In this document: piece after piece, positions 1-64,000 of the stretch
Position numbering within the stretch: the first letter of the stretch is position 1
Layout of the letters: every line of letters begins with the position of its first letter
Assembly (NCBI GenBank): GCA_965263355.1
Contig: CBDHHL010000034.1
Location: 1-64,000 of the forward strand
Source of the DNA: Leptolyngbyaceae cyanobacterium
GTDB lineage: Bacteria; Cyanobacteriota; Cyanobacteriia; Phormidesmidales; Phormidesmidaceae
Reading direction: 5' to 3'
Length of the DNA stretch: 64,000 bases
Notes under the pieces: generated by a model
The model's input: only the letters and a program-made list of their open reading frames with translations
Database searches by the model: none
Told to the model about the DNA's origin: nothing
Program-made: the position numbers and the translations under genes

Positions 1-8
1 GCGGTGTT

Positions 9-395
9 TTGCCCGCTTACCGCCCCGCGTTAATTCATAGTGGGGAAATATTGGTCCCTGGTGCCCCTACCCGCAGCGCAGCAGTGAACGCGATAGCCAC
101 TGGCCAGCCAATCCATGCTGTAACTTCAGACGGGCTATATCAAGGATCTGGGGGCTATGTCTTGAACCGCAATGATGTCCAGGGCTTGGTTAACGGACCT
201 CAGGGGAACCCATTGATTCAGCCTGCTACTATCCCGTCTGTTGTCGCTGGAGACAGTCAGCTTCAACCGCTGGACATGAGCGAACTAATGCAACAAACTG
301 GACTACTTGGCGAATTAGTACAACTGACCAAGGACGGGAAGCTAGGGCAAAAGGCAACAACACGACTGGCAAGGCACTCAAGATATAAGGCGTAG
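9..395 (+). CDS. C-terminal fragment of an upstream gene, possibly tape measure protein (truncated by window edge)
   Basis: Open frame from the window edge, directly ahead of tail-tip-like genes; position only. Confidence 0.35.
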   Translation: MPAYRPALIHSGEILVPGAPTRSAAVNAIATGQPIHAVTSDGLYQGSGGYVLNRNDVQGLVNGPQGNPLIQPATIPSVVAGDSQLQPLDMSELMQQTGLLGELVQLTKDGKLGQKATTRLARHSRYKA

Positions 396-460
396 TTGTA
401 TATACAACGGTTGCTTATGCAACTTTAGGCTAGAATGCTGACAGGCTAAGCCGTTTCCTG

Positions 461-1489
461 ATGTCAGTCACACGTAAATTCACAATTTGGTCTCCTGCCG
501 CAAAGCTAGCAGGCACTCCTGATTTGGTCATCAGTCGATCAGCTCAGGAGTTGGTCACGTATGAAGATCTTGGTCAGCTGCGTTACGAAGAGTTGACCGA
601 AACCGGCATTCTGACGCTACAAGAAAATGCAGCAGAAGCCAGGCTCTATACGTTTCAGATGGCCGACAGCATTGAAAAGACTGCCTTATTAAATTATTTA
701 AGAACACTTCAAAAGCGAGGCGATAGTAGCGCAAGCATCGCAATCCAAAAGGGCGAACTCCGGTTTCGAGATGAATGGTGGCGGTTCGACATAGCGGAAA
801 TCACAAATATTAATTTCCGTACAGCTACTGGCAGTCCTATCACCGTTGCTACTCGCCCGCTTACTTATTATGAAGCTCCTTGTTATCTCCTGATGGATGG
901 ACCATGGCGTTCTCGACTGGGAGCTAGCACAACCGCTACCGAAGAGACCAGTGGTGAGGGAGCTGATTTTGCTATCCTGGAGCGCATTAATCCAATCGAT
1001 AGCGACGGGATTACGGCCCAGCTGTCGGGGACTATTCGTATCGCTTACAGCACTGAATTTCAGGTCGATTTCACGATCCTCTCGAACCCATATATTCGAG
1101 GCCCCAGTAAGTCAGTTAATATTGACTATTCTCTAAGTGAGTCCCCTGGCATCACTGGGGTTCGACTAGGGACTTATAAACAAGAATGGTCGATTCAGGG
1201 AGCAGAGCTAACCCTAACTGAGCTAAAAGAGTTACGTTCGCTACTGAGCCGATGGCGAGACCAGGGGGGCAATATTACGCTCACAGACCTGACGAGTGAA
1301 ATCTCTGAGCCAACTCCACGGACTAGGGCAATTGCAACAGGGGTTGAAGATATTAGTAATGGGCAAACTCGTTATTTCGGGTCTTTCAACGTTGGTCAGC
1401 ATGAAAAGCTGAGTGTATCGCCAAAAAGTGGGGATAACACTAAAGTGCTTGTGGATATCACGTTCCGAGAGCTGGGGGCTAGTGCGTAG
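461..1489 (+). CDS. Putative distal tail/tail-tip protein
   Basis: 342-aa ORF, translationally coupled to the next gene; function from position. Confidence 0.45.
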   Translation: MSVTRKFTIWSPAAKLAGTPDLVISRSAQELVTYEDLGQLRYEELTETGILTLQENAAEARLYTFQMADSIEKTALLNYLRTLQKRGDSSASIAIQKGELRFRDEWWRFDIAEITNINFRTATGSPITVATRPLTYYEAPCYLLMDGPWRSRLGASTTATEETSGEGADFAILERINPIDSDGITAQLSGTIRIAYSTEFQVDFTILSNPYIRGPSKSVNIDYSLSESPGITGVRLGTYKQEWSIQGAELTLTELKELRSLLSRWRDQGGNITLTDLTSEISEPTPRTRAIATGVEDISNGQTRYFGSFNVGQHEKLSVSPKSGDNTKVLVDITFRELGASA

Positions 1490-4122
1490 TGACTGTAATT
1501 GCGAAGGCTTCTGTCTGGTCTCTGTCAATCACTATTTTGAACGCATCTCAGGCCGTTATTGGGGGGCCTTATGACTATTCAAATGCTCATTTAGATGTTG
1601 AATTAACTTTCCCTGAGATTGCCACCCGTAACACACCTAATACTTGGGCCGCATGGACAGCGACAGCAACATTGCAAGATGGGGTTGTTGCCTTCAGCCT
1701 GGATAATCGTGACACTGCCGCCAGCCCCACTGGGGCATCATTGTTAGCCAAAGGGAACCGGGTAGATCTGCAGCTTGGCGGTCAGCGATTCTGGCCATAT
1801 CTCTATATTATTGACACGCCTGATCCAATCACGCTGGACAACCAGCCTATACAGATCCAATTAGGCGACATCTCTCAACTGTCCAACCTACAAACACCCG
1901 AGGACAGCACTCCACACATAACTCTAGGCAACAGTACAGCGCCTCATACTCTAATCAACAGCATCGCCACCAGAGCGGGATTGCCAACGTCAGGCGATGC
2001 CATCAGCACTGGATGGAATATCTCAGTTCCTGTCCAGAAAACAGACACTCGCCCATGGCCAGACCAGATTGGAGAGATAGCGGCCTGCAATGGTTATTTT
2101 GCTTGGTTGGATAGCACAGAATCGTTGCGACTAACTCCAATAGATTTTAATCAGTCTACCCCAGTCATTGAACTGACCATAGGTCAAGATGAGGTTGGAA
2201 TAAACGGCTGGGAACCCAGGAATTTTGATGAACGACCACCGGGAGAGTTGACCGTCATTGGGGGAGGGGGGCTTGCCAAAGAGAGGGAGAACCCACGAAC
2301 AATCACTAGAACTGTGTTGGTCAATGAAGGTCAGCCTGACGAATATACAGCCCTAACCAGCACTGAAACCACAGAAATTGATACGCAGCTGGGGGCACCA
2401 CAAACAACAATCAGTTACGTCGAGAGTCAAGCCGAGCTGCAGATTCGGCCAAGAATTGCCACCACGGGTTCATCGGGCGGGCTGACAACAGTGACCGCGC
2501 TCGCCAACAACACGTCTACGTCTTTGCGGAGTGCTCAAACCAAGAACGTCACTCATCGTTTTAACGGAAGTACTGGAGTGCTGACTAGCACTACTAGCAC
2601 GGGACGGAAAGCAAGAGGGATTGCCGGGGGCGACGCCTACCGAGATGTTGAGGGGAATTCAGCCTTAACACTGATTGATGACGATGCCAATTTCACGACC
2701 GAATACGAGTATGACAACGTAACAAATTTAGTCAAAAAAATTACCCACACTGAAAGACTGCCTTATTGCCTGTTTGGGTTTAACAGCGCATTCCCTTCGT
2801 TTTACGAAAACAATCGTTTTGTAGAGCGAGATTATCTAACACGCACAACTACTTGGACGCAGCGGCTTAGCGTGACCGGTGATCCTCAGCTCGAAACCTG
2901 GGAGATCGATCAGATTACAAGACGACCTAGGGGCATAGTTTTTCCTGACTATGTAGGCAGTAATCCAGAGACGCTAGTTGTCGACCCTGACCCTAACGAG
3001 ACATTTACTATCCGTGCGTCTGATGGATCAACAGCGCCTCCCGAAACAATTTATCAGGAGTCTCTATACGAACAGGACGACACGTTATTTGAAGGCACGG
3101 TCCAGATTACGCCACTGGCTGGCAATGCATTTAAGCAGCCTCCTAAGTTTTTGAAAATCAATGCGCCAGTTATTGTGTCTGACCAGCAATGCGGATCCCT
3201 GGCCGAAACGTTTGCCAATTGGCAGCATGGGCTCAGCCTGGGCTACTCATTTGTGGGCGCAGTCCCAAGTGAATTGTTTAGTAGTTTTAGCCCAGGGATG
3301 CGGATCGATGTGACTATCGACAGCGTGACATCGGCTTACTTCCTAAACGGATTTAGCATTATTGGCAATACTGAAGAGACGCTATGGGGCTGCAACCTTG
3401 GATTGATTGGAGAGGTTGGGGTGACTCCTGACGTGGTGAATAAGGCGATCACTGCGCAACAATTTGCAATCGCCATTGGTGGTGGTGTTGCTGGGGCAAC
3501 TATGGTGAGCGGGGTTCAAGACCCAGCCATATTAGTTGGAGGGTCTGTCGCTGGGGCAGTGCTTGATAGTGGGCCTGATCCTTCGGCTAAGCTAATTGGT
3601 GGTGGTGTTGCTGGGGCAACTATGGTGAGTGGGGGGAGCCCATCTGCTTTAGTCGTTGGAGGAGTTTTAATCGGCGGATCAATGAGGTCGGGTAATACTG
3701 AACTGGTTGGAGGTGCTTTAGCCGGGGGTGCCTTGTTCGGTGGAGCGGCTAGCTTGGCGGGGGGTGCTGTCGCTGGAGGCACAATGACAAGCGGCAGTAG
3801 TGGCGCTAGCCTATCTGCTATTGCGTCAGGCGTATTTACTGACGATGGAACGACAATTACTGAGCTGTTCCTAGACGGGGTTAACGCTGGTGGCATTACT
3901 AGGGAAGCAACGGGACGATGGCTAGTTACTTTGGCGTCGGCAATGCCATCAGCCGATTTTGCCGCGATCGCGAGCGCTGATCCATCGTCAGGGGCCTCTA
4001 TTAATTACTCTCATGGCGCTCAATCGATTAGCACAACAACATTGAGAGTTTGGAGAGAGTCAAGCTCAGGCGCAGGGGCAAATGCAAATATTCAAAAAGT
4101 TAGTTTTGCAGTTTGGGGGTAA
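1489..4122 (+). CDS. Putative tail-tip/baseplate hub protein with Gly-rich repeats and a C-terminal ~100-aa domain
   Basis: 877 aa, Thr/Ser/Gly-rich; repeated (L/I)xGGxxAGA units; C-terminus paralogous to the next gene. Confidence 0.55.
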   Translation: MTVIAKASVWSLSITILNASQAVIGGPYDYSNAHLDVELTFPEIATRNTPNTWAAWTATATLQDGVVAFSLDNRDTAASPTGASLLAKGNRVDLQLGGQRFWPYLYIIDTPDPITLDNQPIQIQLGDISQLSNLQTPEDSTPHITLGNSTAPHTLINSIATRAGLPTSGDAISTGWNISVPVQKTDTRPWPDQIGEIAACNGYFAWLDSTESLRLTPIDFNQSTPVIELTIGQDEVGINGWEPRNFDERPPGELTVIGGGGLAKERENPRTITRTVLVNEGQPDEYTALTSTETTEIDTQLGAPQTTISYVESQAELQIRPRIATTGSSGGLTTVTALANNTSTSLRSAQTKNVTHRFNGSTGVLTSTTSTGRKARGIAGGDAYRDVEGNSALTLIDDDANFTTEYEYDNVTNLVKKITHTERLPYCLFGFNSAFPSFYENNRFVERDYLTRTTTWTQRLSVTGDPQLETWEIDQITRRPRGIVFPDYVGSNPETLVVDPDPNETFTIRASDGSTAPPETIYQESLYEQDDTLFEGTVQITPLAGNAFKQPPKFLKINAPVIVSDQQCGSLAETFANWQHGLSLGYSFVGAVPSELFSSFSPGMRIDVTIDSVTSAYFLNGFSIIGNTEETLWGCNLGLIGEVGVTPDVVNKAITAQQFAIAIGGGVAGATMVSGVQDPAILVGGSVAGAVLDSGPDPSAKLIGGGVAGATMVSGGSPSALVVGGVLIGGSMRSGNTELVGGALAGGALFGGAASLAGGAVAGGTMTSGSSGASLSAIASGVFTDDGTTITELFLDGVNAGGITREATGRWLVTLASAMPSADFAAIASADPSSGASINYSHGAQSISTTTLRVWRESSSGAGANANIQKVSFAVWG
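3475..3629 (+). repeat. 35-bp exact direct repeat inside the tail gene (3475-3509, 3595-3629)
   Basis: ATTGGTGGTGGTGTTGCTGGGGCAACTATGGTGAG twice, 120 bp apart, encoding IGGGVAGATMVS. Confidence 0.9.
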
Positions 4123-4124
4123 TT

Positions 4125-4442
4125 ATGGCGACAACAGCAGTAGCATCCTGCGTATTCACTGACGATGGCACTACAATCACTGAACTTTCCCTGGATGGCA
4201 TCAGCTCAGGGGGCATAGTGAGGGAAGCAACAGGACGATGGTTGATTACTTTGGATTCGGCTCAAGCCTCGGCTGATTATCCGTGTTTTGCTAATGCGGA
4301 TCCATCGTCTGGCGCTTCGTTAAACTATGCTCATGGCGCGCAGTCGATAAGCTCAACAACATTTCGAGTTTGGCGAGAGTCTAGCGGGGGTGCGGGAGCG
4401 AGCCCGAACGTCCAAAAAGTTAGTTGTATAGTTTTAGGTTAA
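4125..4442 (+). CDS. Small tail protein, stand-alone paralog of the preceding C-terminal domain
   Basis: Shares FTDDGTTITEL, REATGRW, ADPSSGAS, HGAQSIS, RVWRESS with the 877-aa protein. Confidence 0.75.
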   Translation: MATTAVASCVFTDDGTTITELSLDGISSGGIVREATGRWLITLDSAQASADYPCFANADPSSGASLNYAHGAQSISSTTFRVWRESSGGAGASPNVQKVSCIVLG

Positions 4443-4445
4443 AAA

Positions 4446-4889
4446 ATGGCAAATCCAACATCTTTCATTCTTAATCAAGCTGGTGCGTCTCAATTTACGG
4501 GCGATGCGCTGAACAGTGCAACAATCAGGCTAAGGCTTAGTACTGGGACTGGGCTTTCAGCGACTAGTGTAATTGGAGATGTCGCAACAAACGAATTATC
4601 AGGCAACGGCTATCCAGCCGGGGGGATTACGCTAACGTATCAGTCAGCAACATGGGATGCTACAGATAACCGCACAGAAGCAACTTTTGCAGTAGCTAAC
4701 CTGACCCCATCAGGCGGCAACCTTACTTGGAGGCAAGCCACTGTGACTATAAATAATGGGACCGATGCAATATGGGGTACGTTTCAATGGGCAGCAGATG
4801 AAACGGCCAGCGATGGGGTCGCTTATCCATTCACAGTTAAGTTGACACTTGGCGCTGAAGGCTCAACCGTAAATATTTCTGATAGCTAA
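4446..4889 (+). CDS. Putative tail fibre/structural protein
   Basis: 147 aa with ELSGNGY..GG motif familiar from phage tail-fibre-associated proteins; position. Confidence 0.55.
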   Translation: MANPTSFILNQAGASQFTGDALNSATIRLRLSTGTGLSATSVIGDVATNELSGNGYPAGGITLTYQSATWDATDNRTEATFAVANLTPSGGNLTWRQATVTINNGTDAIWGTFQWAADETASDGVAYPFTVKLTLGAEGSTVNISDS

Positions 4890-4890
4890 T

Positions 4891-5892
4891 ATGAACGTAT
4901 CCTCTCGCCTCGCTATCGCAAACCTCGCCCGTTCTGATCAACGAGCTGAACGAGAAGATATTGCTGCAGATTCGCCTCAAGCATCTGTCATTCGTGGCAA
5001 GCTGATTAGTTCTAGCCGAGACGGATATACTTTGCAGACCCAAAGCGGAGGGACAATCACGATCCCTCGACGAACGACAGATCCACAAAATTTCAGCCCA
5101 ACCAAAGGGGCTGTCTATCAGGCTTCAATTAGTGCTGGGATTGCTCGTATACAGGCCAGCAGCCGAAGCAAAGCAGCCGATCCCCAGCGGCGTGCCGTCA
5201 AACAATTTATTGTTGCTGCTGGCCCACCAACCATTGACGACAAGGGCACGCCTGACACTCCATTTTGGGTTGACATTGGCACGAAAGATCCTGCTGGCGG
5301 GCTATTCCAGTCTGATTTGTACATCTGGTCAGGGTCGCTTGATGGGTATGCCAAAGTTTCAGGCGATGGGGCGATAATTAATTTTGTTGCTGGGCCGCCG
5401 ACCACCCCAGCGCCATCAGGGACTGTCAACGGCCAATGGCATTACAACACTACAGACAATACTCTGTCTGTCTATGATGAGGCTGCTGATGTGTGGCGGC
5501 CTGTTGGTGGTGGGGGCGGCGCACCCATTAATTACGTTGCTGGGCCACCGACTACCCCCGCTCCCCCAGGCACTGTTGATGGTGAGGGCCATTACGATAC
5601 AGTTGTTGGCAGGCTGTGGAATTATGACCTAGCCAACACTACTTGGAGGGCTTCCGGTTCAAAGAATTTTTTCCAGGGTGTTCCGTCTTCTGATCCGAAC
5701 TCTTTTGTTAGGGGAGACATGGTTACCGTGTATCAGGAGGATGGGACGCCTTGCGTTTATATTTGGTCGGATCAACTAAGTGATTGGTTATTGGCGACCT
5801 GTTGTTCTGGCTGCGCTGAAGACTTCTTTAATAGTCAATGCGATGACGACGAAGGCTTCAACGGGAACCTTTGCTCACCACTTCCACCATAA
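4891..5892 (+). CDS. Putative tail fibre protein with internal repeats
   Basis: Repeated IN(F/Y)VAGPPTTPAPxGTVxGxxHY and W-x-W fibre-like segments; Cys-rich end. Confidence 0.55.
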   Translation: MNVSSRLAIANLARSDQRAEREDIAADSPQASVIRGKLISSSRDGYTLQTQSGGTITIPRRTTDPQNFSPTKGAVYQASISAGIARIQASSRSKAADPQRRAVKQFIVAAGPPTIDDKGTPDTPFWVDIGTKDPAGGLFQSDLYIWSGSLDGYAKVSGDGAIINFVAGPPTTPAPSGTVNGQWHYNTTDNTLSVYDEAADVWRPVGGGGGAPINYVAGPPTTPAPPGTVDGEGHYDTVVGRLWNYDLANTTWRASGSKNFFQGVPSSDPNSFVRGDMVTVYQEDGTPCVYIWSDQLSDWLLATCCSGCAEDFFNSQCDDDEGFNGNLCSPLPP

Positions 5893-5896
5893 TCTT

Positions 5897-6796
5897 ATGC
5901 AACTTTATTCTCAATTCCCTCCTGACAAACTGGCCACTCAAAATGTAATTAGGGCCAATGGCATCAAGCCTGTGATCTCGGCTGATTTCAGAAAGATCTA
6001 TGGTCTTTCAATCAGCGCTGATGTTGGCGCGTTTGGACGGCGGGCAGATTTAACCGAGCTTGACAAACAACTTGACCAAGCCGATGGGTTAGACGTTCAT
6101 ATTCACCCAATCATCTGTCGCTATCCTGAGCTAAAAGGCCGCGATTCGTTAGCACTGAAAGGTCATATCAACAGCTTAGCCAGACCAATTGTTGACCATT
6201 GCGTCAGTCGAGGGCTCAGAAAAATAACCCTGGCAGGCGAGCTAACCCTATGTGGTGACACCGATCTTTGGACAGAAATAGTTGACTTTTATAAGGCCAT
6301 CCATGCGGAATATCCAGAGCTGGAACTTTGGATTTCATCGCATAGAATCCGTCAGCAAGGCGATCGCGATAGTATCCTAACTCGGCTCGAAGATTTGCAG
6401 GGCATCGTATCAGGATTTATCGGGGCTGATTATATTAGCCTGTATCGAACAAAGTCTGAAATTCCTAAGCAGGTTGGCCCGGTGCAGTGGATGGCAATAT
6501 CAGCCATGGGAACAGTTTCGCTAATGCGACTGAATTATCTCCCCCCATTCTGGCGAGAACTGCAAAGCGCTGGACTTAAGGTCGCGTTTGAAACGTCAGC
6601 GCTGTCTACAGTTGACCTGCCTATTATCAGGAAAGCGCAAACACAGATATATAGAGAAATCAGCGCCAAATGCGAACATCATGGCGCTGATTTATGGTTG
6701 TGGAATATTTGTGAGCAGAGTTCCCGAGACCACCAGGGCAACCATAGTTACTCTGGTATCTGGGACGATCTCGGGAACATGCGGTTAAGCATCTAA
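5897..6796 (+). CDS. Putative glycoside hydrolase-like TIM-barrel protein
   Basis: ATG 5897; VHIHPII, LAGELT, VAFETS loosely resemble clan GH-A (GH10-like) motifs. Confidence 0.3.
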   Translation: MQLYSQFPPDKLATQNVIRANGIKPVISADFRKIYGLSISADVGAFGRRADLTELDKQLDQADGLDVHIHPIICRYPELKGRDSLALKGHINSLARPIVDHCVSRGLRKITLAGELTLCGDTDLWTEIVDFYKAIHAEYPELELWISSHRIRQQGDRDSILTRLEDLQGIVSGFIGADYISLYRTKSEIPKQVGPVQWMAISAMGTVSLMRLNYLPPFWRELQSAGLKVAFETSALSTVDLPIIRKAQTQIYREISAKCEHHGADLWLWNICEQSSRDHQGNHSYSGIWDDLGNMRLSI

Positions 6797-7293
6797 AAAT
6801 CGTATCGCATTATTCCCGACCCCTCGTAGCTGCCAACAGAGAAATGAGACCCTTCGTAGACAGCCGTAAGCCGTCGTTCTGCTGGATCGCAGAACGCAAC
6901 CAAAGTTGCGAACTCAGATTCGCTGAGCTCCATAAGGTTCTCGTAAAACATCCATCTCTCATCGAAGCCGCCCCGAGAGAGGTAGGCTTTTTTATCTGTC
7001 TGCCACTTTCCCGTTTTCATTTCTTCACTCCTTATTTTTTTAATTCAACAATCCAGTTTGATCACATCTCAGTAAGTTCAAACGCGAAACCATCCGCGAA
7101 ACCATCATTCTCGATTGCCTTGTACTTGATTAGCTCGGGCTCTCCCGTTGTGCCTGCTGCAACGTCGGCAAGGTACAAATACCATTCGCCATCACTATAG
7201 ATGGCGTCAATCTGCCAAGACTGACAATGGAAGTAAGTGACAGCTGCGCGGGTGATGCGGCATTGCAATTCATTATCCATAATCATATGTTCC

Positions 7294-7563
7294 TTACAGG
7301 TACCTATAGGTTTTTGCAGTAATGGCCCCTGGTTCATTACTGCAAGTGCAAAAAACAACGACCGGCTCAGGCTCTAAATCCCCTGGCTGTCCATAGGACA
7401 GTTCAACCCAGGATTCATATCCATATTCGCCGTCTGTATCAGGTACATTTTCCCAGTCTTTATCGGCCACAAGCCGTTCAATACTGGAAATCAAGGACTC
7501 GATATCGATATGGCTTTCTGAAAAATATTGTCTTGCTTCCAAAACTAATGATTGAGTAGTCAT
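7294..7563 (-). CDS. Hypothetical protein
   Basis: 89-aa ORF with GGAG-like RBS upstream. Confidence 0.5.
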   Translation of the reverse strand: MTTQSLVLEARQYFSESHIDIESLISSIERLVADKDWENVPDTDGEYGYESWVELSYGQPGDLEPEPVVVFCTCSNEPGAITAKTYRYL

Positions 7564-7899
7564 TTCTTTCGGCTCCTTGCCTTTAACTGGTTCAGTTATA
7601 ACTTCTAAAGGTTATTCCCGTCAAGGGGGATCTCAATTTTTTTTGAGATGACTAGTTCGCCTTTCCATATCCTTGTTAGGAAAACCCCTAAGCTTGGCTG
7701 CCCATTGTATAGGCAGTCAAGGTTTCTGAGTACTTCCTTGAGACCTTCTCTGGCTTCTTCTGGCAGCGAGCACCCCCACTGGGCGACGCCTATTTTCTTT
7801 CTTGGCATGGCTTTTCCTCTAAAGGTTACAGCCCACCCTAGCACAGTTTAACTTGCGGTTGGAAGAGTCCTTTTCCAAGTCAAATTATTCCGCAATCGC

Positions 7900-7937
7900 T
7901 TGACGGCATCATCTTGATTGTTTATGATGCAATCAAG
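7900..7937 (+). promoter_or_regulatory. Sigma70-type promoter overlapped by a palindromic operator (copy 1)
   Basis: TTGACG-17bp-TATGAT (7900-7928); CTTGATTG-N9-CAATCAAG inverted repeat at 7913-7937. Confidence 0.75.
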
Positions 7938-8194
7938 TTACTGAGGAAGATAAATGTTTATTGCACAGAGTATCACTACCGGCGCATACGTTGAGATTAG
8001 CGCTCGCTATTCCTTTGAAGTCGCCGAGCAGGCACCCGAGGGATACACCCGAATCATGAAAAAAGAGGCGGCGATCGCCTGGGGGTACATTAATGCCTAA
8101 CCACGGAGGCAAGCGACAGGGGGCAGGCCGAAAGCCCTCTGGTCGTACAAAACGGGTAGGGCCGTTCATGCTGTCCCCTGAGGCGGCGGAATGG
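7913..8194 (+). repeat. 282-bp direct repeat, copy 1 (copy 2 at 19872-20153)
   Basis: Identical by eye at offset 11959. Confidence 0.95.
7954..8100 (+). CDS. 48-aa small protein (MFIAQSITTGAYVEISARY...), not in ORF track
   Basis: GAGGAAG RBS, ATG 7954, TAA overlapping next start; duplicated at 19913-20059. Confidence 0.6.
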   Translation: MFIAQSITTGAYVEISARYSFEVAEQAPEGYTRIMKKEAAIAWGYINA

Positions 8195-8281
8195 CTGGAT
8201 AAACAGGACAACAAGTCCGCTGCTGACAACAAGTCCGCTGCTATTGATGAATTAATTAAAAAGTTAATTCTAGAAACCTAA
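8093..8281 (+). CDS. Small DNA-binding protein (GGKRQGAGRKP arm plus RHH-like fold)
   Basis: HGGxRxGAGRKP motif typical of small phage regulators. Confidence 0.65.
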   Translation: MPNHGGKRQGAGRKPSGRTKRVGPFMLSPEAAEWLDKQDNKSAADNKSAAIDELIKKLILET

Positions 8282-8284
8282 AAC

Positions 8285-8320
8285 AAAACCGCCCTACCTT
8301 AACTGGTTTGGGCGGTTTTT
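8285..8320. terminator. Bidirectional intrinsic terminator
   Basis: AAAACCGCCC...GGGCGGTTTTT between convergent genes. Confidence 0.7.
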
Positions 8321-8942
8321 GTATTGTCAATCAGGTCAAAACTCTAAGATGCCTTCCCGTTGGCTTTCCGCTTTTCAATGCTGCTTCAGGGAAGTCTGGC
8401 AACGATACCTCATCAGGGGACTGAAACACGCCATTACGACGCCTGCCGAGATATTCTCCTGTTTTAGGATCAAACTGATAGCCCAGCTTGCGAGCTAGTT
8501 CGTGTCGTTCTCTTGGAATGCCTGAAAGATTCGCCATTGCTAAAAACCCAAAATAAAACCCCCAGCCGTAGCCGAGGGTTGACCTTTGTTCCCATTTACA
8601 CGCCCTAAACTCGTGTAAATTACTGCTCGATCTTATCCTAAAAACCCATGGGCTGAGTCCGGCCATTGATAACCCTGTATGAGTTATCGCTGTAGTGCAA
8701 CCAGAACTGACGCTGCAGCGGTAAAACAATGCCCCAGCTGTCAGCGGGGATATCCCAGTTGCCCCCTAGTGATTTGTTCCCGCTATGGATGAACGGGAAT
8801 GGTAGATTATCTTCGCCCACCCTAAGCTTATCCTTGGCCCATTGGTTTAGCCCTATGGCAGTGTCAATATCGACGTCCTGCACTGTGGGCTGTTTGACGG
8901 CCTCAGTTAGTAGGCCGAATCCGATCCGCTTGATAAGCTTGT

Positions 8943-9143
8943 TCATGAGTTCTTGATCAGCTCTTTTAGCATGTTCGCCTCAGTGGACTGGGAGTTTTCC
9001 TTGATCTCTTCGACGAGGTCAGAAACCACGCGGCCTGGTCGTGTCGTTTGGGTGTAGCTGTACAGCAAGCCTAAGGCTAGTAGGACAATATCATTGCCCA
9101 GCCAGGTGGCTAGGTGGTCTGTGAAAAAAGAGGTATTTTCCAT
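8943..9143 (-). CDS. Small single-TM protein, possibly holin-like
   Basis: 66 aa, one hydrophobic stretch then charged tail. Confidence 0.3.
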   Translation of the reverse strand: MENTSFFTDHLATWLGNDIVLLALGLLYSYTQTTRPGRVVSDLVEEIKENSQSTEANMLKELIKNS

Positions 9144-9412
9144 GGTGCCTAAAACTCTGAAGGTTCACCTCAAGGATAACAATTTGCTCAGGCGATAGTG
9201 TCAATAAGGCCATACGCGCAAAAAAGAACCCCGTCGGTCGGGACGGGGAGAACACAGGAGTATTTGTTTCGGAGATAACAAGGCCATTCTAACAAAAAAG
9301 CCAGCATTGGCGCTGGCTAAGTTAGTACTATATTTCTGATGTCACAGAGAAAGAAGTCGCCTACTTGGTCAAAGACTCTGTGGGATGCTCCAAAATTAGT
9401 GACGAGACTATT

Positions 9413-9796
9413 CTATCCTCCCAGTAACTCAACAGCCAACAAACCCAGTCCCATAAGACAACAAAAAGACAGCATTACCCTAATCACATCACCCCACCAC
9501 AGTTCCAGCCTGCTAGGCACTCGCGTATCATTCCAAGTCCATGGCCGTTTGTTGAGCCGGATTAGTCTACTTTCTGCGCCATGGATTGTATCTTTGTGCA
9601 TAGTGCAGTACGCAATCCTACACCAGGGTAGCCGCTTTGCCTGGGGGTATCGGTGGTGATGCTCCCAGCGGTTTCTCAGGTTCACTGACTTGCCAACGTA
9701 CCAAGTAATAAACAGCCAACGCACGGCGTAGAGCCCAGGCTTGCTGGGGAGACTGTCACGCTTTCTTAGTGGTACTGATGGCCAGAATAGAATCAT
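9413..9796 (-). CDS. GIY-YIG nuclease-family protein with C-terminal hydrophobic segment
   Basis: PGLYAV...WYVGKSVNLRNRW...HH...AE..LI pattern. Confidence 0.75.
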   Translation of the reverse strand: MILFWPSVPLRKRDSLPSKPGLYAVRWLFITWYVGKSVNLRNRWEHHHRYPQAKRLPWCRIAYCTMHKDTIHGAESRLIRLNKRPWTWNDTRVPSRLELWWGDVIRVMLSFCCLMGLGLLAVELLGG

Positions 9797-9927
9797 TGCT
9801 CAGCCCAATAATAGATATCTTTTTCTGAATCGTACTCTTCCGTCCAAGGCAGCATTCGCGTCTTCCAAAGACTCAAAATAACCACAGGGGCAATAAACCT
9901 CATCATCTGTTACGTCTGCTATTTCAA

Positions 9928-10305
9928 TCATAGTGAAGGCTCAACCGTTGGTAAGTGTGAAATGTCTTCATAATCAATGACATCAGAAATAGTCTGCATG
10001 ATTTCCCGGCAAAGCTTTCTTCGTGCTCGCTTTGGGCTAATAGCCTCCCCTGTTTCGTCTGCCATTTGCTGTTGCATCGCTTTGATTTCATTGATAAAAA
10101 AATCTTTGTCAATGGAAGTTTTTTGACTGCTAGAGCTAATAAACAGAGTTAGCCAGAGATCGTTCTGCTGACTAGTTAATTCATTTTTTATGCTTGTAAC
10201 CCAGCTTATGTCATCTATTTTTAATGGCGACTTGGCAATGACATCTATCACGTAGCGATTGTTATCTGAGTCGTAACCTTGAGACTTAAAGTGCTTCACG
10301 ATCAA
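9928..10305 (-). CDS. Hypothetical protein
   Basis: 125-aa ORF overlapping its neighbour. Confidence 0.45.
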   Translation of the reverse strand: MIVKHFKSQGYDSDNNRYVIDVIAKSPLKIDDISWVTSIKNELTSQQNDLWLTLFISSSSQKTSIDKDFFINEIKAMQQQMADETGEAISPKRARRKLCREIMQTISDVIDYEDISHLPTVEPSL

Positions 10306-10504
10306 TTACAATCTCCTCTAAAGTTTCTAATCGTTTGGTTTGATTTTTAAGGATTTTCACTTGTTTATTTAGTTCGTCAATTTCTTCTTGCAAGAAAGCA
10401 ATTTTTTTATTTTGCTTTCTGCTAGCGTCAGAAGTGAAGATGTTTTCTATCGCCATGATAGCCATGGCTATTAAGCCAAATAACAGAATATCCATTTGAA
10501 TCAT
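10286..10504 (-). CDS. Small TM plus coiled-coil protein
   Basis: N-terminal hydrophobic helix, heptad-like C-terminus. Confidence 0.5.
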   Translation of the reverse strand: MIQMDILLFGLIAMAIMAIENIFTSDASRKQNKKIAFLQEEIDELNKQVKILKNQTKRLETLEEIVIDREAL

Positions 10505-10578
10505 CGCCTCGCATACGCTTCATTAACTCAACCTGATCTCGCTTATCCATCCCCATGGGCTTATTGCCTTGACCGCCA

Positions 10579-11997
10579 TCATGACACTGGCCTCCACTTA
10601 TTGTTCACCCAAGCAATGCGCTCTGAAAGATAATCTTTATCGCCAGGATGTTGAACCCCTTTGTAATTGTCGTAGACCTGCGTGAACACTTCGTCACTCC
10701 AGATCACAGCATGGCCATCCACGTCGATACTGTATCCAGGCGCAATGCCAACCAACGTGGGTTCAAGTGACTTAACAGCCTTCCCATCATTAGACAACCG
10801 GCTAGCGACAATGTTAGGGGCGATGGTGTATATCGCCTGCTTTCGTTTAGTCCCGGCACTAGACAGTGTAGTGATTTTGTCGGCCAGCTTAGTGACCAAT
10901 GGCTTCATCTGTTCAGCGTATTGATTAGTTGTAGATGCTGTATAGATAAACTCATCCACAATCAATAAGCTGTGAGAGCTTTTCATGGCCTCGTCAATTA
11001 GCTCTATTGAATCTTCAATAGCGTCTTCAGCCGTATATGCATCACAGACTGACAAGTCAGCAATTACCTTTTTGGCATGGCTCCATATATCCAATGAATC
11101 TGCCTCGGCATGACAAAGATTTATATAAAAAGTCTTTGTTTTAAGATCGGATGCCGCTAACTCCGCAGAGCAAACAGCAGCTAGCCATGTTTTTCCAGAT
11201 CGTTGAGCGCCATAAAAAGCTCTAGAAACGTACGGCCTAGCAATGATCAATTCTTGAGCTGAAGCGCGCCTGCTGGATGCTTTCGTTGCAGCGACTGGTT
11301 CTAGTGGTTCTAGCCATGGGTCTTCTTCAAATTGATCAGCATTAGGTGTGAACACAGGCTCTACCTTGGCAGGGATTGTCCTGACTGACTTAGGCATCTT
11401 CTTTGGACGACGTTTGGGGATAGCGGGTGCTGCGTCGGGAATCGCTGAGGCAGCAATCTCTAACAAGTCCGTTCCAGCTGCCTCAGACATCAACTCTGGG
11501 TAATTCAGCCATCTCCCAGCTACGCCAATCAAGGTGTCAACCATGTTGATAGTGATGTGGTTGAACTCTTGAGGTCCTACCTGTTCAGCCAATGCTGTCA
11601 ACATATGGCCCTGATAATTTGTCAGGTAAAATCGAGCCTTATCTTCTTGGCTTAAATAATGGTGAGCTTGGACCCCTAGCTCTGGATATCCCGTTGAAAT
11701 GCCAGCATGACTATTAGCAGATCTCAAAGCATCCCAGTTATTCCAGGGCAACGGCATGAAACGCTTTGTCCTAGACGATTCACACACCATGCAGGCGGCA
11801 TAAGTGACAGCGCCCACAGCCAAAGGAACAGCAGCCGCAGCAGACCCTAGCAACCCAGCCGCACCCACAGCTATGGTTGTTAATCCGCTCGCTTTCCCCA
11901 GTTGGGCCAACTGCCTTGTCTGAGACGCTTTATTCCTGAGGCTTTTGGCCTGAATGATGAACCTGTTTCGATACGACATAGCTAATTTTCTAGACAA
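10579..11997 (-). CDS. Membrane-anchored P-loop ATPase (FtsK/HerA/coupling-protein-like)
   Basis: Walker A GAQRSGKT, Walker B LLIVDE, N-terminal Ala/Gly-rich TM hairpin, Pro/Lys linker. Confidence 0.7.
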   Translation of the reverse strand: MSRKLAMSYRNRFIIQAKSLRNKASQTRQLAQLGKASGLTTIAVGAAGLLGSAAAAVPLAVGAVTYAACMVCESSRTKRFMPLPWNNWDALRSANSHAGISTGYPELGVQAHHYLSQEDKARFYLTNYQGHMLTALAEQVGPQEFNHITINMVDTLIGVAGRWLNYPELMSEAAGTDLLEIAASAIPDAAPAIPKRRPKKMPKSVRTIPAKVEPVFTPNADQFEEDPWLEPLEPVAATKASSRRASAQELIIARPYVSRAFYGAQRSGKTWLAAVCSAELAASDLKTKTFYINLCHAEADSLDIWSHAKKVIADLSVCDAYTAEDAIEDSIELIDEAMKSSHSLLIVDEFIYTASTTNQYAEQMKPLVTKLADKITTLSSAGTKRKQAIYTIAPNIVASRLSNDGKAVKSLEPTLVGIAPGYSIDVDGHAVIWSDEVFTQVYDNYKGVQHPGDKDYLSERIAWVNNKWRPVS

Positions 11998-12802
11998 TCA
12001 TTTGTTCCTCAACCTCGTCCCCGGTGAAGCGATCAAACAACTCAAACCCAAACACAGTTAGCAACGCATAAATCGTATTAACGATAAAGCTGCCCGCACC
12101 TGAGAAAGAGCCCAAAAAAGCGCCGAATTCAACGATGTACAGCAAGCAGATGCCAGCATAACCAACACCTACTTCACCCATCCCTTGCCGGTTATGCTCC
12201 TCTGCTCGGATAGCTGCTAGAGCAATCGCTCTAGGGTCAGCCTTAACCTTTTTCATGGAATTAGCTTTTTCGAACTGAGCTTTGGTGATCTCCGCTGATT
12301 TCTTTCTTATGAAAACAGCCTCAAACCGCTGGATCATAATGGCAGTACTAGCCGCAAGAACAAATAAAGCGGGGTTACTCCAAACTGTCCAGAACTCAGA
12401 TTTTGCCCTTTCTCTAATAAAATCAGGCATCCACTCCCAGTCTTTTGTGACTTCGTTAACCAGCAGATTATGAAGATTAGCGATGGGCAGTAACCGTCTG
12501 ATATCGGCTCCATCATTCACTGCAAACTTAGGGACAAACCGTCGTGTCCGCCTAACGGATTCAACGACTTCTTTGTATTCAGCCTTGGTCGTGAATTCAG
12601 AGCGCTGAGGGTGATTGACAGGCACAGCTACCATGACACTCTCAATAGACAAAAGAGCACAGTAGGTAGTCGCCACATGCGCTACCAGGCCAAACCCTGG
12701 CACGCTAGATAAATAGCGGTAGCTACGAGTAGCGGCTCTAAAAGGAGCTGCCCCAACGGCTACCCAAATGTTGTCATCTTTAATTGGTCTGGATGCTGTC
12801 AT
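11990..12802 (-). CDS. Multi-pass membrane protein
   Basis: About 4 hydrophobic segments; likely start MTASR; overlaps ATPase start. Confidence 0.6.
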   Translation of the reverse strand: MTASRPIKDDNIWVAVGAAPFRAATRSYRYLSSVPGFGLVAHVATTYCALLSIESVMVAVPVNHPQRSEFTTKAEYKEVVESVRRTRRFVPKFAVNDGADIRRLLPIANLHNLLVNEVTKDWEWMPDFIRERAKSEFWTVWSNPALFVLAASTAIMIQRFEAVFIRKKSAEITKAQFEKANSMKKVKADPRAIALAAIRAEEHNRQGMGEVGVGYAGICLLYIVEFGAFLGSFSGAGSFIVNTIYALLTVFGFELFDRFTGDEVEEQMIV

Positions 12803-13157
12803 TTTCGTTACTACAAACAGGATGGAACTGGAAGTACCCGTTAGGGTGAATATTGAGCGGATGCAGCGTGCCAATGATTAGCCGATTTTGGTCAAAAACC
12901 TTGACATAGTCATCTACCATTGACTGCCCTTGAATATCAAACCTCGGAGGAGTTAAGTCGCTGCACACATACCCATCAATGACCAAAGCATTGTACTGAG
13001 CTTGGTTGTTATCGGCATAGGTTTGAGAGATCGAACCTTGAGCATTAATACCTTTAATAGCTCGCTCTGTTTTTCGCTCTCGCTCAGCTAGCCAACGCTG
13101 GTGGCTTCTGTCGGCAGACCACTGAGACTGAAGACTGCCAAACCCAGCTAACGCCAT
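12780..13157 (-). CDS. Hypothetical protein of the ATPase cluster
   Basis: Co-oriented, overlapping ORF. Confidence 0.5.
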   Translation of the reverse strand: MALAGFGSLQSQWSADRSHQRWLAERERKTERAIKGINAQGSISQTYADNNQAQYNALVIDGYVCSDLTPPRFDIQGQSMVDDYVKVFDQNRLIIGTLHPLNIHPNGYFQFHPVCSNENDSIQTN

Positions 13158-13183
13158 GAAGCCACCAGCGATACAGCTAAGCC

Positions 13184-13561
13184 CTAATAATCCACCCCAG
13201 GCAACAATGCCGCCGATGGGGAGAGGCTTTGGGGCAAGGTTGGCACCGTGATACTCGGAGCAGACGGCAGCATCGCCTTTACTTCCTCCATGTTCACGAT
13301 CTCCAGCTTTGGGCGCTGAATCGCTCCGCCTAAGTCCAATTTGCTTAGCAACTTTCGTTCCAAGTCGTGCGCGAAAAAATCTTGCACCTGAGGAGCTAGC
13401 GTCTCAGCAATTAAATCATTCTGTGCTGCTGCGTCCTGCAATGTGGTCGAAATATTTTGAATCTGTGCATTAGCAACGCCTTGGGCGACTAATGCTGTGC
13501 TGGTCTCTGATTGCTGAGTCTCGTCAGCATACTGAGCATTGTCAAAAACTGAATTATCCAT
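13184..13561 (-). CDS. Hypothetical protein of the ATPase cluster
   Basis: 125-aa ORF, Ala/Gln-rich helical. Confidence 0.55.
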   Translation of the reverse strand: MDNSVFDNAQYADETQQSETSTALVAQGVANAQIQNISTTLQDAAAQNDLIAETLAPQVQDFFAHDLERKLLSKLDLGGAIQRPKLEIVNMEEVKAMLPSAPSITVPTLPQSLSPSAALLPGVDY

Positions 13562-13563
13562 AG

Positions 13564-13794
13564 CTAAGAACCTTGTTTTTTACATGCAGCAAGCGCCTCT
13601 CTTTTGGACAAGCCCTTGCGAGTGTACGAACCGAATAACGCGATCGCCTCAACCTCATCAACCGTGTAAAACCGCTTCTTAATATTCAAAAAAACACGCC
13701 AGTTATAAAACGCTGTCCTTGAAATTTCAGCGCCCACCAATTCGGTGGCGAGTTCATGGGCTTGCGTCACATTCAAGAGAGTGTCAATGGACAT
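13564..13794 (-). CDS. MerR/Xis-like winged-helix DNA-binding protein
   Basis: ISRTAFYNWR recognition helix followed by RFYTVDEVE wing motif. Confidence 0.6.
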   Translation of the reverse strand: MSIDTLLNVTQAHELATELVGAEISRTAFYNWRVFLNIKKRFYTVDEVEAIALFGSYTRKGLSKREALAACKKQGS

Positions 13795-13838
13795 TTAGAG
13801 AAAGGTCAACGAGAGAATCAGTGTTTTAGCGATTTCGA

Positions 13839-13897
13839 TGAACACTGGGTGAACATCCGCTGAACATGTCCTGAACGTTTCGGACATGTCCTGAACA
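13839..13897. repeat. Phased TGAACA direct repeats, ~11-bp period
   Basis: TGAAC(A/G) at 13839, 13850, 13861, 13872, 13892 and CGGACA at 13881. Confidence 0.8.
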
Positions 13898-14003
13898 TAG
13901 TCAATACTTTAGCACAAGTGCTCATAAGTGCAACACTGTTAGCAGATTTATTGCATAAGTGAAGCACTAAGCTAATATTGGCTAGACGTTATCAATTGAG
14001 TCA

Positions 14004-14261
14004 GTGCCCACCCAGAAGTCGCGAATATCTTTCATTGCAGACGAAAAACTGAAGTCGGAGCTAGAGGCATGGGCCGACGAAGATTTTCGAAGCCTTTCTA
14101 ATTTGGCGGAAGCTATAGTCAGGGAAGCGGTTGCCAAAAGGCAATCGCAGTCTAAGCGAAAGGCTATGGCTGAAGCACTGAAAGTGATAAAGGAAAAAGC
14201 TGGCGATGACGTCGAGATAGTTCAGGCGATCGCAGCCATAGAGAAAGGGCTCACCGACTAA
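14004..14261 (+). CDS. Ribbon-helix-helix (Arc/CopG-like) regulator
   Basis: RISFIAD..LK..LE.WA....RSLSNL pattern. Confidence 0.8.
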   Translation: MPTQKSRISFIADEKLKSELEAWADEDFRSLSNLAEAIVREAVAKRQSQSKRKAMAEALKVIKEKAGDDVEIVQAIAAIEKGLTD

Positions 14262-14321
14262 CCAATAAAAAACGAGGACCCCGCAGAGCCCCCGTCACCG
14301 AAGCGTATCCAATCTTATGAG

Positions 14322-14750
14322 CTATTGGCTGCGTTTTTTGAGGTAGCTTGCTGCTTCAACGACAACAGCAAGGCCAATGGTCAGTGCTCCTAAGGTAGCT
14401 GGGATTATCGCCAAGAAAAACAATGCCATGGATAGCCATTCAATGTTGAAAAGGATTTTTACTGCCACGGCCCCACTCAGTAGGGTTCCTGCAGGTATAG
14501 CAGCCAGCACGTCATTTATGACTATCGGCTTCGAGATCCAAATATATCGACCATTGTATAGATATTCTTTTTTCGTCTCCTGACCTCCTTTGCCACTGTC
14601 AATCAACATTGCATCAATCGCTGTTTTCGCTTCTCTGGTAGTAGCCCATTCGGCGGCAGTCAGCGTTGGATCTGTCTTTTTTGCCTTCAAAAAGGCTTGA
14701 TAGAATAACTCGGACCCTCTTTGGATTCTTTCTTTTTCCTCGTCCTTCAT
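14322..14750 (-). CDS. Membrane protein
   Basis: Two C-terminal TM helices. Confidence 0.55.
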   Translation of the reverse strand: MKDEEKERIQRGSELFYQAFLKAKKTDPTLTAAEWATTREAKTAIDAMLIDSGKGGQETKKEYLYNGRYIWISKPIVINDVLAAIPAGTLLSGAVAVKILFNIEWLSMALFFLAIIPATLGALTIGLAVVVEAASYLKKRSQ

Positions 14751-15401
14751 ATTTATTTCCTCTTATTTGACGTTTCATTTAGTACCCTATCAAGCCCAAC
14801 CGCGTTCCTGGTCCCAAGCTTTCCTGGCAGCATCTTCGACCATTTGCCGGATATCGCACTGCAGCCGGATTTCGGCCCAGCCAGTAGAGTCGGCGTCTTG
14901 GATGCGATTAGCCAACTGCAATAAAAACTGAACGGCCTTAACCGCAAGCCACAAAAGGCTTAGAGTGGTCAAGTGAACAAAAAACTGAATGACCTTAACC
15001 ATTTTTCTTATCCTTCTGCTTGACTGTGGGCTTGACGTTCGCAAACTTTGCTATCTGCTGGACTTGCCATTCAGACAGCCCAGTCCGTGCGGCCACCTCT
15101 GCAGCCTGCTTTTTGCTTAATGCCATTTGATTAATTCCTTAGTGTTTACAGGCCGACCACCGAAGTGGGGTGATCGGCTATGGATTGTGATTAGCCGTTG
15201 TAGAAGGCTAGTGCTGCGTGCATCGCCTCGGTACGCTGCTGCGGAGTAGCTAGTAACTCATCCAACGTGGCCCCCAAATCAGCCAGAAAGGACTCTACGC
15301 TGGCCGCTGGTATGCGATAGCTCTGGCCGGTGGTTTTGCAGTCGGCGTAGAGTTGGCCAAAGGTTTGGTTTTGTGTAAATGTGATCATTGCTAAGCCCTC
15401 C

Positions 15402-15884
15402 CTATGCTGCAGCGACTTGACGACGGACGGGTTTACGAGTCCAGCGGATGGCCACACCTGTCTGTGTGGGGAATAGCTGGACAGTGACACCAATGGATAG
15501 CTGCCTGGCAAATTCGCTAGGTGTTTTGATGGTGTAGGTTTCGTTGTCGCGGGTCTTCACAGTCACTTCAGTCACATAGCCATCGCCTGCAGTACGCCAG
15601 CTGGAATTGGTAGCCAAATAAGCGGGCATAGATTTACTGGAGACATGAGTGACAACCGACTGGTTTAGCCATTCCTCATAGTCAGCCTCAGCAGCAGCCT
15701 TGCATTCCTCCAAGGTGCCGACTGCCTTTACGGATTGAGCGTATGGCGCATATTCCCAGCGCATGGCCGTGATGTTAAATGCGATGTGGCCGAGGGTGCG
15801 ATCTCCACGATAGATGACGTACTGCGTATCGTGGGTTTGACGAAATTCAAGCCCTTTAGTAGGGCTTTGGGTTAGAGTTTGCAT
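15402..15884 (-). CDS. Hypothetical phage protein
   Basis: ORF in a co-oriented run; likely start MQTLTQ. Confidence 0.5.
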   Translation of the reverse strand: MQTLTQSPTKGLEFRQTHDTQYVIYRGDRTLGHIAFNITAMRWEYAPYAQSVKAVGTLEECKAAAEADYEEWLNQSVVTHVSSKSMPAYLATNSSWRTAGDGYVTEVTVKTRDNETYTIKTPSEFARQLSIGVTVQLFPTQTGVAIRWTRKPVRRQVAAA

Positions 15885-16227
15885 AGTTCGAATTGCTATT
15901 GGTTTGAGCTGCAAGCCCTGGTGTAGTTGGTAGCTCCCCAGGGCTTTGTTATGGAATTTAGTGCTGCTGATTGAATGCGTATGCCTGGATTTGCATCATC
16001 CTGTCAGTCAGCAAGTCTTGGTACTGCGCAGGGATGTTGCCATCTAGGGTCACCTGCAAGCGAGCGTTGGACAGTAGGTGCAGGCGCTTGGTGGTTACTG
16101 TGCGGCCACGCTGGTAGTCAGCGGCGGTGTTTTCCAAGGATTTTTGTAACTGAGAAAGGTTGATCATGTGGCTCCGGTGGTGTTTAATTACGCGAGCAGT
16201 ATTGGAAGCTTGCTCAGAGCCTTGAGA

Positions 16228-16509
16228 CTAAGCAGCTAACAATTTAATCAGCTGAGCCTTGCGTAGGCGGCTATAACCACGGAACCCACGACGCTTAGCC
16301 TCTGCCTTCAACTCCTTAACGGTGCTCAACTTACGCTCCAGACGCTGCAAGCAACGTTCGCCCATTTCATACTGATATGCATCCAGAGCAGCTTGAGCAG
16401 CTTCGTATGCAGCCTTACGCTTGGCCAGAGTTTTGGCATTCTTGCCGCGATAGTTGCGGTACTTACGGCTTGCGTCCTGGGCGGTGGCTTGAAGTTGAAG
16501 GAAAGTCAT
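16228..16509 (-). CDS. Protein with Rho-termination-factor N-terminal (Rho_N)-like domain
   Basis: TVKELKAEAKRRGFRGYSRLRKAQLIKLL. Confidence 0.75.
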   Translation of the reverse strand: MTFLQLQATAQDASRKYRNYRGKNAKTLAKRKAAYEAAQAALDAYQYEMGERCLQRLERKLSTVKELKAEAKRRGFRGYSRLRKAQLIKLLAA

Positions 16510-16556
16510 TATCGTGGGCTCCGGTGTTGTTTGCTTGGTTGGTTACTATTATGCAC

Positions 16557-16598
16557 GTTGACTTTCAACATGTCAATAGGTTGAAGTGTTGACTTTCA
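16557..16598. promoter_or_regulatory. Paired operator-like sites in a divergent intergenic region
   Basis: GTTGACTTTCA twice (16557, 16588); the first is part of the palindrome GTTGA-N3-TCAAC. Confidence 0.5.
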
Positions 16599-16649
16599 GT
16601 AAATCAATGCGTTAATATTCCAAAAAGTCAAGTATTTGGAGGACAATCT

Positions 16650-16931
16650 ATGGATGTTCTGTCTATGCCTGACGCCGTGAAAGTTTACTTAGATATTTCG
16701 AAATACTGGCCCAAAGATGAAGCGGGGGAGCCCGTATCGGTTAATTCCGTGTACACAAGTCTTTTGGGTGGTCCTAACGAAGTGGGCCGTAATACTTTGA
16801 GATTGGCGTTAGATGGACGACTGGACAGGGGGCATTTCTCGAACCAAGTGAAATTGGCCCGACTGGCCTCTATTTGGTCTGGACAAGAGGTAACGATACT
16901 AGACCTGCTGAGGATAGAAGAAGATGATTAA
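16650..16931 (+). CDS. Putative HTH regulator
   Basis: GGAGG RBS; VGRNTLRLALDG helix and DLL tail resemble Cro/C1-type proteins. Confidence 0.55.
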   Translation: MDVLSMPDAVKVYLDISKYWPKDEAGEPVSVNSVYTSLLGGPNEVGRNTLRLALDGRLDRGHFSNQVKLARLASIWSGQEVTILDLLRIEEDD

Positions 16932-16936
16932 AAGCC

Positions 16937-17425
16937 TTGGGTTCGAAAGTATCGTGCGGGAGGTCGTTGATGATTAACTCGATCTCCTTTGAGCAAAAGC
17001 GTCAATTACCCAGAGTTTCAGCGATTTATTTTGTGCTCGATAGTTGCGAAGGGATTTTGTACGTTGGTGAAACCCAGAGTCTGTTTTTCCGTTTTCTGAG
17101 TCATTCTCATAATTTGCACTTCAAGAAATGGAAGGCATCAGCTATCAAGTGGATGTGCGCTCAAGAGTTAACGAGCAAAAATAGAAAGCACTTAGAGCGA
17201 GCGCTAATCAAAAAGCTATTGCCACCTCTGAATAAGCAGTGTCACCCCGGCTTTCATGCCAACCCGCCCGCGCATAGGCAAGCTTTGTGCGGCGAAGTAG
17301 GCGTTAGTAGGACCTATTGGTATGACCTTGAGAAAGAGACTCTTAAGGGGACGTTGTCGATTGAAAACTTGCAGGCCATTGAGAAGTCGTTAGATGTTTC
17401 GTTCGGGGTGAAATTTGATGAGTGA
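16937..17425 (+). CDS. GIY-YIG nuclease domain fused to XRE-type HTH
   Basis: AIYFV...LYVGET...RF..H, then CGEVGVSRTYWYDLEK. Confidence 0.65.
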   Translation: MGSKVSCGRSLMINSISFEQKRQLPRVSAIYFVLDSCEGILYVGETQSLFFRFLSHSHNLHFKKWKASAIKWMCAQELTSKNRKHLERALIKKLLPPLNKQCHPGFHANPPAHRQALCGEVGVSRTYWYDLEKETLKGTLSIENLQAIEKSLDVSFGVKFDE

Positions 17426-18218
17426 TATAGCAAAAACAAACGCCTTATTCGATCAGCTGCGGCAAGTAGACAGTCACGGCGTTGAGTATTGGAGTGCTAG
17501 AGAGCTAGCCGCTCCTTTGGGATACCCAAAATGGGACCGTTTTGGCAAGGTGATTGAAAAAGCAACGTTGGCCTGTGAAAACTCTGGCAATGAAGCGTTT
17601 GATCATTTTCGAGGCTCCTCGAAAATGATAGCTACAGGCAAAGGAGCGGTAAGAAAAATAGATGACTTCAGGCTGACTCGTTACGGTGCCTACCTGACTG
17701 CGATGAATGGTGATCCACGCAAGCCTGAGATCGCTGCAGCTCAAGCCTATTTCGCAGCCAAGACGAGAGAAGCAGAGACTATCATTCCTGCCCAAAATGC
17801 AGAGCTAGAAAAAATGAAGATAGAGTTAGCTCTGCTTCATGCTAGGGAGCGTTTAGCCTCAGCTTCTCAAATGCTGGCCAACATCAACCCTGCGTTGCCT
17901 GCTATCACCTTTGGTAAGCATGATGCGGTTATTGAAGTAGAGAAGCCGGTCACAGTAATCGTGGACGCCTATGGCCGTTCTGAGAAATTTGACGGCATAA
18001 CCATCACTGAGTTGTCTAAGCGTTATGGATTCGGCAGAGGCACCAAAGCTAATAAGCAGTGCCGAGAGTGGATTAAGTCTTTGGGCATTGGTGAGAACCA
18101 GTGGATTGATGAACCCGCCGCTCACGTCACCAAGAAATTACCAAGAGAGATATTGAGTGTCCTGGATCAGAATTTTCAGGGTGCTAAAGGTGAGCGTCAA
18201 AAGTTAGTGGGAGAGTAG
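17418..18218 (+). CDS. Bro-N/DinD-family antirepressor-like protein
   Basis: EYWSAREL..LGY..W, LTRYGAYLTAMNGDPRKPEIAAAQAYFA. Confidence 0.85.
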   Translation: MSDIAKTNALFDQLRQVDSHGVEYWSARELAAPLGYPKWDRFGKVIEKATLACENSGNEAFDHFRGSSKMIATGKGAVRKIDDFRLTRYGAYLTAMNGDPRKPEIAAAQAYFAAKTREAETIIPAQNAELEKMKIELALLHARERLASASQMLANINPALPAITFGKHDAVIEVEKPVTVIVDAYGRSEKFDGITITELSKRYGFGRGTKANKQCREWIKSLGIGENQWIDEPAAHVTKKLPREILSVLDQNFQGAKGERQKLVGE

Positions 18219-18225
18219 CGGCGTA

Positions 18226-19465
18226 ATGAAAAGTCCACTTACAAGCAAATTACAGCAACAGTCTTCTGAGTTTGCAGAATACAGAGGCTACGAACTCGTT
18301 GACCTTGGTGTTTACGCAAAAACCGGATGGGAGCAAAGAGAATCTTTCTACGGCATCCAAATGGGCTTAAATCTACTCAATGGCCACATGGGGCTGATAC
18401 TTGTGTGGTTCAACCAAGGCGACTTTACCGCATGTTCGAAAGAGATTGATGCGGAAAATCTGCGCAAGTTTAGAGGTGCGTTTGACATACTCGATGCAGC
18501 GATAGAAAGTATCGACAAGCTACACGACCAAAGCATGGAGGCAACATGAACCTAGAAGAACTAAAACAAGACCTAACCGCCGCAACCATTGATCAACTAA
18601 CCAACGCGATGGGAGTTTATGCCTTCGCGTTGGCCACTTACGACTGGCCGGAAGAAGCTGCTGTTGGCATGACATTGAAGTTGCTAGACGAGCTAATGGA
18701 TAGCTCAGACGAGCTTTGCTCTGGCGTAGAGAAGGAGTTCATCGACGGAGCTAAAAAGCAAACTGAGGCGGCTATCGTAGAGGCACTAAGAGCCCAGCGG
18801 GAAAACATCGGTCGCGTAAAAGCGGCACTGGAAGAAAAGGCCAAGACTGTAAATTTAAATGAGCAAATAACCCAATGAACGCTTACGACTATTACTTAAA
18901 ACACTTCAGAGACGAGCTAGGTTTCACTCAAAGCCAGTCGGCGAAGGCTATCGGTATCTGTGAAAAAGCTTCAGAACAAACAGGAAGAACTTGCGGAGGC
19001 TTTGTATTCGCAAGTTCTGAATTAGCTAAATTGTTCAGAGTATTCCCATCGCAAAAGATGCTTCTAGAGCTTAGTCAGTTTGCAATGGCAGCGAATGTAT
19101 CTATGTCGTCTTTTATCCGTTTATCGACAGAAATATAACCCATGCCCCACACACTGCACGAAGTAAGCATTGAATCGACTCAGTTCTCAACCGAGCTAGA
19201 GATCGTGTTGCGTCAAAGCAACAGCTGCCTAACAATCAGCGCCAGCTCAACCCAAAGGGGACTTGCCTGGGCGTTTGCGTCTTGTTTAAGCGAACTGATT
19301 GGGACTGACGTAGAGGTCCATGTCACTGAAACCCAGGTTTCAATTGGCGAATGTCTGCTGCCTGGGGATGTGCTTAGTTGGTTGACGACACTGGAGGAAA
19401 CCAGGAGCACGGGATTCTTGACTAGGAGAGAGAACAGAATTATTTCGGAGGTATGGGAAAGATGA
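18226..19465 (+). other. Four small co-oriented hypothetical genes (18226-18549, 18546-18878, 18875-19138, 19142-19465)
   Basis: ATGA overlaps or 3-bp gaps indicate an operon. Confidence 0.55.
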
Positions 19466-19858
19466 GTTGGTTACCATAGACCTGTAGCACTTGGAGCACA
19501 ACATCATGATCGTAATCGGCGGCATTGCAGGCGACACCGGCCTTATTGGTGGGGATACTGGTTATTTGGGCGGGAGTACAGCAGGCTAATCAAATGACCA
19601 TCAAATAGCCAAACTCCTGTCCTTGGTGGCGTCCGGGCATCTCTCCGTAATTCATTACGCTGACTCATCAAATGGCCTGGTACCGTAATGAGTTACGGTA
19701 CCACCCAAAACAAAACCTCAACCCTAAACCCCAATAAGCCCGCTGCCAGCCCTAGGCGTCTGATATCGCGAAAGCAGCGGGCATGGTCATTGTAGCGGAG
19801 ATCTCCCAGGCATAGCAAAACCGCCAGGGCATAGCTCCAGCGGCTGTTTAATTTGCTA

Positions 19859-19896
19859 TTGACACCCCTAACTTGATTGTTTATGATGCAATCAAG
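19859..19896 (+). promoter_or_regulatory. Sigma70-type promoter with palindromic operator (copy 2)
   Basis: TTGACA-17bp-TATGAT (19859-19887); same CTTGATTG-N9-CAATCAAG site. Confidence 0.8.
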
Positions 19897-20153
19897 TTAC
19901 TGAGGAAGATAAATGTTTATTGCACAGAGTATCACTACCGGCGCATACGTTGAGATTAGCGCTCGCTATTCCTTTGAAGTCGCCGAGCAGGCACCCGAGG
20001 GATACACCCGAATCATGAAAAAAGAGGCGGCGATCGCCTGGGGGTACATTAATGCCTAACCACGGAGGCAAGCGACAGGGGGCAGGCCGAAAGCCCTCTG
20101 GTCGTACAAAACGGGTAGGGCCGTTCATGCTGTCCCCTGAGGCGGCGGAATGG
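19872..20153 (+). repeat. 282-bp direct repeat, copy 2
   Basis: Matches 7913-8194. Confidence 0.95.
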
Positions 20154-20315
20154 TTGAACACGCAGGTTAATAAAAGCGAAGCAGTTGATAAGTTGATACT
20201 GGAGAAAATACAGAGCCAACAAAAAACGCAGCCTCGAAAGACTGCGTTATCTATCCATCAGGTTGGCTTTATTCTAACTTGGGGTTCCCGACCCGATAGC
20301 AATGACCAGATCTAA
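20052..20315 (+). CDS. Small DNA-binding protein, paralog of 8093-8281 with a different C-terminus
   Basis: Identical N-terminus through EAAEWL. Confidence 0.6.
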   Translation: MPNHGGKRQGAGRKPSGRTKRVGPFMLSPEAAEWLNTQVNKSEAVDKLILEKIQSQQKTQPRKTALSIHQVGFILTWGSRPDSNDQI

Positions 20316-20456
20316 AACAACCTGCCCTGCCCCAGCGCTGATTAGGCTGTCGGGAGTGCTGCCCTCTAGCTCTCTGTGTGGGGCCTTAAGCCACTTTTCG
20401 GCCTCATCGTCGCTGTATCCGTAGCTAATCAGAAGGCTTTTTATTTTTTGTCTCAT
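20274..20456 (-). CDS. Orphan MbcA/ParS/Xre antitoxin C-terminal-like domain protein
   Basis: DEAEKWLKAPHRELEGSTPDSLI..G...V matches the family pattern. Confidence 0.7.
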   Translation of the reverse strand: MRQKIKSLLISYGYSDDEAEKWLKAPHRELEGSTPDSLISAGAGQVVLDLVIAIGSGTPS

Positions 20457-21969
20457 ACTGTCTCCAAACTCGCAAACTGAAAATTAAGCATTGAGCCGTT
20501 GGCAAATCTCACCCTGGCCATTGTTAGACCAACGCTAACAACAGTACCTGTCTGACCTGCGTACGGGACTTGCCACTGAGTCAGCCTTGTAGCGTCAGAG
20601 TCTATAGTCACTGTGTCGCCTGGGCTCATCGTCCTGATCCTGCGCCTAATCCAGCAAGGCTACTGGCTGTTTTTATTACTGTCCCTGTCGAGTCTTCTAG
20701 CTGCCATCGTCCCGTATCTTCGTTGTAGCAAATGAATTGAGCGTTTGCCGCATCTTTCGCTTGTTGTTTGGGGTCCTTGCGTTGCATAATAATTTATCCT
20801 TCCTTTGTGGTGGGTACCCGGTGGCCAGCTGTCAACTCTCCACCGGGTTGAAATTAAACTTTTTCTATCGTCGAGTTTGGATAATCGGCTTTAGCTTCTC
20901 GGAAAGCTTGGCCGATATTTTCGTGTGAATATTGCACAACCAATCCGTCAATCAGAAAGCTGTACGTTGTTGTCTGTTGTCTTGCTTGGGTCATAAGTCT
21001 TTCCAAAAAGTTCAAGCAGTAGCGACTCCGAAGAAATCACTTCTGGCTTTGCCTCCGCATCGACAGCAGCACGATTTAACGCCGCATCGATGCTCCTTCC
21101 TTCTAGCAAAGAGCTGAGTAGTTCCATTAAATAAACTTCCCCGTCCCCTCTTTGGACCCGCGAGTCCGAGTTGTCCTCCAACGGCCCTCATATTTACCAG
21201 GATCTCCAAAAGGGAGAGGCTTCGGCGTAGGCAGTGGCTTGGTGATCGACTGTTGATAGATGCCGATTTGCCTTAAAGCAACTTCGTCCCACCAGCGGCC
21301 ATAGAGCAAGGTTTCGCCAGTGGTTCGGTCAAAGTCGAGGTTGACAATTTCGCCTGAGCTATTTCGATAGGGTCGTTGGATGACCCTGGGTGTGCTTGGC
21401 TGTTGTTTCATAGTTCACTGAATAGTTGTGGGTAATCGTTCATTGCTTGCCGGACCACTCTGCCGCGTTCTTCTAGTGTTTCTGATGGCAGTTGAACCAG
21501 CGCTGCGTATCTGTCTATTGATAGGTCCAGGATCTGTTGGTCCCCAGTTGGGTCTATGTTCTGGGCCATAGTCTGGGCAACCTGCTTCTTCCACTGCTCA
21601 GTGCTAAGAGTTTTTGCCATGCTGCCCCCGTTGGATTTTAGGCAGCAGCGGGCTGCATACCTGAGCCCTAAGCCCAAGTAGCTCCCCCGATTGATATGCA
21701 GTTTCAGGCTGCTCTACCACCCCATCGGTTGGGGGTGTAATTGGTTCATTTCTCATATGTTCTCCTTATTCGTCAATTCTCCCTTTCCAGGGAATGCCCC
21801 AAGTCCGCACTGCCCGGACGGCCACGCTGTCTGTGGTGGCTGCACTGTGCTGGGGTGGTTCGTTAGATGTTGTCGTCTATCTCTATTTGGCTTTCAACCC
21901 GTGGCCAAAGCACCACGTACAACGCCCCAATAATTAACGGTGTGGCGAGGACCAAAGTGGCTACTAAAA

Positions 21970-22240
21970 TTAAAACTTCAAACATTGCGTTTCCTCCATC
22001 GGTTTCGTCGCCAATCTCGCTTTACCTTGGTCTGTTTTCTTGTAAGCCTCGCGAGCGGCTACCCTATAAGGTAAATTGCCACGCTGGCGGTCATAGGCTT
22101 GATAGTACTCAAGCTTCGCGGCACGGTTTTTGCGGGTTCTAGCCTTAACGCACTCTTTGCAAAGCGTCTTGTTGCTTTTGTAGAAATACTCGGAAAGGCT
22201 TTTTACCTCTCCGCACTTTGTGCACTTCTTGGTAGTCATG
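21970..22240 (-). CDS. Zinc-finger protein resembling the N-terminus of HNH homing endonucleases, no nuclease domain
   Basis: KKCTKCGEVKSLSEYF...CKEC. Confidence 0.55.
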
Positions 22241-22243
22241 ACA

Positions 22244-22636
22244 TCAAAATGGAATGGAGTCATAGTCAACTTCAGGGGTGCCACCTGCAGCTACAGGCTT
22301 AGCCGCAGCTGCAGGTGGACTATCTTTGGGGTCCAACAACTCCACCTGGAACCCAACAACCACAAGTTTGCTCCTATTCGAACCATCAGCAGTCTGCCAC
22401 TTCTCCTGTGTCAGCTTGCCGGTGACCCCAATTTTTGAGCCTTTTCGACAGTAATTGACCACTGTCTCCCCAGGTTTTCCCCAAAGTTTGCAGTCAATCC
22501 AGTCTGTAGTTTTCTCACCCTTGCTGTAACCAGAAACCGCCAAGGATAGTGTCGTAACACTATTGCCAGATTCGAAATACCTGATCTCTGGGTCTTGCCC
22601 CAGATTCCCGCTAACTACCACAGTGTTGATACTCAT
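22244..22636 (-). CDS. ssb: Single-stranded DNA-binding protein
   Basis: INTVVVSGNLGQDPEIRY, KGSKIGVTGKL, acidic DYDSIPF tail. Confidence 0.97.
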   Translation of the reverse strand: MSINTVVVSGNLGQDPEIRYFESGNSVTTLSLAVSGYSKGEKTTDWIDCKLWGKPGETVVNYCRKGSKIGVTGKLTQEKWQTADGSNRSKLVVVGFQVELLDPKDSPPAAAAKPVAAGGTPEVDYDSIPF

Positions 22637-23205
22637 GCCGCAGCTCCTCCCTGTACACCCTTTTCAAACGCCTGAATCACTTCGTCATACTTCGCTTTGG
22701 TTACGTCGTCGCTAGACTCAAATCCAAACGACTTGAGCAAACCCTTAGAAGAGTTCTTGTCAAACCCATTCTGATTAGCGATCGCATACAGTCGTTTACG
22801 CTGGCCCTCACTAATTAAGTTGGGGTTTCTTTTTGGTGGTTGAGCCGCGTTACCATCGTCGTCCTCGTCCGCGCTAATCCCAAGGATCGCCGATAGAGAA
22901 TAACGACGGGCATAGGTGATTGCTGCGCCCAGCTTCTGCATATCCTGAATGTTGGGCAGCATTAGGAAACTTTCCAGCTTTTCCCCTGATGAATGCCAGA
23001 GCGTAGTTTTAACCCCCTGACCAGAGTCCATAGGCTCAGTAACCTGGGTTACAACCAAATCGTTCTCACACAGAGCATCCAGCACCGCAGTATTGACGCT
23101 ATCCAAGCTTGCGTAACGGTTCTTGAAATGCGGATTTACCTTATCCTTTTTTATTGGCTTAAAGCCTTTCCTGGCCTTAATCAAAGCCTTAATCAGATTT
23201 TCCAT
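22633..23205 (-). CDS. ERF-family single-strand annealing recombinase
   Basis: KDKVNPHFKNRYASLD, QKLGAAITYARRYSLSAILGISADEDDDG. Confidence 0.93.
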   Translation of the reverse strand: MENLIKALIKARKGFKPIKKDKVNPHFKNRYASLDSVNTAVLDALCENDLVVTQVTEPMDSGQGVKTTLWHSSGEKLESFLMLPNIQDMQKLGAAITYARRYSLSAILGISADEDDDGNAAQPPKRNPNLISEGQRKRLYAIANQNGFDKNSSKGLLKSFGFESSDDVTKAKYDEVIQAFEKGVQGGAAA

Positions 23206-24885
23206 AGCTCATTGTTCATTCGCAAACAACTCTGGCCAATGCAGCCACCCAACCACTAAGGCAGGTTGCGCCATGGGTCAACTAACTCTCCTCCTTATAG
23301 AGTGCAGCCCAGCTCCGGTAATCCTCCCTGGCTGCCTCTTCACTGGGGAACAACGCATCAGCCTGCACTAACGCAGTCTTCCACACCCAAAACCCGAGGG
23401 AGTTTTTCTGGAATACTGGATTATTCATTGGCTAGCTCCTCTTTTTATCAGTTAAAACTCTCTGTTATCGTGAACTCAACAAAATGGCGAACCTTCTTAT
23501 ATCCCAAGGGACTTACCAACCCTTTGGCCAAACAACCACCTGGGACAGTATCCAGAGGATCTACCTCTCTCGCCCCTTTTGGCCGTGTTTCAGAGAGATC
23601 AGGCTAAGCTATTAACTGCTCAATCAAATGAATAAAGTCTTCGGACTTGACATGTACCGAATCCAGCCTTTTTTCTCGTTCACTATCCCAAACTTCCATA
23701 TCTTTCCCCAAAAAAACAACAACAGAAAAGCCCTGGCCGCATAGGCATTTCAACATTGGCCAGGGCAAAGCGTCACGCCACCCCTACATAACTAAACTGC
23801 AGCAATCCGTCTCCAGGTACCGAATCGCTGATCAGGGAACCTCACCCACACCCCTTTGATACCAACCACGTACCACTCAGACGGATACGCTTTCATTAGG
23901 CTCTTAACCGTCGTCCCCGCAGCCTTGGCATTGCAGCGAGTGAGCCTGATCGTGCCGCTCTTCCCCTCACAGTGGGACCAGCACAGAAATTTCTCTCCTG
24001 GCCTCCCAGCGTTGCGGCCTGGCAAACACCTGTAACGATGCTGCCTGTACTCAGGGACTTCCCACAGCGCAGAGGCGGCCTGCCTGTAGGTGTGGATGCG
24101 GTACCTCATGACTCCCCTAAAATGGCTCATCTTCGATCTGCCAGTCGTCAAGGTAGCTCTCCCAAGTGGCGTAGTTAACCAAGCTTGCGTCAGGCACGTA
24201 CTGAGACAGCCAGCATTGGATCATATTGGCCGCTAGTCCAAAACCAGCGCCAATGGTGAGCTTCATCGAGAAGTCCTCGATAAAGCCCTGGCTATCCTCA
24301 CGAACTGCATAAACCCAATATTCCGTGGCAGCATCAGCATCCAGTACCGAAGCATGAATGCCATGAGGGAGGCTCTGCCAGCTGCCATTAACATCGCAGC
24401 ATGGGCCGCATGGGGTGAGCTGGGATACTGGCAATCCACATCGAGGGATAACTGTAACTCGGTCGCCCAGGGGGGCTATATATTCCGCTTCGTAGGGGGC
24501 GGTGGTGGTCATACTTGCGATTCCTGCGAACTGGTTATAATGTAACCACTAGGCAAGAATTTGGCAAGTACTTTTCTATTTAGTTTTGCAAAGACTTCGT
24601 GAAGCTGCAGTTCAGGCCAGCCATTTTGCTTATCAAGAATCAGCATCATCACTGTACTGTGATCATAAAAGAGACCCAGATCACGCTGTGATCTGGGTCT
24701 CGTCACCTGACAACACCCAGGCGATCACATAGCTTGCTCTTTTAGGCCTGTAGAATCCTGTTAAAATTCCCTGGAAATCATGACAAATAATAGTGATGGC
24801 GAGTTAGAGAGGCTTATTTTTGCCAAAAATGTTCCTGAAGCCATTCGCCAGTGGCGGCACATTTTTGACAATCAAATCCCCGCGA

Positions 24886-25548
24886 CTATTTGGGTATCTG
24901 GTCGTTCTGAGCCTTGGGCTTCTTATCCGCCAGCTTCATTAGCTTTACGGCATTCCAGCTTGACCCCAAAACGCAACGCATCGCCTCAGCCAGAACAGGA
25001 TGATCTCTAGGCGTTATTTGGGCGGCTCCAATAATCATCAACAGCGCTTGCCTTGCTTCTATTTCGTCGCCCATGCATTTTGCGGTGGCTTGTAAGAAGT
25101 CGTCCCTGCCTGTGTTTGTCCGTATGTCTATTCCTGACTCGGCCAAAGCGTCTTGCAGAGCGACGGCAAGCGGCGATGGCGTTAAACCTCCGCTTGTCAA
25201 TATGCACTGGATCTCAGCTACCGACTGCTGAAGCGACTTAATAGCTTCAGTCATCGATTCGACTCTAGCAATTAGGCTTGCGTCGTCTGGCACATCCATT
25301 TCGAGCCAATCACACGTATCCGCCACACTCTCACCTCGATATGCGGCGATCGCGCTAAGCTGCCTGGTGTCCAGGCGCTTAGTCTTTTTGTCTCGCCACC
25401 AAATAACAGCAGCGCCAGTTACGCCCAGCCTTCTGCCAATTTCAGCGTAAGAACTTCCCTTGGAGTGCTCCCGCTCAACCCATTCAGATAACCTGTCTTT
25501 ATTCATAGCAAACCTAACATTCGCCATGAATGTATCAGAAATTAACAT
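24886..25548 (-). CDS. Putative CI-like repressor (HTH)
   Basis: SYAEIGRRLGVTGAAVIWWR HTH; divergent from the replication operon. Confidence 0.65.
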   Translation of the reverse strand: MLISDTFMANVRFAMNKDRLSEWVEREHSKGSSYAEIGRRLGVTGAAVIWWRDKKTKRLDTRQLSAIAAYRGESVADTCDWLEMDVPDDASLIARVESMTEAIKSLQQSVAEIQCILTSGGLTPSPLAVALQDALAESGIDIRTNTGRDDFLQATAKCMGDEIEARQALLMIIGAAQITPRDHPVLAEAMRCVLGSSWNAVKLMKLADKKPKAQNDQIPK

Positions 25549-25549
25549 A

Positions 25550-25609
25550 AAGAACTTGCCAAGTACTTCTTTTGTGGTTAGACTGTAACCAAGAACTTTC
25601 CAAGAACTT
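25550..25609. promoter_or_regulatory. Operator cluster of the divergent genetic switch
   Basis: AAG(A/T)ACTT at 25550, 25561, 25591, 25602 (two pairs, 11-bp spacing). Confidence 0.6.
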
Positions 25610-25620
25610 GGTGTGTGCTA

Positions 25621-25806
25621 ATGAAAACAGACCCAAAAACACAGTACCAGCTACCCAGCTCACTTGGGCCTGGTGAGAGAATCCAAATATATTTCCCAGC
25701 TGCTCTCTATGATCTTTTGCTAGAGAAGCACCGCAAGGGCCGCGAGCCGAACTGGAAGACAATCGCTCGGAATGCTTTGCAAGGTGCGCTGCAAGATGCA
25801 GCCTAG
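25621..25806 (+). CDS. Small putative regulator (Cro position)
   Basis: First gene divergent from the repressor; RIQIYFP beta-strand plus helices. Confidence 0.45.
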   Translation: MKTDPKTQYQLPSSLGPGERIQIYFPAALYDLLLEKHRKGREPNWKTIARNALQGALQDAA

Positions 25807-26337
25807 GTAGTCCCATGGTAGCAATACTCACAATACACAAAGGCTACATTAAGCCATTAATTCTGTCTGTAGGGCGTGGCACCCTACGTGCCCTACGCGA
25901 CATCCACTACGGATACATCGACTGCTTCGAAGCTGCCGAAGAGTGGCGGGATATCCTGGCCGTTCATCTGGACGAGCCTGGGGATTTTGAGTTTTTCAAG
26001 ATTCTCCGACTGGATGCTTTCTGGCAGTGCTTAGGCGTGCCTGGGGAGCTGCCAGACTATCCAGCGCCCTGGGATGCCTATCTAGAGCGGCTGGAGTGTG
26101 GGGAAAGGTATAAGTCGTTGTTTGTAGGTTCAGAATGAGAATAAAGCTAAGTGACGAAAAAACGACAAAGTGCGTCGCACTAATTAATGGCCAGCTGGTG
26201 AGCTATGACGCGTGCGGCTCAAGCAAGAGCGCCATCTACAAAACCTGGAATTATTTGGGCCAGGGGGTAATCTTCTCGACTGATGGGATAGTGCAGAAAG
26301 GTTCGACCAAAGCATTTCACTTTTGGGAGAAGCCGTG

Positions 26338-26706
26338 ATGACCGATGTTCTCGCCCAGGCTATCTGTCCTGATTGGGCAGGAAAGGCGTCTGAATTAGAG
26401 CTGGCATTCGGCCAATTGTGGGTGGAGCTTTTCCCAATGCTTGACCTATACGTAGAACAAAAGCTCATCCCTGAGCGGAGATTTAGATTTGACTTTTGCC
26501 ATTATCCCAGCCGGGTAGCCATCGAGATCCAAGGCTATGGCCCTGGGCACTACTCAAAAAAAGGGGTGAATCGAGACAATCTGAAGCATCGACTGGCTGC
26601 CGAAAACGGCTGGTTAGTAATTCCGGTAGAGGGAGATAGAGCCCGTGACGCAGACGAGCATAACCGGATAGCCAAGATCATAAACAACAGAGTGAAGGGG
26701 GATTAA
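26338..26706 (+). CDS. Vsr/DUF559-like PD-(D/E)xK endonuclease
   Basis: RRFRFDF...VAIEIQG...H...RD..K...GW.V. Confidence 0.8.
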   Translation: MTDVLAQAICPDWAGKASELELAFGQLWVELFPMLDLYVEQKLIPERRFRFDFCHYPSRVAIEIQGYGPGHYSKKGVNRDNLKHRLAAENGWLVIPVEGDRARDADEHNRIAKIINNRVKGD

Positions 26707-27472
26707 TGGAAGTAATACACGATTTGCAGCCAATCGAGCTGCAGCACCGCTCGCTCGACGAGCGGCTGAATGAGGCGAATAAAAGAATTATGAGGCTCCC
26801 CGAGCTTGGCATATTGCGCCGAGAGTTTGCGGGCAGTGCGCACAGCGTACCTGTCTGTTTCGGGCGGCGCAGGATGATCTGCAGTAACAACGTCGAGCGC
26901 TACCGCAAGGCTGTATTCCGGGTGTACAAAGAGTTTGGGCTTGAGTTCATTGAGTTTGTGGAGGAAGAGGTGTGAGTCTTGTCCAGGTCTTTTCGACAGT
27001 GACTGGGGCAGTAGTCATTGGGGTGACGTTTTCGTTTTTGCCATGGCCACCGATATTGGCAGTTCTGCTTAGCTGCATCTTTGGATTCGCCTGGGGCCTT
27101 GCTGTGGCTGGGGTGTTTTCATGAATCACCCACCGACACAATGCAGTAATTTCCTGGACGAGAAAGGCAACCCCTTGGTTGTCACGTCCGACGATATTGC
27201 CAAGGCGGTCAGTTGGTATGAGGCCAACTGGATGACCGTTTCTATGGCACTGCCAGTGACTGTGTGGGGCACTGTCTACTCGGTGCGTTGGCAAGAAAGA
27301 TTTGACAGCCAAACGCTGCCACTGTGGCGGAAGGGGGAGCTGCGGCTAAACCTGGCTGTTGCCTATGTCTATGCCGCATTGAGAAGGCTGTGTGCTGTGC
27401 TAAAGAGCAAAGCCAAACCCTAGGCAAACTGCATCTACCGTTCACTTCAGTAAACATCACCCTGAAATCATC

Positions 27473-28309
27473 ATGAAACAGATAACCCAAGAGAGGGGGC
27501 GGGATTGTACGCCTGGGAGCAAGCTGTTTGACTCATCACTAGTTAATGAAGTCGCAAAAATTCTAGACGAGGGAAGCCCAGAAAGAGTACATCAAGTGCT
27601 TTGCGCGGCTGGACTAAATGACAACAGAAGACCAAGATTGAGCTGGGTTAGGATTGCTGCTCCAAAGGGGTTTAATTCACTGCATGAGCTATGGGAAAAG
27701 TATGACGGACTGGTCCCACACGATCCAGGTTACGTTTATTTGGTTTATGCAGAAGGCAGCCCTTATTTCAAAATAGGAAAAACTAATAACCCAAAGCGCC
27801 GAATCTGGAAAGAGATATCTCCTGTCATGCCTTTTGAGTGCCAGCTTGTAAAGCTGTGGCCAACAAATCATATGACATGGGCAGAAAAAACTTTGCATGA
27901 AGAATACGAACATCGGAGGGGTAAGGGCGAATGGTTTAGGCTTACAAATTCAGATTTAAGCTATTTATTATGCCCGTCCCAAGAAAACTATATTAACGAC
28001 CATGCTGGCAATAAAATATGGGATTCTTTTCAACTAAAAGACGATGGCTGCCCCTGGGATGAATGGGTGAAACTTCATCACATCGCTAATTTGCTTTTCC
28101 CTGACGTCATTGGCCACACTACCCCGTCATCTTCTGAGGCAATTCAAGGCTTCTTCCAAGATATTACAAATCAATATCATCCTTTATCTTTGGAAATTCA
28201 GGATGCGGTTAATACTGGCCGCACAATAAGCAATGTAGCCGCAAGCAGATTTTTGGATGACTCCGTTCAATTGTTGCCCGACATTGACATCCTAGGAGGT
28301 GCGGCATGA
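27473..28309 (+). CDS. GIY-YIG (T5orf172-like) domain protein
   Basis: GYVYLV...FKIGKT..P.RR...EK.LH...RGKGEWFRL. Confidence 0.85.
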   Translation: MKQITQERGRDCTPGSKLFDSSLVNEVAKILDEGSPERVHQVLCAAGLNDNRRPRLSWVRIAAPKGFNSLHELWEKYDGLVPHDPGYVYLVYAEGSPYFKIGKTNNPKRRIWKEISPVMPFECQLVKLWPTNHMTWAEKTLHEEYEHRRGKGEWFRLTNSDLSYLLCPSQENYINDHAGNKIWDSFQLKDDGCPWDEWVKLHHIANLLFPDVIGHTTPSSSEAIQGFFQDITNQYHPLSLEIQDAVNTGRTISNVAASRFLDDSVQLLPDIDILGGAA

Positions 28310-29367
28310 AGTGGTTCAGGCTTTATGACGAGATACAGTACGATCCCAAGCTGAGAAGGATGCCCATACCTCACAGGTATGCATTTATTGTCCTTTTATG
28401 CATAGCCAATCGATCAAAGGTGCGAGGGGCGATCATCAATTTAGATGACGACGACTTGGCCTTTGAGCTGGAAATGGAGTTAGAAGATTGGCTCACTTTG
28501 AAAGCAAAGTTTAGGGCAAAAGGGCTTATTGAGCCAATCGAAGGGGGTATAAAAATAAGCAATTGGGATGAGCGACAATTCGCCTCAGACTCAAGCGCAG
28601 AAAGGGTTAAGAGGTATAGAGAAAAAAGGGCGAAACGTGAGTGTAACGTTACAGAAACGTTAGTGAAACGTGACGGTAACGACGAAGAAACGTTAGTGAA
28701 ACGCCATGTAACGCCCTCAGATACAGATCCAGATCCAGATCCAGAAAAGAAAGAAAAGAAAGAAAAGAGCACCGCTAGCGCGAGTGCGTCTACAGCATCC
28801 CAGGGTGGGAAGCCAAAGCCTCAGAAAAAGCCTCCCAAGAAATTAACCAAGGTCCAATGCCAGGAACTAGTCGACATCTACCATGAACTAAAGCCTGAAT
28901 TGTGGGCTGAGGTGAAAGTGCTTGGCGAGAAGCGTCTTGACATGGCAGATCGTGCTTATCAGTCGATGGGCAGAGATATTGAGGCGACTAAGGCAATAGT
29001 CTCTAGTGCCTTGAGGTATGTGTCCACTCAGGATTGGTGGACTGAAAAGAAAGGGAAGTTCACCTTTGGGACTCTATTTGAGCGTGGTAAGGGGGGGCAG
29101 GGCGAGTATCGATTTATTGAGTGGTCAGAGCTAGAAAGCTCTAAAGAATCCCAGGAGGATGTCAAAAAAGACCGGGTGGGCGCTGCTATCCGGCAAGAAA
29201 TTGACAGGCTGAGGATAAACGGCGTTGTCCCTGAACAATTCCGAGGCAGCCCTGACCAGATGGTCGTTTCTCAGCTGGGCCTAGATTCAGCGACTCGATA
29301 CCTGGATTGGCTGAGGCAGCAGCCAGACCCAAAGCCAGCATGGGAGAATAGCTATGTCGCAGCATAA
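28306..29367 (+). CDS. Phage replication initiator/replisome organiser
   Basis: MKWFRLY..I..DPK, I.NW.ERQ...SAERVKRYRE, low-complexity linker; precedes helicase. Confidence 0.8.
   Translation: MKWFRLYDEIQYDPKLRRMPIPHRYAFIVLLCIANRSKVRGAIINLDDDDLAFELEMELEDWLTLKAKFRAKGLIEPIEGGIKISNWDERQFASDSSAERVKRYREKRAKRECNVTETLVKRDGNDEETLVKRHVTPSDTDPDPDPEKKEKKEKSTASASASTASQGGKPKPQKKPPKKLTKVQCQELVDIYHELKPELWAEVKVLGEKRLDMADRAYQSMGRDIEATKAIVSSALRYVSTQDWWTEKKGKFTFGTLFERGKGGQGEYRFIEWSELESSKESQEDVKKDRVGAAIRQEIDRLRINGVVPEQFRGSPDQMVVSQLGLDSATRYLDWLRQQPDPKPAWENSYVAA
28632..28770. other. Candidate replication origin (iterons) inside the initiator gene
   Basis: AGAAACGTTAGTGAAACG at 28653 and 28686, palindrome TGTAACGTTACA at 28642, followed by a purine-rich tract. 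Confidence 0.55.
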
Positions 29368-31480
29368 CCAATTCACTCTCAATAAGCGCTCCAATCCTTG
29401 CCCTATCTGCGATTCAGATGACGGGAGATGCAAGGAGTCTGCTGAGGGGATTCAGCTTTGCATGGGCGTTTTGACGAAACAAGACGTTCCTGGGTTTGAA
29501 TTTCGGGGGACGACCAAAAATAACGTTTGGGGTCTCTGGGTTCAGTCTCAGAATTTTGCGAGTCCTCAGGAAAAAGCTGCTTGGCAGACTGAGCTAGAAC
29601 GCAAAAAGCTTCAGCGCTATATGGCTGAGCAGAAAGAGCGTGAAACTGCGCTAAATGCCCAAGACCGTCATGCTAGCTATAAGAAAATGTTTGCTCAGCT
29701 CAGCATTGAAGACTGCGATCTCACTGACCTCTTGAACCGTGGCTTCACGGAGAGGCAAATCGCCGAGATTGGCTTCAAGTCTGTTGGTAAATGGCATCGC
29801 CTTGACGAGCCTGTAAACCCGAAATTGCCAGGGGTTGACTCCAAGGGAGAGCGCTTAAATGTTCCATTCCCAGGGTATCTTTGCCCTGCTTATGACGCCG
29901 ACGGGCATATTTGCGGCGCTCAGGTTCGCAGCCGAGGCAATGAAGGCCCTCGATACTACTGGTTGACCAGTCGGAGTAAGAAGAATATCCACGGGGCCAC
30001 TCCTCACATGCCATCAGGCGAGCTGCCACTATCGGTTTACTGGCCTAATGAGGTAACTAAGAACCAGATCGCATTTGTCGAAGGTATCGGTCCTAAGCCT
30101 GCGTTAGCTGCAATACGTCTAGGGTGTCCTGTAGTGGGCGCTGCGGGTGCTCAATGGGGTTCAGGTCGTTCTGAGCTTAAGGCCGCCCTCTGCGCGATTC
30201 TGGCGCGTTTAGACGGGGCTGTTGATTATGTGCTCTATCCAGATGGTGGGATGCTCGACGCTCGTCATGAGGGCGTAAGAGACCGCTATCGAGATCTGGC
30301 GGTTTCTTTGGGCGCTGAGCTTAAAATTGCTTGGTGGGGGCAGGTCGCGCATGGCCAAGACATTGACGAGGTACCCAAGGACACGCAGATAGGGATTATT
30401 GGCTGGGCTGAATTTGAGGCCATGGCTGATGGTGATGGTGAAATCCCTCAAGAGGTTTTGCTAGAGGTTGAGGTATCTAAGTACAGCCAACTTGCTGAAA
30501 AACCTTATGCTCAGACGTTGCAGGAGAACAAGATTGGCTCAGAATTTGGGGTTCGCGGGAAAAGACTCCAAGCATTGGTAAATTTTGCGGGCAGTCATTC
30601 CAATGGCCTTGGCTCAAGTATTGCCGAAGTTGGGTGTGAGTTATTTACGGAGATTGAAGAAAGAAGCCTAAATGGGCTGCCCTTAGGCGTATCTACTGGC
30701 TTCACGGACTTAGATGAGATGCTGGGGGGTGGGTTCCAAGAGGGAGATTTGATTGTCCCAATAGGCAGAGCGGCCATGGGTAAAACCGCGTGGACTCTGA
30801 ATGCAGCGGCAAATGTTGCGCAGTCAGGGGCTGAGGTAGTTTTTTTCTCGTTTGAAATGGATAAGAAGCGGCTATCTTACCGAATTCTAGCTCTTTTGTC
30901 TGGCATTTCTTCCCAGAGGCTTCGAGCGGGGAAGATTAGTACTAATGAATGGGAGCGCTTAGGGCATGCAACAAACGCTATTACTAGTTTGCCAATTCAC
31001 TTGTTTGATGTTTCTGATTTAGGCGGATCTCCAACAACTGAAGCGTTAAAAAATTGTCTCGACAAGTTGACTATTCAGCCAAAGGTGATTTTTGTTGACT
31101 ATCTTCAGTTAATGACTTCAACCCTTAGGGATGATGCAAGTGAGGCCACGAAATTAGGGCAAGTTAGCCGAGGGTTGAAGTTTCTCGCAACAGAAAGACA
31201 TGTTCCTGTTGTTGCGTTGGCTCAAGTTAATCGTAGTGTTCAAGACAGAGCTAACAAAAGGCCAACCATGAGTGATATTCGCTCTAGCGGCTCTATTGAA
31301 CAGGACGCCGATATTGTCTTGGGACTTTATCGAGACGACTATTACGACGAAAATTCGCCCGACAGAGGGATTACTGAGCTGATTTTTTTGAAGCACCGAG
31401 ATGGCCCGACAGGCACGGTGAAGCTCTTGTTTGAGCCAGAGTTTACAAGGTTTAGGAATTTGACACCAACGATTGGATAG
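29354..31480 (+). CDS. Primase-like domain fused to DnaB-type replicative helicase
   Basis: N-terminal CPIC Zn finger, Toprim-like FVEGIGPK; GRAAMGKT, VDYLQL, LAQVNR, DIRSSGSIEQDAD, KHRDGPTG. Confidence 0.92.
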   Translation: MSQHNQFTLNKRSNPCPICDSDDGRCKESAEGIQLCMGVLTKQDVPGFEFRGTTKNNVWGLWVQSQNFASPQEKAAWQTELERKKLQRYMAEQKERETALNAQDRHASYKKMFAQLSIEDCDLTDLLNRGFTERQIAEIGFKSVGKWHRLDEPVNPKLPGVDSKGERLNVPFPGYLCPAYDADGHICGAQVRSRGNEGPRYYWLTSRSKKNIHGATPHMPSGELPLSVYWPNEVTKNQIAFVEGIGPKPALAAIRLGCPVVGAAGAQWGSGRSELKAALCAILARLDGAVDYVLYPDGGMLDARHEGVRDRYRDLAVSLGAELKIAWWGQVAHGQDIDEVPKDTQIGIIGWAEFEAMADGDGEIPQEVLLEVEVSKYSQLAEKPYAQTLQENKIGSEFGVRGKRLQALVNFAGSHSNGLGSSIAEVGCELFTEIEERSLNGLPLGVSTGFTDLDEMLGGGFQEGDLIVPIGRAAMGKTAWTLNAAANVAQSGAEVVFFSFEMDKKRLSYRILALLSGISSQRLRAGKISTNEWERLGHATNAITSLPIHLFDVSDLGGSPTTEALKNCLDKLTIQPKVIFVDYLQLMTSTLRDDASEATKLGQVSRGLKFLATERHVPVVALAQVNRSVQDRANKRPTMSDIRSSGSIEQDADIVLGLYRDDYYDENSPDRGITELIFLKHRDGPTGTVKLLFEPEFTRFRNLTPTIG

Positions 31481-31645
31481 GAGACGAGGAATCATGAGAA
31501 GAGAAACATTTGACGAACATTGGATTACGGGCACTCGCTATCAGCTCTTTGAGCCCAAGCTGTGGCGATGGCATTGGCCGAAATTGAGAAAGACTGAGAA
31601 CGAGATCTTATGGGTTCTGCCAACTATGAGCGTGAGGTGGTTTAG

Positions 31646-32062
31646 ATGACTTGGGACAGGAGCTTATACCCCGGCAACTGGGAGGAAATAGCACTAAGCG
31701 TGAAGGAAGATGCTAGTTGGCACTGCGAGGAGTGTGGTAGGCCATGTCGTAAGCCTGGAGAGTCATTGCAGGGCATGATGCAACGCATTAACTGGAATGG
31801 CGTACTTGAGGAGTGTTGGCCCACAGAAGAGTGGGAAGATGCGGAAGAGTTTGGACTCATGAAGATTCAAAAGCCCACCCGTTTTGTTCTTACCGTGGCT
31901 CATCTCAACCATAAGCCCGAGGATTGCAGTCGAGGGAACCTAAGGGCGTTGTGCTCGGCGTGCCATCTGGAGTATGACAACTCGACTAGTTCGAGATTTC
32001 GGAAGCGACAGGTTAAGGCAGAGAGAACAGGACAGTTAAATTTGTTGGAGATAGTAGCATGA
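31646..32062 (+). CDS. HNH endonuclease-family protein
   Basis: CEECG...LTVAHLNH...NLRALCSACHL. Confidence 0.9.
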   Translation: MTWDRSLYPGNWEEIALSVKEDASWHCEECGRPCRKPGESLQGMMQRINWNGVLEECWPTEEWEDAEEFGLMKIQKPTRFVLTVAHLNHKPEDCSRGNLRALCSACHLEYDNSTSSRFRKRQVKAERTGQLNLLEIVA

Positions 32063-32472
32063 GCACTTGCAAAAAAGTTTTTATTAGCAGTCCCTATACA
32101 TTGGGGGATACTGCCGCAAACGTGAGACTGCAGCATGACGCGTTCAATGCGTTGTTGCAGCTGGGTCATGCTCCACTTGCGCCATTGTTTTCTCACTATC
32201 ATGAGTTGATTTATCCTCAACCTTATGAAATGTGGTTGCGGTGGTGCATGCCCTGGGTAGCTGCATCTGATTGCGTTCTAAGACTTCCAGGGATCAGCTC
32301 AGGCGCTGATAGGGAATGTGAGTTCGCGCGGGAAAACGGTGTCATTGTTTTTGATAGCTGGATGACCGCAAAATCTGGGTTGATTTTGCCTAGATTTGAA
32401 GGAACTAAAGCAGCTGGAATTTTAGAGAAATTATTTTCAAATGACAATTGGAGGCTGGAGAATGAAGCTTAA
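32059..32472 (+). CDS. Nucleoside 2-deoxyribosyltransferase-like (DUF4406/DUF1937-type) protein
   Basis: KVFISSPYT...SDCVLRLPG.SSGADRE. Confidence 0.75.
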   Translation: MSTCKKVFISSPYTLGDTAANVRLQHDAFNALLQLGHAPLAPLFSHYHELIYPQPYEMWLRWCMPWVAASDCVLRLPGISSGADRECEFARENGVIVFDSWMTAKSGLILPRFEGTKAAGILEKLFSNDNWRLENEA

Positions 32473-33478
32473 AGCACCTTTCCCTTGGTTTGGCGGGAAA
32501 AGTCGAGCCGCCCATTTGATCTGGCAAGCGTTTGGGGACGTCCCAAACTATGTAGAACCGTTCGCGGGCAGTCTGGCCACTGTGTTGTTACGGGAAGGGT
32601 ACGATCCGTTGCAACATACTGAAACAGTCAACGACTTAGATTGTTATGTCGCCAATTTTTGGCGTGCATTGCAGCATGACCCTGATAGCGTTTCCCATTG
32701 GTGCGATCAGCCAGTCAATGAAGCTGACCTACATGCTAGACATAAGTGGCTGATCTCTCGTACTGATTTCAGGGAAAAGATGCTAAGAGATCCTGACTTT
32801 TATGATGTCAAGGTTGCTGGCTGGTGGGTGTGGGGGCTGTGCTGTTGGATTGGCTCAGGGTGGTGTCGTCTAGATGAGGCAGCTTCAACACAGCTACCTC
32901 ATCTAGACGACACTGGGCGGGGAGTTCATCGCAAAAGGCCCGATTTACGTTTCGGTCGGGGAGTTCATCGCAAAAGGCCTCATTTAGGTGACACTGGGCA
33001 GGGAGACTTGCTTGAGTATCTTCATGCACTGGCTGACAGGCTGCGGCGTGTTCGTGTTTGTTGTGGGGACTGGCAACGGGTTTTAGGCCCATCTCCTACC
33101 CATAAAATAGGGCTTACAGCAATTTTGTTAGACCCACCCTATCGTCAGGATTTAAGAGCGGATCTTTACTCAGTAGAAACTGAAGTGAGCGAAAAAGTTG
33201 GAGAATGGGCGACGGAGAACGGGAAAAACCCTAGCCTAAGGATCGTGTTGTGTGGCTATGAGGGTGAACATAAGATGCCTGGAGACTGGCGTAAAGTGCG
33301 TTGGAAATGTGGAAAAGGATACGCAGGACAGAACACTAAAGCGGAGAACAACAATCGAGACCTAGAAACACTCTGGCTGTCTCCAGCTTGCTTGCCTGTG
33401 GACGGCGAGTTCTATATAGACGGTCGAAAAACTACAAGCAAAAAACAACTGGATATTTGGGAGGTATTGACAGCATGA
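32462..33478 (+). CDS. DNA adenine methyltransferase (D12 class)
   Basis: PFPWFGGKS, YVEPFAGS, NDLD, DPPY. Confidence 0.92.
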   Translation: MKLKAPFPWFGGKSRAAHLIWQAFGDVPNYVEPFAGSLATVLLREGYDPLQHTETVNDLDCYVANFWRALQHDPDSVSHWCDQPVNEADLHARHKWLISRTDFREKMLRDPDFYDVKVAGWWVWGLCCWIGSGWCRLDEAASTQLPHLDDTGRGVHRKRPDLRFGRGVHRKRPHLGDTGQGDLLEYLHALADRLRRVRVCCGDWQRVLGPSPTHKIGLTAILLDPPYRQDLRADLYSVETEVSEKVGEWATENGKNPSLRIVLCGYEGEHKMPGDWRKVRWKCGKGYAGQNTKAENNNRDLETLWLSPACLPVDGEFYIDGRKTTSKKQLDIWEVLTA

Positions 33479-34230
33479 TGGACCCATTGTTTAGGGTTGA
33501 GCTTTTGAACCGATATGAATTGCCTCAACGCATGATTTGGCGCGACATGCATCAATGTTACTCAGATGAGTTTGTTGCTGATCAAAACGCGCCTTCTGAG
33601 GAAGAGGCGGGAAGATTGATTGTCAAGCATTTGCTAAAAGGTGGTCGGGGGCATTACGGCCCTCTCGAAAATCCGCAAATTAGCTTCAATGTTGGCTGGT
33701 TCCCGCATTCTACGATGCAGCAAATGAGAACCCACCGAGTAGGGGTTCATTTTAGTGTTCAGTCATTCCGATATACGGGCAGGCAGTTTCTGTCAGCTTA
33801 CGATCAGATTGGGATGCTCGATCTTGATAGTGAGGACAGAGATATTATCCAAAAGCTTTTTTATATTAGACCTGAAGGCGAATATACAGATCGCCAAGGG
33901 AAGCGTTACACAGTCACTACTGAACAAAGAGAAGAAGACATCGAATGGTGCTGGGAAGCCATCCGGCATTACCGAAACAGAGTTTTTCGTGATGGTTATT
34001 CAGAAGAACATGCACGAGGAACAATCCCTTTTGACGTAAGACAGCACTGGGTAATGTCGGCCAATGTCCGGTCTTTGATGCATATCTTAGATCTCAGGGC
34101 TAAGGCTGATGCCCAGCTAGAGGCTCAGCAGCTTTGTGAATTGATATGGCCGCATTTTGAGGAGTGGGTACCTCAGATCGCTGAATGGTACAAGGAAAAC
34201 CGCTGGAAAAAGGCAAAGCTAGCGCCATGA
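33475..34230 (+). CDS. thyX: FAD-dependent thymidylate synthase
   Basis: GHYGPLE, QMRTHR...SVQSFRY, EHARG, NVRSLMH.LDLR...AQLE. Confidence 0.95.
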   Translation: MMDPLFRVELLNRYELPQRMIWRDMHQCYSDEFVADQNAPSEEEAGRLIVKHLLKGGRGHYGPLENPQISFNVGWFPHSTMQQMRTHRVGVHFSVQSFRYTGRQFLSAYDQIGMLDLDSEDRDIIQKLFYIRPEGEYTDRQGKRYTVTTEQREEDIEWCWEAIRHYRNRVFRDGYSEEHARGTIPFDVRQHWVMSANVRSLMHILDLRAKADAQLEAQQLCELIWPHFEEWVPQIAEWYKENRWKKAKLAP

Positions 34231-34517
34231 ACTGTCCAGAAGAAATCAAAATAATTGCTCGCCAAAACGAAATGAATTTACAATATCCTCGCCCTAAGCC
34301 TGAGCCTGAGCCTAAGCCTGATGGGGCGTCATGGCCGGAAATAATATTCGGGATAATTATCTTGCCATTCGCTCTGTTGACTGTTGGGATAACGACGATG
34401 ATCGTCTATTGGATATCCCTGCAAGATCAGCGACGCACGGAGCAGTGGCGGGCAGCCGCACGTTCGAGTCCTGAGGAGTATTTAGAACGCTGTTTTAAGC
34501 TGGGAGGAAAACGGTGA
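34227..34517 (+). CDS. Small membrane protein
   Basis: One long hydrophobic helix; ATGA overlap with thyX. Confidence 0.5.
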   Translation: MNCPEEIKIIARQNEMNLQYPRPKPEPEPKPDGASWPEIIFGIIILPFALLTVGITTMIVYWISLQDQRRTEQWRAAARSSPEEYLERCFKLGGKR

Positions 34518-34574
34518 CAAGTGCTAAAGAGATCTTCACGCAACGCGCCAAACAGTATTACGAGAAAAAATACC

Positions 34575-36035
34575 CTAACGGTAAAATTGAACCTTTACCC
34601 GTTGTTGTGGCGAAAGTTGTTTCCCATGAACAACAACCTGCTTGATTAGTGAGTCAAGAATTATCCTTAGCTCACTGGGGGCTAGTTCTTCCCAGAATTC
34701 AGGATCAGCAGCAACCGTTTCGTAAATGTCAACGTCGTTTGGATCTACGTCTTGCCCAGTGGCTTGCTCTAGCTTTGATAGTTGCTGCTGCTTAATCTGA
34801 ATCACATCACTCAGTTCTGGATCAGCCATTGCCTGTAGCTGCTGTATCTGGTTTCTGAGTTTTATTATTTCTGGGTTCACTTCAGTGTTCGGCTCAGCAA
34901 ATTCTTGAGCAATTTCGAGTGCCCTAGCGCAAACCTGTGAGATCACTTCCTTGAAGAATTGATCCGTTTTAATTGAATTCTTATAAGGGCACTGTCTTTT
35001 CACTCGGCTGTTAATGGTTGATTCTGATCCTCCACGGCAAACCAGATATGAATACGTTTTTCCCTGCCTATGGACAGTGCTATTATTATGCCGACCACCG
35101 CATAAGCCGCATTTAATTTTGCCAGCCAATGGCTTTCTGCTTCTGGGCTTCCCATCGTTCATCGGATTAGGAGCAGAGGCAATATTTTCGACAGTTACTT
35201 GCACAGCTCGCCATCGGTCAGGGTCCATAATCGCTTCATGGTCTCCCTTCCTGACTAGCTCATTAGGCTTGCCAGGGAAATCAACCAGATAACCACGAAT
35301 CACGGGAGATTTAACCCATCGCATAAATCCCTTAGTACTGACAGGGAAGTTTTTAGCAACACCCCATCTATCGGGATGCTTTTCGCCATAACGACCGCAC
35401 ATTGCCCGAATAGTGGCCCGATATCCTCCAAGCTCAATTAGAGTGTCAATCATCTCAATAGCAATTTCCCGATAGGTTTTCCCGTCAGAACCAGGGAAAA
35501 TATCATCATTAATTACTAGCCGCTGGTCACTGTCCTTTTTATAGCCAAATGGCGGATTAACTATCCTGTTTTGACTACGCCTGAACGCATGCCCTTTTAC
35601 GCTGTGTTCTCGTGCCTGGTCCCGTTGATGCTGCGCAAATGTGGCATCCAGGTTAGCTTGCAGGTTCCCAGCTGCACTGGTCAAGTCGATAGGCTTGATC
35701 CCTTTGTCCAGCTCGATTAATTCGCAGTCATTTTCTAAAAGTGCATCCCTGATTTTTACCCACACTCCAATATCTCGATGCCCCCTGGAGTGATACGGGA
35801 CTACAAAGTATTTCTTATTAGGATTTTTCAACCTGGCTAATGCTTTTTGTAAATCCTTGCGTTCGAATATGCCGCCGGATTCAGCGTCAGAATAAATATC
35901 AGTAGGAGCAATGCCGACCGCTTCAAGACGCTCTAAATAACGCTCGGGACTATGGCCCTCTTGCTCCTGCCGCTGCGTCGAAACACGATAGTATCCAATG
36001 GCCTGAGATGGATCGAAGCTACTGCTTGCGGGCAA
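34575..36035 (-). CDS. Large serine recombinase/integrase (XisF-like architecture)
   Basis: GYYRVSTQRQ catalytic Ser, D.ESG, PPFGY, HEAIM, CGLCG zinc ribbon, coiled coil. Confidence 0.93.
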   Translation of the reverse strand: MPASSSFDPSQAIGYYRVSTQRQEQEGHSPERYLERLEAVGIAPTDIYSDAESGGIFERKDLQKALARLKNPNKKYFVVPYHSRGHRDIGVWVKIRDALLENDCELIELDKGIKPIDLTSAAGNLQANLDATFAQHQRDQAREHSVKGHAFRRSQNRIVNPPFGYKKDSDQRLVINDDIFPGSDGKTYREIAIEMIDTLIELGGYRATIRAMCGRYGEKHPDRWGVAKNFPVSTKGFMRWVKSPVIRGYLVDFPGKPNELVRKGDHEAIMDPDRWRAVQVTVENIASAPNPMNDGKPRSRKPLAGKIKCGLCGGRHNNSTVHRQGKTYSYLVCRGGSESTINSRVKRQCPYKNSIKTDQFFKEVISQVCARALEIAQEFAEPNTEVNPEIIKLRNQIQQLQAMADPELSDVIQIKQQQLSKLEQATGQDVDPNDVDIYETVAADPEFWEELAPSELRIILDSLIKQVVVHGKQLSPQQRVKVQFYR

Positions 36036-36206
36036 CTTGACACCTGCTTAACACACCACAAAGCATGATATCATCATTGTTGTACGCCAAGGGTTTAGCC
36101 CTGGCTTAGGAAATAATGCACAACTAAGACGGCATAATGGTAGATCTTTCTCGTCGTGAGTAGATTGTTCCAGCTCATTGAAAGGGATCGAAGTTGATTT
36201 AGCTAA

Positions 36207-36230
36207 AATACCTTACGATTGTAAGGTATT
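36207..36230. promoter_or_regulatory. Perfect 10-bp inverted repeat (PadR operator or att-related site)
   Basis: AATACCTTAC-GATT-GTAAGGTATT just upstream of the PadR-like gene. Confidence 0.55.
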
Positions 36231-36247
36231 AATTATAGGGCTATTCC

Positions 36248-36562
36248 ATGGCACAGCTAGACCTAACTAACACGCAGGAACTATTGATGACCGTTATCGA
36301 GCATCAGCGCTTGTATGGGCTAGAAATTTGTGATTCAATCGATAAAGCAACAAATGGCCAACGCACAATCCCTGTTGGGTCTTTATATCCGATATTAAAA
36401 CGCTTAGAGAATAGAGGTTTTGTCACATCTGAATGGGGCGAGGCTACAGAAAGCGGGGAAGGGGCGCGACGAAAATATTACTCTCTGACTGATGCAGGAA
36501 AAGATTTTTTGAATAAAACACGCGCCATTCGTGAGTTAGTGAATGCAGCTGCTGGCAACTGA
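36248..36562 (+). CDS. PadR-family transcriptional regulator
   Basis: YGLEI, GSLYPILKRLE..GFV.S.W, RRKYYSLT.AG. Confidence 0.95.
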   Translation: MAQLDLTNTQELLMTVIEHQRLYGLEICDSIDKATNGQRTIPVGSLYPILKRLENRGFVTSEWGEATESGEGARRKYYSLTDAGKDFLNKTRAIRELVNAAAGN

Positions 36563-36577
36563 AAATCGGCATCCATC

Positions 36578-36787
36578 TTATGGCTGGGCCGATTGCTCTA
36601 TCCAGCTTGGGACGTAATCGGTTCTATCGCAGTTCATTCCGTATTCCTGAATCAAAGGCAGAAGGAGCCTGTCGGCTACCCTTGATAGCTCCTCGCTCAG
36701 CAGCACTTCAATCGGAATGTTTAGCTGTTGAGCTTTAGTCAGGGTTTTTGAGCGTATGGAGATGGTGATTGAGGAGGCTTCTGTCAT
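36578..36787 (-). CDS. Small hypothetical protein, possibly RHH-like
   Basis: Coupled to the nuclease stop; ITISI strand then helices. Confidence 0.4.
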   Translation of the reverse strand: MTEASSITISIRSKTLTKAQQLNIPIEVLLSEELSRVADRLLLPLIQEYGMNCDRTDYVPSWIEQSAQP

Positions 36788-38481
36788 CATTCCGTAATTC
36801 CTCTTTTCTTGTGGTTCCTTGCGGCGTTAACATCTGCATTTTGCTTCTGTTCAAATAGGCTACAGCTCTCATTTACGCAAATAAACGTGTCTTGGTCTGG
36901 CCTGATGCCTTTTCCCCCGCAACAATGACAGCGTTGTGATGAGTATCTAGCCTCCGTCTCTATGTATAATTTCCCGGCTTCCTCTAATTTAGATTTTGTT
37001 TTAGTTCTAAGGTCGCCCATACAGGCTATTTTCAATGATCTGTTCAATCCTGCCTTAGCTGTTCTGCCGTTTTGCTCGTAATAACTTCCATCTTCAGCTA
37101 ATTTAGGCGTTGTCTGCCTCCCCATGTTAGTTAACGCCGTAGCCTCCCAGGCGATGACATCATAAGTTCTGGCTAACCTGGTTGACAGCTTATGATTGAA
37201 AGCATTTGAACTATTAACAGCTCGCTCATGCAGCCTGGATATTTTATTCCTAAGTTTTTGCTCGTTATTAGTGGCTTCACGCTTCCCACGCTTCCATATT
37301 TGTCCTAGCCGCTTATCATTTTTTTCAGTCATAATGTCAAGCTTGGATTGCAGCTTTTCAATATGATTGTGTATTCGTTGTCTGCTTTCGTTAGGATTAA
37401 ATAAATGACCTTCGTCAGTCGCTACAATTGCCTTAACGCCAGGGTCAATGCCCGCCATATGCCCGGTTCGTTTAGCGCATTTTGAGTCTTCTATTAGCAA
37501 GTATGGCAGCTCATTTTCTATTGACTTTTTCTTGGCTAATGCCGCTTGATAGTCTTCACTGTTAGCTAACGCCTTGGCTTGCTCCTTTTTCCCTTTAATG
37601 CCATCAATAACTTTTTTCTTGATAGCGATTAAAACTCTTTTTTGTCGTTTAAGCTCTAATCTATTTTCTTCTTCCGCTTCACTTTGAGTAGTTAGGCATA
37701 GATAGAAGCCACTCGGTTTTAATATCAGTTTGTAAGTCTTTATTACATAGCCTTCGAGTCTTTTTGAATAGCTGCGATCGCACGGTTCTAAAACTAAGCC
37801 TTGACCGTCGAATTGTCCTTTTTTGAACGGGATGGCTTTTTGATTATTGTTCAGCGTGCTAATTTTACACTGCTTGCCGTCCTTATACTTTGGCTGCTTT
37901 CTGGCGGGCAGTTTCCCGTCTAAATAAGCCTTCCAGGCAACCTCAAAGTCAGCTAGTAGCCCCCCAACAAAATCACTATTGCACGTTAATTCATCAAGAC
38001 CCTGAGAACTTCGTGACGCATTTAGCAACGCCATATTGTCTAGTCCCCATGATTTCCCCTTTAGCCCACGTATTAATGGGACGCCTTCCTTGAAATAAGG
38101 GACTTCGATATATTTATGGGGTTCTGGCTTTATCCGCTCATATGGCTTATCCCCAGCCACTAACTCATAGCCAAGTTTTGTTTTGCCATCGCCATAGTGA
38201 ATCAAAGGGGCTTTATCTGACTTCTTAAAATACGGACCTCCTTTAGCAATCTGACAAGCTGCGCCATTCCAACCGCCACTCTTTGAAAAGCGTAACGGCG
38301 TTCTAATGCAGCCTGATAAGTCGACGCCTTTCTTTTCTGCCCAGGCATACCACTCAAGGCAATGATTATGTAAGGCTACGGCCCGCACATAATTCCACAA
38401 CCATTCAAGCTCTCTGCAAATTTTCTCGTATTTAATCAGTGTTTCAGGGGTCGGCTGGACTTTTACCTTGATCGTCTTCAT
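36787..38481 (-). CDS. Compact type V CRISPR effector candidate (TnpB-derived, Cas12f/V-U-like RuvC nuclease), ~564 aa
   Basis: Likely start MKTIKVKVQPT; RuvC-I GIDPG, RuvC-II AWEAT, SSQRCHCCG..C...C Zn finger, RuvC-III NADVNAARN; adjacent CRISPR array; no tnpA. Confidence 0.85.
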   Translation of the reverse strand: MKTIKVKVQPTPETLIKYEKICRELEWLWNYVRAVALHNHCLEWYAWAEKKGVDLSGCIRTPLRFSKSGGWNGAACQIAKGGPYFKKSDKAPLIHYGDGKTKLGYELVAGDKPYERIKPEPHKYIEVPYFKEGVPLIRGLKGKSWGLDNMALLNASRSSQGLDELTCNSDFVGGLLADFEVAWKAYLDGKLPARKQPKYKDGKQCKISTLNNNQKAIPFKKGQFDGQGLVLEPCDRSYSKRLEGYVIKTYKLILKPSGFYLCLTTQSEAEEENRLELKRQKRVLIAIKKKVIDGIKGKKEQAKALANSEDYQAALAKKKSIENELPYLLIEDSKCAKRTGHMAGIDPGVKAIVATDEGHLFNPNESRQRIHNHIEKLQSKLDIMTEKNDKRLGQIWKRGKREATNNEQKLRNKISRLHERAVNSSNAFNHKLSTRLARTYDVIAWEATALTNMGRQTTPKLAEDGSYYEQNGRTAKAGLNRSLKIACMGDLRTKTKSKLEEAGKLYIETEARYSSQRCHCCGGKGIRPDQDTFICVNESCSLFEQKQNADVNAARNHKKRGITE

Positions 38482-38644
38482 TATTTTGTACGTCGTTTTG
38501 TGGCAGCTCTGGCAGCATATCAATAAAGCGTTCCAATAGGTCTGCTATCGATATATCCCAAAGTCTACAATACTGCTCTAGCTTTTGTTTACGGCTTTGC
38601 TTGATGCGGGCGTAAATCCTGCCTTCTCTATTCTCTTTTCCCAT
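38444..38644 (-). CDS. Ribbon-helix-helix regulator upstream of the effector
   Basis: RIYARI...RKQKL..Y.....SIADLLE.FID.LP pattern; overlaps effector start. Confidence 0.75.
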   Translation of the reverse strand: MGKENREGRIYARIKQSRKQKLEQYCRLWDISIADLLERFIDMLPELPQNDVQNNEDDQGKSPADP

Positions 38645-38689
38645 TTATATTAAAAAATACTTGGCGTACAAAATATAACACGCTAATAT

Positions 38690-38886
38690 AAGGACATCGC
38701 AGTTTGGGCGACAAGGCAGCGGAAACGTTGTTGGATGGCTTCAGCGCTAAGGTTCTCTAGGGGGCTATGGGTATCTTTTGTCGGGAAACCGATAAACACC
38801 AGCCGAAAGGCAAGATAGGAGCAAAAGGAGTCCGTAAGGCCCTTATAGATTCGCCGGATCTATGGCGAACAGTCTCAACTTTTTTT
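38690..38886 (+). ncRNA. Putative tracrRNA/scaffold RNA (~190 nt; 5' end approximate)
   Basis: GAAA-capped hairpins at 38716-31, 38779-94, 38802-11; TATCTT/AAGATA closing stem; hairpin 38845-63; T7 run at 38880-86. Confidence 0.6.
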
Positions 38887-38926
38887 GGCAAAGCTAAGCG
38901 AGGCCAAAAGAAGAACCTTGAAAAAC

Positions 38927-38945
38927 AGGGATTAAAGCTTTGGCA
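38927..38945 (+). other. 19-nt perfect anti-repeat in the CRISPR leader
   Basis: AGGGATTAAAGCTTTGGCA is the reverse complement of repeat nt 3-21. Confidence 0.85.
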
Positions 38946-39017
38946 AAATTGCCATTTTCTGAGCTTTGCCAGAATCGCTCATAAAAGCCTTGCGGCTAAA
39001 GGGATGCAGCTGTTTAC

Positions 39018-39273
39018 GCTGCCAAAGCTTTAATCCCTACCAAGGGACTGAAACGCACCTGGTGGAAACGAACTATTAGCCATGAGCCAAGCTGCCAAAG
39101 CTTTAATCCCTACCAAGGGACTGAAACCTGTTATTGGCTTGAGCTGGTCTATGCGGTCCTGAGCTGCCAAAGCTTCAACCCCTACCAAGGGACTGAAACT
39201 GTAACGTTCCCTGATTTGCGGGGCATGGTGCTATACGCTGCCAAGGCTTCAATCCGTTTCAAGGGGCTGAAAC
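39018..39273 (+). CRISPR. CRISPR mini-array: four 37-bp repeats, three spacers (36, 35, 37 bp)
   Basis: GCTGCCAAAGCTTTAATCCCTACCAAGGGACTGAAAC at 39018 and 39091, variants at 39163 and 39237 (most degenerate); GAAAC end and degeneracy gradient imply + orientation. Confidence 0.97.
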
Positions 39274-39351
39274 CAAAGAAGACATGGACTCTAGTTATTA
39301 CTCTCAGCTAGCTTGGGATACTAGTTGTGTCAACGAGCCCATTCTTCCAAA

Positions 39352-39555
39352 ATGATAGAAATTATATCTCGACATAGTTATCGTGAGTCCTTAGATTCTG
39401 AGGCGCAAGAGCAAATAGTTACGTTATACGTAGATCCTGAGACTGAGCAAGGGAGACTAATAGAAACAACAGACGGCGTTGAAACAAACCGAATAGAGCT
39501 ATCTGCATTAGCAGTCAGTAACCTGTTTGACGCGTTAAAAAACAATGGCGGTTGA
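39352..39555 (+). CDS. Small acidic hypothetical protein downstream of the array
   Basis: ATG 39352 within the 76-aa ORF. Confidence 0.45.
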   Translation: MIEIISRHSYRESLDSEAQEQIVTLYVDPETEQGRLIETTDGVETNRIELSALAVSNLFDALKNNGG

Positions 39556-39557
39556 AG

Positions 39558-40430
39558 TCACTCCGTAATTCCTTTTAGCCCGAGTATAGTTACGACTGAC
39601 CCCACGATTAGCGTAGACCACTCGAATATGTTCTTAATAGTTTCGTGATCCAGGTTCAGTGCGAACGCCGCGATTGCAGCCAATGATACGCCAAGTACAA
39701 GCATCATAAGCTTGATTTTTTTCTCAGCCTTGCGACGTGCGAGTAGCTGGGATTCTTGCTGACGGTTTAATGCACGCTCTTGCTCCAGCGTGCTACTAAG
39801 GTCTAGCAAAACGGAGCTTTGTTCATTAAGCTTTTGGCCAAACTCCTCACGCTCTTTGGAGTATTGAACCTGCATGCGCCCCATGGCTTCAGTGAGCTTT
39901 TCTAGCTGGTATTTGGCCTGCGTGGCTTCCTGTTCGTAGATCCGCCGTTCCATTTGAATAGCTTGGAATTGCTGCAGCGTTGGGGGATCCGTATCATCTC
40001 CCGGCTCTTTTTCTGCAGGCCACTCAAGGAGGCAATAGTACTTTGAGTCAATTAAATCATTTTGGAATTTAGGAAAAATAGTGATGCTTCCTGCAAGGCC
40101 AGGACGGAGCTGCATGAATCCAGTCACAGGACGATGGCCAACCCATACTCGTTGTTTCGACGGCTTCCATTCGCCGTCGACTAAGTGGCCATCGTGAACA
40201 AAATAATCCCAGCCCCTGGGACTTGCCGGGTTCTCTTCTGCTAACAAAGTGCATTGACGAGAGCTAATCCAATTTTGGCAGCGAGCACCGACCCCAATCT
40301 GAATGTGATTTTCTGCAGGTTCAGCTCTGCCAATCGTAATTGGCCCGCGCCTGAGCCTTTCTAGCGAGATTTCGTGTTGCTGATCACTCCCACCTATTTC
40401 GGTTATCAGCAGATACTCTTCGGCTTTCAT
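39558..40430 (-). CDS. FHA-domain, coiled-coil, two-TM protein
   Basis: ITIGR...ISSRQCTL...DG...S FHA-like motifs; long coiled coil; two C-terminal hydrophobic helices. Confidence 0.7.
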   Translation of the reverse strand: MKAEEYLLITEIGGSDQQHEISLERLRRGPITIGRAEPAENHIQIGVGARCQNWISSRQCTLLAEENPASPRGWDYFVHDGHLVDGEWKPSKQRVWVGHRPVTGFMQLRPGLAGSITIFPKFQNDLIDSKYYCLLEWPAEKEPGDDTDPPTLQQFQAIQMERRIYEQEATQAKYQLEKLTEAMGRMQVQYSKEREEFGQKLNEQSSVLLDLSSTLEQERALNRQQESQLLARRKAEKKIKLMMLVLGVSLAAIAAFALNLDHETIKNIFEWSTLIVGSVVTILGLKGITE

Positions 40431-40486
40431 ATTGAGCTATAGAACACTCACTAATAGGTTAGCCTATAAGAGAATCTTTCTCCTCA

Positions 40487-41020
40487 GTGCTATCTATGGC
40501 CACTATCCCAGACAGTTCAGGGTTACCGACAAGCGGGACAGGTGCTGGACGGAGACTTACTCGCGCTGATCTCCAGGCAATGATCGACAAATCGGTCACA
40601 AGCAGTATAGGCGAAGCGTTTCGACTCTCTGGGCAAGCTGACGAGCGGAATGCTGCTAGACTCCGAGACTTGGAAGCCAGAATGGAGACTTTAATAAAGA
40701 AAGTCTCTGACAGCAGCTCGACAATAGCAGAGATAAAGGCTGGCTACGACGAATACAGGGAATGGGGCAGCAAAGTGGCTGAGGCTGTAGCGGCCACTGA
40801 AGGCGACGCTAGAACGCTGCACAGGACCATGGAACGGGTTGATGGGCTTGTTGAGATTGCTCAGTTGTTATTGAGAGTACTAGAGCCAACAAGCAGGGCG
40901 ATCAACTGGATGATCGACCGATTGCATCGACTGGACAGGAGAACATACAGTCACAAAGATGGGGCAGATATCACCAACCTAGTGAATGGCCCCCGACGAA
41001 GAGCGAGTGATCGCGGGTAG
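40487..41020 (+). CDS. Coiled-coil hypothetical protein
   Basis: 177-aa helical ORF ending in RRRASDR. Confidence 0.55.
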   Translation: MLSMATIPDSSGLPTSGTGAGRRLTRADLQAMIDKSVTSSIGEAFRLSGQADERNAARLRDLEARMETLIKKVSDSSSTIAEIKAGYDEYREWGSKVAEAVAATEGDARTLHRTMERVDGLVEIAQLLLRVLEPTSRAINWMIDRLHRLDRRTYSHKDGADITNLVNGPRRRASDRG

Positions 41021-42066
41021 TGGCGCAGGTCGACCAAATAGGTAACCCTGGGCCATGTCGCAGCCGATTGCTTTCAACATGTCGGCCTGTTGCTGGGTTT
41101 CCACGCCTTCAGCGATAACTTTGATGCTGAGTTTTTGCGATAGCGCCACAATTGCGTCAACCATTACTCTGGATTCGCGAGCAGGCAGGCCACTAATAAT
41201 AGATCGGTCGAGCTTTACCAGGTCAACTTGGCCTTTCAGCAATCTATCGTAGCTGCAGTATCCGGTCCCAAAGTCGTCCAGGGCGATCTTTACGCCTTTC
41301 CCCTAGCTGACTGAATCCGGCTCTGAATCTCCTCAGAAACAGCCTCAGTCTCCAATATCTCCATATGCCCTCCAGTAGGCAGCTTTTGATCGTGCCAATC
41401 TGCTCTAGCTAGAGTGAACGGTGAGATATTAAAGCTGATCCACTGGCCAATCTTGCTTGAATCTGCCTGGGTTTTCTCGATCACCCAGTAGCACAGTAAA
41501 TGCTCACTGTTTGCCTTTCTCAGTAAAGGCAAGAAATCCCCTGGGAAGATTAATTCATTGTCTTTTGCCCATCTTGACAACGCCTCATAACCAACGGTCT
41601 CATCGGACCTTAGGTCAACTATCGGCTGATAATGCAGGGCAAATCCGTTGTTGTTAATTGCGTATTTTATTTCTGAAAGCCTTTGTGTTTCAACCTCTGT
41701 CAGCTCTTTGTCGCCCAGTTTACTGACTTGGGAAAAGAAATAAAGGAATTCTCCAGACTCAGAATGGAATCCTTCGCAGTGCAACGTGCAAGAAATCCAT
41801 TCTGCTGTTTGTCCATGCTTATAACGCTTTTTCAGCGTGAAAGATTTAAGTTCTCCATTGATTACGCTGCGGAATGGGTTGACCTGAGGCGTTAGATCTT
41901 CAGGATGGCTGATCTGCTGGAACGTTAGGCGCAGCAACGTTTCTCGTTGATAACCCAGTATTTCACACAGAGTCTCATTTACATCCCAGAACTTTCCGTC
42001 TGGCCCAACAATAGCAGCCCCTATCAGGCTGTTCCGTTTAAGTAGCTCTGGGATTCTATGCATCAT
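40979..42066 (-). CDS. PAS-EAL c-di-GMP phosphodiesterase split by a -1 frameshift near 41296-41302
   Basis: PAS (VN..LC..LGY, ISHPED); YQPIVDL, GYEAL.RW, FNISP, EILE; shifted frame continues IALDDFGTGY, KLDRS, IAEGVET, QGYLFGRP. Confidence 0.85.
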
Positions 42067-42228
42067 TATTAGAAATATCTAATCCTGCTTCCACATTTTG
42101 GCTGCTAGTTAAATTTTAAGCTTGGTTACGCTTTCTGTCCTCGTCGTTATTGGTTTGACGTGGTTGATAGATTATTTAGATATTGTCGATGTGGTCAAGA
42201 CACTAATCCCCTGATTGATGGTTGAGTC

Positions 42229-43357
42229 CTAGCTTGCAAGTAAATCCAATAAGCTTAGCTGTTGCTTTTTGGGGGTTTCCTCAGTCGTTGCGGTCTGTTG
42301 TTTTAGCCAGTCTAATCTAGCCTGCTGCGATACAAAGCTTTGTTCTTTGCCGACTTTGCCACGGGCTACATCTACCCAATGAGGATCAATATCAATCCCG
42401 ATAAAATGTCGTCCATGCTTTTTGGCAGCTACTAGAGTATTGCCGGAGCCGCAAAAGCAGTCTAGAACTACTGAATTAGGCTTAGAGCTAGCGTTTATGA
42501 TGTGCGCCATCATGGTCAATGGCTTCTCGCATGGATGCTTACCTGGGTAGCTTTGCACTGTCGGGAAGTCCCATATATCCGTGTAGGGTACGTCTGACGA
42601 TACGATAAACGGTCTACGTAGTTCTTCGTATTGCTGACGTAGTTCTTCGTATTGTTGACGTAGTTCTTCGTATTGTTGAAGTAACCGGGGAATGAGTCTT
42701 GGAGGGTTTTGTATTGGCGTTGAGTTAGGCCCAATTCCCATTGGTGAATTAATACCAAAATGAATGCGAGGCCATGCCCCCACCCGACTTCCCTAAGGCT
42801 AAATGTAATTTGTTTGTTTCAGATATTAGCTTATTGGCTCCTTTCTCCTATCTGGAATATGCTCGCAACGGTTCAAAAACAAACCCGCGCAACTCATCAC
42901 ACTTTGCCTGATAACCTGCTTCGCCTTTAGCTGCGTTATCTGCGCCGTAATGTTCACAAAAGATAATTGATTCCGATGCAGGGAAATAGCCTCTAAGAAT
43001 TTCTTTGCATGATGCTTTATGTCTTCCTTGTTCCTTTCGCCATCGAATATTGTTCAGCACATTAAACCGATCGCTCAACAACACCTCAACTCGTGCTGAC
43101 ATTTTTGTGCTCGCGAAACAATACAGGCTGCCATTAGGTTTTAATATGCGTTGCCATTGCGCGGCTAGCTGGTCAATCCATCTCAAGAATTCTGCTGAAT
43201 TATCCCAGGCGCGATCCCACCATTCGAATTTGCCTTTAGAACCGCCCCCTTTTACCTTAAAAAAAGGCGGGTCAGTTGCTATTAGATCAATGCTGCTATC
43301 AGGGATGCCGTTCATCACTTCCAAGCAATCGCCTTGAATAACTTGATTTAATTCCAT
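42229..43357 (-). pseudogene. N6/N4 DNA methyltransferase (beta class) interrupted by stops and several indels at ~42680-42850
   Basis: DLIATDPPFF in the 5' part; HPCEKP and VLDCFCGSG in the 3' part; linker broken across frames. Confidence 0.8.
42616..42678 (-). repeat. 21-bp tandem repeat x3 encoding QQYEELR
   Basis: ACGTAGTTCTTCGTATTG(C/T)TG three times. Confidence 0.9.
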
Positions 43358-43361
43358 ATCA

Positions 43362-45446
43362 TCAAAAATACCTAATCCTGCTTCCACCAACCGGGCCGCG
43401 TGGAAGTGCCAATATCCGTTTATCCCATTGTGTTCGCATCGCAGTCCAGTTGGGAGGGGTGATCGACCGATTGCTTCCGATGCTGCCCACCCCAGTCCCC
43501 CCAGATCGGCTTAGATCGCCCTGAAGAATATTGCCTGAAAACTGCGGGTCTTCCTGATAGCTGTTGTCATCGAGCAGAGCTTTACCCAGGCTGTTCCAGT
43601 TGGTTAGCCCATTGTATTGGACGTTGTCGATTAGCACGCTCGGAGTACTGTCTGTACTGTCCCACAAAATATTGTTATCGGCGGTTATGAAGTCGCCTGT
43701 GTTGACCGCTTCGTAGAGGTTCCCGTCGCCTTGCAGGATGCTGTCCCTGATGTCTGGCAAGCTAAATGCAAAAGAGCCGGTGTGATATTTGACGACAGGT
43801 TCATTGTCCAGCTGCGTCGTGGTGACATTCCTAACTGTAGTGGTTCCGTTTCTGCCCCAAAACAAAGCTGTGTCCACGCTAGTCAGTGAGCCTACAACGG
43901 CGTTGCGGACTGTTGTGTTTGCAGTAGCTGAGTTTAGATTATTCCTGACGATGTATCCGTCAGTGCCGCCATTGATAGCCATGAGCCCATCAACCTCTAT
44001 CGACTCGTGCCCAGAGAGCACAACCTGGACGTAGCCATCAAAATAGCAATCTTGGATGTCCAGCTTTTCGCAGTCGTCAGCCTGAACTCCTCTTGTCCCG
44101 TTCAGTGCATAGCAATCTTTGACCAATAGTTTTTTGAGATCATCAGTCCCATTGCTGGCATGGCAAAAGAAGCTAGCGCCTGTGCTGAGTGTGTTGGGCG
44201 AATCTACAACGCAGCCTAGATAGGCATTCAACGCGGGCTCGTCATTGCTGCTTTTGAATATGACAGCAGGAGTACTAGACGGGATGCGAGAGTCGTTAGC
44301 AATGTGGTCTTTGTAAAAAGCGCAATTCTCGAATATGCCCGATCCGATTTGCGCAAAATGGCTGTTCCCAAACTTGAAAAGACAATTTCTTACAATTGTC
44401 CCTCTAGCAGTAAAATACAGAGCGCCATTATCTCCAGTAGCAGTATCAATCTGGAAGCCATCAACGATGGACCCGTCGCCAGCGTTGTGAAACGCATACT
44501 GCCTAACCCCGCACTCATAGACTTTCCCATTAGTGCGGACATCAGAGCTGTCAGAAGCGTGGATATACAGTGGAATTGTTGCTGCTGAGTTGGCATTTAC
44601 ATTGTCATGACCGGTGTATGTGTAGCTTCCCGCAGTCGTTTGACATGTCGCCACATCAGCCACGTACGTCAGTAGTTCGTCGTCCTCGATAACAATTGGG
44701 AACGATTCAATTGCAGTGATCGTGTGACTGATGTTGATCGTCCATGCATTACTGCTTGCATCGCTGAAGTTGGCGTTAGTCAGTACGTCAGCTGTTGTGA
44801 TTCGCGGCAGTGGACGGTCTATTGATTCAGCCCGAATTGTTAGCCGTTTCCCGCCAAGATCGCACTCTTCCCTAAATGTGCTGTTACTCCCATCAGCCGT
44901 ATTGCGAACAACGATAGTATCGCCGTCAGACGATGCTGCAATCGCTGCTGAAATAGTGGCATAAGGGGCATAGTAATTCCCTGCTATCCCATCAGCAAAA
45001 CTATCGTTGCCAATAGCAGCGCTGACAAACACTGCAGTGGAGTCAATATTCAACGTCGCTTCTACTGCTGCTGTGGGGGCTGTGATCGTAAAGTTACCAG
45101 TGAAATCAGTGTCATCATCGCCTGCGATTTTTACCCCTCCAATGATGCTGGCGGCTTCCCAGCTGACCAGCACGTCGGTCGTGGAGTTATTGAGTAGCGT
45201 GGCCTTATGAGTGGGGCTGATTAGTGCAGACCATTCTTGCTTGTTTGCGTTGTCGACAACCTTGGTCAGACCGTCGCCTTCAGTTAAAGTTACAACTTGA
45301 GAACCAGCTGTGAGGGTTAATTCGAACCCAGCATTTAGCAATGAATCTTCTGTTTTGCGGACCAGGAAAACTTTTTTGCTGCCATATCGCCAACTGACGA
45401 TAGATCCGTTAAACAATTTATCGGTAGTGCAGACCATCAACAACAA
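43362..45446 (-). CDS. Right-handed beta-helix (pectin-lyase-like) virion protein, possible depolymerase
   Basis: VFVS...GND....G....PYATISAAI.....GDTIVV motif, Asn/Asp-rich repeats, EDPQF. Confidence 0.7.
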   Translation of the reverse strand: MLLMVCTTDKLFNGSIVSWRYGSKKVFLVRKTEDSLLNAGFELTLTAGSQVVTLTEGDGLTKVVDNANKQEWSALISPTHKATLLNNSTTDVLVSWEAASIIGGVKIAGDDDTDFTGNFTITAPTAAVEATLNIDSTAVFVSAAIGNDSFADGIAGNYYAPYATISAAIAASSDGDTIVVRNTADGSNSTFREECDLGGKRLTIRAESIDRPLPRITTADVLTNANFSDASSNAWTINISHTITAIESFPIVIEDDELLTYVADVATCQTTAGSYTYTGHDNVNANSAATIPLYIHASDSSDVRTNGKVYECGVRQYAFHNAGDGSIVDGFQIDTATGDNGALYFTARGTIVRNCLFKFGNSHFAQIGSGIFENCAFYKDHIANDSRIPSSTPAVIFKSSNDEPALNAYLGCVVDSPNTLSTGASFFCHASNGTDDLKKLLVKDCYALNGTRGVQADDCEKLDIQDCYFDGYVQVVLSGHESIEVDGLMAINGGTDGYIVRNNLNSATANTTVRNAVVGSLTSVDTALFWGRNGTTTVRNVTTTQLDNEPVVKYHTGSFAFSLPDIRDSILQGDGNLYEAVNTGDFITADNNILWDSTDSTPSVLIDNVQYNGLTNWNSLGKALLDDNSYQEDPQFSGNILQGDLSRSGGTGVGSIGSNRSITPPNWTAMRTQWDKRILALPRGPVGGSRIRYF

Positions 45447-45721
45447 TCCTCCGCTAATAGATCGGGTTCAGCGTCAAGCGCTGATGCCGCAGGCTCAACT
45501 CCCACAAAAAAGCTGATCGGATCTCCTGCTATGGCAGCAATTCCAGGGCCATTGTCCAAAACGAATAACAGCGGGCTCCCGTCAGCAGCTAGCAGTCTTG
45601 GAGCGCATATGACGCGGTTGTCGAAGGCAGCGATAAAATCTCCCAGGATTCCCCGAGAGATAGTACTCAGCCCGCCGAAGCCAACACCCCTTCTGATTGT
45701 ACTTAATCCGTTTGGCATCAT
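45437..45721 (-). CDS. Small hypothetical virion-operon protein
   Basis: Overlaps both neighbours. Confidence 0.5.
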   Translation of the reverse strand: MMPNGLSTIRRGVGFGGLSTISRGILGDFIAAFDNRVICAPRLLAADGSPLLFVLDNGPGIAAIAGDPISFFVGVEPAASALDAEPDLLAEDCC

Positions 45722-48700
45722 GCCCCCTGCACTGTGTAACTATCACTCCCGTTGTCTGTGATAGTAGTCGACCCGTCGCCGTCACTGACCGTGATGGCCG
45801 TTGGCGTGTGTGTCGCTGTTACGCCAGAAACCAACCCTAGTTGTTTGGCCATAGGGCGCGTGTGCCCAAGAATAAGCCCAACATTTGATTGGATGGTTGA
45901 TATATCAATCAGATCGTTGGGGGCTTGTCCAGCTGCATAGCCTCCAACCGTAACCGTGCCCCCCATGGCCCCGGTCGTTACTTGTCCGCTGCCGTCAATA
46001 GCCAGTAGGGCAAAGTTGCTTGGGAAAGCCTGAGTGAGACTATAGCCGGATTTATCATTGTTGGTGGCCACGATAACTTGGTCCGACGCGTGGTTGAACG
46101 TACTTAACCCAGACACGTCAGCAGTGGCCCATGAGGCATTGCCTTGAGTGAGAATGCTGTTTATGTCTGTTGTCAGCTCTGCTCGCGTTGGTGGATTATA
46201 GGCATTCAATGAGGAGGTTGCAGCCGTTTGAACATCAGCGCTGGAGAGGTTATTGAATGATGCCGGGAATGTAACGCCTGTAACACCCCCTACATCGCCC
46301 GACACTGACCCGGTGGTGGTCACATTGGCAACCGTATCCGCAGCAGGGTCAAAATAATCTGCTGAAGCCAGCGTGCGGGCGTTAAATTCCGATACTGTTG
46401 GAATATCTCCTAGCTGAGTGTCTAAATTAGCAGACGACAGACCAACGGCTGTTCTGATATCTGTCTGAGATAAGTTGTTAAGTGCTGAAATCGATACAGG
46501 GATGTCTGTTCCGGTATCGGCAAGAATGGCGGCTAACTGAGTGCTGTTGGCGTCTATCTCGGCTCGTACGTCAGCAGCACTGTGGGAGCTAAAGCCAGTA
46601 GCTTTAAATGCGTCCTCTCGGCTTGAACTGGTGAAATAAGTGTAGATTGTGGCGGCATCATCTCCACCCCCACCTCCTGATGGGGCCTGCTCAAGAGCAT
46701 TTGCTGTGAATCGGTAAATCACTCCGTCTAGTTCTGTCAGGTCATCCAGCTTTGCCAAAGTGGCGGCCTCCCCAGATGTCAGTCCGCTCACTCCTGTCTC
46801 GACGGTAGCGCCTGTCCCTAAGGCAAGGGCATTGAAAGCAATCCCACCACTACCTGTTTGTGGCTGGGCCAGAAGAGACGATCCGTCGATTGTCCTCGCA
46901 ATTCCTCCAACGATAGCTAATGGGGTAGAGCTGATGTTGTCAAATTGAAGGTTTTTTAGATCAAACGTCCTGAGGTTTACTGCGGTGAATGTGTCAGCGT
47001 TCACTAGCCGTATCCCGGATTCGGTCGACGTAACAAACACTCCCCAGGCGTATAGATCTTGCCAAATAGCAATACCATCGGAGTCATTTGAATTTACTTG
47101 GAGCCTCCCTCCTCCGCCTTCCAAGACAAGGCCATAAACAGAGGATAAAGAGGAGCCATCGTTAGTAGGGGTAACGCTTGTCACGCCTACTCCGCTTGCG
47201 TTTTTGATTTCTCCATCTAACTCCAGGTTGGTCAGGCTGATTATTCTGTTATGAATCGTATCGACTTCGCTAGAAACGTTGACAACTTGAGGGTCGGACA
47301 CTCCAGCAGTCGCGCTCCAAGTAAAACGCTGAATAAATAATGGGGTTGCCGTTGTTGTTCCGCTGTTATCCCAATAGATAGCCTTTCTTAGCACGCTAGT
47401 ACCATTAGAAAGAGACAGTGTTTGAAATACGCCACTACCTCCACTCACTGATGCGTTATACAGCTCAGTCTCAGCAGCTGCTGTAAAGACAGAGCCGCTA
47501 CTATCTGTTCCTTGATCAGAGAATGAGATCGGATTGCCTGGGATGTCAGATTCAGCGGAGAATAGTTGCATGTCTCCGCTTGACACTGTGGCATAGTATC
47601 GCCCCCCATCCACAATCTGGGGCGATGTTGTGGGCATCGTTGCTCCAGACGTTAGATTGACGTGAACGGTTGTATACGGACTGGCACTCGCAAAGGCCGC
47701 CGCGTCACCATTGTTGTCATTCCCCAATGTAATATCGTTGTCAGCTGTATTGATATCTGCTGCTGCGACTGTGAACGTCTGCTCATGGGCGAGAAAGAAC
47801 CTTGATCCATCAGCTACGTTTGCCGCACTAAACCCTACTGGTGGCGCTGGGTACGGGCGCTCTGTTCCTCCAACGTCAACAGGGATGTGTGTCAACTGAG
47901 CCGCGATAGCAAAACTATCAACTACTCCGCCGGTCGCCATTATCAAATCACTGCCTCTTGTCGTAGCGATTCGGTCAGCTACCCTGCCTGTCCTGTTTGC
48001 GGAACCTGCGTCAATGTCAACGTCCTGTCGAACCAACCAGAACAGATAAGCTGTCATCTGTTCCAGGGTTCCGTTATTGGCATCATAAATAATGTTAAAG
48101 GCATAATAGCTTCCATCAATTTGCCGCTCTCCAGAGTACGCGGCCCAAGTTACGCCAGTGTCATCCCCTACCCCTGTCCCCGACGAGGTGCCTCCGGCAG
48201 TTGTTATATACCATCGCCCTCCATCGCTAACCACTGCATTAGCTGCATAGACAGTGCTGTTAGCCCATGCAGTAAATCCAGTGCCATCCAAATAAGTGAC
48301 TGACATCCCATCAAAAGGCGCTATATCTGCCGCCCCATCACTGTTAGCGTCAATAGCTGTGTCCGCAATCGTGATATTTGGATTTGCTGTTGTTGTTAGT
48401 GGAATAAAATAACGTTGAGGATTGAGGCTGGATAAATCTTGTTCTGCTGCCAGGTCGTAAGTGACCGTATTTTCTCCCTGAGCCCTGATAGAGAGTTTCA
48501 AAAAAGTTCTTAGGTCAAAATTCCCATTGCTAGCATCACCAAAAACCTGAACTAGTTGATTAGGAAGCCCGCTATTAATGGCCTCTACAATAGTTGGATT
48601 GGTTACGTCAGATTGCCAGTAGTAGGGCGTTGCGGCTGTTGCTAAGTTACCTAAGCCCGTAATATTTAGCCACTCAATTTCTAGTGCATTGGCTGCTGAA

Positions 48701-50859
48701 TACTGCGCCAACCCTCCATCACGAATCAGATCTCTAGTTGTGTTGTCTTTTAGATGCCATCCACGACGCAGCTCAAACTCCCCAGCTGTCGCAGATATGG
48801 CCACGACTGGATCGTGATAAGGCATCAACTCATCATTGGCATATCGAGATTCAATAATGAAGCTATACAGGTTTTGCAGACTAATCCCTGTTGGCTGTGA
48901 AAGATTATTTCCTGTTGCAAGCTGTATCTCTACGTTTGCAGTGTCCAGCCATAAGTCAGCACTAACTCCAATGCCTGAGCCATCTAGCGTAATATCGTAA
49001 GCTCCCGCTGTAGCTGAGTAGTTGATGTCAGCAGTTTGTTCAACTGGGAGAGTAGCGCTACTAGACGGATAAATGTAGTTATTAATAAATACTGATTTTT
49101 GCCCAGGATTGACAATATAAATGTCGTATCCTTGGCTGTTTGTTCCCGTACTGAACGAGAAGCTAGTGCCTGAACTGTTTACGCCATCAACTAACGTTGT
49201 AGTGCCTGTGTCATATATTTTCAGGCGACTACCTGATATCAATGGTGAAATTGTGACGGCAACTGTAGGAGCGACAATATTGATTGTCCCAGCCCCCGTA
49301 GTTATTATCCCTGGGTCAGACGCCACGGTAACGGTGGCAGTGCCTGAGTCTAGGTTAAGTGTTGAGCCTGAAGCAAAAGTAAATGCTTGGAGATCATAGG
49401 TGCCTGCGGCTAGATTTATGGTGCTAGCCGCAGGAGCAAGAATACTTTCAAATGTCGTGCCCGCAGCAAAGGTTCCGTTGTATCCGCTGATGTCTAACGT
49501 TAAAGAACCTAGGCTTACGCTAGCACCCACAGCATTCAACAAAAGCTGGTTTATAGCTGGGAATTTGTCAAGAAAATTGTCGCGCTTCCATGCTTTAGCT
49601 TTATCAAACAAGGCATCAGGGTTAGAGGGGAACCCTGTAGTCAGGGTAATTGTTGAAGTTCCTGTGTCTACAGCAAACCCTGTGTAGCCATCAACAATAG
49701 ACTTGTCAGATTCTGTAATAGAAGGGTCATCAAGCAGTACCCAGTTTATATCTAAATCCCCTGAGCCCTTAAAAGCTTCAGAAGTGATTAAACCTCCACT
49801 AAATAAGTGTTCATAGGAGATAGTATAAACATCAAAAATATCGGTACTATTAGAATTTTTACTATAGTAAGTAGTAGTCAAGCTTCCGCTATTCAGAACC
49901 CAATTAACTAGTTGTGCTGAGATGGTTGGGGTTTCACCTGAAGAATCTGTCGTAGCTGAATAGTCTGTATTGCCAGTTATGGCCACAAAAGCACTTTCTA
50001 CTGGGTTTGCACTGGCGTCACTTATAGACACATTTACATCTTTGAAAACATTTGCTATCCAGGATCGGCCACTTGTACTAATAAAGCTATAGTCAGACCC
50101 ATTCGTAGCATTAGTGACATTCAGAGTCGGCTTATTGATTGTACTGGTGCGCCCAAAAGTAATCAGCCCCATACCAGTTTCTAGCGAAGGAATATCCCGG
50201 ATGTTATAAACAGAGCCTGCGGGGGTAGACGACGAGATACCAAAGTAGGCCGTAGCCTTAATAGCCACGTTTTGCCAGAGGAGCGCATTGCCAACTAAGA
50301 AAAAACCAACAGAGTCGCTGTCACTCAGAATAGTGGAGGAATCCAGCGAAAAGTCCCCGTACCAATAGTAATTACTTGCTGCGACAAAAGAGTGTTCTAG
50401 GGTTACTGCTGAGCCAGCAAGTGCTTGGAAGCCTCCTGTGATTGTTATTGCTGAGCCGTAGCAATTGAGAATCCCTTCTATACGAATTATTCTTTCTGAC
50501 CTGCTAATTAGCGCTGAACCGCTAGTGCTAGTACTTTGAAGTATTGATGGGATATATCTGTTCTGTCGATAATCGGCGCTGTTAGACTCTTGGGCACCTA
50601 CGTTCAGGGTGCCTGTCGTTGCAACTTGAATAACTATTTCTGAGTCATTCGGAGGCTGTATTTCCAAGCTTTCTCCAGGGGGGATCGTCAATGTCCCTTC
50701 GACAATTAGTTGAGCCCCAGATGCTAGTATCCATACGTCCCCAAACCCTTTGACTTCTTTCGTTACAGCTTCTAACGACTCTAGCCCAGATAAAGAAGTG
50801 TCTGTCCCTGTTTGGGTTATTTCAGCAGAAGCACCAGTCCCAGTTTGGGCAAAAGTCAT
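45718..50859 (-). CDS. Very large (~1710 aa) Ser/Thr/Gly-rich virion fibre/appendage protein
   Basis: Beta-rich composition, AWANSTVYAANAVVS.GG.WY carbohydrate-binding-like module, helical repeats at C-terminus. Confidence 0.65.
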   Translation of the reverse strand: MTFAQTGTGASAEITQTGTDTSLSGLESLEAVTKEVKGFGDVWILASGAQLIVEGTLTIPPGESLEIQPPNDSEIVIQVATTGTLNVGAQESNSADYRQNRYIPSILQSTSTSGSALISRSERIIRIEGILNCYGSAITITGGFQALAGSAVTLEHSFVAASNYYWYGDFSLDSSTILSDSDSVGFFLVGNALLWQNVAIKATAYFGISSSTPAGSVYNIRDIPSLETGMGLITFGRTSTINKPTLNVTNATNGSDYSFISTSGRSWIANVFKDVNVSISDASANPVESAFVAITGNTDYSATTDSSGETPTISAQLVNWVLNSGSLTTTYYSKNSNSTDIFDVYTISYEHLFSGGLITSEAFKGSGDLDINWVLLDDPSITESDKSIVDGYTGFAVDTGTSTITLTTGFPSNPDALFDKAKAWKRDNFLDKFPAINQLLLNAVGASVSLGSLTLDISGYNGTFAAGTTFESILAPAASTINLAAGTYDLQAFTFASGSTLNLDSGTATVTVASDPGIITTGAGTINIVAPTVAVTISPLISGSRLKIYDTGTTTLVDGVNSSGTSFSFSTGTNSQGYDIYIVNPGQKSVFINNYIYPSSSATLPVEQTADINYSATAGAYDITLDGSGIGVSADLWLDTANVEIQLATGNNLSQPTGISLQNLYSFIIESRYANDELMPYHDPVVAISATAGEFELRRGWHLKDNTTRDLIRDGGLAQYSAANALEIEWLNITGLGNLATAATPYYWQSDVTNPTIVEAINSGLPNQLVQVFGDASNGNFDLRTFLKLSIRAQGENTVTYDLAAEQDLSSLNPQRYFIPLTTTANPNITIADTAIDANSDGAADIAPFDGMSVTYLDGTGFTAWANSTVYAANAVVSDGGRWYITTAGGTSSGTGVGDDTGVTWAAYSGERQIDGSYYAFNIIYDANNGTLEQMTAYLFWLVRQDVDIDAGSANRTGRVADRIATTRGSDLIMATGGVVDSFAIAAQLTHIPVDVGGTERPYPAPPVGFSAANVADGSRFFLAHEQTFTVAAADINTADNDITLGNDNNGDAAAFASASPYTTVHVNLTSGATMPTTSPQIVDGGRYYATVSSGDMQLFSAESDIPGNPISFSDQGTDSSGSVFTAAAETELYNASVSGGSGVFQTLSLSNGTSVLRKAIYWDNSGTTTATPLFIQRFTWSATAGVSDPQVVNVSSEVDTIHNRIISLTNLELDGEIKNASGVGVTSVTPTNDGSSLSSVYGLVLEGGGGRLQVNSNDSDGIAIWQDLYAWGVFVTSTESGIRLVNADTFTAVNLRTFDLKNLQFDNISSTPLAIVGGIARTIDGSSLLAQPQTGSGGIAFNALALGTGATVETGVSGLTSGEAATLAKLDDLTELDGVIYRFTANALEQAPSGGGGGDDAATIYTYFTSSSREDAFKATGFSSHSAADVRAEIDANSTQLAAILADTGTDIPVSISALNNLSQTDIRTAVGLSSANLDTQLGDIPTVSEFNARTLASADYFDPAADTVANVTTTGSVSGDVGGVTGVTFPASFNNLSSADVQTAATSSLNAYNPPTRAELTTDINSILTQGNASWATADVSGLSTFNHASDQVIVATNNDKSGYSLTQAFPSNFALLAIDGSGQVTTGAMGGTVTVGGYAAGQAPNDLIDISTIQSNVGLILGHTRPMAKQLGLVSGVTATHTPTAITVSDGDGSTTITDNGSDSYTVQGA

Positions 50860-51275
50860 AGCGCAACCTCCCAAATCCACCAATAAGTATGCCACCAGGT
50901 CACCTCTTTAACGTCAGTGGCATTAGCGTTGTAAGCGCCCAAACAAATCACTTTGTCTGTTGTACTTTCAGATAGGTCGATTCGCCCCGCACCAGTAGTA
51001 CTGCGGAGTGTGTTGTTGTTGTCTGTTTGGCCAGTCCCGTCACTCTGGTAGTTTTCTAATGCATCCGAGTGGGGGGAGGGGTCATCATTCGTGACGTGAG
51101 CGTCAAATTTATCTCGGTCCATGATTCCAATATCGATATACTCAGAATCGCCAAAATTTTGGAATGCTAAGTCGTATTGAAACTCGTATATAACCCACTC
51201 CCCAATTGCGGTCAGGTTCGTGTCAATAGTTTGCTCTATTGTTTTTGAACTTGAGAACGACCTATTTGCACTCAT
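50856..51275 (-). CDS. Hypothetical virion protein
   Basis: Likely start MSANRSF; ATGA overlap with next gene. Confidence 0.5.
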   Translation of the reverse strand: MSANRSFSSSKTIEQTIDTNLTAIGEWVIYEFQYDLAFQNFGDSEYIDIGIMDRDKFDAHVTNDDPSPHSDALENYQSDGTGQTDNNNTLRSTTGAGRIDLSESTTDKVICLGAYNANATDVKEVTWWHTYWWIWEVAL

Positions 51276-51277
51276 GG

Positions 51278-51691
51278 CTACGCAGTAAATCCGATAGCTA
51301 CTTTCCTGGACTGCACCATACTCATAAATAAACCCCACCAATAGGTCGGGGTTTGTCCCTCAGAGAGCCACCCTCCTGTAGCCTCTTGAGAAACCTGAGA
51401 GAAGCCAAGTGATTGGCTCCCCTGGCTAGCGCTAATACTGGTTATCTGGCCAGGGATTATGCCTTTCGCTTCTCCGTCCAAAATGCCTGATTGCTTGAGT
51501 AGAGTTAGCCGATGCGCTGTTAGATATTTGATGGCAAGATCTCGACGATTGCAGTCTGTGCAAAGGGTAGCGAACCGACTTTTGGGAAGCAGGCAAGATA
51601 CCTCGTCAATAATTTGTTCCACCGCATCTTGATTACAATCTAACTGCGCGGCGATAATTATTGGGTCAGCTGCAAAGGTCGCATAGTCCAT
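51278..51691 (-). CDS. Head-tail adaptor (DUF4054-like)
   Basis: YLTAH.L, G.ITS.S.G..S.F, T.WG/WWG.F pattern. Confidence 0.75.
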   Translation of the reverse strand: MDYATFAADPIIIAAQLDCNQDAVEQIIDEVSCLLPKSRFATLCTDCNRRDLAIKYLTAHRLTLLKQSGILDGEAKGIIPGQITSISASQGSQSLGFSQVSQEATGGWLSEGQTPTYWWGLFMSMVQSRKVAIGFTA

Positions 51692-52323
51692 CAGTAGCCT
51701 GTATTCAACGCGTTGATTCGTTCTTGAATAACCTGGGTTAATGCGTAATCGTTGGTGTCTTTGGCATATTGCTGCAATGCACCGATATCATCAACCTGGG
51801 CCATTAAACGCTTCAATTCTTGAGCGTCATAATCTTCGAAATTCCCAGTGAATTGCCGAGTCTCTTGAACTCGCTCATTGGGTTCAAAAACCAGGATCGC
51901 TCGTGATTGAAGTAGGCGGTTGATCTCATCAACCGCCTTTGGATTGTTGTCTTCAATCTCTGCTTGATATCGTTCTGCCGATACATGGGTTGCCTTGTCC
52001 CAAGCCTGAGCTTCAATCCAGTTAAGCCCTGGCGTTAGAATTAACTCTTTGAACACAGGCTGATGAGGGACATCGTCACCCAGAGCGACTAGTTTGTCGT
52101 GGGCTAATGTCCTTTTGGCTGTCTCTTTCGCTTTTGCTGTCGCGACGGCATCAACATAGCAAAACACATATTGCCGTACCATTTCATAGCCCTTTAGAGG
52201 AGCTTGGTCGCCAAGGCGATAATCAGCCTCAGGGTTCCAGACAACAACACGCTTGCCTTGATAGTCGGCAGCCTGCCTTGTCGCAGCCTTTGTTTTAGCC
52301 GTAGCCGTTTTAGTCTCAGACAT
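51691..52323 (-). CDS. Hypothetical protein after the major capsid gene
   Basis: 210-aa ORF with L.PGLN motif; position. Confidence 0.55.
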   Translation of the reverse strand: MSETKTATAKTKAATRQAADYQGKRVVVWNPEADYRLGDQAPLKGYEMVRQYVFCYVDAVATAKAKETAKRTLAHDKLVALGDDVPHQPVFKELILTPGLNWIEAQAWDKATHVSAERYQAEIEDNNPKAVDEINRLLQSRAILVFEPNERVQETRQFTGNFEDYDAQELKRLMAQVDDIGALQQYAKDTNDYALTQVIQERINALNTGY

Positions 52324-53357
52324 TAGTTAAGGTCGTAAACGTCGTAAAACAATACATGGTCGTAGGGCCGCCCCAAATGAGCCCCGCTGATTGCGCAATG
52401 GAAGTCAGTGCGCCAAGCGCCATTGGTATAAACAGGATCAGTCACCTGCCTCATCCTTTTAGGAACACAGCCTTGCAGCCGCGCAGGATCAAGGCGATAG
52501 AAGTGAATTGCGGTAGTGCTTCCAGGGCCAGCAGTGTCCATTTCAGGAGTAGAGTCCATATTCATTCGCACCCCTTGAGCGCTCTCTAGGAAGTACTTAA
52601 GGGTGCTGATGCCAGCACTCGTGTTCTTCTCCTGTTGGCTCAAATCAATAGCTAATTGATCAGGAATTAGGCCGACATCTGGCTTGGAACGCTGCCCTGA
52701 GATGCGAGAAGCAATGCGAAGCATCGCCGCAAAAATAGCGATGTTGTTGTCTGCCGTTTGATTAATGCCCATTTTGTATGGGGCCTTAACCTTAGTAACT
52801 CCAGGGTGAGTATGCAGCCCGTAAACGCCTTGACGTGTGCTGCCAAACGCCATGATCCGGTTGATTAGCTCTTGATAGCTTTCCTGGGCTGCTCGCACTT
52901 TCTCGGAGACAGTATCGACAATCACCCCCATGCTGCGATGACGACGAGCAAAGTCAATGGCGTCTAGCTCGTCAACAGTAAACGTGATGTGAGCGTCGAA
53001 TGAAGCAGAGCCATAATCAACCTCATCCATCCCGATATCGATTGCAGCCTTGGAGACGTTACCATCACTAGATCGGCTCCATTTACCAATCCGCGTGATA
53101 CGGGTCTTTTTGATTTGTTGAACGCCTACATACTCCCGAGAGTCAAGCGGGACAAGCCCAGCTGCATATTTGTACTCTGGATACTCTTCTCGAATTAACT
53201 CAGGAGAATAATGGGTGAGATATTCTTGCAAGTGGCCTGCTGAGATTGCATCTAGTCGAGCGCCAGATACGACAGGCATTGCATTTTCGCTGTCCAGCCG
53301 CTGTAATTCGGCTGCAACAGCAATTGCATATTGTGCTGTGTCTTGATAATTAATCAC
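52323..53357 (-). CDS. Major capsid protein (DUF2184/HK97-fold-like)
   Basis: ~345 aa, likely GTG start; FG....GVYGL.THP, L..AG.G motifs; follows protease and decoration genes. Confidence 0.8.
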   Translation of the reverse strand: MINYQDTAQYAIAVAAELQRLDSENAMPVVSGARLDAISAGHLQEYLTHYSPELIREEYPEYKYAAGLVPLDSREYVGVQQIKKTRITRIGKWSRSSDGNVSKAAIDIGMDEVDYGSASFDAHITFTVDELDAIDFARRHRSMGVIVDTVSEKVRAAQESYQELINRIMAFGSTRQGVYGLHTHPGVTKVKAPYKMGINQTADNNIAIFAAMLRIASRISGQRSKPDVGLIPDQLAIDLSQQEKNTSAGISTLKYFLESAQGVRMNMDSTPEMDTAGPGSTTAIHFYRLDPARLQGCVPKRMRQVTDPVYTNGAWRTDFHCAISGAHLGRPYDHVLFYDVYDLN

Positions 53358-53376
53358 GATTTTCAGAACCTCCGAA

Positions 53377-54261
53377 TTAAGGCAGATTGACAGTGAGTGG
53401 AACAACTAAGCTGCCATCCTGCAGTGTGACGGATGGTCCATCTACAGCAACAGCGGTTGATAATGCGTCTAGTCCAGTGCCAGTCGCAGGCGCAACATAG
53501 CCAAGGGCAGTTAATGCACCATTCGCGGTATGACGGAAATAAACGGTCGCTTCCGTCCCTGCAAATGCAGCTTCAGCACGGGCAACGATAGAGCCTTGCT
53601 TCATAGCAGAGCCATCAGTGCCAGGGAATACTCCGTCTTGGGATACGCCTAATGCTTGTGCTTCTTCATAGCTATATCGACTCCGACCGTTACCTCGTCG
53701 GCTAACGCCTAGAACCCGCTGGCCTGTTGCTGAAGGAAGAGCGCCCAGTTTCCCATCGTCATCAGCCCCAGAGTCGACAACAACAACTCCAAAGGGGATA
53801 TGACTGGATGAGTTCGCCGCTGTATTGGTCGTTACAGCGAACCCTGCCCCGCCACCTGAGACAGTGACTGTTTTATTGACGCTGTATGGAACGGCTGTCA
53901 GCGTAACTTGGTCACTTCCGGTAGCAGCTACCGTGAAATCTGTTTGATTTTGCTGGAGCTTACTAACAATTAGGTTCTGTAAGATTGCATCGCTAATAGC
54001 AGTGCCAGGGTTGACCTCATTAAATGGATCGCCATCAGCTACGACGTAATTGACCGTAATAGTCTTGCCGCCGATATTAAACACATAGTCAGTGCTAGCG
54101 GTGGCCGTGCCATTGTCGATCAATACCGTCTGTTGAGTAGATGCCCCAGCGTTGAGGAATGCTACAGATAGCTGATCATTAAGCGCTTGCCCAGGTGCGT
54201 ATTGATCAGGGGCAACGACGGACCTTTGAGTATTAAGTGCGTTGTATTCGGAATAAACCAT
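53377..54261 (-). CDS. Head decoration/cement protein
   Basis: IPFG.VVV...LP......LGV motif; lies between DUF2213-like gene and capsid. Confidence 0.7.
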   Translation of the reverse strand: MVYSEYNALNTQRSVVAPDQYAPGQALNDQLSVAFLNAGASTQQTVLIDNGTATASTDYVFNIGGKTITVNYVVADGDPFNEVNPGTAISDAILQNLIVSKLQQNQTDFTVAATGSDQVTLTAVPYSVNKTVTVSGGGAGFAVTTNTAANSSSHIPFGVVVVDSGADDDGKLGALPSATGQRVLGVSRRGNGRSRYSYEEAQALGVSQDGVFPGTDGSAMKQGSIVARAEAAFAGTEATVYFRHTANGALTALGYVAPATGTGLDALSTAVAVDGPSVTLQDGSLVVPLTVNLP

Positions 54262-54264
54262 AGT

Positions 54265-55812
54265 TTACTTGCTCCCAGAACGGCGAACAGCTTTAGATAG
54301 AGCGAAAAGAGATTCAGACGGCTTTTTGATCATGCTGGTGTTGGTTCGGCGGTTCCCATTTGGGCCAGCGTTGCTGTGGACCATGCCCATGTCCAGATGG
54401 AGCGCCTTGTCTAGCTGGGTTGATGAATCAACTCGCTTATGTCGATTGGCAACAACACTGAATGCGCCAGAGATAGATTCAGCTGAGTCTGTTTTTAACT
54501 CCAGCCCTGGCTCTGTATGCTTGATGGCCTCTAACTGCAGCTCATGCAGCGTCTGTCCATCCAATTTGTATCCTGGGGGGAGCAAGTGACCGTAGCTGAC
54601 AATAAACTCTTTCCCTTCTAGTGCAAGCAAAGCTGCTGCTGGGTCTGCAGCGTCTAGCTTTTCGAGCAGTGCTTTGACATCGCCATCATCAAAACGACTG
54701 TCGTCGTTGCTGCTGTCTTCATGGTCCAGTGCGTCCACTCTGCCTTGCAAAGTGTCGATAGCCTCGACGACATCAGCTACAGTATCTGCGCTGTCAAACC
54801 TGCCAACAAGAACATTGAGGTTATAGAGAGCGTCCGTTAATGTATCTGCATCACAACGGGCCAGTACGGCTGAAATCTGCTCAGCTGCGTCCTTGCGCAT
54901 TTTCTTAGCAGCATAATCACCGTCTTCATACTCGTTGTCATCTTCGTCGTCATCCCCCATGAAATCGTCATTCATAGAAGAAGGTTTTTTGCCTTTATGC
55001 TTTTTCTTGCCCATGTCTTTCTTGTATTCAGCCATGTCTGAACGCTCAGCATTCAAGGCTTCATACATGGCCGAATCAACATGAAATGGCTTCCCGTTGA
55101 TGTCAATTTGGAATGTTTCAGGCATTGCTGGTTTTGCAATGTCGCTGATCGCCACAGTCGCGGCGGTATTGGTGCCCATAGAATCGCTCCTGGGAGAGTC
55201 AACAACATCCGAGCTAGGCTCGAATTCTTCAAAATACGCAACCGCTATATCTGTTGTGTCATCGGTGCGTTCAAAACTTTGTATTAGTGCGCCTTTCGCA
55301 CGAGGCTTGGCCACAATAGCCAGATGATCCGCCTCAAATGGCGCGCACTGTTCAGCATCGTAGCGTTCACCCTTGTAAGTGCCAGCATTTTGGGAAATAT
55401 TGCAAAGATATCCAAGGCTGACCCCTTGCTTCTCTCCAGACTCAATGGCATTGATAGCGTCTTCTCGCTCAACCTCCATCTCCACCTGGATTCGTCCGTC
55501 CTTATATACCTTCACTTTGGGGCTAGTCTTGCCTACGCTGTATTGTTTGGTTTTACTGTCGTCCTTACGGAGTAGAGAGGGAGGGTGCTCAAGAGTGACG
55601 GGAAGGTCCGCTAGCTGGCCTGCGATGGGGAATCCCGACTGGTCAGGAGAGCGAAGAAAGTCGGCTGTCACTAACTCACGTCGAGGACCGTTGCTATCAA
55701 AGTAGGTTAGAATGCCGGGTGTACGGGCGATCGCGGTTACCTTGAGAGTGCCACTATCTAGCCGCTCAAATTGTTCAATATTTGCAATTGCTTCGATTAG
55801 CCGTACAGCCAC
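54265..55812 (-). CDS. DUF2213-like prohead protease/scaffold
   Basis: ARTPGIL.Y, PVTLEHP, G...VSLGY.C, G..YDA.Q, HLAIV..PRA. Confidence 0.88.
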   Translation of the reverse strand: MAVRLIEAIANIEQFERLDSGTLKVTAIARTPGILTYFDSNGPRRELVTADFLRSPDQSGFPIAGQLADLPVTLEHPPSLLRKDDSKTKQYSVGKTSPKVKVYKDGRIQVEMEVEREDAINAIESGEKQGVSLGYLCNISQNAGTYKGERYDAEQCAPFEADHLAIVAKPRAKGALIQSFERTDDTTDIAVAYFEEFEPSSDVVDSPRSDSMGTNTAATVAISDIAKPAMPETFQIDINGKPFHVDSAMYEALNAERSDMAEYKKDMGKKKHKGKKPSSMNDDFMGDDDEDDNEYEDGDYAAKKMRKDAAEQISAVLARCDADTLTDALYNLNVLVGRFDSADTVADVVEAIDTLQGRVDALDHEDSSNDDSRFDDGDVKALLEKLDAADPAAALLALEGKEFIVSYGHLLPPGYKLDGQTLHELQLEAIKHTEPGLELKTDSAESISGAFSVVANRHKRVDSSTQLDKALHLDMGMVHSNAGPNGNRRTNTSMIKKPSESLFALSKAVRRSGSK

Positions 55813-55848
55813 AGTTCCTGAGAGATTGTTACTGCCGTTAGCCTAGCC

Positions 55849-56100
55849 ATGGAAGCCCCTATACATCAATTAATGTCGGGTATTCCGACATCTGATAATT
55901 CAATCGATCAGAGAATGGGTAAAAAAATTGAGCAATTGAGGAAAAGAGTAAGGCTCACCCAGGGGGAATTAGGTAGGGCGGTTCATCTGAGTCGGCCTCA
56001 GGTGAGTGCAGTGGAATCAGGGAATCGTGGGCTGTATGCAAGAGAACTTGTGCTTTGGTCCAAGGTTTTGCGTTGTTCGATCAATGATTTTTTTGTTTAA
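55849..56100 (+). CDS. XRE-family HTH regulator (start uncertain)
   Basis: G.KI..LR....LTQ.ELG....LSRPQVSAVESG.R. Confidence 0.9.
   Translation: MEAPIHQLMSGIPTSDNSIDQRMGKKIEQLRKRVRLTQGELGRAVHLSRPQVSAVESGNRGLYARELVLWSKVLRCSINDFFV
55873..55891. promoter_or_regulatory. Palindromic operator A
   Basis: ATGTCGG-GTATT-CCGACAT upstream of the head operon. Confidence 0.7.
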
Positions 56101-56762
56101 CCCCGAGAACTTTTCCAGCCATTCTTTAGTTCGCCAGTACTGATAAACGATTCCATGTCAGCAAATGCTCGCTCAGCATCTTCTATACTAAGAATACTGG
56201 GGTCTTTCTCTATGGCAAGTTGCGCTACGTAGGCTGCGATTCGATCATTCTCAGGAATGTTCAGTTCTTTAAGTGAGTAAAGAACTCTGTCAATCCTATC
56301 CAGGCTTAAATTATGCCAAGCCCATAAGCTTGTATCTGGCCCAAATGAGGTTAAGAGACTAGCCAGCTGGTCGTCAGCTGCATTGCCAGACGTTGGGAAA
56401 GGAAGATGCTGCGCGGTGACGGGTTCACCTGGTTTTGCTTCAAGTCGTTTTAGCTTGGGTTCGAATTTGTGATACTCAGCTATCAGGCTTTGTCCAGATC
56501 TTGAGCGAAAAAATAACTCTTCAAATGCGATTAGATCTTTCCTGAGTAGGTCAATAGAGATCTCTAGCCCTGCCTCCGAGGGGATGATCGCCAAAACCTT
56601 ACCCACCAATTGAGAGTAAGGCTGCTCAAGCATTGCCCTGGTATCGTGCCCATGGGTCAGCCATTTAACCTCAAGCTCTCTCAGTAGAACGTCAAGGATT
56701 TCTATTTGACAGGCTGAGGCTTTACCCAGCCAGCAATATTGATCAGCAATAGTGATTAACAA
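56097..56762 (-). CDS. Putative tail assembly chaperone
   Basis: Directly follows the putative tail tube gene; position only. Confidence 0.4.
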   Translation of the reverse strand: MLITIADQYCWLGKASACQIEILDVLLRELEVKWLTHGHDTRAMLEQPYSQLVGKVLAIIPSEAGLEISIDLLRKDLIAFEELFFRSRSGQSLIAEYHKFEPKLKRLEAKPGEPVTAQHLPFPTSGNAADDQLASLLTSFGPDTSLWAWHNLSLDRIDRVLYSLKELNIPENDRIAAYVAQLAIEKDPSILSIEDAERAFADMESFISTGELKNGWKSSRG

Positions 56763-57550
56763 TCGTTAGTTAGCGCATATGAGCGATAGGTATAGTCGCC
56801 ATTAACAAAGAATTCAAATGTTTGGCTGTCTCCACCAAACGGAATAGACCCCGATGGATCAACTTGCACTTTTGGGAACACCCATTCAGTTACGGTTAAA
56901 TCAAGGTTGATCACCTTAACTCGTGCGGACAATTCACCGTAGCCAACAGCACCAGTTTCAGCGAAATCAACACCTGTGTAAGGGATCAGTAAGTTGATAT
57001 CGGCGTTCTGAAGGTCATCGGAGAACGTTAGCGCCCCATCTGCACCAATGGCAATAGTGGTTGTGTCAGTGGGGGCTGCTGTAGCTGCGATGGTGACAGC
57101 CTCACTTAGTCCGTATTCATTCTTGCCAAATGCAGAAACGCCAACTGTTGTGCTAACATCCCCCCCAGCTAGTCCATTACCAAACACTCCAGCAGAGTTT
57201 GCAGGCAATGAGTTCCCAACAGCAGGGAGCCGAAATTTCACTTTGTAATACTCTGTGTTTCCCCCGGTAACAACACCCATTGTTCGGTCAAGCTTCAACG
57301 AATTCATTAAGGGGGTGATAATGCCGTACTCTAGCTGTAGTTTTGGCTTCTCTTCTGACTTAAAGATGGCTGCTCGAACTTGCTCACCTCGGCAGTTGGA
57401 TTCTGACAATTCTGCAATATTGATGCCGGTATCCAATGTCCCAGTTGCTGCGATTGGGGTCATCAGAATGTTGCCGGTTGAATTCTGTTTAATTGCAACC
57501 GTGGCCACCGACTTACGGGCCTTATCGGTTAAAGATTTTACAAGAGCCAT
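56756..57550 (-). CDS. Putative major tail tube protein
   Basis: 264 aa, beta-rich, W.FPKVQ..P.G...F C-terminus; position. Confidence 0.55.
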   Translation of the reverse strand: MALVKSLTDKARKSVATVAIKQNSTGNILMTPIAATGTLDTGINIAELSESNCRGEQVRAAIFKSEEKPKLQLEYGIITPLMNSLKLDRTMGVVTGGNTEYYKVKFRLPAVGNSLPANSAGVFGNGLAGGDVSTTVGVSAFGKNEYGLSEAVTIAATAAPTDTTTIAIGADGALTFSDDLQNADINLLIPYTGVDFAETGAVGYGELSARVKVINLDLTVTEWVFPKVQVDPSGSIPFGGDSQTFEFFVNGDYTYRSYALTNDC

Positions 57551-57611
57551 GTGCGTAAAGACGGGTCAGGACGCCTCTACGCTAGGCTAGCCATGCTGTA
57601 AATATCAATAA

Positions 57612-57630
57612 ATGTCGGGGATTCCGACAT
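57612..57630. promoter_or_regulatory. Palindromic operator B
   Basis: ATGTCGG-GGATT-CCGACAT upstream of the tail tube gene; 18/19 identical to operator A. Confidence 0.7.
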
Positions 57631-57947
57631 TACGCAGGCTTGGTATTTTTCTTTGGGGCCGTGGGTACGACAGTCCCAATAAATGGTCTAGGCGCTGTTA
57701 CGTCTGGGCTTAGGCCAGAAATGTCCACGTTATCAGCGGTTGTATATTCTTGGGGGATAGAGGGGATGTACAACTTGTTGATAATCCTGAACGCCTGCCC
57801 GACTGGCTGCTGTTCGATGATTTGGCGAGCGACCAGGTGTCCGCTGACAACAAAGTCAATGCAAGGCATCCCATTTTGGATGGAGTACTCTTCTTGAATA
57901 TCAATCGTAACTTCAGTCGATGTTGATGCGGTAGTAGTTAGCTTCAT
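57630..57947 (-). CDS. Hypothetical protein
   Basis: 105-aa ORF co-oriented with the virion operon. Confidence 0.5.
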   Translation of the reverse strand: MKLTTTASTSTEVTIDIQEEYSIQNGMPCIDFVVSGHLVARQIIEQQPVGQAFRIINKLYIPSIPQEYTTADNVDISGLSPDVTAPRPFIGTVVPTAPKKNTKPA

Positions 57948-57960
57948 GGGTCCTGAATCG

Positions 57961-58395
57961 TCAAGAATACCAGTAGGTTAAGTCAAACTGGACAAAAATC
58001 ACCATATACCATTTGTGGTTGGAGGTGTTTTGCTTGGCAAAAGTGCTGCCCGAAACTTGGTCTATCTCGCTTACATGAACAACGCATTCAGCAGCCTTAT
58101 GTAGGAGCTTGCACAGTTCTTCTAAGTATGCTCCTGCTTCCAATGTGGCATTGATATTGCTAGTCATCTCGAACACTCTGCCTAACGCCACAGTTCGCGT
58201 CATCATGGCTTGATTACTAGTGTTGTCAGACTTAAAGTCACGCAGCCTGAACCCAGTAGATTGGCTAGTGCTGGCGCTATCAAAATTCCATGGTCTTACT
58301 TGCAGCCGACGGTAAATCCCCACAATCTCAGGGGCATTGTCCAGGTAAGTAATTAAGCCGTTGTCACTTGTTAGAATCTCGGCAATAGTGGCCAT
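57961..58395 (-). CDS. Putative tail terminator/completion protein
   Basis: 144 aa ending in a beta-strand (FDLTYWY); position. Confidence 0.45.
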   Translation of the reverse strand: MATIAEILTSDNGLITYLDNAPEIVGIYRRLQVRPWNFDSASTSQSTGFRLRDFKSDNTSNQAMMTRTVALGRVFEMTSNINATLEAGAYLEELCKLLHKAAECVVHVSEIDQVSGSTFAKQNTSNHKWYMVIFVQFDLTYWYS

Positions 58396-58628
58396 GTTGG
58401 TTCTCGCGCTAGCTGCTTAAATATTACTGCAGCCGACTACTTATACTCTCTTCACGCCACTGCGAAGCTCTCGTAAAGCCTACTGAGTCTTGCTTTAATC
58501 CCTGTATAAAGTAAGACTGAGTCAAGGTAGGTCTATGAAATTGCGTCATCGAGGAAGTGGGCGGTAGTCCCGAACGAGTCTTGCTTCCACTGAAGTATAG
58601 CTATACTGTCCTTATGAGATATCAAGCT

Positions 58629-59063
58629 ATGCTCAAATCTTTTTTGCCTGTTGCTTTAGTCCTTGGTGTTGGCACCCCTGCGATCGCTGACCCTTTCTGT
58701 TACATGATCACAGACCAGGGAGAGCTGATTAACCTGGAAAGCATATGCAGTTCCAGCGAACCACAGCCAACTATCGCAGCAAGTAGCGGCAAGCCACCAG
58801 CCAGGGAAGAAGATCCACCCTCAACCCAGCCTATTGCATCATTCCAGGTCGTCCGCATCGCCCAGGATGGAAAAGCAGTTGGGCGAGTTACATTCGCTAG
58901 AGCAGCAGAGGAAGGCGCTACAGTCAACGCCTACGTAGTGCATCAGGACGGCAGTAGGTGGGACGTTGGCACGGTCAGGCGCGAGCGTGGTCAGCGCAGA
59001 GTTGAGATAGAGTTTATGCTGCCTGCGGGGACCAATACTAGCGAGGTTGAGGGCGGGGTTTAG
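58629..59063 (+). CDS. Secreted moron-like protein, opposite to the virion operon
   Basis: Signal peptide (PAIA/D), CYM...G..INL..IC motif. Confidence 0.65.
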   Translation: MLKSFLPVALVLGVGTPAIADPFCYMITDQGELINLESICSSSEPQPTIAASSGKPPAREEDPPSTQPIASFQVVRIAQDGKAVGRVTFARAAEEGATVNAYVVHQDGSRWDVGTVRRERGQRRVEIEFMLPAGTNTSEVEGGV

Positions 59064-59503
59064 AACCAGATCTTCTTAAGCAACGAAAATATAGCAAGTT
59101 CAACGACGTCGGCGTAGCCCTCATCGTCAAAAAAGCTAGGATATTGTGATTCTCCAGACTCAAACTTTCTAGTCAATAACGTCTCTTGGTAGCTTGCATA
59201 CGCCTGGTCGCTACCAATGGCTAGACTTTTGCCGTCTATCACTGGCTCAACTAAATCGGCTACCATCCTGCCTGTATCCAGAGCATAGCCAGGGTCACTT
59301 CCTACGCCTGCTCTACTCTGCCCTGAGGGCTTCAGTCTGCCGCTATAGTTGGCGCTGTACTCTGTGGTGCGACTGATGGCATCGTAACGCACAGCTGAGG
59401 CGTCGCTAATATCAGGTAAGGCATCCTGCAAAGCCTGAGTGATCCAAGCGTCGGTGGCGATGGTGCGGAGGTCTGAGATGGTGGGATTAAGGTTGGTGAT
59501 CAT
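59060..59503 (-). CDS. Putative neck/virion morphogenesis protein
   Basis: LDTGRM...IGS...YA.YQ motif. Confidence 0.6.
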   Translation of the reverse strand: MITNLNPTISDLRTIATDAWITQALQDALPDISDASAVRYDAISRTTEYSANYSGRLKPSGQSRAGVGSDPGYALDTGRMVADLVEPVIDGKSLAIGSDQAYASYQETLLTRKFESGESQYPSFFDDEGYADVVELAIFSLLKKIWF

Positions 59504-59922
59504 GATACGTATGGAGCTTCAAAGCCTAGGGTGTTGTCCTCGTTCACATCAGCCTTAAAAACCAATTTTACTCGGTCTCCAGCGTCTGCGTTGCTGTACT
59601 GGGGCTGCCCAAAGGTTCGATATAACCTCCAGCCATTCCCGTCATTGATTTGCCATAGCTGATCAGGGCCGATCTTCGTTTGCCAGTTGGAACCCAGGCA
59701 TTTTTTTAGAGTTTGCTGAGGGATTGACGACTCCCATGTGTCTAGCAATTCCGTATCTTCTAGCTGGAACCTAATATCAGTGCTCCCTACTTGCCCTAGG
59801 TGACTGAGCAGTGGCGATGGCCTAACCTCTTGTCCCTGGACTGTTCTCAGTCGAGTATTGCGCAGCCCAGCAGACTGGCAGAGGCTGTCGAAGTAGGGGC
59901 CGGTTAGATACTGGAAGTTCAT
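59500..59922 (-). CDS. Putative head closure protein
   Basis: 140 aa, ATGA-coupled; position. Confidence 0.4.
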   Translation of the reverse strand: MNFQYLTGPYFDSLCQSAGLRNTRLRTVQGQEVRPSPLLSHLGQVGSTDIRFQLEDTELLDTWESSIPQQTLKKCLGSNWQTKIGPDQLWQINDGNGWRLYRTFGQPQYSNADAGDRVKLVFKADVNEDNTLGFEAPYVS

Positions 59923-62831
59923 GCAGCGTCCCCCTTAGGCCATAACACTTTACGAGACCAATAATTAGGACTCCATGGGTCATCTTTGGTCAGGTTTCCA
60001 TCCTTATCTCGGATGCCTGCGGATCGGTTCAGGTAATTTGCTTTGGCTTCAGGGCTGTAATTATGGCGATAGTCTTTATCTCCAAATGCGATGAGCATCA
60101 CCCGATCACCTTTTTTGGCAAGCACCTGACGCTTTTTGCCTTTTTGAGTAGCAGGAACGTCCTTATCAATCGTCCACCACTGGCCACGGTATTTTACTTT
60201 GCCATTGCGGCGAGGGAGGGTTGAGATAAGAGTGCCTTGTGCATCACTGCGTTTTTTCTTGGCCTTAGCTTTCCGTTTTGGCTGTGGCTTCTTAGGCTCG
60301 GAGCTGAGTCTGGAAATAGACTTCAGCTGACGCCTTAGGTCATTCAAGTTAGCCATTTGCTCATCACTCCCACCCCTGTCTGGATGGATCTGTCGAGCAA
60401 GATTTTTGTAGAAGCTATCGACAGACTCAGTTGAGCTAATATCTTCGTCTTTAACTCCAAAGTCTTTTATGTCTGCAATTTCAAATAACCCATTCTTTAG
60501 CCAAAGCCCAGGGTCGGCTTTCCCTTTCAGCGCACTTCTGACTTCAGCGGCGATAGATTCACCTTCTTTCCTTTTCGCTGAAATATCTTCTAGCGACACC
60601 ATTGGCCTGTTTTTGTGCGCAAGAAGTCGCTTTTTAATTTCTGGAGTCAATACGTCGGTCGGCTGAGCGATCTTCTTTGGCTGAGCATTTTTCTTGCTTG
60701 TACGCTTCCCCCTAACTTCTTTTACCCGTTTTGCAGTGCCTTTTTTTGCTCGTTTACAGCCTTTCCCCTCGGGCTTTTTCATCCCCACCCAGCCCCTCTG
60801 GGCATTACAAGGTGTCCCGGCTTTCTTCGCATCAACCTTAGCTAGTGCGTCGACCGCTGCGTCCCATTCACGAGAGTCGATACTAAAGTAGCTGCCATTA
60901 GGCCCACGGAATAGAGTTGATTCGCCCTGTTTTTTGCTTAACCGAACTGGTGTGTTAGCCCGCTTAGGTTGCGGGGCTTTAGTGCGCTTGAACATCTCGC
61001 GGGATAGGTTAGCGGCCTTTTTACGGATACTGCTTAACCCCTGGTCGCGACCCCAGCGAGACTCTAGTTTTTCTGCTTCCATGGCTAACTCACGGGCTTG
61101 ACGGGCTCGCTCGTCGGGGTCTTCGATAGCGCGAACCGCTTTAATCTTTTGGTTGAATTCGTTGGTTAGGTTTTTGCGTTCCCCCGCAGCAGCTTTCTTT
61201 TTGGCAGCTTCGATTATTTCTGCAGGAGGTTCTTTTATCTTCAGCGTGGCTCCACCCTGGCCCATCCGCTTAGCTGCGTTCTTCTGGGAGCTGCCGTACT
61301 TTTGGTTGTACTTTTCTGTGGCCAACCGGTATGCCGCTTTAAGAGGCATCGGTTTTTCGCCAAAAATCTCTACCTTGGTGACTTTCCCGTTTTTATTGGT
61401 GTCGTAACCTTCTAGTTCTGAGATAAAGAAATCGTCAGCGTTTCGATACCACTTACTGCGGTCATCAGGGTTATTTCTTATCCGTTCATGCTGAGCATTT
61501 TTACCCTCTGCCACCCAGTCCCCAAATGATTGAGGCGCGTTCGGGTCCAATGATTCCCCGCCTTCCTCTGACTTGGGTATTTTTTTGTAGGCCGATTCAA
61601 ATGCCAGGTCTTTCCCTCTCGGTGCCTTTTTCTTCTGGCTGCGTACTGGCTGAGGCTTATCGGCTGGGAATAGGCTTAGCTGCCCCCTGCGTTCTGCTTT
61701 CTCGGCAGCAGTGATGGTACGAGCTTTCGGAGGTTCGGGGTTCTTACCCCTGCGTTTACGCTCGATACGACGCACTCTGGCAGCCGTCCCAGGCTTAGCT
61801 CTTCGGCAACCTGGCTTAGTCCCTACCCACCCCCGTTGGTTATTGCAGGGCGTGCCGGTTTTGGCGTCTAGCTTCAGCATCGCCTCCAACGCATCCTTCC
61901 TAGCTTTTTGGCATGGTTCGCACTCACAGTCATCGTTACAGCCTTTCTTTCGTCGTCGGGGTTTAGCGTCAGATTTAGTCAGCATGGGCACTCGATACTC
62001 TTCTAGCTCAGCCAATGAGATTTCACGCATCCCACCAAAAAACTCTTTAGGCATGGCCTGCCCATAAATCATGCGTGCTTCAGCTGCATCATTAACACCG
62101 ATAATCATCTTCTCCTCATCAAATGCGCCATCGATTACCTGATCCACCACGAACACCAATGGACTAGCCAGGTTGGTCCCCACGTACACATCAACAGCCA
62201 TACCATCAGCTCCACGGGTACGACGAAAGTGACCATAAGCAGCAGGTAAAACACGGCCATGACGCTTCTCAAAAGGCAGGTACTGTAGACCAATTTCAAA
62301 GCCTTGCCATTTCAAAATACGCTTGACAGGAGTAGCGTCATCAGTGCGAGGCTTTTTTCTGTATTTTTCGTCTTCATCCTCAGCTTTGTAAGCGAATTCG
62401 TCGATGTCATCATCAGTTAGGTGAGGCGCTAACTTGATGTATTTTCTATATAATTCGATACTTTTTTTTATGTCTTTAAGCTCTTGCTGAACTCCTTCTG
62501 TGTCAGTCTCCATGGCACTTTCTGCTACGTCTGGGCCCTCCTTGATCCAACGCTCTATGTCTTTCATCCCCTGAAAATCATCATCAAGTTGCTTGTAGAT
62601 ATGCTTTGACATTCCTTCGTTAGTGTCCCGAATCCATTCACGGGCGGCAGTCTCGTCCCAATGACTATCAATAAAGTCGACGATTGCCTTTTTCCGGGTT
62701 GCTTCGTCCCGTAGATTGGGGCCTTTTTTGCGAGCCTTCGATCTCACGCAGCTTCCTAACGTGCCACTCCAGCTTCCCTTGCAAGGGCGGCTGTCAGTTC
62801 TTCGTTTTGGGGCGAGTGCTGTGGTTGTCAT
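59919..62831 (-). CDS. 970-aa multidomain head-associated (polyvalent-type) protein
   Basis: Inorganic-pyrophosphatase-like domain (YGH...T.GADG..VDVYVG...FDE.K), J-domain-like HPDRGG, C-terminal FGD..Y...SPNYWSRKVLW domain, QLSLF. Confidence 0.75.
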   Translation of the reverse strand: MTTTALAPKRRTDSRPCKGSWSGTLGSCVRSKARKKGPNLRDEATRKKAIVDFIDSHWDETAAREWIRDTNEGMSKHIYKQLDDDFQGMKDIERWIKEGPDVAESAMETDTEGVQQELKDIKKSIELYRKYIKLAPHLTDDDIDEFAYKAEDEDEKYRKKPRTDDATPVKRILKWQGFEIGLQYLPFEKRHGRVLPAAYGHFRRTRGADGMAVDVYVGTNLASPLVFVVDQVIDGAFDEEKMIIGVNDAAEARMIYGQAMPKEFFGGMREISLAELEEYRVPMLTKSDAKPRRRKKGCNDDCECEPCQKARKDALEAMLKLDAKTGTPCNNQRGWVGTKPGCRRAKPGTAARVRRIERKRRGKNPEPPKARTITAAEKAERRGQLSLFPADKPQPVRSQKKKAPRGKDLAFESAYKKIPKSEEGGESLDPNAPQSFGDWVAEGKNAQHERIRNNPDDRSKWYRNADDFFISELEGYDTNKNGKVTKVEIFGEKPMPLKAAYRLATEKYNQKYGSSQKNAAKRMGQGGATLKIKEPPAEIIEAAKKKAAAGERKNLTNEFNQKIKAVRAIEDPDERARQARELAMEAEKLESRWGRDQGLSSIRKKAANLSREMFKRTKAPQPKRANTPVRLSKKQGESTLFRGPNGSYFSIDSREWDAAVDALAKVDAKKAGTPCNAQRGWVGMKKPEGKGCKRAKKGTAKRVKEVRGKRTSKKNAQPKKIAQPTDVLTPEIKKRLLAHKNRPMVSLEDISAKRKEGESIAAEVRSALKGKADPGLWLKNGLFEIADIKDFGVKDEDISSTESVDSFYKNLARQIHPDRGGSDEQMANLNDLRRQLKSISRLSSEPKKPQPKRKAKAKKKRSDAQGTLISTLPRRNGKVKYRGQWWTIDKDVPATQKGKKRQVLAKKGDRVMLIAFGDKDYRHNYSPEAKANYLNRSAGIRDKDGNLTKDDPWSPNYWSRKVLWPKGDAA

Positions 62832-64000
62832 GAGTCTTTGGGTTGTTCGTCGTCAAAAAAATCATCATCTGGCCCAGGCTTTTCTGACTCGTCTCCAGTC
62901 GGCTCCTGTTCCAATCTTGCCTCAGCTTCCAATGCTGCCTTGTACTCTTCGGTTAGCGTGATTGTATCCTGGTACTCTTGCCCGCCGTAATGACTCAAAA
63001 TTGCGTTGGAAACAAAACGTTTATCAATAGCGCCTAGCGTTTGGATAATTGTTGCCCTATCTTTTTCTAAAGCTGCCTGCTGCTGGGCTGTTGGCTCAAA
63101 TAACTTATTCCACTTCCACCCAACATTGTCTAAAATCTCGCCCTTAGTTGGCCCCTCTTGTTGAGCCATGACAACGCCCAGGACGCCAATAAACTCAGGG
63201 TCTAGGCTAATCATGTTGGGGCTGATTTTAGCCTCTTGCTCCTGGGAAACCGTATCATTCCATAGGGTATGCTCTTCTTGAGACTCGCCAGACGCCCCTA
63301 ATCCAGCGCTGAACTCTCCAAACAATACAGCCGGGGGATATGGGGTATTGATTAACAGATACGTTTTGATTGTCTGCAGCAGTCCGTCATAACCGCCTAC
63401 CTGTCGAGTGACGTGCTCAATTGCTTCTTGGTCCATATCAGCCACGTAAGACCGAAAAGCAGACCGTGTTTTGGCATTCATCGCAGCGCTGTTAGCCACC
63501 ATCGACTTAGCGTTACTAGTGGCCCCATCGCAATCAGCTTGGAGCATTTCAGCCAAGCCTTTGATCTTGTGGACGATCACATCGAAGTCCTGGATCATTC
63601 TCCCAGCCCCTTTGATGCCGCCGTAATACTCCAGGAATGCCTCAACAACGAGGTCTAAAATACTGCGGTCGGTGCCGGGGAGGCTATATCGATTACCAAT
63701 AAACTCGTCATCTTCTTCGATGCCCGTGAACCAGAAAACACGAGACCGATGAATAATAATGCCCGACATACTGAAAACATCACCCTGGGTATTTAATCCT
63801 TGGGCGAACACCTGGTAGTGGCTATAGCTGGGGCCATCATTATGGAAAAAATAAGGCACCACTTGCCATTTGCTGGCTACACGAAGGGACCTAATCTTTT
63901 TGAGATTATTTAAGTCCAACGGTTCATACAAAGGTCTCCCGTCATCAGCATCCAGGATGACAGCTCCATTGCCGGTCTTAAAGGCTAGCCCCAACGCCAT
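62828..64000 (-). CDS. Portal protein (DUF1073-like), 5' end beyond window
   Basis: IHRSRV..F.G, G.D.L, P...LFG....GL.ASGE, W..LF.PT motifs. Confidence 0.85.
   Translation of the reverse strand: MALGLAFKTGNGAVILDADDGRPLYEPLDLNNLKKIRSLRVASKWQVVPYFFHNDGPSYSHYQVFAQGLNTQGDVFSMSGIIIHRSRVFWFTGIEEDDEFIGNRYSLPGTDRSILDLVVEAFLEYYGGIKGAGRMIQDFDVIVHKIKGLAEMLQADCDGATSNAKSMVANSAAMNAKTRSAFRSYVADMDQEAIEHVTRQVGGYDGLLQTIKTYLLINTPYPPAVLFGEFSAGLGASGESQEEHTLWNDTVSQEQEAKISPNMISLDPEFIGVLGVVMAQQEGPTKGEILDNVGWKWNKLFEPTAQQQAALEKDRATIIQTLGAIDKRFVSNAILSHYGGQEYQDTITLTEEYKAALEAEARLEQEPTGDESEKPGPDDDFFDDEQPKDS

Follow-up and report, generated by a model that had tools for sequence, protein, structure and literature searches.

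Type V-P CRISPR-Cas systems, whose effector is Cas12p or the 'Cas12 hacker', have been described in a preprint (10.1101/2025.01.20.633832) with structures deposited as PDB 9JFS and 9JG3. In the parts of that account available to us, the tracrRNA measures 185 nt, of which 118 nt were resolved together with 10 nt of the repeat. The repeat's AAAC forms a pseudoknot with tracrRNA 7G-10U, 77C/78G/79A contact 42U/43U/64G, the PAM is GTN and activity depends on TrxA. The same text likens the stems to those of omega RNA, describes Cas12 tracrRNAs in general as forming a pseudoknot with the 3' end of the repeat, covers 12 proteins and, in the portions seen, names no host.

Here, we analyse a related locus in a 64-kb stretch of cyanobacterial assembly (the window). 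We are confident that positions 38696-38876 represent a tracrRNA of the Cas12p family, judged by its sequence, and very likely the guide scaffold of a divergent 564-aa effector, predicted to grip the last 11 bases of the repeat in two segments. The features of the locus are listed in Table 1.

Table 1. Features of the cassette and of related loci (window coordinates unless a locus is named)
Feature	Position	Strand	Remarks
Left copy of 19-nt direct repeat	36787..36805	.	Overlaps the effector's last codons
Cas12p-like effector, 564 aa	36787..38481	-	RuvC D346/E446/D550 (D378/E478/D582 of solved Cas12p); zinc finger; thioredoxin-binding-type segment with C76 (C127 of solved Cas12p)
66-aa ORF, likely ribbon-helix-helix/CopG-type regulator	38444..38644	-	Overlaps effector start
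Predicted sigma-70 promoter	38661..38689	+	TTGGCG-17-TAATAT, 6 nt before predicted start A38696
tracrRNA core	38696..38876	+	Five stems and anti-repeat; covariance model R1
Stem 1	38697..38711	+	Loop GTTT 38702-38705 (positions 7-10), predicted pseudoknot with the repeat's final AAAC
Stem 2	38715..38732	+	GAAA loop; variable in family
Stem 3	38738..38822	+	GCTTC 38738-42 / GGAGC 38818-22; encloses 75-nt insert with two GAAA hairpins
Stem 4	38825..38844	+	Conserved GNRA loop GTAA 38834-37; predicted docking on stem 3
Stem 5	38850..38869	+	TTCGCC-GGATCTAT-GGCGAA, after conserved ATAGA linker
Anti-repeat CAGTCTC	38870..38876	+	Predicted pairing with repeat nt 27-33 (GGGACTG)
Contracted type I-D-like leader, 141 nt	38877..39017	+	T7 38880-86; TTGGC 38885 (-133); GCCAAA 38903 (-115); AGAACC 38912 (-106); GCCAGA 38968 (-50)
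Perfect 19-nt anti-repeat to repeat nt 3-21	38927..38945	+	Inside leader
CRISPR array	39018..39273	+	Four 37-nt repeats (100, 100, 95, 84%); spacers 39055-90, 39128-62, 39200-36
76-aa ORF, no known family	39325..39555	+	Inside cassette
Right copy of 19-nt direct repeat	39558..39576	.	Bounds 2.8-kb cassette
Single-guide-type copies	L299:29563-29689 (CrV-01T, MH636380); L276:273-386, 854-967; L100:603-718; L107:7469-7582	-	

The phage cassette and its effector

The window encodes portal and major capsid proteins, SSB, ERF, Bro-N, a DnaB helicase, ThyX and a serine recombinase, and is, by its gene content, a tailed phage genome. The effector gene (minus strand) and the array (plus strand) flank the tracrRNA region. 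The two copies of the 19-nt direct repeat bound the 2.8 kb from the effector stop to the next gene, and both genes end in GITE followed by a stop. The GC content of the cassette is 0.437, compared with 0.474 and 0.484 in its flanks. Contigs in two runs of one sample join position 36774 to 39565. This empty-site form is weak evidence, as the short side offers just 24 bases that are 80% alike. Within this phage group, the system probably represents an optional module. The 66-aa ORF had no Pfam match, and its similarity of 0.92-0.93 to CopG/RHH clusters in a feature search is a lead only. Neither cas1 nor cas2 was found among the 82 window ORFs scanned in Pfam, and an Rfam search of the 64 kb returned no match.

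Beside the cassette, an XisF-like serine recombinase faces a PadR-family regulator (34575-36562), a pair that suggests a temperate phage. Elsewhere in the window, a minus-strand phage gene with PAS and partial EAL domains (41290-42066) encodes a possible c-di-GMP signalling protein, a DNA methyltransferase-like ORF holds three 21-nt tandem copies (42616-42683), and a 970-aa protein with an inorganic pyrophosphatase-like domain adjoins the portal gene (59919-62831, minus strand).

By sequence and predicted fold, the effector is Cas12p-like (type V-P), with intact RuvC residues, and not a member of the Cas12f or Cas12k families, which a first, sequence-only reading of this DNA had taken as its models. 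Its best PDB match was Cas12p 9JFS (phmmer, E 8e-113; next match 4e-9). The predicted fold (pLDDT 85.7) matched Cas12p in Foldseek with an E-value of 2e-45 and a TM-score of 0.77, the next family reaching 2e-11; among other Cas12 proteins, Cas12f stood at about 1e-8 and Cas12k at 9e-5. The best NCBIfam and PADLOC profiles were those of type V-U2 (C2c8), an identity that we rejected, as the score against the NCBIfam model NF038192 (172.7 bits) lies below its cut-off of 350.

The window effector is 44.5% identical to the protein of the related locus L003, in which every one of the 21 residues that the Cas12p preprint text numbers is present. The L003 RNA likewise has G7-U10, U42, U43, G64 and C77-G78-A79, and its anti-repeat ends at 118, with CAACUA (113-118) facing the repeat's UAGUUG. 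Since L003 matches the solved Cas12p in both residues and nucleotides, we consider the family alignment to be anchored to the solved system. In the residue map against L003, the catalytic triad is in register (Table 1) and all four PAM-contact residues are kept (D148, N213, Q214 and K278). Eight of the 14 named thioredoxin-pocket residues are identical (W44, Y45, W47, L55, I59, L63, C76 and I78); in the others, L51 is changed to K, F105 to V, I110 to C, V113 to T and I172 to P, and W102 is absent. Only two of the seven basic residues of TB.b are in register, and the 50-residue REC insert (residues 52-102) is missing. In a quick tree, the window effector grouped with L001 in an 11-row subclade, apart from the L003 group, and L001 was the only member of this subclade obtained in searches for closer relatives with DNA context.

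Two further observations concern the catalytic and PAM-contacting positions of relatives. In P0041 and P0044, which belong to the window's subclade, the first and last-aligned catalytic columns are K, changed or missing, and these proteins are possibly nuclease-dead. In the clade with GAAC repeats (L103, L107, L174), PAM-contact residues differ as well: D197 is replaced by V/T, N261 by L and Q262 by Y. From its sequence, this clade may use another PAM.

The probable tracrRNA core and its predicted pairing with the repeat

Related loci were collected from viral contigs (14), genomes (6 full-length of 79), metagenomes and GenBank phages; wherever they are named, these relatives are cyanobacterial or cyanophage. 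The effector, the conserved RNA and the array are co-directional in most loci and divergent in L103-L107 and the window. Unguided RNAalifold on 25 homologues recovered stems 1, 4 and 5, with double changes in 11 of 16 pairs. A covariance model, R1, was then built from the 15 of these homologues that aligned consistently, excluding the window, with a 30-pair structure set by hand. In this structure, which was derived from the same rows on which its pairing was scored, 94.9% of the cells are paired and 20 of the 30 pairs show double changes, a result equalled by none of 500 shuffles and compared with 31-49% for slid controls. R1 matches the window at 38696-38877 over its full length (positions 1-119), with 50.9 bits and an E-value of 1.2e-10. 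With filters off, this region is still the top hit in the 64 kb (29.1 bits; next 9.8). The sequence-only reading had proposed a tracrRNA-type scaffold between effector and array, to be checked with a covariance model of homologous loci; the model bears the proposal out. Loose tracrRNA motif scans gave mostly chance hits: at least 123 stretches in one, and in another a single match inside a terminase intein region.

The predicted promoter has the same register as TTGACA-17-TAATAT-6-A in L003 and several homologues, which puts GTTT at positions 7-10; with 8 of 12 consensus matches, it falls under the scan threshold. Stem 1 is closed by a U-A pair in the window, where 40 other rows have C-G. Counted by model columns, the stem 3 interior is 77 nt long, compared with 9-42 in other rows. 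Of 41 distinct rows, 40 have a GNRA loop on stem 4; only the weakest hit departs from this. All seven model pairs of stem 5 show double changes among homologues, and the sixth stem of the Cas12p tracrRNA would correspond to the anti-repeat duplex.

The individual strings picked out by the sequence-only reading are all present: GCAGCG-GAAA-CGTTGT (38716-31), TGTCGG-GAAA-CCGATA (38779-94), GCC-GAAA-GGC (38802-11), TATCTT (38772) and AAGATA (38812), CC-GTAA-GG (38832-39), ATAGATTC (38845) and GGATCTAT (38856), and the T7 run. What it made of them stood only in part. All three GAAA hairpins hold up in ensemble folding (pair probabilities 0.99, 0.99 and 1.0), but two of them belong to an insert specific to this lineage and the other forms the tip of the variable stem 2, leaving the GTAA of stem 4 as the only family-conserved GNRA loop. 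The richness in GNRA hairpins is real but modest: three have a stem of 3 bp or more, where shuffles average 0.5, and this count is reached by 1.5% of 2000 shuffles and by 2 of 648 tiles of 197 nt from both strands of the window. The proposed three-way junction may or may not form: the closure of two hairpins by TATCTT/AAGATA has a pair probability of 0.03, and its outer pair is broken in a strain allele. A last hairpin formed by ATAGATTC and GGATCTAT has a probability of 0.0, compared with 0.91 for TTCGCC/GGCGAA of stem 5. The T7 run, taken as the 3' end, was not called as a terminator and overlaps the TTGGC motif of the leader.

Folding of the window RNA alone is less clear-cut. The whole region has a z-score of -1.9, with 9 of 200 shuffles equally good. 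In the naked RNA, stems 1, 3 and 4 have probabilities of 0.04, 0.0 and 0.0. Most homologues behave differently: a probability of 0.5 or more is found for stem 3 in 37 of 41 rows and for stem 4 in 34 of 40. Forcing the window RNA into the family fold carries a penalty of about 6 kcal/mol (-54.1 vs -59.9). The bases for docking between stems 3 and 4 (U38740, U38741, G38821 and GUAA) are kept, yet naked folding disfavours both stems. This predicted misfolding means that either the protein or co-transcriptional folding rescues the RNA, or the RNA is impaired.

A strain allele, seen in contigs from three runs of one study, carries 10 differences within 38696-38878, and none of the 10 substitutions falls in stems 1, 2, 3 or 5, the pseudoknot loop or the anti-repeat. 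Five of the six touched pairs of the family-fold model are kept and one is broken; there is one double change (T38781C with A38792G), and GTAA becomes GTGA, still a GNRA loop. The allele also keeps all four touched pairs of the alternative minimum-energy fold. The allele therefore supports structure without favouring one architecture of the insert.

Pairing with the repeat was assessed across cassettes. Of 50 model hits, 34 were examined and 19 had a detectable array; dropping two near-duplicates left 17. The loop at positions 7-10 forms four of four Watson-Crick pairs with the end of the cognate repeat in all 17. GTTC:GAAC replaces GTTT:AAAC in two loci, a covariation that counts as one event because it is confined to one clade. 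In a swap test, the segment after stem 5 formed 6.65 pairs with the cognate repeat, from position -5 upstream, and 3.36 with non-cognate repeats (n=17). No permutation out of 20000, with related loci treated as independent, reached the cognate pairing, and the difference was similar for the 13 distinct repeats (6.85 vs 3.51); the weakest cognate cases had 3 and 4 pairs. This covariation points to a pairing of GTTT (38702-05) with AAAC and of CAGTCTC (38870-76) with GGGACTG. The idea that two separate segments meet the repeat 3' end is thus supported by the swap test and the loop pairing, albeit with other segments than those first proposed. It follows from the family match and the repeat pairing that this scaffold is what an sgRNA would need, as had been suggested. 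Two marks of type V-P, the AAAC:GUUU pseudoknot at positions 7-10 and six stems, were found by sequence comparison alone.

Some relatives carry apparent natural single-guide cassettes, in which a tracrRNA copy is followed by a linker, a repeat 3' end complementary to the anti-repeat and the pseudoknot loop, and a possible guide (Table 1). In CrV-01T, three strong tracrRNA copies lie in 20000-58000, where no array was detected. Multiple tracrRNA-leader-array modules per locus occur in L002 and in L103, L104, L106 and L107; in L002, the two modules differ in their repeats, and the anti-repeat of each matches its own.

Leader, anti-repeat and spacers

The array is oriented on the plus strand, because its repeats decay at the far end. 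Two motifs of its leader are known from type I-D systems, TTGGC as motif III and GCCAAA as motif I, according to the sections consulted of PMC6607411. Most Cas12p leaders have TTGGC near -189, GCCAAA near -150 and -50, and AGAACC near -139. Three host leaders show this same phasing, and two of these adjoin cas1d-cas2. The motifs were missing from a fourth host array, which has a different repeat type, and three further loci held no leader. Compared with the host leaders, that of the window has one mismatch in the -50 motif and a distal part contracted by about 35-55 nt. The host type I-D phasing in the arrays of relatives suggests how phage systems without adaptation genes could gain spacers.

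The leader also contains a perfect 19-nt anti-repeat that the sequence-only reading had not mentioned. Its duplex with the repeat has an energy of -39.1 kcal/mol, compared with a shuffle mean of -19.8 (0 of 300 shuffles as low), and the longest match in 453 other tiles was 9 nt. In many homologues, stem 5 is immediately followed by a long anti-repeat (cognate -24.5 vs -16.6 kcal/mol); the window has it split into 7 nt after stem 5 and the perfect 19 nt, 50 nt further on. When 38696-39074 was folded without constraints, both anti-repeat duplexes formed (probabilities 0.68 for CAGTCTC and 1.0) and AAAC was left free, with a z-score of -4.2. Across the family, the signal was uneven. In an unanchored test, 12 of 17 leaders were no different from shuffles; in an anchored one, the anchor was missing from 7 of 17 loci, and among the other 10 the cognate repeat came first in 5. 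Leaving the window out, cognate repeats scored -18.5 vs -13.0 (n=9), with the own repeat first in only 4 of 9. Leader-repeat hairpins are known in type II-A and VI systems (PMC13187072, in the portions consulted), and no description of a role for a leader anti-repeat in Cas12p-like systems was found in the literature searched.

Targets of the spacers were not found in the window, in GenBank phages, in IMG/VR (exact 25-mer, spacer 1 only), in plasmids (only repeat matches and chance hits at E 3) or in 401 genomes of the phylum of G001. A match of L304 to spacer 3 (23/24, flank TGT) has an E-value of 0.0014 per genome, no better than chance over 401 genomes, and was discarded. Other spacers joined to the same repeat occur in contigs of the same study.

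Competing readings, proposed mechanism and described systems

The tracrRNAs of Cas12f and Cas12k pair with the repeat through two segments, and the sequence-only reading assigned this role to TTCAG (38740-44) and CCCTT (38840-44). Both are indeed exact 5-nt complements of the repeat's 3' part, but such matches are at chance level (4 seen vs 2.2 expected; 21% of shuffles), and among 16 homologous tracrRNAs, one has an equivalent of the CTGAA type and none has one of the AAGGG type. Both tracts sit inside covarying internal stems, TTCAG overlapping stem 3 and CCCTT forming the 3' arm of stem 4, and the repeat's terminal C and the pseudoknot would be left unexplained. We give this pairing hardly any credence. 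The same applies to a TnpB-type omega RNA taking its guide from flanking DNA, or to the region being part of an 88-codon ORF (38767-39033). The effector does score above the cut-off of NCBIfam guided_TnpB, the Cas12p stems resemble omega RNA in the preprint sections seen, and the reading frame is open. However, the window has no repeat 3' end fused behind the anti-repeat, pairing follows the array repeat, and the RNA lies upstream of the effector on the opposite strand instead of at an element's right end; the ORF has no PHROGs match, and the strain allele carries a 1-nt insertion inside it.

A reading that deserves slightly more attention, while still improbable, is that of an impaired RNA descended from a tracrRNA, misfolded because of its 75-nt insert and shortened anti-repeat, in a decaying cassette. 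The greater stability of the alternative fold, unlike most homologues, would fit, as would the presence of only three spacers and a contracted leader with a mismatched -50 motif. Against it, the tertiary positions, the promoter register and the catalytic residues are all kept, the allele conserves pairing, and the same repeat is joined to other spacers in the same study's contigs. Within the preferred explanation of a functional Cas12p-family tracrRNA, there is one real though lesser possibility that concerns the leader step only: the tracrRNA could end at the T7 run, and the 19-nt anti-repeat could be a DNA-level feature, either an adaptation site or an inverted-repeat relic. The 3' part of the anti-repeat coincides with the TTGGC leader motif, its 5' part, AGGGATT, is frequent at this place in leaders, and in the solved complex, as far as the preprint was available, no more than 118 nt of the tracrRNA and 10 nt of the repeat are resolved. 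Yet no anti-repeat is seen in the three host leaders (two near-identical) with the same phasing (-10 to -14 kcal/mol), the segment follows the cognate repeat among Cas12p loci when the window is left out, and the published 185-nt tracrRNA extends, in our mapping, past the TTGGC/GCCAAA pair in L003.

Taking the region as a functional tracrRNA, we propose the following mechanism. From its anatomy, transcription would run from A38696 through the T7 run into leader and array. GUUU (38702-05) would bind AAAC, and CAGUCUC (38870-76) would bind GGGACUG of the repeat. By analogy with the solved relative, the GUAA loop of stem 4 would dock on stem 3, the effector would bind the folded core, and the complex would cut double-stranded DNA beside a GTN-type PAM, probably with host thioredoxin. 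The leader anti-repeat would pair with repeat nt 3-21, opening the repeat's own hairpin and offering a duplex for processing by a host RNase, and may stand in for the roughly 30-nt anti-repeat found directly after stem 5 in most homologues. RNase III, which processes other tracrRNA systems, would be a candidate. Host type I-D Cas1-Cas2 could add spacers, the array copying their leader motifs, and the likely purpose would be attack on competing phages or mobile DNA.

More speculatively, and with rather low confidence, tracrRNA, leader and array could be one self-folding transcript, in which the pseudoknot loop and the 7-nt and 19-nt anti-repeats clamp 30 of the 37 bases of the first repeat. It would be a natural single-guide precursor favouring the newest spacer. 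Its leader would have two functions, as an integration signal borrowed from host I-D systems and as the half of the tracrRNA used for processing. The compact 564-aa subclade may also have lost or reshaped its thioredoxin dependence. Such a dual leader role was not found in the literature searched.

The locus offers a full set of parts, open to testing, for a Cas12p that is about 60 residues shorter than the solved protein, and its subclade is a natural test of the residues required for thioredoxin activation. It also yields a corrected sgRNA design, in which the core 38696-38876 is linked to the repeat's last 11 bases and the 75-nt insert is the obvious trimming site.

Compared with other described systems, the likeness is partial. 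Cas12f and Cas12k tracrRNAs, going by the Cas12p preprint, share the pseudoknot with the repeat 3' end that is predicted here. Type V-K (Cas12k) was rejected as an identity, the RuvC triad of the window being intact and no Pfam match to Tn7-like genes appearing among the ORFs scanned. The type V-U2 (C2c8) system of cyanophage vB_AphaS-CL131 is, in the parts available of PMC6293099, also a minimal cyanophage locus without adaptation genes, but the match to its protein covers only 38% of the length and R1 finds nothing in the CL131 locus (L175). The window leader shares the TTGGC and GCCAAA motifs with type I-D leaders, in the sections seen of PMC6607411. As in the II-A and VI hairpins of PMC13187072, to the extent consulted, a leader segment is complementary to the first repeat and competes with the repeat's own fold; those hairpins block extraneous crRNA, whereas in the window the guide follows the repeat and the duplex would free the tracrRNA-pairing 3' end.

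The closest likeness is to Cas12p. Both systems are phage-borne, with an effector of 500-700 aa in a WED/REC/TB/PI/RuvC/ZF layout, an adjacent array and no adaptation genes found. They have in common a 37-nt repeat ending in AAAC, GUUU at tracrRNA 7-10, the stem 3 and stem 4 positions, the RuvC triad, the PAM-contact residues and the cysteine C76 (C127). Unlike the solved Cas12p, the window effector belongs to a sister subclade at 44.5% identity and lacks the 50-residue REC insert, with L51 and W102 lost; its RNA has a 75-nt insert in stem 3 and an anti-repeat of 7 + 19 nt, and its gene is divergent from the tracrRNA and array, with a small RHH-like gene between. The locus is a divergent form of the published system, with a compact effector, an expanded stem 3 and a split anti-repeat.
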